A DNA stretch of 64,000 nt from NCBI RefSeq assembly GCF_044324785.1, contig NZ_CP172127.1; one strand, given 5' to 3'. This document shows, in pieces, positions 1 to 64,000 of this stretch. This DNA is from Escherichia coli (GTDB lineage: Bacteria > Pseudomonadota > Gammaproteobacteria > Enterobacterales > Enterobacteriaceae). A model generated the notes under the pieces. The model saw only the letters and a list, made by a program, of their open reading frames with translations, searched no databases and had not been told where the DNA came from. The translations under genes and the position numbers were made by a program. Every line of letters starts with the position of its first letter. Within the stretch, counting starts at the first letter, position 1.

Positions 1-1
1 A

Positions 2-589
2 ATAAAAGCAGGCAAGCTATTTACCGATATGTGCGAAGGCTTACCGGAAAAAAGACTTCGTGGGAAAACGTTAATGTATGAGTTTAATCACTCGCATCCA
101 TCAGAAGTTGAAAAAAGAGAAAGCCTGATTAAAGAAATGTTTGCCACGGTAGGGGAAAACGCCTGGGTAGAACCTCCCGTCTATTTCTCTTACGGTTCCA
201 ACATCCATATAGGCCGCAATTTTTATGCAAATTTTAATTTAACCATTGTCGATGACTACACGGTAACAATCGGTGATAACGTACTGATTGCACCCAACGT
301 TACTCTTTCCGTTACGGGACACCCGGTACACCATGAATTAAGAAAAAACGGTGAGATGTACTCTTTTCCGATAACGATTGGCAATAACGTCTGGATCGGA
401 AGTCATGTGGTTATTAATCCAGGCGTCACCATCGGGGATAATTCTGTTATTGGCGCGGGTAGTGTCGTCACAAAAGACATTCCACCAAACGTCGTGGCTG
501 CTGGCGTTCCTTGTCGGGTTATTCGCGAAATAAACGACCGGGATAAGCACTATTATTACAAAGATTATAAAGTTGAGCCTTCAGTTTAA
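2..589 (+). CDS. lacA: galactoside O-acetyltransferase, 5'-truncated by window edge
   Basis: ORF 29..589 matches LacA C-terminal sequence (hexapeptide-repeat acetyltransferase, ends ...YKDYKVEPSV); frame continues open to position 2. Confidence 0.95.
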   Translation: MKAGKLFTDMCEGLPEKRLRGKTLMYEFNHSHPSEVEKRESLIKEMFATVGENAWVEPPVYFSYGSNIHIGRNFYANFNLTIVDDYTVTIGDNVLIAPNVTLSVTGHPVHHELRKNGEMYSFPITIGNNVWIGSHVVINPGVTIGDNSVIGAGSVVTKDIPPNVVAAGVPCRVIREINDRDKHYYYKDYKVEPSV

Positions 590-607
590 ATAAGCACTGA
601 AATAAAT

Positions 608-635
608 GTCGGATGCGCCACTGGGCACATCCGAC
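608..635. terminator. convergent hairpin between lacA and cynX (stem gtcggatg / catccgac)
   Basis: 8-bp inverted repeat with 12-nt loop read directly in sequence, lying between the stops of two convergent genes. Confidence 0.45.
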
Positions 636-676
636 AATAATTCACTCTTCCAATATCTGGCGAAACAAGCGTCGCA

Positions 677-1831
677 TCATGCCTCTTTGACCCACAGCGG
701 CGGAAAACGTGCTGGTGCAAAACGCAGGGTTATGATCATCAGCCCAACGACGCACAGCGCATGAAATGCCCAGTCCATCAGGTAATTGCCGCTGATACTA
801 CGCAGCACGCCAGAAAACCACGGGGCAAGCCCGGCGATGATAAAACCGATCCCCTGCATAAACGCCACCAGCTTGCCAGCAATAGTCGGTTGCACAGAGT
901 GATCGAGAGCCAGCAGCAAACAGAGCGGAAATGCGCCACCCAGACCTAACCCACACACCATCGCCCACAATACCGGCAATTGCAGCGGCAGCCAGATAAG
1001 GCCGCAGAAACCCACCAGTTGTAACGCCAGTGCCAGCATTAAAAGTTTCCGCCGATCCTGATGGCGAGCCATAGCAGGCATCAGCAATGCCCCTGCTGCT
1101 TGCCCAAGCGTCATCAATGCCAGCAAGGAACCGCTGTACTGCGCGCTGGCACCAATCTCAATATAGAAAGCGGGTAACCAGGCAATCAGGCTGGCGTAAC
1201 CGCCGTTAATCAGACCGAAGTAAACACCCAGCGTCCACGCGCGGGGAGTAAATACCACGCGAACCGGAGTGGTTGTTGTCTTGTGAGAAGAGGCGACCTC
1301 GCGGGCGTTTTGCCTCCACCAGGCAAAGAGCGCAACAACGGCAGGCAGCGCCCACCAGGCGAGTGTTTGATACCAGGTTTCGCTATGTTGAACTAACCAG
1401 GGCGTAATGGCGGCACCAAGTCCACCGCCGCCCATCAGAGCCGCGGACCACAGCCCCATCACCAGTGGCGTACGGTGCTGAAACCGCCGCTTAATTACCG
1501 AAGGCATCACCGCCTGAATGATGCCAATCCCCACTCCACCAAGCAGTGCGCTGCTAAGCAGCAGCGCACTTTGGGGGTAAAGCTCACGCATCAATGCACC
1601 GACGGCAATCAGTAACAAACTGATGGCGACGCTGCGACGTTCGCTGACATGCTGATGAAGCCAGCTTCCGGCCAGCGCCAGCCCGCCCATGGTAACCACC
1701 GGCAGAGCGGTCAACAGGGCAGCCACGCTAAAGCTCATTCCGCTTGCCTGGCGCAATTGCGGTAGCAGTGGCCCGACGGAGGTGAGCAGTGGTCGCATAT
1801 TAAGACCAATCAGCACCAGAACCAGCAGCAT
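677..1831 (-). CDS. cynX: cyanate MFS transporter
   Basis: ORF 677..1858 is a multi-pass hydrophobic protein matching CynX; start trimmed to ATG at 1831 giving 384 aa (the length I recall); ATG at 1858 is an alternative. Confidence 0.88.
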   Translation of the reverse strand: MLLVLVLIGLNMRPLLTSVGPLLPQLRQASGMSFSVAALLTALPVVTMGGLALAGSWLHQHVSERRSVAISLLLIAVGALMRELYPQSALLLSSALLGGVGIGIIQAVMPSVIKRRFQHRTPLVMGLWSAALMGGGGLGAAITPWLVQHSETWYQTLAWWALPAVVALFAWWRQNAREVASSHKTTTTPVRVVFTPRAWTLGVYFGLINGGYASLIAWLPAFYIEIGASAQYSGSLLALMTLGQAAGALLMPAMARHQDRRKLLMLALALQLVGFCGLIWLPLQLPVLWAMVCGLGLGGAFPLCLLLALDHSVQPTIAGKLVAFMQGIGFIIAGLAPWFSGVLRSISGNYLMDWAFHALCVVGLMIITLRFAPARFPPLWVKEA

Positions 1832-1863
1832 CGTGAACGTCTTTTGATGGTTACGCATGGCTG

Positions 1864-2352
<489 letters not shown>

Positions 2353-2363
2353 TTAAAATAAGG

Positions 2364-3023
2364 TTACGCTGCGGTCGGTTGGCGTAGCGGTATGGCACAA
2401 ACGCGAGGATTAGCGGCCAGTGGCACAAACTGGCGGGTTGCGCCGTCAAAAGCTGCGATGCTGCCGCTTTCAATGTCGTAGACCCAGCCGTGCAGGGCGA
2501 TCCGCCCCTCTTCGAGCGCCAGGCGCACCGATGGATGAGTTTGCAAATTAGCCAACTGAGCAATGACGTTTTCACGTACCATCGCCGCAGCTTTTGACGG
2601 TAAATCGGGAAGCGGGCGCGCCTCATTAACGACGCGGGCTGAATCGGCATAACGCAGCCAGTGGGAGACGGCAGGCATATGGTCCATGCACTGACAGCTG
2701 GCAATGGCGGTCATCGCGCCACAGTTGGAATGACCGCAAATCACAATGTCAGATACCCGAAGCGCAGCGACGGCATACTCCACCGAAGCAGAAACGCCAC
2801 CGGGTTCCGGCCCGTAGGAAGGGACGATATTGCCCGCGTTGCGAATAACGAACAGATCGCCAGGCTCACGTTGCGTCACCAGCTCAGGGACCAGACGGCT
2901 GTCGGAGCAGGAGATAAAAAGGGTGCGCGGGCTTTGCTGTGTCGCCAGCTGTTTAAACAAGGCTTCCCGCTTCGGAAATGCCTCGCGCTGGAATTTAAGG
3001 AATCCATCAATAATCTCTTTCAC
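2364..3023 (-). CDS. cynT: beta-class carbonic anhydrase
   Basis: 219-aa ORF matching CynT (CSDSR and HxxCG zinc-ligand motifs present). Confidence 0.95.
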
Positions 3024-3073
3024 CGTTAACCTCTGTCTGTCTCTGGAATGAGAGGCAGACTACTCGCCGATTG

Positions 3074-3099
3074 TCATAAGGTAAAAGTCTCATTTATGA
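3074..3099. promoter_or_regulatory. dyad TCATAA-N14-TTATGA in cynR/cynT divergent intergenic region; candidate LysR-type (CynR) site
   Basis: Inverted hexamers read in sequence between divergent cynR and cynTSX; LysR regulators typically bind T-N11-A-like dyads upstream of the divergent target. Confidence 0.25.
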
Positions 3100-3132
3100 T
3101 GAGTTCTATTGGATTTACTTATAGGTTGGCGA

Positions 3133-4032
3133 ATGCTCTCTCGACATATCAATTATTTTCTTGCCGTGGCTGAACATGGCAGCTTCACCCGTGCAGCCAG
3201 TGCGTTGCACGTCTCCCAGCCAGCACTTTCCCAGCAGATTCGCCAGTTAGAGGAGAGTTTAGGCGTGCCGCTGTTTGACCGTAGCGGGCGAACGATTCGT
3301 CTCACTGATGCAGGAGAAGTCTGGCGACAGTACGCCAGCCGGGCTTTACAGGAACTGGGGGCGGGTAAACGGGCGATTCATGATGTTGCCGATCTGACGC
3401 GAGGATCGCTGCGTATCGCCGTCACTCCCACCTTTACAAGCTACTTTATCGGCCCTTTAATGGCGGATTTCTATGCGCGCTACCCCGGCATCACGCTCCA
3501 GCTACAGGAAATGTCGCAGGAGAAAATCGAAGATCTGCTTTGCCGCGACGAGCTGGACGTTGGGATTGCCTTCGCGCCTGTGCATTCGCCGGAGCTGGAG
3601 GCAATTCCTTTACTGACAGAAAGTTTAGCTTTAGTCGTGGCGCAATATCATCCGCTGGCTGCCTGTGAACAGGTGGCGTTGAGTCGCTTGCATGATGAAA
3701 AACTGGTCCTGCTCAGCGCGGAATTTGCCACCAGAGAGCAAATTGACCACTACTGTGAGAAAGCGGGGCTACATCCACAGGTGGTCATTGAGGCGAACTC
3801 AATTAGCGCGGTTCTGGAGCTGATTCGCCGCACTTCCCTTTCCACATTGTTGCCAGCAGCGATTGCCACACAACATGACGGGCTTAAAGCTATATCCCTT
3901 GCCCCACCGTTACTGGAGAGAACGGCGGTTTTGTTGCGGCGGAAAAATAGCTGGCAGACAGCCGCCGCGAAGGCATTTTTACACATGGCGTTGGAGGAAT
4001 GTGCGGATGTTGGCGAGAATGAATCACGGTAG
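3133..4032 (+). CDS. cynR: LysR-family transcriptional regulator of cyn operon
   Basis: ORF 3109..4032 trimmed to ATG 3133 ([22 protein letters not shown]..., 299 aa); HTH at N-terminus; divergent from cynTSX. Confidence 0.93.
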
Positions 4033-4053
4033 CCACTGACACAGGTCAGTGGC
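4032..4053. terminator. bidirectional hairpin gccactgac-acag-gtcagtggc between cynR and codA
   Basis: Perfect 9-bp stem with 4-nt loop overlapping the cynR stop codon; convergent gene ends on both sides. Confidence 0.5.
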
Positions 4054-4071
4054 TCTTCAACGCAGAGGAAA

Positions 4072-5355
4072 TTACCGTTTGTAATCGATGGCTTCTGGCT
4101 GCTCCAGATATACGGTGGTTTGTGCTGGTTGGGTGCTGGCAATCACCTTACCGCCACGTACCGAATAGCGCACCGGAACCTGACGGCGCAGCGCATCAAA
4201 CCCATTTTCAGCCGGCAGGATAATCAGGTTGGCGCTGTTTCCGGCGGCAATGCCGTAATCCTGCAAATTCAACGTCCTGGCGCTATGGTGGGTGATTAAA
4301 TTCAGGCCGTCGTTAATCTGCCCGTAGCCCATCAACTGACAAACATGCAGCCCCATATGCAGCACTTGCAGCATATTCGCCGTTCCCAGTGGATACCACG
4401 GATCGAAGACATCATCGTGACCAAAGCAGACGTTAATGCCGGACTCCAGCATCTCTTTAACGCGCGTGATGCCGCGACGTTTTGGATAGGTATCGAAACG
4501 TCCTTGCAGATGAATATTGACCAGCGGGTTGGCGACAAAGTTAATACCGGACATTTTCAGCAAACGGAACAAGCGTGAGGTATACGCCCCGTTATAGGAG
4601 TGCATTGCCGTAGTGTGGCTAGCGGTGACTCGCGCGCCCATGCCTTCACGGTGCGCCAGGGCAGCAACGGTTTCGACAAAGCGCGACTGCTCGTCATCGA
4701 TCTCATCACAGTGAACGTCGATGAGACGGTCGTATTTTTGCGCCAGGGCGAAGGTTTTATGCAGCGACTCCACGCCGTATTCGCGGGTAAATTCAAAATG
4801 CGGAATCGCCCCCACTACGTCTGCCCCTAAGCGTAACGCCTCTTCCAGCAACGCTTCACCGTTGGGATACGACAAAATCCCTTCCTGCGGGAAGGCGACG
4901 ATTTGCAGATCAATCCACGGCGCGACTTCCTGCTTCACTTCCAGCATTGCTTTCAGCGCGGTCAGCGTTGCATCCGAAACATCGACATGGGTACGTACAT
5001 GCTGAATGCCGTTGGCAATCTGCCATTTCAGCGTTTGCCATGCGCGTTGTTTCACATCGTCATGGGTTAATAACGCTTTGCGCTCGGCCCAGCGTTCAAT
5101 GCCTTCGAACAGCGTGCCGGACTGATTCCAGTTCGGTTGTCCGGCGGTTTGCGTGGTGTCCAGGTGAATATGCGGCTCCACAAACGGCGGTAAAACTAAA
5201 CCTTGTTCGGCATCCAGGCTGTTTTCTGTTACGGGCATCACACCAGATTGCGTATCAATGGCGCTGATTTTTCCGTCGTGAAGATGAATCTGCCACAGCC
5301 CCTCTTTGCCGGGTAACCGGGCGTTAATAATTGTTTGTAAAGCGTTATTCGACAC
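4072..5355 (-). CDS. codA: cytosine deaminase
   Basis: ORF 4072..5370 matches CodA; start set to GTG at 5355 ([16 protein letters not shown]...), the known non-ATG start as I recall it. Confidence 0.94.
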
Positions 5356-6604
5356 TGTTAGCCTCCACATGCGTCATTGCTGCTGTCGTTTTACGATTCA
5401 AAATCGGGTTAAGGATCAGATAGCTCAGCGCGCCACCTAATACCGCGTTGACCGGAACAATTCCCGGTAACCAGTGGCCTGCGGCAATCCCCAGCGCGAC
5501 CGCCAGAATTGCCACCCAATTGACACTCATCATACGCGTGGTCGCAAAGTGCTCATAGCGGCGACGGTTCATCAGATAGTCAGCGATGATCACGCCCCCT
5601 ACCGGAGGAATAGCTGCCGAAAGGAAGGTCAGCCAGCCGACAAAATTGTTATACAGCCATAGTGCGCAGACCGTACCGATAATACCGTTGATTACCGAAA
5701 GGGTTTTGCTCGACATCCCGGTAATGTTGGCGAAACCTAAGCCCGACGCATAGAGCGCGTTATCGTTGGTGGTCCAGATATTCAGCCCCAGCACCACAAT
5801 CGCAGGCAGCAGCAGACCCTGAGCAATCATCACATCAGAGATATCCGCCATCCCCAGTGCCGCCGCGCCCGCTGCACCGAAAATAAACATCAACGAGTTG
5901 CCGAGGAAAAAGGCCACCATCGCCACCAGCACCGCCAGTTTGGCATTGCGACCAAACCGGACAAAGTCAGCGGTGAGCGTGCCCGCGCTGATAAATGACC
6001 CCACAACCAGCGCCAGTGCGACATTGAAATCTAACGGTTGTGCGGGAACGACCGCTTTTAATGCGTCCAGGCCGCCCATGCCATTAACAGCCAGCCACAC
6101 GGAATAACCGCCAAGGCAGGCGATAGCCGGAACCGCAATCACCGAAAGAACCGTCAGCGCCGAAATGCCAAAGAAGACGGTGACGGTCATCAGTAAACCG
6201 GAGACGGCAATCAGCAAATTAATATCCAGCCCGGTTGCCTTGCCCACCGGAATAGCAAACATCGCCACGCCAACGCCAAACCAGCCGACCTGAGTGCCGC
6301 CCAGCAGCAGTGAAGGCAGCCATGAGCCTTTAACACCAAACGAGAAGCGAGCAAGAAGATGAGTGGTCAGGCCGGTTTTTGCGCCAATGTAACCAAGAAA
6401 TGAAGTGTAAATACCGAGGAGAAGATTACCGATGAGGACTGCGAGGAAGAAATCATGATAGCTAAGACCGGTTCCGAGAGTGCCGCCGGTCCACATACTG
6501 GCGGAAAAGAAGGTTAATCCCAGCATGACGAACGTCAATGCCAATACCCCTTTCCGCGCCGACTGCGGGACTGGCCCCTGGCTAAAGTTGTTATCTTGCG
6601 ACAC
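5345..6604 (-). CDS. codB: cytosine permease
   Basis: 419-aa polytopic membrane protein matching CodB; 11-nt overlap with codA start indicates an operon. Confidence 0.95.
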
Positions 6605-6779
6605 GAAATTCCCCCTTTTTGCTGTTTGAAACCCAAAAAATCCGCCGCATTCTATTCATCTGAAGATAAAAAGCAATCGTTTTCGTGGGGAAATATATTT
6701 TTTATATGAATGAGTGCAAAAAGGTGGGGGAAAAATTATCGGTGTAAAAACAGTGGGTAGCCATAATAAGACGCGGTAA

Positions 6780-6834
6780 GCGTCGCATCAGGCATCGGCG
6801 CATGGTGTCGGATGCGCCAGGCGACGCATCCGAC
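6780..6834. repeat. REP-like palindromic element / terminator immediately downstream of prpE
   Basis: Nested inverted repeats (ggcgcat/atgcgcc and gtcggatgcg/cgcatccgac) read in sequence; GC-rich REP-like composition. Confidence 0.5.
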
Positions 6835-6840
6835 AATAAC

Positions 6841-8727
6841 CTACTCTTCCATCGCCTGGCGGATCTGATCCAACGACGCAGGATCATCAATGGTCGTCAG
6901 ATCCCCAGGATCGCGTCCTTCACAAATCGCCTGGATCGTGCGGCGCAGCATTTTTCCGGATCGCGTTTTCGGCAATTGCGAGACAAACCAGACGTGCGCC
7001 GGGCGACCAAAGTTGCCAATCTGGCTGTCCACCAGCGCCATAATCGCCTTCTCTTGCGAATGCGCCACATCACGATCTTCCAGACTGTCGCTCTCTTTCG
7101 GAATGACAAACGCCACCGCCACCTGCCCTTTCAGCGCATCTTTCACCCCAACCACCGCCACTTCGGCAACGCCCGGATGACTGGAGATACTCTCTTCAAT
7201 CTCGCGCGTCCCCAGCCGATGCCCGGCAACGTTAATCACATCGTCAGTGCGCCCGAGAATAAAGTGATAACCGTCAGCATCGCGGATACCCCAGTCAAAA
7301 GTGGCGTACACCGGACGGGAAAACAGCGACCAGTACGTCTTCACAAAGCGGTCGTCGTCGCCCCAAATGGTCTGAATACACCCCGGCGGCAGCGGCCCTT
7401 CCACCACCAGCATCCCTTTCTCGTTGACCCCGCACGGTTCGCCGGTAACTTCATTGAGCAACTGCACGTTGTAGCCATACATCGGCACGCCGGGGCTTCC
7501 CAGACGCGTCGGCCTGTCGTCCAGACCGCGAGCAATCGCCATAATCGGCCAGCCGGATTCGGTCTGCCAGTAGTTGTCGATGACCGGCACATCCAGCGTA
7601 TTGCTCACCCAACTGGCGGTCGGCTCGTCCAGCGGTTCTCCAGCCAGATAGAGCACTTCCAGCGACGAGAGATCGTGTTTGCGAATTTCAGCGGTAGGGA
7701 ATTTTTTCAGCACGCGAATGGCGGTCGGCGCTGAGAACATCCGGCTAACCTGATATTTCTCGACGATTTTCCACCACACACCGCAGTCCGGCCAGGTCGG
7801 CAATCCTTCGTAAACGATAGTCGCCATCCCCGCCAGCAGCGGCGCGTAGACGATATACGAATGCCCCACCACCCAGCCGATATCCGAAGCACAAAAGAAC
7901 ACACCGCCCGCTTTGCCGCCAAAAATGGTTTCCATCGAGGTCGCCAGCGCCACCGCATATCCGCCAACGTCACGCTGCACGCCTTTAGGTTTGCCGGTCG
8001 TGCCGGAGGTGTAGAGAATGCAGGAGGTTTCGTTGGATTCCAGCCACGCCACCGGTACCCGCGCGCCGATGTGTTGATGGCGCAACGACGCGAAATCGAC
8101 ATCCCGCCCGCTGACGCGTGCCATTTTCGCCAGCCCGCGATCCACCAGCAAAACATGGCGTGGCTGGTGCTGCGCCTGACTTATCGCATCGTCGAGCAAT
8201 TTTTTATAGGGAATGATTTTGCCACCGCGCGCTCCGGCATCAGCCGAGACAATCAGCACCGGTTTAGCATCATCAATTCGCGCCGCCACGCTGTGCGAGG
8301 CAAATCCACCAAACACCACCGAGTGAATAGCGCCAATGCGCGCGCAGGCCAGCAGAGTAATATGCGCTTCGGCAATCATCGGCATATACACCAGCACCCG
8401 ATCGCCACGCTGCACGCCCAATGAACGCAACATTGAGGCCACCGCGTTCACTTCGTCATGCAGCTGACGAAAGGTAAAGGTGCGCTCTTCTTCTGTTTCC
8501 GAAGAGACGGCAATCAGCGCCAGCGCCTCTGGCTGTTTCTCCAGCCAGCGGTCGATAGCGTTGTGACACAAGTTGGTTCGGCCTTCACAAAACCAACGGG
8601 CAAACGGCGGGTTGCTGTGGTCGAGCGTTTGCGTAAAGGGCGTCTGCCAGTCAATACGCCGGGCCTGCTCGGCCCAGAACTGCTCCGGTTCGTTAATCGA
8701 ACGCTGATAAAATTCGCTAAAAGACAT
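6841..8727 (-). CDS. prpE: propionate--CoA ligase
   Basis: 628-aa acyl-CoA synthetase matching PrpE (AMP-binding motif YTSGTTGKPKG). Confidence 0.95.
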   Translation of the reverse strand: MSFSEFYQRSINEPEQFWAEQARRIDWQTPFTQTLDHSNPPFARWFCEGRTNLCHNAIDRWLEKQPEALALIAVSSETEEERTFTFRQLHDEVNAVASMLRSLGVQRGDRVLVYMPMIAEAHITLLACARIGAIHSVVFGGFASHSVAARIDDAKPVLIVSADAGARGGKIIPYKKLLDDAISQAQHQPRHVLLVDRGLAKMARVSGRDVDFASLRHQHIGARVPVAWLESNETSCILYTSGTTGKPKGVQRDVGGYAVALATSMETIFGGKAGGVFFCASDIGWVVGHSYIVYAPLLAGMATIVYEGLPTWPDCGVWWKIVEKYQVSRMFSAPTAIRVLKKFPTAEIRKHDLSSLEVLYLAGEPLDEPTASWVSNTLDVPVIDNYWQTESGWPIMAIARGLDDRPTRLGSPGVPMYGYNVQLLNEVTGEPCGVNEKGMLVVEGPLPPGCIQTIWGDDDRFVKTYWSLFSRPVYATFDWGIRDADGYHFILGRTDDVINVAGHRLGTREIEESISSHPGVAEVAVVGVKDALKGQVAVAFVIPKESDSLEDRDVAHSQEKAIMALVDSQIGNFGRPAHVWFVSQLPKTRSGKMLRRTIQAICEGRDPGDLTTIDDPASLDQIRQAMEE

Positions 8728-8766
8728 AATGCTCTCCTGTTGAACTTACGCCTTACCGCCGTTTAC

Positions 8767-10218
8767 TTAAATGACGTACAGGTCGAGATACTCATTGACC
8801 GGCATCTGTTCCAGGCGAGTTCTGTCGAGAGAAACCTCCAGAATGCGCTGTTGCTGGCGAGTCGGGAACTGGCGCGCGAGATTGATTTTGAATTTATCGA
8901 CCAGTTTCGGAATACCATCCTGACGGCGGCGAGCATGACCAATGGGGTACTCCACCACCACTTCTTCAAATCGTGTGCCGTCGGTGAACTCAAGGGTAAT
9001 GGCATTGGCGATGGCGCGTTTTTCCGGGTCGTGGTAGTCAGCAGTAAATGCCGGATCTTCAAAGCAATTGATCTTCTCGCGCAGGGCGTCAATGCGTTTA
9101 TCTTGCGCAACGTTGTCCTCGTAATCTGCCGCCGTTAAGCGCCCGAATAGCAGCGGGATCGCCACCATGTACTGAATGCAGTGGTCGCGGTCAGCCGGGT
9201 TATTGAGCGGCCCTTTTTTGTCGATGATGCGAATACAGGCTTCGTGGGTGCGAATGGTCACTTTTTCGATATCCGCCGCCGTTTTGCCTGCTGCCTGCAT
9301 CTGTTCATAGAGCGTCATCGCCGCTTCAACTGCCGTCTGGGAGTGGAACTCCGCCGGGAAGGAGATTTTGAACAGCACATTTTCCATGACGTAAGAACCG
9401 TACGGGCGCTGGAAGCGGAACGACTCACCTTTAAAGGAGACGTCGTAGAAGCCCCACACAGGCGCAGTCAGGGCTGACGGGTAACCCATTTCGCCCGTTT
9501 TCGCCATCAGTGCCAGACGTACCGCGCGGGAAGTGGCATCGCCCGCCGCCCAGGATTTACGCGTGCCGGTGTTCGGCGCATGGCGATAGGTGCGCAGCGA
9601 CTGACCGTCCACCCACGCCAGCGAAACGGCGTTGAGAATTTCCTCGCGGGTCAGGCCGAGCATTTCGGCGACCACGGCGGTGGAAGCCACTTTCACTAAC
9701 AGAACATGGTCGAGGCCGACGCGGTTAAAGGAGTTTTCCAGCGCGATGCAGCCCTGAATTTCATGGGCTTTAATCATTGCGGTCAGCACCTGCTTCATGG
9801 TCAACGGCGCTTTGCCGCTGGCGACCGCGTTGCGCGAAAGCCAGTCCGCCGTTGCCAGAATGCCGCCGAGGTTGTCGGAAGGATGGCCCCACTCCGCCGC
9901 CAGCCAGGTATCGTTGAAATCGAGCCAACGGATCATCGCGCCGATGTTAAATGCCGCCTGGACGGGGTCGAGCTGGAACTGAGTTCCGGGGACGCGCACG
10001 CCGTTAGGTACGACGGTGCCAGGAACAATTGGCCCCAGCAGTTTTTTACAGGCCGGGTATTCGAGAGCTTCAAGACCGCAGCCGAGCGTGTCGAGCAGGC
10101 AGTAATGTGCGGTCTCGTAGGCCACTCTGGAGCTGATTTCGTAGTTCATGACGTAATCGACGATATCAACGATTTCACGATCAAATTCCGGGCGGATGTT
10201 GTTGATTTGAGCTGACAT
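8767..10218 (-). CDS. prpD: 2-methylcitrate dehydratase
   Basis: 483-aa ORF matching PrpD (MmgE/PrpD family). Confidence 0.95.
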
Positions 10219-10251
10219 TGGGTACGTTTCCTTATTGTTATTCGTAGAGGT

Positions 10252-11421
10252 TTACTGGCGCTTATCCAGCGCGACAAACTGGCGGTCTTCCGGTCCAACA
10301 TAATTGGCGGAAGGACGGATAATTTTGTTGTCCTGACGTTGTTCGATAATGTGCGCAGCCCAGCCAGTGACACGGGCGATAACAAACAGTGGTGTGAACA
10401 TCTCGGTGGGAACACCCATCATGTTGTAGGAAACAGCGGAGAACCAGTCGAGATTGGGGAACATCTTTTTGCTCTCCCACATCACCGTTTCCAGGCGATC
10501 GGCGATGTTGTACATCTTCAGCGAGCCGCCTTCCTGCGAGAGCTGCTTCGCCACGCGTTTGATCACCTGATGACGCGGGTCGGCGATGGTATAAACCGGA
10601 TGACCAAAACCAATGACCACTTCTTTGTTTTCCACCCGCTTGCGGATATCGGCTTCGGCTTCGTCCGGCGTTTCGTAGCGTTGCTGGATCTCCAGCGACA
10701 CTTCATTCGCTCCGCCGTGTTTCGGCCCGCGCAGTGCGCCAATTGCGCCAATAATGGCTGAGTACATATCAGAGCCGGTGCCCGCAATCACCCGGCTGGT
10801 AAAGGTGGAGGCGTTAAACTCGTGTTCGGCGTACAGCACCAGCGAAATATGCATCGCCTTTTCCCAGCTTTGCGACGGCTTTTCGCCATGCAGCAGATGC
10901 AGGAAGTGACCGCCGATGGAGTCGTCATCGGTTTCCGGCTGAATGCGTTCGCCGTTGTGGCTGTAGTGATACCAGTAGAGAAGAATCGAGCTAAGTGACG
11001 CCAGCAGTTTGTCGGCAATATCCCGCGCACCAGAAACGGTGTGCCCCTCTTTTTCTGGCAGCGTGCAGCCGAGCGCGGAAACGCCTGTGCGCATGATATC
11101 CATCGGGTGCGACGCCGCGGGTAAGGCTTCCAGCACGGTACGCACGTTAGCTGGTAAACCGCGCAGGGCTTTCAGTTTTGTTTTGTAAGCGGCGAGTTCG
11201 TCACGGGTCGGCAGTTTGCCGTGGATCAGCAGATGCGCCACTTCTTCAAATTCGCAATGTTCCGCCAGATCAAGAATATCGTAACCACGGTAATGCAAGT
11301 CATTGCCACTTTTACCCACGGTGCAGAGCGCCGTATTGCCCGCCGGAACGCCAGAAAGTGCTACCGATTTTTTCGGTTTAATGACATGGGTACTGTTTTG
11401 CAGGATCGTTGTGTCGCTCAT
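10252..11421 (-). CDS. prpC: 2-methylcitrate synthase
   Basis: 389-aa citrate-synthase-family ORF matching PrpC. Confidence 0.95.
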
Positions 11422-11465
11422 ATTGTCCTCGTCATTTGTAGGGTCGAGATATTTTTCGTTGTGTT

Positions 11466-12356
11466 TTATTTCACCTGGCTACGGGCAAACAGGTCGTCGA
11501 GCTTCTCTTCGTACTGGTAGTAGTTGATGCTTTCGTACAGCTCGTTGCGGGTCTGCATGGTGTCGATGACGCTTTTCTGCGTCCCTTCCTGACGCAGGAC
11601 GTTGTAGACATGCTCAGCGGCGCGGTTCATGGCGCGGAACGCTGAAAGTGGGTACAGCGCCATTGCGACATGGGCGCTGCGTAATTCGTCGGTGGTAAAC
11701 AGCGGTGTTGCGCCAAATTCGGTGATGTTGGCGAGGATCGGCACCTGCACCGCATCGGCAAACTGGCGGTACATGGCGAGTTCGGTAATCGCCTCCGGGA
11801 ACAACATCTCGGCACCCGCTTCAACATAGGCCTGCGCACGCTCAATCGCCGCATCCAGCCCCTCTACCGCCAGCGCATCGGTGCGCGCCATGATCACAAA
11901 ATCAGGATCGGTTTTCGCATCCACCGCCGCGCGGATCCGATCCACCATTTCTTCTTTCGAGACGATCGCTTTATTCGGGCGATGACCGCAACGTTTCGCA
12001 CCAACCTGATCTTCAATATGCAATCCTGCCGCACCGGCTTTAATCATCGATTTCACGGTGCGCGCCACGTTAAAAGCAGAAGAACCAAAACCGATATCCG
12101 CATCCACCAGCAGCGGCAGCGAACAAACGTCGGTGATACGGCGAATATCTGTCAGCACGTCATCAAGAGTAGAAATACCGAGATCGGGCAGCCCCAGCGA
12201 CCCTGCCGCCACGCCACCGCCGGAGAGATAAATTGCCTGATATCCGGCACGCTGCGCCAACAGCGCATGGTTGGCGTTGATGGTGCCGACAATCTGTAAT
12301 GGATTTTCTTTAGTCAGTGCAGCGCGAAACGCTTTACCTGGAGAGTGTAGAGACAT
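11466..12356 (-). CDS. prpB: 2-methylisocitrate lyase
   Basis: 296-aa PEP-mutase/isocitrate-lyase family ORF matching PrpB. Confidence 0.95.
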
Positions 12357-12403
12357 AGCCCATCCTTTGTTATCAACTTGTTATTTGCGTTGATAAACAC
12401 AAA

Positions 12404-12418
12404 GCAAGGGGTGTGCCA
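12404..12418 (-). promoter_or_regulatory. sigma-54 (-24/-12) promoter of prpBCDE: TGGCAC-N5-TTGC
   Basis: Reverse complement of 12404..12418 reads TGGCACACCCCTTGC, a near-consensus RpoN promoter about 50 bp upstream of prpB; PrpR is a sigma-54 enhancer-binding protein. Confidence 0.65.
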
Positions 12419-12493
12419 CAATTGCCTTAATAAAATTAAATGTTTAATTTCAATTTGTTAGCAATATAGTCATGAAGTAATCCGCAAATATGC

Positions 12494-22930: not shown

Positions 22931-23341
22931 CTACACAACGTCAATAAGGGCATATTCTTCAAAGATAACGTCCATTTCGGGTGAATAGCATCCTTCTGCC
23001 TGGAAAAAACGACGGTGTTCATTACGCCAATATTCAAGACTGAGGTCACCTTCACCTTCCTTACGGGCAAGCTCCGCGGTGACATCAGAAAAGCGCAGTA
23101 AATGCAGGCCAATCACTCTGATAACACAGACAGGCTCACCACGGCTATTTTCTACAATCTTATACTCACCAATCATCGGAAATGCGTTGTCTTCAATACA
23201 TCCCGCCAGCGAACCACAGGAAGCTGTTTTAACACCTGTCGCAATCAACGTTGCGAGGTGATCGGCCAACGCTGCTGAATCGCCAAAAGTACAAAAGGAA
23301 GCATGGGGATATTTTTGTGAGATTTTTTCTTTTATGGTCAT
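22931..23341 (-). CDS. ASCH/PUA-like domain protein
   Basis: ORF 22931..23374 (GTG) or from ATG 23341; GVKTAS motif typical of ASCH domains; no clear Shine-Dalgarno at either start. Confidence 0.55.
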   Translation of the reverse strand: MTIKEKISQKYPHASFCTFGDSAALADHLATLIATGVKTASCGSLAGCIEDNAFPMIGEYKIVENSRGEPVCVIRVIGLHLLRFSDVTAELARKEGEGDLSLEYWRNEHRRFFQAEGCYSPEMDVIFEEYALIDVV

Positions 23342-23637
23342 GAGAATATTTTCGCGATTACGGAAAAAAATCACATCTTAATTACTGTAGATAACCATCA
23401 GCAAGAGGATCATTGGTTTTCCTATGTTTAATCTTTTTTATCCGAAGCAGGTCACATTTATGGCTTGATAAATACCTTTGTTAAAACTCACTTTTGTGTA
23501 TTTCTCTCAAATAATCCCCTGGAAATTATGCCGGGAGATTATAAAGTTCAGGATCATTCATTAACAAACCATTCCCGCCCCACTCCCTGGGGCTTAAATC
23601 TCTTACGATTCACCGTTGCAGACATATCAAATGCGCA

Positions 23638-25020
23638 TCAACCTGCCACACTCCCCCACACCAGTTGCCCTTTATGGAACGTCGCCGTTCTCGGCGAGAT
23701 ACGCGCCACCGCCTCGGCGGAACAGGAGGCGTCCACCAGCACAAAGCTGGCGTCATCCTGCGCTTTAGGCCACACACGCTCGCCTTTTTCGTTGAGCGGC
23801 AATACATCGCCAGTGGCTAAAAACAGCGAACGGGAGAGGTTCTGTTCGTTAGGACGAATATAGAGCTGCGCGTAGAGATTGGCTTTTTCCAGCATGTCGC
23901 CCAGGCCGTAAGGCGACCAGTGGTCGATAACGCTGTCGGTGCCGGTCATCACTTTTACGCCTTTGTCGTGCAGTTGTTTAAGCGGCATATGTAGCGTGCC
24001 GATCGGCACCGTCGAGGCGATAGAAATTTGCTGCGCCGCCATCCGGTGCGCCAGTTCATCTACCTGTTGCTCATTGAGCGTTGCCAACGCAAAGGCGTGA
24101 CTGATGGTCAGCTTGCCCTTCAGTTGCGGCGTTTTCTCCACTGTTTCAACCATATAATTGATGGCCGCCACGCCTGCCGGAGTGGTTTCATGCAGGTGAA
24201 TATCGACGCCTTTGTCGTAGTCCAGCGCAATCTGGAACATGGTGTCGAGGGATTTTTCCATCGCGCCATCAACACTGGTTGGGTCCAGCCCGCCGACGTA
24301 ATGCGCCCCTGCCTGCATCGCTTCGCGCATTAAGGGTTCCGATTTCGACAGCAGCAAACCGTGCTGCGGGAAGGCGACGATTTCACACTCGAAGCCCGCC
24401 TGACGTCGCGCCAGCACCGCCTGCAAATTTTGCAGATTTTTCAGGCCGGAAACCGGTTCGATATTGCAGTGGCTGCGGGCAATGGTAGTGCCTTTCGACT
24501 GCAATAAATCGATCAGTTTTTCCGCCCTTTCCTGAGTGTACGGTTGCAACTCCGGCAGCATTTTCTGCTCGAGTTTGATCATGTCCTGGATGGTGGTGCC
24601 TGCCGGGCGATTGAGCGAGCGCCACGGCCCGCCGTAAAAGGTTTTGTCGAGATGAATATGCATGTCGCGGGTGGTGGGCAGCATCAGCTTACCGCCAGCG
24701 TCATAGTGCGGCAGCGTGGCGTCCGGATGCTGCTTGTTCTCGCGCAGGGCAACAATTTTGCCGTTCTGAATCTCTACGGTCTGGTGCGCCGTGCGGGTCT
24801 GTACCGCCACACCGTTTTCGTAGTCAAAACCGGTTTCCAGCAGCACGTTGTCGAGATAGTAGTGCGGGTCAGTGATTTTCATGGTGTTATTCGCGTCGCA
24901 GTTTAGGGTGCCAGAGACTGCCGCATGGGCGAGCGGCACAGAGGTACCAAACAGCGCGGCGGCGGTGACCATCTTACCGCTCTGGCTCAGAAACTCACGG
25001 CGGCTATTGTTTTTTTTCAT
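23638..25020 (-). CDS. yahJ: Tat-signal amidohydrolase (cytosine-deaminase-like)
   Basis: 460-aa ORF; N-terminal twin-arginine motif SRREFL followed by a hydrophobic stretch ending AHAAV; metal-dependent amidohydrolase fold; matches YahJ length. Confidence 0.88.
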   Translation of the reverse strand: MKKNNSRREFLSQSGKMVTAAALFGTSVPLAHAAVSGTLNCDANNTMKITDPHYYLDNVLLETGFDYENGVAVQTRTAHQTVEIQNGKIVALRENKQHPDATLPHYDAGGKLMLPTTRDMHIHLDKTFYGGPWRSLNRPAGTTIQDMIKLEQKMLPELQPYTQERAEKLIDLLQSKGTTIARSHCNIEPVSGLKNLQNLQAVLARRQAGFECEIVAFPQHGLLLSKSEPLMREAMQAGAHYVGGLDPTSVDGAMEKSLDTMFQIALDYDKGVDIHLHETTPAGVAAINYMVETVEKTPQLKGKLTISHAFALATLNEQQVDELAHRMAAQQISIASTVPIGTLHMPLKQLHDKGVKVMTGTDSVIDHWSPYGLGDMLEKANLYAQLYIRPNEQNLSRSLFLATGDVLPLNEKGERVWPKAQDDASFVLVDASCSAEAVARISPRTATFHKGQLVWGSVAG

Positions 25021-25029
25021 CTTACGTCC

Positions 25030-25980
25030 TTACGTTTTAATAATATGTGTGCCTGTTTCGCCGCGCAGCGCCGCAGGCAGGCATTCCGGCGTGGTGATAA
25101 TCACTTCTTTGCCGCCCTGCTCCAGGAACGTCAGGCTGGCGATGATTTTTGGCAACATGCTGCCAGGCGGGAAATGCCCTTCCTGCATATAGCGGGTCAT
25201 GGTGGCAATATCCACCCGATCCAGCGCCTGCTGCTGCGGCTTGCCAAAGTGAATACACACTTTTTCGACGCCGGTGGTGATCACCAGAATGTCGGCGTGA
25301 ATTTCACGGGCCAATAGCGCGGTAGAGAGATCTTTGTCGATAACCGCGTCCACGCTTTGGTAATCCCCCGCTTCACTGCACACCACCGGAATTCCACCGC
25401 CGCCCGCGCCAATCACCACAAAACCTTGTTGGATCAGCGCCTTAATGGCAGGTGCTTCGACAATACGTTTCGGTTCCGGCGAGGCGACCACGCGGCGATA
25501 GCCCCGTCCGGCATCTTCAACAAAACGCCAGTCAGGATTTGCCTTTTGTAATTCGTCACGCTGGCTGTCACTAAAGAATGCGCCGATGGGCTTGGTGGGA
25601 TGAGCAAATCCCGGATCGTTTTTATCCACTTCCACCTGAGTCACCACGGTGACGGCTTTTTTCTCGCCGTGACGCGCCAGCCGGTTGTTCAGCGCCTGTT
25701 GGATCAGATAGCCAATGCCGCCTTGCGTATCCGCCACACAGTTCGCCAGCGGCGTTAAGGGCAGCCCTTCGCGCTCGTGGGCAATCTCCGCGCGGCGTAA
25801 ATCCAAACCGACCTGCGGCCCGTTGCCGTGGGTCAGCACAATGTCGTAATCGGAAGCCAGCATTTCCAGCACCGTATCGGCCACGGCTTTCACCGCCTCC
25901 GCCTGATGCTCAATCGACTGGCTGGCGTTATCTTTGATAATGCTGTTGCCACCAATGGCAACGACCACAAGTTCTTTCAT
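25030..25980 (-). CDS. yahI: carbamate kinase-like protein
   Basis: 316-aa amino-acid-kinase-family ORF matching YahI; 9-nt gap to yahJ. Confidence 0.88.
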   Translation of the reverse strand: MKELVVVAIGGNSIIKDNASQSIEHQAEAVKAVADTVLEMLASDYDIVLTHGNGPQVGLDLRRAEIAHEREGLPLTPLANCVADTQGGIGYLIQQALNNRLARHGEKKAVTVVTQVEVDKNDPGFAHPTKPIGAFFSDSQRDELQKANPDWRFVEDAGRGYRRVVASPEPKRIVEAPAIKALIQQGFVVIGAGGGGIPVVCSEAGDYQSVDAVIDKDLSTALLAREIHADILVITTGVEKVCIHFGKPQQQALDRVDIATMTRYMQEGHFPPGSMLPKIIASLTFLEQGGKEVIITTPECLPAALRGETGTHIIKT

Positions 25981-26030
25981 GTTGTTATGTCCGCTACAGA
26001 GGGTGATGGGGTTATGACCAACGCCAGACT

Positions 26031-26202
26031 GCCTGATGCGCTACGCTTATCAGGCCTAGAATTCTCGTGCCATTCGTAGGCCGGATAAGGCGTTCACGCC
26101 GCATCCGGCAATGGTGACAAATGCCTGATGCGCTACGCTTATCAGGCCTACAGATTCTCGCGCCACTCGTAGGCCGGATAAGGCGTTCACGCCGCATCCG
26201 GC
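26031..26202. repeat. REP cluster (BIME): two tandem copies of an inverted REP pair
   Basis: gcctgatgcgctacgcttatcaggcctac and gtaggccggataaggcgttcacgccgcatccggca each occur twice (26031..26110 and 26123..26202). Confidence 0.88.
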
Positions 26203-26225
26203 AAAGACAACGCGCACTTTGCAGG

Positions 26226-27503
26226 TCAGACGCCGTAACGTTCGCACCAGCCAAGAATGGCTTTTTCGAAGCAGGCGAATGGTGGATGCACAATGCCCGC
26301 GCCAATCATGCCGATGCCCGCATCTTTATGAGCGATGGCGGTGTTGATCACTGGCAGAATGCCGCTACTGCCCACGCGGGTGATGTCGATTGCCGACGGC
26401 ACGCCCATAAAACCGAGCAGCGGAATGGTGACGTTGGGGTTTTCGCCGAGAGTGATTTCGCGCATCTGACGGGAGAAATCGATAGCTTCTTCCACCGTAC
26501 CGCCCACCAGCGCGACGATTGCAGGCGCGGTCGCCATAGCAAATCCGCCAATACCGTAGGTTTCGGTGATGGCACTGTCGCCAATATCCAATCCAGAATC
26601 TTCCGGCTTATAACCGGCAAACATCGGGCCGATCACCTGCTGCGCCGGACCGGAGAAGTAGTCGCTGCTGGCGACAAACTCAAACACTTCGCGCTGTTGC
26701 TCGACGGAATAGCCCGCCTGAATAATCCCCGGCGTCAGCGCCTGAATCAGCAACGTAGTCCCGGCGTTATTGCGGTTATGGCATTCATCGCCCATATGCA
26801 GCGCCTGCGCCAGCATCAAGCGCAGATCGATCTCGCCGATAATTTTCATTGCGTCACGCAGCATTGGCCCCTGCACATCGCGCATCCAGTTGAGGCGGTC
26901 AATCACGCTCTGGTCGTTAGCGCCCATACGCAAAATCTTCGCCATCTGCTCGCTCATGTTGGTATAAGCGATGTTGCCGTAGGTTTTGTTTTTTACGATG
27001 TGCATAAACATCGAGGCCGAGGTAACACCCGCCATCGATCCCACACAGTCGTGTTCGTGGCACGGCGAGAAGGTGATCTCCCCGGAGGCCGCCAGGTCAG
27101 CCGCCTCGTCGAGATCTTTCGCCAGTCCTTCGAACACCAGCGCTCCGGTGACCGCGCCTTTCATCGCGCCGCACATTTTTTCCCAGGTGATCGGCGGCCC
27201 GGCGTGAAGAATGGTTTTCGGCGTCATGCCCGGCACCACGTTAATCGCCTGATCAAAACCAATCAGCACCGGATGTGACTGAATAATGCGCTCCAGAGCC
27301 TGCTGATTAGCGGCGGCGATTTTGTCTGCCAGCGGCGAATCGGCAATGTTATCCAGCGCCTGCACCACCTGCATATTGCCCTGCCCCGGCGGCGTCCAGT
27401 CGAGTTGGGTCACTTCTACATGCTGCTTTTTCAGGTCATCGCTAAACATGGCGATGCCGACGTTAATAACGTTCAACGGTTGGCTAAACAGTGACTGGCT
27501 CAT
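26226..27503 (-). CDS. yahG: DUF1116 protein (YlbE-like)
   Basis: 425-aa ORF homologous in type to YlbE; start overlaps yahF stop by 1 nt. Confidence 0.85.
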   Translation of the reverse strand: MSQSLFSQPLNVINVGIAMFSDDLKKQHVEVTQLDWTPPGQGNMQVVQALDNIADSPLADKIAAANQQALERIIQSHPVLIGFDQAINVVPGMTPKTILHAGPPITWEKMCGAMKGAVTGALVFEGLAKDLDEAADLAASGEITFSPCHEHDCVGSMAGVTSASMFMHIVKNKTYGNIAYTNMSEQMAKILRMGANDQSVIDRLNWMRDVQGPMLRDAMKIIGEIDLRLMLAQALHMGDECHNRNNAGTTLLIQALTPGIIQAGYSVEQQREVFEFVASSDYFSGPAQQVIGPMFAGYKPEDSGLDIGDSAITETYGIGGFAMATAPAIVALVGGTVEEAIDFSRQMREITLGENPNVTIPLLGFMGVPSAIDITRVGSSGILPVINTAIAHKDAGIGMIGAGIVHPPFACFEKAILGWCERYGV

Positions 27504-29050
27504 CAGGCTTCCTCCCCTTTGCAGATAAATTCACGCGCCAGCAATCCGGTATTGGTGCTACTGCTGGCCAGAATCACTCCGCCATCAAGCAGCATCTGGC
27601 TTTGTTGTTCTAACGATGGCGTATCGAGATCGGTACCCAGAACATAGGCGAGAATGATCAACTCGCGCCCTTCGGCAGCGGCGATCGCTTTCGCCTCTTT
27701 GATCGCCTCGATGGTGGAACCGACCGGATCTTCATGCGATCCAAACCCGAGCACAAAATCCATCACGATCACCGCCACTTCTGGATCGCGCGCTTCTTCG
27801 ATCAACCGGCTGATACGGTTGGTGGGGTCAATCATTGGATGCGGCTTGCCGTTGGTGAAGTCGTCATCGCCAAAGTCGAGGAAGGTGTGTTTGATGCTGC
27901 GGTTGATATCTTGCAGGCGGAATTCAGGATCGGGCTGAATGTTGCTGTAGACATCGCCATGTTTTTCCATCACCGCGAACATGGTTTCGTCACACAGCGT
28001 ACCGCCGCAGAACAGGCCACGAATGTATTTCTGTTGCGGCTTCAGGCGAGCGCGCACGTCAGCAATCAATGGCTGGTTCAGGGTATGCAGATCGAGATGT
28101 TCCTGTTTCACGCCGGAGAGCATCACCGCTTTCAGCGCCGCTTCTTTGCTGCCGCGGGCAAACTTTAGCCCCTGCTCATCCACTGGCGTTTCGCCACGAC
28201 CGAGGAAGCAGACCACCACCGGCTTGCGGCAGGCGCGTGCGCGTTCCAGCACTTTGCGGGCCACCGCAGGCGCAGGCGGTTTGGAGATAAGCACAATAAT
28301 TTCAGTTTGCGGATCGTTTTCCAGCATCCCGATGGCGTCGAGCATCATCAGGCCGCCGATTTTCTCGCTCAGGTCGCGCCCGCCGGTGCCGATCAGTTGC
28401 GAAACGCCGCCGCCAAATTCATGGATACGGACGCTCAGCTCCTGGCTACCGGTGCCGGATGCGCCAACAATGCCGATGTTGCCGCGACGCACGGCGTTAC
28501 CAAAGCAGAGCGCCGCGCCGTTGATAATCGCCGTACCGCAGTCTGGCCCCATCATCAGCAGCCCTTTTTCGTGGGCCAACTGTTTGAGCGCCAGTTCATC
28601 TTCAACTGAGACGTTATCGGAAAACAGCATCACGTTAAGATCGTTTTGCAGCGCCTGACGCGCTTCGCGAGCGGCAAACAGACCGTTGACCGAAATCACC
28701 GCCAGGTTACTTTCCGGGATATGCTTTTTGGCGCTGGCAATAGTGGCATAGCGTGCTTCATGTGAACCAGTTTGAGCTTTGCTGTTGAACAGTTCTTCAA
28801 TCTCCACCAGCAACTGCTCGTTGTCCGCACCCGCTTTGCCGTTGATGACAATCATCAGGTCACCGTTTTTCGCCTGCTCCAGTTCCGGCGTCAGCAGTCC
28901 TAAATTCTTCAGCACGCCTTTGTTCATTTCGGTCGCCATCGCCACAAATGCCTGCTCGACGCCGTCGAGTTTATTTGCACGCGTGGAGATAGACATCAGC
29001 GAGACAGAATCAAAATAGGTATTCGGTTTAATGACTATTTTAACTGACAT
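27503..29050 (-). CDS. yahF: FdrA-like CoA-binding protein (succinyl-CoA-ligase-alpha-like fold)
   Basis: 515-aa ORF matching YahF length; overlaps yahE by 11 nt. Confidence 0.88.
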   Translation of the reverse strand: MSVKIVIKPNTYFDSVSLMSISTRANKLDGVEQAFVAMATEMNKGVLKNLGLLTPELEQAKNGDLMIVINGKAGADNEQLLVEIEELFNSKAQTGSHEARYATIASAKKHIPESNLAVISVNGLFAAREARQALQNDLNVMLFSDNVSVEDELALKQLAHEKGLLMMGPDCGTAIINGAALCFGNAVRRGNIGIVGASGTGSQELSVRIHEFGGGVSQLIGTGGRDLSEKIGGLMMLDAIGMLENDPQTEIIVLISKPPAPAVARKVLERARACRKPVVVCFLGRGETPVDEQGLKFARGSKEAALKAVMLSGVKQEHLDLHTLNQPLIADVRARLKPQQKYIRGLFCGGTLCDETMFAVMEKHGDVYSNIQPDPEFRLQDINRSIKHTFLDFGDDDFTNGKPHPMIDPTNRISRLIEEARDPEVAVIVMDFVLGFGSHEDPVGSTIEAIKEAKAIAAAEGRELIILAYVLGTDLDTPSLEQQSQMLLDGGVILASSSTNTGLLAREFICKGEEA

Positions 29051-29903
29051 AATTCCCTCCGTAGGTTTGGCTCAGCGCACAACCATCGGCCATGCCATAC
29101 AGCATGTCGCAGCCGGAACTGGAGCCAATATGTTTAATTTTTTCTATTGCCTGAGTTGCGTTCCCAGGGATGTCATAAATAATGTTATGAATAAAACGAT
29201 GAATATTTTCCCGGCAGCGTTGTTGTAATGCGGCTTCCAGCGTTATGGCACTTAATAACGTGGTATTATTTCTGCCGCGTTGCAGACCGAGATAAAATTC
29301 CTCTTTGTATTTTTCCGCCGGATGTCCGGAAATAAATAAAATAAGCGCCAGACCTGTTAAATAATCGTCAGCTGATGGCGTAAGGCCAATCCCTAAGCCC
29401 ATCATACTGGCGACTGCTGAGGCGATATTTTGTTTATCGTTTACGGCCTGAATAACTGCCCGTCGTTTAATATGTAATTCTTTATTTAACGCCTGATAAA
29501 ACGGATTATCGCCGCAATAATTAAACAGGGTTTCATTTTCCCCCAGGTGCTGATGAATAATGTCATGCCACTGTTGCCAGGCGATAAGGTGAAAATTCAC
29601 AGCGGTCATTTGCAAGGTTGGGGACAGCCAACGCCGACAACGACTCATCTCTATATGAAGATGTTGACCAACCGTAATGCCTTGATCGTCAAACTGAACC
29701 TTATCACCATGCCGGAACAGACCATCAAAGTGAGTGAGTGCCAACCGACAACTGTTTGGCGCATTGTCATACTCTTCACAAAGCAGCGTCAGCAACTGCT
29801 GGCGGGCCGGAAGTGCGATATTTACCGCTCTGGCAAAGACCTGTTCAACCTGTCCTTGCCCCCGCTGTGCCAGAAAATCCGCATCCGCAGTTAGCGCCCA
29901 CAC
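29040..29903 (-). CDS. yahE: DUF2877 protein (YlbF-like)
   Basis: 287-aa ORF matching YahE length and position. Confidence 0.85.
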   Translation of the reverse strand: MWALTADADFLAQRGQGQVEQVFARAVNIALPARQQLLTLLCEEYDNAPNSCRLALTHFDGLFRHGDKVQFDDQGITVGQHLHIEMSRCRRWLSPTLQMTAVNFHLIAWQQWHDIIHQHLGENETLFNYCGDNPFYQALNKELHIKRRAVIQAVNDKQNIASAVASMMGLGIGLTPSADDYLTGLALILFISGHPAEKYKEEFYLGLQRGRNNTTLLSAITLEAALQQRCRENIHRFIHNIIYDIPGNATQAIEKIKHIGSSSGCDMLYGMADGCALSQTYGGNYVS

Positions 29904-29942
29904 ACACCGTCTTTCTGGTGTGTCGATAACAAGCCTCCCGGT

Positions 29943-30548
29943 TTATGCACCTGCGGCAATCAGCAACTGCGCAATCTCTTCAAAGCCTCGTTCCCGCGCC
30001 AGTTCCAGCGGCGTTTTGCCATATTTATCCGTCATGTGCGGGCTGGCACCGTGTTCAAGCAATAACTGGACAATCGCCTGCTGTTTAATCCCGCCATCAT
30101 TAAGCACAATTGCTTCCAGTAGCGGCGTCCAGCCAACATAGTTGGTCTGGTTAACGTTAATCTCCGTATGCGCCAAAAGCTCTTTTACAATACTTAAATG
30201 GCCTTTTTCACAGGCAGGCGTCAGGCCGACACCGCCAAAACGGGTGACGCAATTAAGATCGGGTTTAGCCGGTAAAATAATCCGTAACAGGGTTAAATCG
30301 CCGGTCAGGCAGCTAATTAAAAAAGGATTTGAACATATTTGATCTTGCTTATTAATATCCGCTCCGGCATCAATTAATGCCTGAACGCAAGCATATTGCT
30401 GATATAAACTTGCCAGCGTAATTGCCGTTTTTCCCTGACGATCGCAGGTATTAATATCGACACCCAGCGCAAGGCAGGTTTTTACTTTATCGATATCACC
30501 CTGTTGCGCAGCCAATAAATAGTCGGCAGGTAGATTTTTTATAGTCAT
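29943..30548 (-). CDS. yahD: ankyrin-repeat protein
   Basis: 201-aa ORF with repeated ankyrin-type segments (…GADINKQD…, …LLEHGASPHM…). Confidence 0.85.
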   Translation of the reverse strand: MTIKNLPADYLLAAQQGDIDKVKTCLALGVDINTCDRQGKTAITLASLYQQYACVQALIDAGADINKQDQICSNPFLISCLTGDLTLLRIILPAKPDLNCVTRFGGVGLTPACEKGHLSIVKELLAHTEINVNQTNYVGWTPLLEAIVLNDGGIKQQAIVQLLLEHGASPHMTDKYGKTPLELARERGFEEIAQLLIAAGA

Positions 30549-30805
30549 TCACATTCCCCTGGTTTTTGTGGCTGTTTTCGATGAATTGAGAATAGCAACG
30601 ATAATCTGATAAAAGAACCCGCTTAAATTTAATTCGCCGTATTTCGCCTTTTTGTTGAATGATGTTCAACAATCTTTTCGCAGTGTGCGGTAGTGCAATA
30701 TTTGTTTCTTTGACCCGATACCCTTTCACTCAATCAGGTTTTATTTCTCTATAGTCTGCACATGTAAGAGTAGCTTTCGTCCATGTCTAACCAGAGGGGA
30801 ACAAG

Positions 30806-31303
30806 ATGAACGGACTCACGGCAACGGGTGTCACCGTCGGTATTTGTGCAGGGCTTTGGCAGTTAGTGTCTTCACATGTTGGGCTCTCTCAGGGATGGGA
30901 ATTATTAGGAACCATTGGCTTCGTCGCCTTTTGCAGTTTTTATGCCGCAGGCGGCGGTAAATCGGGGTTTATCAGAAGTCTGGCGGTTAATTATTCCGGG
31001 ATGGTGTGGGCGTTTTTCGCCGCGCTGGCTGCCGGCTGGCTGGCCTCGGTGAGTGGATTGTCCACGTTCTGGGCGAGCGTGATTATGACTGTACCCTTCT
31101 CGGCGGTGGTGGTCTGGCAAGGACGTTTCGGTTTATTGTCTTTTATTCCCGGAGGCTTTCTCGGCATGACGCTATTTTTTGCCAGCGGGATGAACTGGAC
31201 AGTGACATTACTGGGTTTTCTGGCGGGTAACTGCGTGGGGATAATTTCAGAATATGGCGGACAAAAATTAAGCGAAGCGACGACTAAACGCGACGGGTAT
31301 TAA
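30806..31303 (+). CDS. yahC: small inner-membrane protein
   Basis: 165-aa hydrophobic ORF at the expected position. Confidence 0.8.
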   Translation: MNGLTATGVTVGICAGLWQLVSSHVGLSQGWELLGTIGFVAFCSFYAAGGGKSGFIRSLAVNYSGMVWAFFAALAAGWLASVSGLSTFWASVIMTVPFSAVVVWQGRFGLLSFIPGGFLGMTLFFASGMNWTVTLLGFLAGNCVGIISEYGGQKLSEATTKRDGY

Positions 31304-31394
31304 AAGTTATTCAAAAATGATTATCTATCTTTAACCGATACCTCTACAGTCATGGCTGGAGAAATTCATATTCGATAATGGCGGGAATGGTTTA

Positions 31395-32327
31395 ATGAAC
31401 TCAATTTTTACCGAAGAGAATCTGTTGGCATTTACTACCGCTGCGCGTTTTGGCAGTTTCAGTAAAGCCGCAGAAGAGTTGGGTTTAACCACTTCCGCCA
31501 TTAGCTACACCATCAAGCGAATGGAAACAGGGCTGGATGTGGTGCTGTTCACTCGCAGTACCCGAAGCATTGAGTTAACGGAGTCCGGGCGTTATTTTTT
31601 CCGCAAAGCTACCGACCTGCTGAATGATTTTCACGCCATCAAACGCAGCATCGATACTATTTCGCAGGGTATAGAAGCACGGGTGCGCATTTGTATTAAC
31701 CAACTGCTTTATACGCCCAAACACACCGCACGCTTATTACAGGTACTGAAAAAGCAGTTTCCAACCTGCCAGATTACCGTGACGACCGAAGTGTATAACG
31801 GCGTCTGGGATGCGATTATTAATAATCAGGCGAATATTGCTATCGGCGCGCCCGACACACTGCTGGACGGCGGCGGCATTGATTACACGGAGATTGGCGC
31901 AATTCGCTGGGCTTTTGCTATCGCCCCGGATCACCCATTAGCCTTTGTGCCGGAGCCGATCGCCGAAAGCCAACTGCGTCTCTATCCTAATATCATGGTG
32001 GAGGACACCGCGCATACGATTAATAAAAAAGTGGGCTGGTTGCTGCATGGGCAGGAGTCGATTCTGGTGCCAGATTTCAACACCAAATGTCAGTGCCAGA
32101 TTTTAGGTGAAGGAATTGGTTTTTTGCCGGATTACATGGTCCGTGAGGCGATGGCGCAATCCCTGCTGGTTACCCGACAAATCCATAATCCGCGCCAGGA
32201 TTCACGCATGTTACTCGCAACTCAGCATTCTGCTACGGGTCAGGTGACGCAGTGGATTAAAAAACAATTTTCGCCAAATGGCATATTAACGGGGATCTAT
32301 CAGGATTTACTGCATCGGGAGAATTAA
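31395..32327 (+). CDS. yahB: LysR-family transcriptional regulator
   Basis: 310-aa ORF with N-terminal HTH (FSKAAEELGLTTSAISYTIKRME). Confidence 0.85.
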   Translation: MNSIFTEENLLAFTTAARFGSFSKAAEELGLTTSAISYTIKRMETGLDVVLFTRSTRSIELTESGRYFFRKATDLLNDFHAIKRSIDTISQGIEARVRICINQLLYTPKHTARLLQVLKKQFPTCQITVTTEVYNGVWDAIINNQANIAIGAPDTLLDGGGIDYTEIGAIRWAFAIAPDHPLAFVPEPIAESQLRLYPNIMVEDTAHTINKKVGWLLHGQESILVPDFNTKCQCQILGEGIGFLPDYMVREAMAQSLLVTRQIHNPRQDSRMLLATQHSATGQVTQWIKKQFSPNGILTGIYQDLLHREN

Positions 32328-32368
32328 TCGCTGCCAACCTCCCGATGCGCTGTGAATAGCGGTTTACA

Positions 32369-33457
32369 TCAACCACCAGCTTTCATTACCCATTCAGAAA
32401 CAAATTTATTACCTGGTACTGGCGGAGAGTACAAATAGCCCTGCAAAAAGTGAACGCCTTTACCGATCATTAAATCCGCCTGCTCCTGGGTTTCTACCCC
32501 TTCCGCCACGATACTCAGACCAGGCTTACGCGCCAGTTCGACAATATTGTCCACAATATGACCGGATATTTCGTCCACGCTCGCCATTTGCACAAACGAC
32601 TTATCGATCTTAATAAAATCGACCGGAAACGCCTGCAAATAACGATAGGTCGCATAACCCGTACCAAAATCATCCAGCGCAAAGGTAATGTTGTGCTGAT
32701 GAAGGCTGTCAAATATCGCTCTGGCTTCTGGCGTTACCGGAATAGGGTTACGTTCCGTTAGCTCGAGAACCAGTTTGATTTTATCGTTTCCTAATTTCTT
32801 GACCAGGTTCAGGCATTCTTTTTCAAATCCCGCGGCCAAAAAACAACCCGCCGAGACGTTGATGCCAATATGGAAATTATCCGGCAGCAAATGTTTTACC
32901 GGCATCAGAATATCCGCAGTCTGTTTCATCAACTGGCGAGTCATTATGACGATAAGACCAGATGACTCCGCCAGAGGAATAAACTGATCCGGTGGGATAA
33001 TTCCCGTTTGTGGATGTTCCCAGCGGACAAGCACCTCACAGCCCGTCAGTACCCCAGTCTGCGCGCAGAAAACCGGTTGGATCCACGGTTTAAATTCATG
33101 GTTTTCCAACGCCAGACTGATGGCTTCAGGCGTGACGATATGGTGATAGTGATTATCATTAATATATTTGTGACTATTATTACCCGTGGCGGATATGATC
33201 TCCGGATTGTACTGAAAGAAAATATCCCGCCAGAAAGTAATATCGCTCTGAATCCCCAGTTTCTCAAAGAGCTGTTTCTTTTGATGTGAAATGGTCTTTG
33301 CACTGCGATTTCTGTACTGTGATATTTCTGTTACAGACATTCCCTGCATCAGCAGCTTGAGTAGCAGTCGTTCTTTCTCGGATACGCTACCAGGCAATGA
33401 CAAATGAACCGTTGTACCGAACTCTTGCAGAAAAACACGAAAATCACATGAATTCAT
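32369..33457 (-). CDS. pdeL: c-di-GMP phosphodiesterase with LuxR-type HTH and EAL domain
   Basis: ORF 32369..33463 trimmed to ATG 33457 (MNSCDFRVFLQEF...); EAL motif region ELTE present; matches YahA/PdeL. Confidence 0.9.
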   Translation of the reverse strand: MNSCDFRVFLQEFGTTVHLSLPGSVSEKERLLLKLLMQGMSVTEISQYRNRSAKTISHQKKQLFEKLGIQSDITFWRDIFFQYNPEIISATGNNSHKYINDNHYHHIVTPEAISLALENHEFKPWIQPVFCAQTGVLTGCEVLVRWEHPQTGIIPPDQFIPLAESSGLIVIMTRQLMKQTADILMPVKHLLPDNFHIGINVSAGCFLAAGFEKECLNLVKKLGNDKIKLVLELTERNPIPVTPEARAIFDSLHQHNITFALDDFGTGYATYRYLQAFPVDFIKIDKSFVQMASVDEISGHIVDNIVELARKPGLSIVAEGVETQEQADLMIGKGVHFLQGYLYSPPVPGNKFVSEWVMKAGG

Positions 33458-34333
33458 GAACACACCTTTATCTTTTATCGCTGTTCAGTATGAGTGATTA
33501 CCTGTGGATTCCTGAGCACACATAAGGGGTAACCATAAACATCAGCGATGCCATACGCATAACATCCCACATCACTATCAAAAAGATTATCTTTACCTCT
33601 GATGCTCGCTCAAAAACAGTTACGCTAAATACCTTAAAAAGGTAATCACAAGTCAAACTCAGGAGATAATCACGCAAGAATGCAATATTAAAATTCAGAT
33701 ACTCATTTTTGGTAATAAAGAAGTAGTTGGACTATTTCAATATTTATAATTTCCCACTACGTATTGACGCCCATTCATGAGTAAAGGCGCATTATATGAA
33801 TTTAACAATCCAGATCAACTGAAAATACCTCAACCTCATAAACACATAGCGTCAACATTCAATGACATAATGAGTAAAGATGTTGGTTATGCATACACGT
33901 CATTACTCTATGCCTATCCCTTAACAACCTGCTTTTTAAGGCTGAATCCATTCAGCAATAGATAGCCAACATTATAACAATGACAATAAAAACAATATTT
34001 AAAACAATCAATAAAATATCAGACACAGACAATTAAACCTTAAACAACAAACAGTTACATTGATTTTAGTTGATTTGCGCTACGCGTTTCCCATGAATAA
34101 AGCGTCATTTCAAATTAGCACCAATATTTACATTAAATAAGACTAAGCTTATTGAACATTCACAACAGTCCAAGCGTAGGTTTTGGGCTTCAATAGTTCT
34201 TTTCTTTTTTATTATCTGTTGCCTGGCAATCATCAATCGATACTAAGGGCTTAACTGTACACAGATATAACGTATCAAGAGGTAAGAGAAACCGCGCCAT
34301 ATGCAGACATGGCGCGGTTTTATGCAATAACAA

Positions 34334-36367
34334 TCACGCGTCCGGGAACATCACGCTATGGCCCGGCGCTTCACGATGGAGATGGATAAAGTTAAGGTGC
34401 CGCTCGTACTGGTCGAGAATATCGGTGATCACCTGCTCTTTGCTGTAGTCCATCAGGTCGTTGCCCTGGCTGCCTTCTAACAGGAAAGTTTCCAGCCGGT
34501 AGTAGGTCGATTTACCGCTACGTGCGCGGTAGGTAAAGCCCGGCACCGAATATTGCTGCGGCCAAATCTGATAGACAAAGTTTTGCTCTTCGCCCATATG
34601 CACCAACAAATCCAGATGCCCCAACTGTTGTCCCTCTTCCGGCGGCAGGCTTTTTAGCTCCACGTACGCGCCGCGCAACCGCAGCTCCTGCGCCACTTCT
34701 TCCATTGCCGGGTAACAGACCGTCTCCATCATCTGTTTAGTGTAACGCGTGCCCGGATAATTCATCAGGCGCGAGAGACGTTTTTTCCAGCTCAGGCGAT
34801 CCTGAAGCCCCAGCGGTCGCGGCGCGGTATCACGGTTGGCACTTTCACGGCGGTAATCTTCTACCTTCAGAGATTTATACAACCCCGCCATCACGAAGAA
34901 AATCACAAAGCTGAACGGCAGCCCCATGATTACCGTGGTGTTTTGCAGCGCGGATATCCCGTTGGTCATCAGCATGCCAAGCGTCAGCAGACCAATCGCC
35001 ACCGACCAGAAGACGCGCAGCCAGCCGGGGGCGTCGCTGTTGATATCTTTAAGCTGCGAGGTGAAATTCCCCAGCACCAGCGCGCCGGAGTCCGCCGAGG
35101 TCACATAAAACAGCAGGCCAGTAATGGTGGCGACGGAGGCGCTAAAGGTAAACGCCGGATACTGCGCCAGCAGGCTGTAGAAGCCGCGCTCCGGATGGAC
35201 CATCGCTTCCTCGGCAAATGCCGCGCCGCCGTGGATGATTTCATACAGCGCGCTATTGCCGAACACCGAGAGCCATAACAGCGTGAAGGTAAACGGAATA
35301 ATCAACGTGCCCAGCACGAACTGGCGAATGGTACGCCCACGCGAGATACGCGCCAGGAACAGGCCGACAAACGGCGACCATGCCACCCACCATGCCCAGA
35401 AGAAGAGCGTCCAGTTATTCATCCACTCAACCGGACGGTCGAAGGCAAAACTGTTGAGCGTCATTCCCATAAAGCGATTCACATAGTCGCCAACGTTCAG
35501 CACCAGCGCATTAAGCAGGAACGAGGTGTCGCCCATAAACAGCACGAACAGGATCAGCCCCAGCGCCAGCGCAACGTTGAGTTCCGATAACACACGAATG
35601 CCCTTATCGACACCGGAGGTGACAGAGATCGTTGCGATGATCACCGACAAGGCGATCAGTGCCGCTTTTGCCGCCATCGAATCAGGAATATCAAACAGTA
35701 CGCTCAAGCCATAGTTAAGCTGCACCACACCGATACCGAGCGTAGTGGCAATACCGAAGATGGTGCCGATCACTGCTGCAATATCCACTGAGTGACCTAT
35801 CGGCCCGTTAATCCGTTTACCGAAGATCGGGTACAGCGCTGAGCGGATGGTGAGCGGCAAATTATAACGATAGCTAAAGTATCCGAGCGCCATGCCCATC
35901 AGCGCATACATCGACCAGCCGGTTAAGCCGTAGTGAAACAGCGTCCAGACCATCGCCTGACGCGCGGCCTCAATCGTCTGACCCGCGCCTTCCGGCGGCT
36001 GCATATACTGCGTTACCGGTTCGGCTACGGAGAAGAACATCAGGTCGATACCGATCCCGGCAGCAAACAGCATCGCCGCCCAACTCAGCAGACTGAACTC
36101 CGGTTTGGATTGTTCTGGCCCGAGCTTCACCGAACCAAAACGCGAACAAGCGATACAGACCACAAAGACAATATAGAGCGTTGCCGCCAGCAGATAGTAC
36201 CAACCGAAGGTTTTAGAGACCCAGTCCAGCGTGCGTCCAATCCACAGGGCCGAGAAGTCGCGAAACAGGATCGTTGTCAGGGAAAACAACAAAATCAGTC
36301 CGGCGGAAGTGTAAAACACCACCGGATTGATTTTGTCCTTTTCCCTGCTGTGTGAAAGGTCTGTCAT
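34334..36367 (-). CDS. betT: choline transporter (BCCT family)
   Basis: 677-aa polytopic ORF matching BetT. Confidence 0.95.
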   Translation of the reverse strand: MTDLSHSREKDKINPVVFYTSAGLILLFSLTTILFRDFSALWIGRTLDWVSKTFGWYYLLAATLYIVFVVCIACSRFGSVKLGPEQSKPEFSLLSWAAMLFAAGIGIDLMFFSVAEPVTQYMQPPEGAGQTIEAARQAMVWTLFHYGLTGWSMYALMGMALGYFSYRYNLPLTIRSALYPIFGKRINGPIGHSVDIAAVIGTIFGIATTLGIGVVQLNYGLSVLFDIPDSMAAKAALIALSVIIATISVTSGVDKGIRVLSELNVALALGLILFVLFMGDTSFLLNALVLNVGDYVNRFMGMTLNSFAFDRPVEWMNNWTLFFWAWWVAWSPFVGLFLARISRGRTIRQFVLGTLIIPFTFTLLWLSVFGNSALYEIIHGGAAFAEEAMVHPERGFYSLLAQYPAFTFSASVATITGLLFYVTSADSGALVLGNFTSQLKDINSDAPGWLRVFWSVAIGLLTLGMLMTNGISALQNTTVIMGLPFSFVIFFVMAGLYKSLKVEDYRRESANRDTAPRPLGLQDRLSWKKRLSRLMNYPGTRYTKQMMETVCYPAMEEVAQELRLRGAYVELKSLPPEEGQQLGHLDLLVHMGEEQNFVYQIWPQQYSVPGFTYRARSGKSTYYRLETFLLEGSQGNDLMDYSKEQVITDILDQYERHLNFIHLHREAPGHSVMFPDA

Positions 36368-36430
36368 CCAGTATCCCCACTGTTATTGTTACCATTTAAA
36401 ATCAAATTCGTAACAATTAAGACACATTTT

Positions 36431-36450
36431 ATATTGAACGTCCAATCAAT
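36431..36450. promoter_or_regulatory. dyad TATTGA-N8-TCAATA in betT/betI divergent region; candidate BetI operator
   Basis: Inverted repeat read in sequence between divergent betT and betIBA; TetR-family repressors bind short palindromes. Confidence 0.35.
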
Positions 36451-36495
36451 AACCGCTTTAATAGATAAACAACGCTGATGAATGGAGTGGCGAAA

Positions 36496-37083
36496 ATGCC
36501 CAAATTGGGGATGCAGTCGATCCGGCGCAGACAACTGATCGACGCCACGCTGGAAGCAATAAATGAAGTGGGCATGCACGATGCAACGATCGCGCAGATC
36601 GCCCGCCGTGCAGGCGTTTCTACGGGGATCATCAGCCACTATTTCAGGGACAAAAATGGTCTGCTGGAAGCAACCATGCGCGATATCACCAGTCAGCTGC
36701 GTGACGCGGTTTTGAATCGATTACATGCACTTCCGCAGGGCAGTGCAGAGCAGCGATTACAGGCGATTGTTGACGGGAATTTCGATGAATCGCAGGTCAG
36801 TAATGCTGCGATGAAAGCCTGGTTGGCGTTTTGGGCCAGCAGTATGCATCAGCCGATGCTTTACCGTTTGCAGCAGGTGAGCAGCCGCCGCTTGTTGTCG
36901 AATCTGGTGAGCGAATTTCACCGCGAGTTACCGCGCCAACAGGCACAGGAAGCGGGCTACGGCCTTGCCGCGCTGATTGACGGATTATGGCTGCGCGCGG
37001 CACTGAGCGGCAAACCGCTGGATAAACCTCTCGCACACTCGCTGACCCGTCACTTTATTACTCAGCATTTACCCACCGATTAA
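36496..37083 (+). CDS. betI: TetR-family choline-responsive repressor
   Basis: ORF 36478..37083 trimmed to ATG 36496 ([24 protein letters not shown]..., 195 aa). Confidence 0.95.
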
Positions 37084-37096
37084 CCGAGGAGACGTG

Positions 37097-38569
37097 ATGT
37101 CCCGAATGGCAGAACAGCAGCTTTATATACATGGTGGTTATACCTCCGCCACCAGCGGTCGCACCTTCGAGACCATTAACCCGGCCAACGGTAACGTGCT
37201 GGCGACCGTGCAGGCCGCCGGGCGTGAGGATGTCGATCGCGCCGTGAAGAGTGCCCAACAGGGGCAAAAAATCTGGGCGGCGATGACCGCTATGGAACGC
37301 TCGCGTATTCTGCGTCGGGCCGTTGATATTCTGCGTGAACGCAATGACGAACTCGCAAAACTGGAAACCCTCGACACCGGAAAAGCGTATTCGGAAACCT
37401 CAACCGTCGATATCGTTACCGGCGCGGACGTGCTCGAGTACTACGCCGGGCTGATCCCGTCGCTGGAAGGCAGCCAGATCCCATTGCGTGAGACGTCATT
37501 TGTCTATACCCGCCGCGAACCGCTGGGCGTAGTGGCAGGGATTGGCGCATGGAACTACCCGATCCAGATTGCCCTGTGGAAATCCGCCCCGGCGCTGGCG
37601 GCAGGCAATGCAATGATTTTCAAACCGAGTGAAGTCACCCCGCTTACCGCGTTAAAGCTGGCCGAAATTTACAGCGAAGCGGGCCTGCCGGACGGTGTAT
37701 TTAACGTGCTGCCGGGCGTAGGTGCGGAAACCGGGCAGTATCTGACCGAGCATCCGGGCATTGCCAAAGTGTCATTTACCGGCGGTGTCGCCAGCGGCAA
37801 AAAAGTGATGGCTAACTCGGCGGCCTCTTCCCTGAAAGAAGTGACCATGGAGCTGGGCGGTAAATCACCGCTGATCGTTTTCGACGATACAGACCTCGAT
37901 CTCGCCGCTGATATCGCCATGATGGCGAACTTCTTCAGCTCCGGTCAGGTGTGTACCAACGGCACCCGCGTCTTCGTTCCGGCGAAATGCAAAGCCGCAT
38001 TTGAACAAAAGATTCTGGCTCGCGTTGAGCGCATTCGCGCGGGCGACGTTTTCGATCCGCAAACTAACTTTGGCCCGCTGGTCAGCTTCCCGCATCGCGA
38101 TAACGTGCTGCGTTACATCGCCAAAGGCAAAGAGGAAGGCGCGCGCGTACTGTGCGGCGGCGATGTACTGAAAGGCGATGGCTTCGATAACGGCGCATGG
38201 GTTGCACCGACCGTGTTCACCGATTGCCGCGACGAAATGACCATCGTGCGCGAAGAGATCTTCGGTCCGGTGATGTCGCTTCTCACTTATGAATCTGAGG
38301 ACGAAGTGATTCGCCGCGCCAATGATACCGACTACGGCCTGGCGGCGGGCATCGTGACGGCGGACCTGAACCGCGCGCATCGCGTCATTCATCAGCTGGA
38401 AGCGGGTATTTGCTGGATCAACACCTGGGGCGAATCCCCTGCTGAGATGCCCGTTGGCGGCTACAAACACTCCGGCATTGGTCGCGAGAACGGCGTGATG
38501 ACGCTCCAGAGTTACACCCAGGTGAAGTCCATCCAGGTTGAGATGGCTAAATTCCAGTCCATATTCTAA
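37097..38569 (+). CDS. betB: betaine aldehyde dehydrogenase
   Basis: ATG 37097 preceded by GAGGA; [15 protein letters not shown]..., 490 aa; aldehyde dehydrogenase catalytic Cys region [11 protein letters not shown] present. Confidence 0.95.
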
Positions 38570-38582
38570 CCAGGAGGTTTAT

Positions 38583-40271
38583 TTGCAATTTGACTACATC
38601 ATTATTGGTGCCGGCTCAGCTGGCAACGTTCTCGCTACCCGTCTGACTGAAGATCCGAACACAACCGTGCTGCTGCTTGAAGCAGGCGGCCCGGACTATC
38701 GCTTTGACTTCCGCACCCAGATGCCCGCCGCGCTGGCATTCCCGCTGCAGGGTAAACGCTACAACTGGGCCTATGAAACGGAGCCCGAACCGTTTATGAA
38801 TAACCGCCGCATGGAGTGCGGACGCGGTAAAGGTCTGGGCGGATCGTCACTGATCAACGGCATGTGCTACATCCGTGGCAATGCGCTGGATCTCGATAAC
38901 TGGGCGCAAGAACCCGGTCTGGAGAACTGGAGCTACCTCGACTGCCTGCCCTACTACCGCAAGGCCGAGACTCGCGATGTGGGCGAGAACGACTACCACG
39001 GCGGTGATGGCCCGGTGAGCGTCACCACCTCCAAACCCGGCGTCAATCCGCTGTTTGAAGCGATGATTGAAGCGGGCGTGCAGGCGGGCTACCCGCGCAC
39101 GGAGGATCTCAACGGTTATCAGCAGGAAGGTTTTGGCCCGATGGATCGCACCGTCACGCCGCATGGCCGTCGCGCCAGCACCGCGCGTGGCTATCTCGAT
39201 CAGGCCAAATCGCGCCCTAACCTGACCATTCGTACTCACGCCATGACCGATCACATCATTTTTGACGGCAAACGCGCGGTGGGCGTCGAGTGGCTGGAAG
39301 GCGACAGCACCATTCCGACCCGCGCGGCGGCGAATAAAGAAGTGCTGTTATGTGCAGGCGCGATTGCTTCACCGCAGATCCTGCAACGCTCCGGCGTCGG
39401 CAACGCTGAACTGCTGGCGGAGTTTGATATTCCGCTGGTGCATGAATTACCTGGCGTCGGCGAAAATCTTCAGGATCACCTGGAGATGTATCTGCAATAT
39501 GAGTGCAAAGAACCGGTTTCCCTCTACCCTGCCCTGCAGTGGTGGAATCAGCCGAAAATCGGTGCGGAGTGGCTGTTTGGCGGCACCGGCGTTGGTGCCA
39601 GCAACCACTTTGAAGCTGGCGGATTTATTCGCAGCCGTGAGGAATTTACGTGGCCGAATATTCAGTACCATTTCCTGCCAGTGGCGATTAACTATAACGG
39701 CTCGAACGCAGTGAAAGAGCACGGCTTCCAGTGCCACGTCGGATCGATGCGCTCGCCAAGCCGTGGGCATGTGCGGATTAAATCCCGCGACCCGCACCAG
39801 CATCCGGGAATTCTGTTTAACTACATGTCGCACGAGCAGGACTGGCAGGAGTTCCGCGACGCAATTCGCATCACCCGCGAGATCATGCATCAACCGGCGC
39901 TGGATCAGTATCGTGGCCGCGAAATCAGCCCCGGTGTCGAATGCCAGACGGATGAGCAGCTCGATGAGTTCGTGCGTAACCACGCCGAAACCGCGTTTCA
40001 TCCGTGCGGTACCTGCAAAATGGGTTATGACGAGATGGCTGTGGTTGACGGCGAAGGCCGCGTACACGGGCTGGAAGGCCTGCGCGTGGTGGATGCGTCA
40101 ATTATGCCGCAAATTATCACCGGCAATTTGAACGCCACGACGATTATGATTGGCGAGAAAATAGCGGATATGATTCGTGGGAAGGAAGCGTTGCCGAGGA
40201 GCACGGCAAGATATTTTGTGGCAAATGGGATGCCAGTAAGAGCGAAAAAAATGAGTCGTGATTTGAACTAA
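38583..40271 (+). CDS. betA: choline dehydrogenase (GMC oxidoreductase)
   Basis: TTG start at 38583 ([14 protein letters not shown]...) 4 nt after AGGAGG; FAD-binding GxGxxG; 562 codons to stop; overlaps betB end. Confidence 0.92.
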
Positions 40272-40289
40272 CTCAGGAACCTATCAGAT

Positions 40290-40350
40290 TGAGAGTTACC
40301 GTTCTACTATGAGGACCGAATCCTTATATAAAACACTGAGGTAACTCTCA
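40290..40350. terminator. long hairpin (11-bp arms tgagagttacc / ggtaactctca, 39-nt spacer) downstream of betA
   Basis: Inverted repeat read in sequence, followed 30 bp later by ggTTTTTTg; possible betA terminator. Confidence 0.3.
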
Positions 40351-40464
40351 TGCTTCATATCCAGTATTCATGATGCTGGTTTTTTGCTGATATTTAACCC
40401 GAACACTCCTGATACAGACTATTAATTCATTTATCTGCGACAGATTTCATTTTCTGGATATATT

Positions 40465-41133
40465 ATGAGTGAACAAATCAAACAGGATATCGATCTGATT
40501 GAGATTTTATTTTATCTGAAGAAAAAGATTCGTGTTATCCTTTTTATTATAGCCATCTGTATGGCAATGGTGCTTTTATTTCTGTATATCAATAAAGATA
40601 ATATAAAAGTGAGTTACAGCCTAAAAATAAACCAGACAACACCAGGCATACTTGTTAACTGTGATAGCAATAATAACTTTGCCTGTCAGACCACAATGAC
40701 TGAAGATGTTATTCAGCGAATTACTACATTTTTTCACACCAGCCCAGATGTCAAGAACAGAGAAATAAAGCTGGAATGGTCAGGAGATAAGAGAGATTTA
40801 CCAACTGCTGAAGCGGAAATATCTCGCGTGCAGGCGTCTATTATCAAATGGTATGCGTCAGAATATCATAATGGCAGGCAAGTTCTCGATGAGATACAAA
40901 CACCTTCAGCAATTAACAGTGAGCTTTATACAAAAATGATATACCTGACCAGGAACTGGTCATTGTATCCGAACGGTGATGGCTGTGTAACTATAAGCTC
41001 ACCAGAAATAAAAAATAAATACCCTGCTGCCATTTGCCTGGCTCTGGGATTTTTTATAAGCATTGTAATTTCTGTAATGTTTTGCCTTGTCAAAAAAATG
41101 GTAGATGAATACCAACAAAACTCTGGGCAGTAA
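40465..41133 (+). CDS. ykgH: uncharacterized inner-membrane protein, AT-rich gene
   Basis: 222-aa ORF with N- and C-terminal hydrophobic segments at the position expected for YkgH. Confidence 0.8.
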   Translation: MSEQIKQDIDLIEILFYLKKKIRVILFIIAICMAMVLLFLYINKDNIKVSYSLKINQTTPGILVNCDSNNNFACQTTMTEDVIQRITTFFHTSPDVKNREIKLEWSGDKRDLPTAEAEISRVQASIIKWYASEYHNGRQVLDEIQTPSAINSELYTKMIYLTRNWSLYPNGDGCVTISSPEIKNKYPAAICLALGFFISIVISVMFCLVKKMVDEYQQNSGQ

Positions 41134-41375
41134 TAAACAGCATTCTGACAGAGAGTGCCTGTATAAAACTATAGTGACAATGACCGGGAAGGGAGCCCGT
41201 CTTCAGGAATGGATTCCTGTCTTTTTCACTGTAAATATCCTGGCATTATTAATGTCAGGATATTTACAGAAGAGCAGCATAACCATGACGGAACGGGGTT
41301 AAGTCAGGTTGTCCTTAACGCTATTCACAACCTCGTATGCCGCCTTCAGGTTTATGTCCAGACTTCATATCTCTC

Positions 41376-42071
41376 TCAGCAATCCTCAATAATCAGATAC
41401 ACCGCTTTCACCGGGCCATGAACCCCGACGACTTTGATAAGCTCAATATCCGCCGTTGAACTAGGGCCGCTAATGATGTTAATGCAGGACGGCATTCGTT
41501 CACCGGCCTGCGCTTTCTGATGCAATTTTTCTGCGAGTTGCGCTACACGCGGCAGGATAGTGCTTTTACGCAGGATAAAAAGAGAAGATTCCGGGAGCAG
41601 GCTCAATGAACGCCCGCGCCCGGCGGCGGAAAAAAGAACCACGCCTCCCGATTCGGTTAAACCATATTCAGCATACACTACGCCAACTTTAGCCTGCTCT
41701 GCCTGCGAGATATTCTCGGCACCTTTCGCCGGATCCCAAACAACGGCATTGCATTCCTGCTGCAAACGTTCGCTAATCCCCAATTCCTCCAGCCTCGTGT
41801 CACCGCTAATCACGATCGACTGATCTCCCAGCTCTTTACACAGACGTATTGCAGCTTCTGCGGCCTGCGCCTCGCTGGTCAGTTCACAGCGCGTCAACAT
41901 AACATCGCTGGCAAACTGGATAAACGCGTCACAGCGCTGCTGTTGGTTAAGTTCGGTAAGCCGCTCGTTAGCATAGTTGTTAAGCGGCGCATCTTCTGCT
42001 TGCGGTTCAAGTCGCAGCGGGCGACCCAGTGCCTGAGCAACGTTATTCAAAAATTCGCTCCGATTATCCAT
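41376..42071 (-). CDS. ykgG: LutC-like lactate-utilisation protein
   Basis: ORF 41376..42224 trimmed to ATG 42071 (MDNRSEFLNNVAQ..., 231 aa); 8-nt overlap with ykgF. Confidence 0.88.
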   Translation of the reverse strand: MDNRSEFLNNVAQALGRPLRLEPQAEDAPLNNYANERLTELNQQQRCDAFIQFASDVMLTRCELTSEAQAAEAAIRLCKELGDQSIVISGDTRLEELGISERLQQECNAVVWDPAKGAENISQAEQAKVGVVYAEYGLTESGGVVLFSAAGRGRSLSLLPESSLFILRKSTILPRVAQLAEKLHQKAQAGERMPSCINIISGPSSTADIELIKVVGVHGPVKAVYLIIEDC

Positions 42072-43491
42072 TCTTTTTCTCCTGCGCCTGATGTTTCTTA
42101 AACCAACTACGGAAACTCTCTCCGTCAGCTTCAGGAAGATCGCGTGCTTCCATCCAGTCGCTAATCGCGCCAAATTTGAGTGGTGTTTTGCCGCCATTGA
42201 TAAACCAGCTTGCCGCATGAGCACCGGCCATCATCCCGACTTTCCACAATCCTGGATGACTATTGGCATAAGCGAACATTTTTATCGCCCGTTGCTCTGC
42301 TTTTGCGGTGATCCCTTTTTCAGCCATCACCCGACGATGACGCAAAATCAGTTTTGACAGCGGAATACGCACCGGACACACGCTGTCACAAGCAGTGCAT
42401 AAAGAGCAGGCGTAGGGTAAATCTTTAAAATCTTTATAGCCGCCAAGTAGCGGAGAAATCACCGCACCAATTGGCCCTGGATAAATAGAGCCATATCCAT
42501 GACCGCCAATGTGGCGATATGCCGGACAAGTATTCATACAAGCCCCGCAGCGAATACAGCGCAGCACATCCCGAAATTCAGAGGCCAGCACCTCAGAACG
42601 CCCGTTATCGACAATAACCAGATGAAACTCTTCAGGACCATCAACGTGCCCCGCTTCGCGCGGTCCTGTCAGCCAGGTGTTGTATCCCGTCAAACGTGCA
42701 CCAACGGCACTGCGCGCCAGCATGGTGATCAATACATCTACCTCGGCAAACGTGGGGGCAATACGCTCCATTCCCATCACTGCAATATGCGTTTTAGGCA
42801 GCGTGGTACACATTCGCGCATTACCTTCATTGGTCACCAGGCATACCGAACCGGTCTCTGCCACCGCGAAATTACAGCCGGTAATACCTATTTCAGCACT
42901 GAGGAAATCTTCGCGGATTTTTTGCCGGATGAATAAGGTCATTGCTTCAGGCGTTTCCGACCCCTCATAGCCCAGACGTTCGTGTAGCACCCGACGGATC
43001 TGATGGCGATCTTTATGAATTGCCGGGACCACAACATGAGAGGGCGGATCTTGATCCAGCTGGAGAATGTATTCACCCAGATCGGTTTCAATCACCTGAA
43101 TGCCAGCATCCTGCAACACATGATTGACACCAATCTCTTCGGTCACCATCGATTTAGATTTCACCACCTTCCGGGCATTTTTGCGTTGGGCAACCTGTAA
43201 AATGTAGCGGGTAGCGTCTTCTTTGGTTTTTGCAAAATAGACGTGACCGCCGTTTTGCGTCACTTTTTCTGAGAGCTGGTACAGATAAGCGTCGAGATTA
43301 CTCAGAACATGATCACGTATCTGGGCGGCCCGATCGCGCCACTCCTCCCAGTGCCCCAATTCATCGACCATTTTTTGCCGATTTGCCCCGATACGCTGCT
43401 GCGCGTTTGCCACCGCTTTGCGCATGATCGGATCTTCAATTTGCTGACGGATGCGTGTCTTAAAATCTGTATTACTGGTTTTGATCGACAT
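42064..43491 (-). CDS. ykgF: LutB-like iron-sulfur protein
   Basis: 475-aa ORF with two CxxCxxC ferredoxin-type motifs. Confidence 0.9.
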   Translation of the reverse strand: MSIKTSNTDFKTRIRQQIEDPIMRKAVANAQQRIGANRQKMVDELGHWEEWRDRAAQIRDHVLSNLDAYLYQLSEKVTQNGGHVYFAKTKEDATRYILQVAQRKNARKVVKSKSMVTEEIGVNHVLQDAGIQVIETDLGEYILQLDQDPPSHVVVPAIHKDRHQIRRVLHERLGYEGSETPEAMTLFIRQKIREDFLSAEIGITGCNFAVAETGSVCLVTNEGNARMCTTLPKTHIAVMGMERIAPTFAEVDVLITMLARSAVGARLTGYNTWLTGPREAGHVDGPEEFHLVIVDNGRSEVLASEFRDVLRCIRCGACMNTCPAYRHIGGHGYGSIYPGPIGAVISPLLGGYKDFKDLPYACSLCTACDSVCPVRIPLSKLILRHRRVMAEKGITAKAEQRAIKMFAYANSHPGLWKVGMMAGAHAASWFINGGKTPLKFGAISDWMEARDLPEADGESFRSWFKKHQAQEKKNG

Positions 43492-43501
43492 CTTTATATC
43501 C

Positions 43502-44221
43502 TCAGCGGCTCATCAACACTTCAGCAATATGCATCACTTTGACTTTCTGCCCTTCCCGTTGTAATCGCCCACTGATGTTCAGCAGGCAACTCACGTCAGC
43601 ACCAATTAAATACTCAGGGCGGACTTCCATCAGGTGCGCAACCTTTTCTTTCACCATCTCGCCGGATATTTCGGCCATTTTGACCGAGAACGTGCCGCCA
43701 AATCCGCAGCAGGTATCCTGTTCAGCAAAGGTCAACAGCTCCAGTCCACGCACATTTTTCAGCAGCGTAAGTGGCTCGTCCTTCACCCCCAGCTTACGGG
43801 CCAGGCTACAAGATGGGTGATACACCGCTCTCCCTTGCAAACTGGCACCTACATCGACTACCCCTAATGTATTAACAATAAAAGAGGTGAGATCCTGCAT
43901 ACGCGCGGCAACCTTTTCGGCACGTGATGCCCATTCAGGTTCATCCGCCAGATACGTCGGGTAACTTTTTACGGCATAGGTGCAAGAGCCAGCCGGTGAA
44001 ATAATGGGATCGTCGTTATCCTCCAGTGCGGCGATCAGATTTTTCATCCCTGGAATCGCTTCTTTGATATAACCACTATTGATCGCAGGCTGACCGCAGC
44101 ATCCCTGTTTCTCCGGGAAATTTACGCGACAGCCGAGTTTTTCCAGTAGCAGCACGGAGTCTCGTGCCATTCTTGATTTCAGGGCGTCACCAATACAGGT
44201 GACAAAGAAATTGACATTCAC
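43502..44221 (-). CDS. ykgE: LutA-like cysteine-rich (CCG-domain) oxidoreductase subunit
   Basis: 239-aa ORF with CCG-type cysteine clusters; first gene of ykgEFG. Confidence 0.9.
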   Translation of the reverse strand: MNVNFFVTCIGDALKSRMARDSVLLLEKLGCRVNFPEKQGCCGQPAINSGYIKEAIPGMKNLIAALEDNDDPIISPAGSCTYAVKSYPTYLADEPEWASRAEKVAARMQDLTSFIVNTLGVVDVGASLQGRAVYHPSCSLARKLGVKDEPLTLLKNVRGLELLTFAEQDTCCGFGGTFSVKMAEISGEMVKEKVAHLMEVRPEYLIGADVSCLLNISGRLQREGQKVKVMHIAEVLMSR

Positions 44222-44747
44222 AACTAATACTCCATTACTTCATGCCCATTTATGCCCGATGGTTCCCCCCTTCCGGGGGATCAATCATCAATAAATATGG
44301 CGTTCTTTTTTAATTGGCTAGCAACATACCACCCCTCATTTGTATGACAAATGATAATCTTTCATCCAAACTTCAAATGCAATAACTAATTTTATTTCTT
44401 TCGGCATCGCTCACATTTTATAGGGAAATCGACGATCATTTTTGGCATAAGAAATCCATTTAAAAAGGCTACATCCCTTATACCTATTCAGTGCTACTTA
44501 TTCAGGGGTTATTGAGATATACACTGATGGTGTACAAACAAAATCACCAACAATAATTACGTATCAAGTAATAATCGGCATTTTATTTAATTGAAGCAAT
44601 TTAGTTTGCATTTTTATTTAAAAACTGAGCTAGAGTCCATCAGAAAAAATATATAAAGCCCAAACCACCGTTGGAAATAGAAATAGTTGAAAGGCTCACA
44701 ACTCCCGGAATGCGGATTATCTTTGCCCTGATTTCTGGCGGTTTTAT

Positions 44748-45602
44748 TCAGGGTGCAAGCTGTCTGACCCTTTCCCGATATTCTCCCGGAGTACAACCAA
44801 ACTCGCGGACAAACGCCTTGTGAAAAGAGGATTCACTGGCATAGCCTACTGACTCAGCGATCACCGCAACAGGGAGCGTTTCCCGGGAAAACATCTGGGC
44901 CGCTATTTGTAGACGCAACTTTGTTAATACAGACAGCGGCGTGGTTCCGGAAACATCACGGAAAAGCAGGGCAAAACTTGCCCGGGACATGTGGGCGATG
45001 CTGGCCAGCGATTCGACGGTCCAGGCGTGTCCTGGCATTTCCAGCATTTGCTGTATTACCGCACCAAGACGTGGATGCAGAAGCAAACTGAGAATGTTTT
45101 TCTCAGTATTAACCTGTGCAATCCACTCACGCACCGCGAGGATAAAGAATGTAGCGCAGATCTGGCTACACAGTGCATCCACTCCCGGCATTGCCGATCT
45201 GGATTCCTGTTGTAAAAACGGGATCGCCTCCCTCAGCCAGTTATATTCCACGCTGTGGTTAACCGGTGCTAAAAACAGCGTTTCCGGCAAAGACGTTAAA
45301 AAATAACGCGCCGAATGTTGCAGCCGAAGAGTGCCGCAGACAATACAGGTCGATTCATTATCGACATGACTCAGGCGATGAGCTGAATTTTGTGGTAGCA
45401 GGACCACATTTCCCGGGCGTAATGTAAAAATCTCCCCCGTCGGCATTTCCAGCTTCGCCGCTCCTTGCGTTAACGCATGCCAACGAATAACCGATAATTC
45501 CCCGGCACCATGTGGAAGCTGCCAGTCACTTCCTAACACGCAATTCTTATCGATCGTTCCTTGTGGAGCGTTAAGCATCAACAAACGGCTAAGGGCATCC
45601 AT
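44748..45602 (-). CDS. rclR: AraC-family reactive-chlorine-responsive activator
   Basis: 284-aa ORF with C-terminal AraC HTH, divergent from rclA; matches RclR/YkgD. Confidence 0.9.
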   Translation of the reverse strand: MDALSRLLMLNAPQGTIDKNCVLGSDWQLPHGAGELSVIRWHALTQGAAKLEMPTGEIFTLRPGNVVLLPQNSAHRLSHVDNESTCIVCGTLRLQHSARYFLTSLPETLFLAPVNHSVEYNWLREAIPFLQQESRSAMPGVDALCSQICATFFILAVREWIAQVNTEKNILSLLLHPRLGAVIQQMLEMPGHAWTVESLASIAHMSRASFALLFRDVSGTTPLSVLTKLRLQIAAQMFSRETLPVAVIAESVGYASESSFHKAFVREFGCTPGEYRERVRQLAP

Positions 45603-45827
45603 ATCAGACTCCTGAGTGGTTTTTGATTACAAACACCAACAATCTTACACAATAATTAATCTAATACCATCAAATGGTTAATCATGGTTATTGTTTTTTG
45701 ACTCTGATTAAGAAAAAGAAAATACCAGACGATAAGACAAAATATCAAGCGTTGTGAAGAAATGTTATTTGCTCTTTTGCGTCTATAGTCATGATGTCAA
45801 ATGAACGCGTTTCGACAGGAAATCATC

Positions 45828-47153
45828 ATGAATAAATATCAGGCAGTGATTATTGGTTTTGGCAAGGCTGGAAAAACATTAGCCGTCACGCTGGCAAAAG
45901 CAGGTTGGCGAGTGGCTCTCATCGAACAATCAAATGCAATGTATGGCGGGACCTGTATTAATATCGGCTGCATCCCAACCAAAACATTGGTTCATGACGC
46001 ACAGCAGCACACAGATTTTGTCCGTGCCATACAGCGTAAAAATGAAGTGGTTAATTTTTTACGTAATAAGAATTTTCATAATCTTGCGGATATGCCCAAT
46101 ATCGACGTGATCGACGGCCAGGCGGAGTTTATCAATAATCATAGCCTGCGTGTTCATCGGCCTGGGGGAAATCTGGAGATTCATGGCGAGAAAATTTTTA
46201 TTAATACCGGTGCACAAGCCGTGGTTCCGCCAATTCCTGGAATTACCACCACGCCTGGTGTATATGACAGCACCGGATTACTTAATCTAAAAGAATTGCC
46301 TGGGCATTTAGGTATTTTGGGCGGCGGATATATTGGCGTTGAGTTCGCCTCTATGTTCGCTAATTTTGGCAGCAAAGTAACCATTTTAGAAGCAGCTTCG
46401 CTGTTTTTGCCTCGGGAAGATCGGGATATTGCTGATAATATCGCGACGATTTTACGCGATCAGGGCGTCGATATTATCCTCAATGCCCATGTGGAGCGAA
46501 TCAGTCACCATGAAAATCAAGTGCAAGTGCATAGCGAGCACGCCCAACTGGCGGTGGATGCACTGTTAATAGCTTCCGGTCGTCAACCGGCTACCGCTTC
46601 GTTACATCCAGAAAATGCCGGTATCGCAGTAAACGAGCGCGGGGCAATTGTCGTTGACAAGCGATTACATACCACCGCAGACAATATTTGGGCGATGGGA
46701 GATGTTACCGGCGGGCTGCAATTTACTTACATATCACTGGATGATTACCGCATTGTACGTGATGAGTTACTGGGTGAAGGCAAACGTAGTACTGATGATC
46801 GGAAAAATGTGCCTTATTCCGTATTTATGACACCGCCCCTGTCCAGGGTTGGTATGACAGAAGAACAAGCCAGAGAGAGTGGTGCTGATATTCAGGTGGT
46901 GACATTGCCTGTAGCTGCAATTCCCCGCGCCAGAGTGATGAACGATACCCGTGGGGTATTAAAAGCGATTGTTGATAATAAAACCCAACGTATATTAGGG
47001 GCATCACTGCTGTGTGTTGACTCCCACGAGATGATTAATATAGTGAAAATGGTGATGGATGCCGGACTGCCTTATAGCATATTACGCGATCAGATATTTA
47101 CTCATCCGTCGATGAGCGAATCACTCAATGATCTATTTTCATTAGTCAAATAA
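45828..47153 (+). CDS. rclA: pyridine nucleotide-disulfide oxidoreductase
   Basis: ORF 45801..47153 trimmed to ATG 45828 (MNKYQAVIIGFGKAGKTLA..., 441 aa); redox-active CINIGC motif. Confidence 0.9.
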   Translation: MNKYQAVIIGFGKAGKTLAVTLAKAGWRVALIEQSNAMYGGTCINIGCIPTKTLVHDAQQHTDFVRAIQRKNEVVNFLRNKNFHNLADMPNIDVIDGQAEFINNHSLRVHRPGGNLEIHGEKIFINTGAQAVVPPIPGITTTPGVYDSTGLLNLKELPGHLGILGGGYIGVEFASMFANFGSKVTILEAASLFLPREDRDIADNIATILRDQGVDIILNAHVERISHHENQVQVHSEHAQLAVDALLIASGRQPATASLHPENAGIAVNERGAIVVDKRLHTTADNIWAMGDVTGGLQFTYISLDDYRIVRDELLGEGKRSTDDRKNVPYSVFMTPPLSRVGMTEEQARESGADIQVVTLPVAAIPRARVMNDTRGVLKAIVDNKTQRILGASLLCVDSHEMINIVKMVMDAGLPYSILRDQIFTHPSMSESLNDLFSLVK

Positions 47154-47163
47154 ACTCAAAATC

Positions 47164-47191
47164 AGACGCCAGAACAAATATTCTGGCGTCT
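47164..47191 (+). other. 11-bp-stem hairpin between rclA and rclB
   Basis: agacgccagaa-caaata-ttctggcgtct read in sequence; no following T-run, so may be attenuator/processing structure rather than terminator. Confidence 0.4.
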
Positions 47192-47261
47192 CAGAGAAAA
47201 GAATCTTATTAATTCTCTGTTACTCTATAAATTCTTAATCACTTCATTGATGGTATTTTAT

Positions 47262-47498
47262 ATGTTTAAAAAATCCGTTTTATTTGCAACACTATTATCT
47301 GGCGTTATGGCATTTTCCACCAATGCAGATGATAAAATAATTCTGAAACATATCAGCGTCTCGTCAGTATCAGCATCACCGACAGTTCTGGAGGATACCA
47401 TTGCTGATATAGCCAGAAAATATAATGCTTCATCCTGGAAAGTCACATCGATGCGAATTGATAATAATTCAACCGCAACAGCAGTATTGTATAAATAA
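47262..47498 (+). CDS. rclB: DUF1471 periplasmic protein
   Basis: ATG 47262 (MFKKSVLFATLLSG..., 78 aa) with signal peptide. Confidence 0.8.
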   Translation: MFKKSVLFATLLSGVMAFSTNADDKIILKHISVSSVSASPTVLEDTIADIARKYNASSWKVTSMRIDNNSTATAVLYK

Positions 47499-47509
47499 GG
47501 ATGTTCACA

Positions 47510-48103
47510 ATGGAAAAATACCTGCACCTGTTAAGTCGGGGAGATAAAATTGGCCTGACATTGATTCGTCTGAGTATTGCGATTGTTTTTATGTGGATTG
47601 GGTTATTAAAGTTTGTCCCTTACGAGGCAGACAGCATTACACCATTCGTCGCAAACAGTCCACTAATGTCGTTCTTTTATGAACACCCGGAAGACTATAA
47701 ACAGTATCTGACTCACGAAGGCGAATACAAACCAGAAGCAAGGGCATGGCAATCGGCCAATAATACCTATGGTTTTTCCAACGGTCTTGGCGTCGTGGAG
47801 GTGATTATTGCTCTGCTGGTTTTGGCTAATCCTGTCAATCGCTGGTTAGGTTTATTGGGAGGGCTGATGGCATTTACCACACCGTTGGTAACACTCTCAT
47901 TTTTAATCACCACCCCGGAGGCATGGGTACCCGCATTGGGTGACGCTCATCATGGTTTCCCTTATTTATCCGGTGCTGGTCGCCTGGTATTGAAAGATAC
48001 TCTGATGCTGGCAGGTGCTGTCATGATAATGGCAGATTCGGCGCGGGACATTCTTAAACAACGCAGTAATGAATCCAGTTCAACGTTAAAAACTGAATAT
48101 TGA
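47510..48103 (+). CDS. rclC: DUF417 inner-membrane protein
   Basis: ATG 47510 preceded by AAGGA (MEKYLHLLSRGDKIG..., 197 aa). Confidence 0.85.
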   Translation: MEKYLHLLSRGDKIGLTLIRLSIAIVFMWIGLLKFVPYEADSITPFVANSPLMSFFYEHPEDYKQYLTHEGEYKPEARAWQSANNTYGFSNGLGVVEVIIALLVLANPVNRWLGLLGGLMAFTTPLVTLSFLITTPEAWVPALGDAHHGFPYLSGAGRLVLKDTLMLAGAVMIMADSARDILKQRSNESSSTLKTEY

Positions 48104-48136
48104 TAATCCGAACACTGTCTGTTGTTCACTTTTTCA

Positions 48137-48174
48137 GGCGTCAGGCCCCCTTTCTGATGATGAAGCCTGACGCC
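48137..48174. terminator. bidirectional hairpin ggcgtcaggc ... gcctgacgcc between rclC and aldo-keto reductase
   Basis: Perfect 10-bp GC-rich stem with 18-nt loop between convergent gene ends. Confidence 0.45.
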
Positions 48175-48262
48175 ATATTACTGGAGATATGACAGAGTGA
48201 AGATCAATATCACTCCCCTGTTAAAAGATTCTTGTCGTCTCAGGTAAAATACATGATTAATA

Positions 48263-49147
48263 TCAATCATGTATTTTTACAGCAAGACAACCACGAACAA
48301 ATTCAGGATTAAAATGTTTTACCGACTCCCCAACATAACCCAAATCAAGCGAACTAATTTGTGCCATTTCTTTCTCTGTCAGTGAGAAATCCCAGATAGC
48401 AAAATTTTCTTCGATACGCTGTTGATGTGTCGATTTCGGAATAACGACCACTCCCCGTTGAATATTCCAACGCAGAATGACTTGAGAAATCGATTTTTGA
48501 TGGGCATCTGCAATACTCTGAAGCAGATTATTTTCAAAGGGTTTATGTCGTCCACCACCTAACGGAGCCCATGCTTCAGGCTGCACGTTATAATACTTCA
48601 TGGTTGCCAGCGCCTCTGGTTGGGCAAAATAGGGATGCAACTCGACCTGGTTGACCATCGGTTTAACTCTTACCGTTTCACAAAAGTTCGCCAGAACATG
48701 AGGATAGAAATTGGAAACCCCAATTGCTTTTAATTTGCCCTCTTCATAGGCATCTTCGAGTGCACGCCACGCACTGAAATAATCGCGCATAGCCTGGTGC
48801 AATAAATAGAGGTCGAAGTATTCTAGTCCCGATTTTTTTAATGACGCTTCAATACCTGCTTTTGCCGTATCCTGATTCAACATATCCTGCACCCACAATT
48901 TAGACGTTATAAATAACTCATCTCGGGTACATAAACCTTCAGATATAGCTTCACGAACGGCTTCACCGACGGCATCTTCATTACCGTATACCGCTGCAGT
49001 GTCGATGAGTCGATAACCCGTGCGGATAGCGTTCAACACTGACTGTTTGCACACGTTTTTATCGGTAACCTGAAAAACACCAAATCCCATCATCGGCATT
49101 TTCAGATTGTTACTTAATACGGAAAATTCCACTGTCAGTCCCTCCAT
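48263..49147 (-). CDS. aldo-keto reductase
   Basis: 294-aa ORF with AKR motifs ([20 protein letters not shown]); true start may be an internal Met (MPMMGFG...). Confidence 0.85.
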   Translation of the reverse strand: MEGLTVEFSVLSNNLKMPMMGFGVFQVTDKNVCKQSVLNAIRTGYRLIDTAAVYGNEDAVGEAVREAISEGLCTRDELFITSKLWVQDMLNQDTAKAGIEASLKKSGLEYFDLYLLHQAMRDYFSAWRALEDAYEEGKLKAIGVSNFYPHVLANFCETVRVKPMVNQVELHPYFAQPEALATMKYYNVQPEAWAPLGGGRHKPFENNLLQSIADAHQKSISQVILRWNIQRGVVVIPKSTHQQRIEENFAIWDFSLTEKEMAQISSLDLGYVGESVKHFNPEFVRGCLAVKIHD

Positions 49148-49380
49148 TAGGCATGAACAATGAGTCTACGTTAAAACGTAACCTCAAATTAGTATGTGGA
49201 TTTTGATATCACTTATGCAAAAAATTCATTAATAATGTAGGGTTGAAACCTCTCTATTTTCGGGGACAACGAAGCAGACGCTATCAGTGCTTTTGCCTTG
49301 CGCCTTGCTGTTTTTGATACACTTAGGGCCCAGGACATAACGAAAATGTGCGATATGACAAAGAATTAACGGAGAATGTG

Positions 49381-50238
49381 ATGATCAGGCAGAAGATTCT
49401 ACAGCAGCTCCTGGAGTGGATTGAGTGCAATCTTGAGCACCCTATTTCAATCGAAGATATCGCACAGAAATCTGGCTACAGCAGACGCAACATCCAGCTT
49501 CTGTTCCGAAATTTCATGCATGTGCCTTTGGGAGAATACATTCGCAAACGAAGGCTTTGTCGTGCCGCCATTCTTGTCCGGCTCACCGCGAAATCTATGC
49601 TTGATATTGCACTTTCTTTGCATTTTGATTCACAGCAGTCATTCAGCCGCGAATTTAAAAAGTTATTCGGCTGCTCTCCCCGTGAATACCGCCACCGTGA
49701 TTATTGGGATCTCGCAAATATCTTCCCTTCTTTTTTAATACGTCAACAACAAAAGACGGAGTGTAGATTAGTCAACTTTCCTGAGACACCTATTTTTGGC
49801 AACTCATTTAAATATGACATTGAAGTGTCGAATAAATCACCGGATGAAGAAGTCAAACTGCGACGTCATCATTTATCCAGATGTATGAATAATTTTAAGA
49901 CGGATATCTATTTCGTCTCCACGTTTGAACCGTCAACAAAATCGGTCGATTTGCTCACGGTTGAAACTTTTGCCGGTACGGTATGCAAACAAACCGATTC
50001 AGAGATGCCGAAAGAGTGGACAATTAACCGAGGACTGTATGCCTCTTTCCGCTATGAAGGTGAGTGGGAGCACTACCCTGAATGGGCGCGAAACCTCTAT
50101 CTGATGGAATTACCTGCCAGGGGGTTAGCCAGAGTGAACGGCAGTGATATTGAGCGGTTTTATTACAATGAAAACTTCGTCGAAATTGATAGCAATAACA
50201 TTGTTTGCGAAATTTTTATCCCCGTTCGTCCGGTTTAG
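49381..50238 (+). CDS. ykgA: AraC-family regulator with GyrI-like effector domain (Rob-like)
   Basis: ATG 49381 preceded by GGAG; N-terminal AraC HTH; 285 aa; intact here. Confidence 0.8.
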   Translation: MIRQKILQQLLEWIECNLEHPISIEDIAQKSGYSRRNIQLLFRNFMHVPLGEYIRKRRLCRAAILVRLTAKSMLDIALSLHFDSQQSFSREFKKLFGCSPREYRHRDYWDLANIFPSFLIRQQQKTECRLVNFPETPIFGNSFKYDIEVSNKSPDEEVKLRRHHLSRCMNNFKTDIYFVSTFEPSTKSVDLLTVETFAGTVCKQTDSEMPKEWTINRGLYASFRYEGEWEHYPEWARNLYLMELPARGLARVNGSDIERFYYNENFVEIDSNNIVCEIFIPVRPV

Positions 50239-50295
50239 TTGTCGCTAAATCTAAGTGAATATATAACGAGACTACTGTCAGGAAATTCAATAAAT

Positions 50296-50322
50296 AATGG
50301 CGTTGAATATGTCAACGCCATT
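50296..50322. terminator. bidirectional hairpin aatggcgttga-atatg-tcaacgccatt between ykgA and eaeH
   Basis: Perfect 11-bp stem read in sequence between convergent gene ends. Confidence 0.45.
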
Positions 50323-50358
50323 AATGTTTATTAGAATGCTACTTTCATATTCTTAAAA

Positions 50359-53300
50359 TTATTTCATCGCCTCCTCGTCCTTTGCCGTATCGGCATCCAC
50401 CGCGGTAATGGTCACCGTCACTGGCTTCATTTCGTACCCGCCATACGTCAGGGCGTTAAATGTGAACGTATAGACACCAGGCTTGCTGGTACTAAATTTA
50501 CGCGTGATTTTTCCGCTCACGAAATGGTCATTTTTCGACGGCAGGAATTGATAATCCTTCTCCGTCACTCCTTCCGGAGCCTCAATGTCGACCCACACAT
50601 TCCCGCCAACAGGGTTATTTGCCGAGAACAGGGTCACCTCCAGCTTCGCAGTCGATTTCCCATCCGCCACCAGCGATTGCACATCAGATGATGCGGTGAG
50701 CTCCGCGTTTTTATCATCCGCGACGAATTTAGATTCGGCAGTTTTCGTTGATACCTGACCGTTGGTCTGACTCACTTGCGCCTTGAGTGTGTATGTCGCC
50801 GCAACAGTAGTGGTAGCGGTGAAAATAGCCTGCCCTTGCTCATTCGTTGTCGCAGTGCCATTCGGTTCCAGGTTTAACGAAGCCGGGCTGGCAGTCAGCG
50901 TCACGTCGCTATCTTTCAACAGGTTGTTATTGGCATCAGTCACCGTAACTTTATACGTCTGTTTGGCTTTGCCGTCCGCCAGCGCATAGTTGCCAATCAC
51001 CTCAATACCGGAGACGGTTGCGGTAGTCTTATCGGCTACAAACGTTATAGTCTGCGTATTCGAAGGCTGGCTATTCCCTGCCGATGCCGTGATCTCATAC
51101 GTTCCGGCAGTCACTGAAACCACCTGCAACTCTGCTTTCCCCTCATCGTTGGCTTTCACCCAGACATTATCGCCAGTAAGCGGCTTGACACCCCGGGGCA
51201 GATTAAAGGTCACCAGAGTTCCTGGAACAGGGTTACCGTTTTTATCCTCAACGGTCGCCGTCAGCGTAAAGGCATCTTTGCCGTTTGCCACTTTTTGAAC
51301 GGCGGTGTCTACCTGCAGGTTTGCCTGACCGGTGCTGGCATCCGCGTTGAATTTCACCGTGACCGTCTTCTGAGAGTTTTTCACCACGGCCGCGATTTCA
51401 AGTTCCCCTGCAACGGTTGATATCAACTCAATATCCGCTTTCCCTGCCGCATTGGTTGTTACTGTATTCCCCGTCTTGCTGGTCACACCCTGCGGTAAAG
51501 TCAGCGTAACTTCTTGCCCCTGCAACGGGTTACCATAGCTGTCCACGACGGTCAGGGTTACCTGGTTAGCAGACTGTCCATTTGCCAGTTGGTTATTCAC
51601 CTTCACCGCCATATCACTGATCACTGCCCGGGAAGCGTCGCCTGCAACATTCAGCACCAGTGGCTGAGCAACGGCATTTTGGCCGTTCACGCGCGGCATG
51701 ACTGATAGCTGACCTGCAGCCGATCCCAGCGTTAAGGTCGCCACGTAGACCCCATTACTTTGCTCTGTCCAGCTTCCTGCTGAAGGTCGCGCTGATCCCG
51801 TGCTGGCGGCACCGCTAAACACTGGTGCATCTGGCTTCAGCCCGGTGACCGGGTTCCCGTACGCATCCTTCACGGTGAAGGTGAGTTCCGTCGTCGTTTT
51901 AACCGTTGGAGTCTTATTGTCCGCAACAAGCGTAGAGTTCGCTGATGACATCTCCCCGGCGATGACCGTCAACTGCGCGGCTTCGGTGGCTGCTGGCTGG
52001 CCGTTGAAGAGAGGCATGACACGAAGCTCGCCCGTCTTTCCGCCTGTGGTCAACGTAGCAACATAGTAACCGTCACCTTTTTCGGTCCAACTGGAAATAG
52101 TCGCCCCTTCAGAGGCGGTCCCCGTCAAACTTGCCGACAACGAAAGACCACTGATAGCGTTGCCATGCGCATCTTTCGCCACCAGCGTCACGGTTGTGCT
52201 TTCGCCTGCTTTTACGCGATCTGCGGCTACAGACACTGTCGACTGGCCTGAAGATAACGCATCAGCCACCACGGTTACTTTTGCCGCGTTTGCTGCCGCA
52301 TCCTGTCCATTTAGCTTCGGCATAACTTCTAATTCACCCGCCGTAGAGCCGAGAGTAATCTGCGCAGTCCACGTCCCATCACCATTATTTGTCCAGCCAG
52401 ATGCCGTAGAACCTACAGCAGCGGCACCCGCTAATGACGGCGCTTCCGGCGTGAGGCTGGTCACAGGGTTGTCATTGGCATCTTTTGTCGACCAGATTGC
52501 CGTAAGCGTACCGCCGACCACCGGTTTATCAGGATTCAGGGTGATGGACGAATGTGCTGCATCAAGCGGCCCGGCAACAAACTTCAGCGTTTGTTGTAAT
52601 GTGCCCAGCTGATACTGCTCGCTGAAGGCACGCACAACAACGTTTCCGGCACGGGTCGAAGAAACCGTGGCGCTGTAAACCCCAGGTTTTATTTCCGAAA
52701 TGGCACCAACGGTAACACCATTAGTGTCTTGCGGAACAAGTCGCAGGCGGCTGGCTTCTCCCGTCACCGGATTACCCTCGGAGTCCACCGCAGTCAGCGT
52801 CAGCGTGTAGGCTTGCTGACCATCAGCAACCACGTCACCTGACGGCTCGTTAGCGCTCAGGGTGGAGTTTGCCACATCCATCATCGTGGCCCGCAGTTCT
52901 GCAGTGACGGTTTTGCTCATGCCATCAACGCTAACAGTAATCGTTGCCTCACCTGACTGCGTTCCGGTCGTAAAGACAGACTGGTACACCCCTGCTTCAG
53001 TTTCGGTGAACTCACCCAGTGTGGGCTGTGCCTGTGATTTAGTGGCCTTCAGGGTACGAGTCACAATATTTCCAGCCGGTTTGAAGGTTAGTTCAGTCTT
53101 GATCTGCTCCTTCATGCCCGTGACTGGCTGGCCCTCGGCGTCGCGCAGAGACAGCACCAGCGGCTTTTGCTCATTACCGTTAGCAAGCATTTGAATACGG
53201 CTCTGACCGTCAAGCGTTAACGCCGTGCGATCGGCGCTCATACCAGCTCCGGTAATAACCACTTCTGTCTGCACACGTTTCGAGGCATTACCTTTCTTAT

Positions 53301-64000: not shown

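Follow-up and report, generated by a model that had tools for sequence, protein, structure and literature searches.

A predicted stem-loop in the 5' leader of the Escherichia coli ykgEFG operon, possibly descended from an intercistronic hairpin

YkgEFG is a LutABC-type respiratory L-lactate dehydrogenase that matters in anaerobic nitrate respiration on L-lactate (PMC9701030), and the DNA in front of its operon in Escherichia coli carries a short GC-rich hairpin within a long AT-rich spacer. What this hairpin does, if it does anything, is the question addressed here. It had been pointed out in an earlier note on a 64,000-nucleotide stretch of E. coli DNA (contig NZ_CP172127.1, hereafter the window), which placed it in the likely 5' untranslated region (UTR) of ykgE and proposed it as a possible regulatory structure for the operon. 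The genes and signals around it are the following.

42064-43491, minus strand: ykgF (ykgG is also on this strand)
43502-44221, minus strand: ykgE (lutA-like) coding sequence with a GTG start, from the list of open reading frames
44222-44747: rclR-ykgE intergenic spacer, 526 bp, 35% GC
44230-44233, minus strand: Shine-Dalgarno sequence GGAG, 8 nt 5' of the GTG and kept in nearly all orthologues
44264-44280, minus strand: GC hairpin, UCCCCC-GGAAG-GGGGGA
44748-45602, minus strand: rclR, from the list of open reading frames

The sequence and the open reading frames agree in showing a 526-bp AT-rich spacer between rclR and ykgE, both on the same strand, as had been described, with a GC content of 35.4% versus 50.1% for the whole window. 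The start of rclA, a divergent gene, is at 45801. The spacer of K-12 is also 526 bp long (321082-321607) and holds no annotated features, and the 671 bases around the hairpin were matched in 5,195 of the 5,426 complete E. coli genomes, the top match being strain 1190 with 99.9% identity. K-12 coordinates were converted to the window as 44221 + (321608 - K-12 position). The distal AT-rich part of the spacer can be aligned between E. coli and other Escherichia species up to around 44650, despite the fact that the gene upstream in those species codes for an aldo-keto reductase instead of rclR, supporting that this distal part is upstream regulatory DNA of ykgE. Consequently, the description of the spacer as a long AT-rich 5' region of the operon is right in that it is DNA upstream of ykgE, but not in the sense that its distal AT-rich part belongs to the 5' UTR. 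Two candidates for conserved upstream open reading frames were discarded: neither ATG-GGC-ATG-AAG-TAA, beside the Shine-Dalgarno sequence, nor one coding for MLLAN* at 44327-44310 is kept in other Escherichia species.

Direct reading of the sequence confirmed the 6-bp GC hairpin at 44264-44280, where the plus strand reads TCCCCC-CTTCC-GGGGGA and forms a perfect stem. Its distance of about 45 nt from the ykgE start was also accurate, as the 3' end of the stem is 42 nt and its centre around 51 nt away from the GTG. The stem alone, with five G-C pairs out of six, has a folding energy of -12.6 kcal/mol, and it can also be drawn in an alternative register, CCCCC-GGAA-GGGGG, with an added U.G pair. 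When the spacer was shuffled 2000 times with its dinucleotides preserved, stems of this class (perfect, at least 6 bp with at least five G-C pairs, and a loop of 3-8 nt) appeared in 2.2% of the shuffles; from their density over all 64 kb of the window, which contains 29, around 0.24 would be expected per 526 bp.

In published SMRT-Cappable-seq data (PMC6131387), a native transcript covering b0306/b0307/b0308 starts at 321483 (228 reads) and ends at 324602 (40 reads). K-12 position 321483 corresponds to 44346 in the window, 8 nt past the -10 hexamer; the coordinates were mapped through the alignment of K-12 and the window, in which both leaders have the same length. The elements of the promoter and leader are placed as follows.

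44222-44346, minus strand: ykgEFG 5' UTR, 125 nt, from the SMRT-Cappable-seq start mapped through the alignment of K-12 and the window
44336-44354, minus strand: YieP operator, palindrome TCATTTGTCATACAAATGA, overlapping the -10 hexamer and the start site, from the Reg-Seq energy matrix and mass spectrometry
44346, minus strand: transcription start site (+/-1 nt), from SMRT-Cappable-seq and in agreement with the -10 footprint
44354-44359, minus strand: -10 hexamer GATTAT, Reg-Seq footprint indices 72-78
44377-44382, minus strand: -35 hexamer TTGCAT, separated by 17 bp from the -10, Reg-Seq indices 48-55
44397-44419, minus strand: activator region assigned to FNR by Reg-Seq, centred at about -61

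Since the start site is at 44346, the GC hairpin occupies positions +67 to +83 of the 125-nt leader. Its location in the 5' UTR, which had been put forward as likely, is supported by two independent data sets, the SMRT-Cappable-seq start and the RNA polymerase footprints of Reg-Seq, and the finding that had been named as contrary to the proposal, a start downstream of the hairpin, is the opposite of what the published start shows. An entry for ykgE was not found in the text portion of the Cappable-seq supplements (Ettwiller 2016).

The control of this promoter is well described. In the Reg-Seq study, K-12 positions 321396-321556 were mutagenised, and RNA polymerase contacts were detected at indices 48-55 and 72-78, which were retained in a yieP deletion strain, together with a repressor site at indices 80-94 that was attributed to YieP by mass spectrometry and knockout (PMC7567609). 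We anchored the published YieP matrix on the sequence to obtain the positions of the promoter elements. The motif of YieP obtained by ChIP-exo is atTTGTaTGAcaAAT, and deletion of yieP increases ykgEFG around 10-fold (PMC7642389); the operator at 44336-44354 fits this motif. The activator region includes a CRP/FNR-family half-site, AAATGTGA, and shows 92-97% identity in other Escherichia species, being also conserved in Citrobacter, while the -35 hexamer TTGCAT is invariant across both genera. An activation of the FNR type fits the phenotype described for ykgEFG mutants, which concerns L-lactate and is anaerobic and dependent on nitrate (PMC9701030). A table derived from RegulonDB (PMC10100675) gives Lrp, YieP and Nac as regulators of ykgE, with no site positions for Lrp and Nac. 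The on/off control known for the operon sits at the promoter, through YieP repression and FNR-type activation, 60-150 bp further upstream than the hairpin. Another promoter, TTGTCA-16-TATGTT at 44350-44323, was favoured by sequence scanning and coincides with the computational start used in Reg-Seq (321511, position 0), but it was rejected, as the Reg-Seq contacts are around 30 bp upstream, at TTGCAT/GATTAT, with no signal at this site, and the SMRT-Cappable-seq start disagrees with it too. Since the insert used in Reg-Seq stopped at about 44273, halfway through the hairpin, that study is silent about it. The ykgE promoter is a model for quantitative studies of regulation such as Reg-Seq, and a 125-nt structured leader that is halved by the Reg-Seq construct is relevant to expression models and to reporter design.

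Besides the GC hairpin, the spacer has a single perfect inverted repeat of 6 bp or longer, the YieP operator, which resembles the hairpin in this respect; the operator is, moreover, one that has been shown to regulate the operon. Unlike the GC hairpin, the operator is AT-rich, fits atTTGTaTGAcaAAT, works at the level of DNA and lies 56-90 bp upstream of the hairpin. No resemblance to the YieP motif was detected in the GC hairpin.

Folding of the leader RNA placed the GC hairpin on top of a longer structure.

44244-44301, minus strand: extended imperfect stem-loop, 58 nt, from folding, with the GC hairpin as its apex

This stem-loop begins at +46, has its apex at +67 and stands around 30 nt 5' of the ribosome-binding site. 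Its outer AU-rich helices are GCC/GGC, UAUUUAU/AUAAAUG and UGAU/AUCG, and the complete helix has about 23 pairs with four interruptions in E. coli. Folded alone, the 58 nt reach -25.4 kcal/mol, with identical minimum free energy (MFE) and centroid structures and a z-score of -2.5, in such a way that none of 200 shuffles was as stable. The same stem-loop was recovered in the MFE and centroid folds of the full leader for both main alleles, with a pair probability of around 0.92 for the apex in the full-leader ensemble; the full leader itself has a z-score of about 0 against shuffles, showing no excess of structure. A separate small hairpin is predicted to present the Shine-Dalgarno sequence. In silico, the accessibility of the ribosome-binding site was 0.52 for the wild type versus 0.46 +/- 0.085 when the 5' arm was scrambled, a small effect.

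No part of the spacer varies more within E. coli than the hairpin, whose identity is 82-88% versus 95-100% elsewhere. Five alleles were found among 12 strains and 13 metagenome contigs, in which the changes are confined to the loop, the loop-closing pair and the lengths of the runs: GGAA (the window), GGUG with an extra G (K-12), GGU, C4 with GGGU (O157), and CCCCA with GGU. All five retain a stem of 5-6 bp, with energies from -8.6 to -12.7 kcal/mol. The metagenome contigs, detected by a pattern scan, contained only two of them, the K-12 type in 11 contigs and the window type in the other 2. The allele of the window is that of B2 strains, and its GGAA loop also appears in Escherichia sp. E1V33 and E. 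whittamii; due to this shared loop, the GGAA allele is probably the ancestral one. A single T-to-A change in one arm, at the position equivalent to 44293, was seen in B strains.

The comparison among species was based on an alignment of 11 leaders. Eight of them come from E. coli strains that are nearly identical, and the rest from three other lineages of the genus in which ykgE is present: Escherichia sp. E1V33, E. whittamii and L005, a divergent genome deposited as E. coli strain SCPM-O-B-8794. When the L005 leader was compared with complete E. coli genomes, no closer relative was found, the top matches being B2 strains with 77.7%. In the other Escherichia species the apex is reduced to (A)ACCC/GGG(U)U and the outer helix is more regular, the stem-loop of E1V33 having around 19 near-continuous pairs plus the apex, with -23.1 kcal/mol and a z-score of -4.9. 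The RNAalifold consensus of the 11 leaders is the extended stem-loop, and 97.2% of the cells were paired on this consensus versus 37-48% in controls slid by 1-3 columns, in a test where the structure scored derives from the same 11 sequences used to score it. Five pairs vary on one side only, and the pairing is kept each time (U.G to U-A or C-G). Inside the stem-loop there is one compensatory pair (columns 73/89, C-G to A-U), probably representing one event in a sample that is small and lopsided in phylogeny; a second compensatory pair (columns 117/129, U-A to C-G) belongs to the separate Shine-Dalgarno hairpin. These comparisons provide modest support, suggestive of a real RNA structure that would be conserved in Escherichia leaders.

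Outside Escherichia, the promoter module has hardly changed in Citrobacter (AAATGTGAGC..CCGAAAGAAATAAA, TTGCAT, GATTAT and the YieP operator), and what follows it is different. In C. gillenii and Citrobacter sp. Res13 the module is located upstream of an intact dld, the gene for D-lactate dehydrogenase, and ykgE starts 133 nt after dld, in such a way that an identical promoter and YieP operator stand ahead of dld in operons of the C. gillenii type. Directly before the ribosome-binding site of ykgE, these two genomes have a terminator-shaped hairpin, CCGGGCGGC-GAUGU-GCCGCCGG-UUUU, whose position aligns with that of the E. coli hairpin. The same dld-ykgEFG junction was found on E. coli plasmids with 98% identity, and this arrangement has been described in plasmid pFec10 (PMC7984374).

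For the C. freundii complex, a ykgE leader of 190-220 nt was found, in which the 5' UTR and ribosome-binding site of dld are fused to the last 22 codons or so of this gene. The local alignment of these 5' and 3' remnants of dld reached a score of 73, which was matched by none of 2000 shuffles, and an internal deletion of dld is clear here. The leader also holds a hairpin, CUUGAUAU-NNNN-AUAUCAAG, in the same place relative to the conserved ATGAAGCAATGGAG, for which the variants comprise three loop changes, one G.U pair (C. youngae ATCC 29220) and one deletion that still folds. Hence, three unrelated hairpin sequences occupy one position before the conserved ATGAAGCAATGGAG in Escherichia and Citrobacter.

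The leaders of Citrobacter and E. coli share only the last 45 nt or so and the promoter/operator. Homology between their stems and left flanks was not statistically detectable, and the local alignment of the E. coli leader with the 3' end of dld or with the dld-ykgE spacer was no better than with shuffles, for which reason the idea of a dld 3' remnant in the E. coli leader was dropped. From its position, we infer that the E. coli hairpin possibly descends from the hairpin between dld and ykgE. More distantly, a YieP-type operator with a perfect core, TGTCATACAAA, precedes ykgE in Proteus, and Pluralibacter has an operator-like TCATCATACAAAT there. In these YieP-regulated leaders a comparable hairpin was not found, supporting that the operon can in general do without it. 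The conservation across Enterobacteriaceae that the earlier note had suggested looking for was seen for the pairing within Escherichia; in Citrobacter different hairpins stand at the same position, and Pluralibacter has no comparable one.

The explanation that we favour, to which we assign a probability of around 45%, is that the stem-loop is a passive structural element of the leader, inherited from an intercistronic hairpin. It would work in cis as an RNA structure with neither sensor nor switch, forming a stable roadblock that would buffer the leader against nuclease attack in the 5'-to-3' direction, and it could also act as an insulator that holds the flanking AU-rich sequence off the ribosome-binding site; an effect on stability is favoured over a translational one because of the small change computed in the accessibility of this site. 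Its origin would probably be an ancestral dld-ykgEFG operon under YieP control, an arrangement that survives in C. gillenii and on E. coli plasmids. The earlier interpretation is partly supported, in the location within the 5' UTR and, modestly, in the existence of a real RNA structure; a regulatory role of the hairpin is hypothetical.

Structured hairpins in 5' UTRs, such as the leader stem-loops of the ompA type and other obstacles to the scanning of RNase E, stabilise mRNA or hinder this enzyme. Like them, the ykgE stem-loop is stable, is embedded in an AU-rich leader, lies upstream of an accessible ribosome-binding site and has no ligand-binding architecture; unlike them, it is set back from the very 5' end of the leader. 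With the dld-ykgE hairpin of the C. gillenii type it shares the position relative to ATGAAGCAATGGAG, a GC-rich stem, AU-rich flanks and a location downstream of the same YieP-controlled promoter, but the stem is CCGGGCGGC/GCCGCCGG followed by UUUU there, and UCCCCC/GGGGGA without UUUU in E. coli. Nothing pointing to a sensor was seen in the stem-loop. A search of 43400-45700 against Rfam 15 with permissive E-values gave no relevant match, only two chance-level ones (E>3) to unrelated eukaryotic or archaeal families, none of them in the spacer, and the leader lacks the conservation of sequence and structure across the genera sharing ykgE that is expected from a curated cis-regulatory RNA.

The main rival explanation, less likely in our estimation, is that the hairpin is a functionless relic. 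It would be left over from a terminator or an intercistronic hairpin once located after dld, or after some other gene upstream, ykgEFG being later joined directly to the YieP promoter and the C- and G-runs persisting through slow decay. The terminator-shaped hairpin with its UUUU after intact dld in C. gillenii, Res13 and the E. coli plasmids, the directly visible deletion of dld in the C. freundii complex and the hairpin-free leaders of Proteus and Pluralibacter agree with such a history, as do the loss of any U-tract from the E. coli hairpin and its condition of most variable segment of the spacer. Against it stand a pairing that is kept while Escherichia species diverge by around 25%, also in the AU-rich outer helix, which is even more regular in the other species (with the z-score of -4.9 given above), a lower stem that is untouched in all the E. 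coli variants, and the presence of three unrelated hairpins at one place in the two genera Escherichia and Citrobacter. The frequency of about 2% in shuffles leaves some room for a chance inverted repeat, but the persistence across species speaks against it. If the palindrome worked instead as DNA, as a site where a dimeric transcription factor would form a downstream roadblock, its perfect inverted symmetry and the inclusion of Lrp and Nac among the ykgE regulators would be in its favour, but the spacing of the arms varies (loops of 4, 5 and 6 nt, with different arm lengths), leaving no fixed protein footprint, and several of the conserved pairs are G.U, workable only in the sense-strand RNA. 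We consider this pair of possibilities, a protein site or chance, the most improbable of those weighed here.

Almost as improbable is a role as attenuator or pause site, at which RNA polymerase would terminate early or be slowed within the leader. Points in its favour are a stable, GC-rich stem (-12.6 kcal/mol), a counterpart in C. gillenii that resembles an intrinsic terminator and, in the K-12-type alleles, an alternative pairing, CCCGGUG/CAUCGGG, that competes with the apex. Nevertheless, no U-tract was found 3' of the stem, where the flank reads AACCAUCGGG / AACCAUCGGGCAUAAAU, and a terminator scan of 44100-44900 gave no site on the minus strand, so the reading as an intrinsic terminator was rejected despite the GC-rich stem. 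In addition, the transcript on record runs from the start past the hairpin and through ykgG to 324602, in a method, SMRT-Cappable-seq, that selects long molecules. A 3' end in ykgE was not found in the text portion of the Term-seq supplements (Adams 2021) either, which is weak evidence because ykgE is repressed in laboratory media.

An improbable role, too, is that of a dedicated post-transcriptional site, either a target of RNase III or one for CsrA binding to a GGA in the loop and another in the Shine-Dalgarno sequence. Hairpins in the leaders of pnp, rnc and adhE are processed by RNase III, and the ykgE structure resembles them in being an imperfect helix of around 20 bp in a 5' UTR near the ribosome-binding site; the length of about 23 pairs in E. 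coli and the near-continuous helix of E1V33 would suit this enzyme, but the four interruptions of the E. coli helix are a difference from those leaders and an argument against it. Regarding CsrA, the loop is GGAA in the window allele (B2 type) and in two of the three other Escherichia species, and AGAA in the third, and the Shine-Dalgarno region AUGGAG is present in every leader compared. By contrast, GGUG or GGU forms the loop of the K-12-type allele and of most others in E. coli; the K-12 type, which is the commonest there, has GGUG and no GGA. No link of ykgE to CsrA or RNase III targets was found in the literature searched, and in PMC10100675, the one paper of that literature naming both ykgE and CsrA, ykgE appears only in the regulator table, not as a CsrA target.

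The leader stem-loop is, then, a previously undescribed but ordinary element beside an already characterised promoter. As an example of operon remodelling, it would represent a hairpin that once lay between two genes and was left behind in a new 5' UTR, with the dld-ykgEFG arrangement seen in C. gillenii and plasmids and the remnants in the C. freundii complex, and neither the leader structure nor this remodelling alters the current understanding of bacterial regulation. We regard as a long shot that respiratory L-lactate oxidation is controlled at a second point, after transcription, by RNase III, CsrA or another RNA-binding protein acting on this leader, with lineage-specific alleles that tune ykgEFG by phylogroup; should this be the case, the set of alleles at work would be GGAA (B2 and other Escherichia), GGUG (K-12 type), the run-length variants and the T-to-A change of B strains. 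Strong hairpins are also seen 60-90 nt upstream of ykgE, after a lactate permease gene, in many more distant orthologues (Photobacterium, Pasteurellaceae).

The long AT-rich DNA upstream of ykgE was compared among Escherichia species. In Escherichia sp. E1V33, E. whittamii and the divergent strain deposited as E. coli SCPM-O-B-8794 (L003-L005), the gene found upstream of ykgE is not rclR but an aldo-keto reductase gene. In spite of this different neighbor, the AT-rich stretch extending from the ykgE promoter to around position 44650 is alignable across the species, with 55-67% identity (44421-44640 compared), whereas the last ~100 bp adjacent to rclR (44641-44747) are not alignable, with an identity of ~40%, which indicates that the long AT-rich region goes with ykgE.

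Within this upstream DNA, a pair of putative regulatory sites was detected:

44481-44501, + strand, TACCTAT and TACTTAT, a pair of NarL/NarP-type heptamers that match TACYYMT

Together they make up a direct repeat of 11 nt whose copies lie 14 bp apart, ~135-155 bp before the ykgE start site, and the aligned bases in the other Escherichia species (TACCCAT and TACTCAT) still match the TACYYMT consensus. The window-wide density of this motif predicts ~0.3 occurrences in the rclR-ykgE spacer, and the pair may be due to chance. It is of interest because ykgEFG matters in nitrate respiration. The densest TACYYMT cluster of the window, with six heptamers within 350 bp, is located elsewhere (33525-33876), near the K-12 betT-pdeL (yahA) region as deduced by coordinate conversion.

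The leader also contains two mini-ORFs, the start codons of which are not conserved in the other Escherichia species compared:

44310-44327, - strand, mini-ORF AUG-UUG-CUA-GCC-AAU-UAA (MLLAN*), ykgEFG leader, preceded by a GAGGGG Shine-Dalgarno-like run
44236-44250, - strand, mini-ORF AUG-GGC-AUG-AAG-UAA, terminating at the ykgE Shine-Dalgarno sequence

Regarding strain variants, the whole rclR-ykgE spacer of the B strain BLR(DE3) (L076) differs from that of K-12 only by one T-to-A change at the equivalent of position 44293. The change falls within the extended leader hairpin, on its 5' arm, and breaks a U.G pair. This change is probably the "promoter sequence difference" noted for ykgEFG between BL21(DE3) and K-12/W (PMC7642389), and it makes a natural test allele available. 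In O157:H7 F6667 (L075), the -10 element is GACTAT versus GATTAT (position equivalent to 44357) and the YieP operator has a G-to-A change at its edge (equivalent of 44337), both co-occurring with a shortened C4 hairpin allele.

As for transcript ends, no canonical intrinsic terminator was detected 3' of rclR (44640-44747, - strand). As the best candidate, AAACCGCC, directly past the stop codon, can pair over a long range with GGUGGUUU, and a U-rich run follows ~10 nt beyond; strain EC42405 carries a deletion within this segment. According to SMRT-Cappable-seq, the ykgEFG transcript ends at K-12 324602 (window ~41227), within the spacer between the convergent ykgG and ykgH and ~149 nt past the stop codon of ykgG; this end is labeled in the data set as a novel termination site.

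Citrobacter gillenii and Citrobacter sp. Res13 have an intact dld followed by ykgEFG downstream of the promoter and YieP operator that E. coli uses for ykgE (comparison sequences L006:440-2500, L008 and L009:2250-2489). In the C. freundii complex, the ykgE leader retains from dld only the 5' UTR, the ribosome-binding site and the last ~22 codons, a pattern indicating an internal deletion of dld. Plasmids of E. coli (e.g., CP088502.1, 15686-15995) also bear the intact dld-ykgE junction, with 98% identity.
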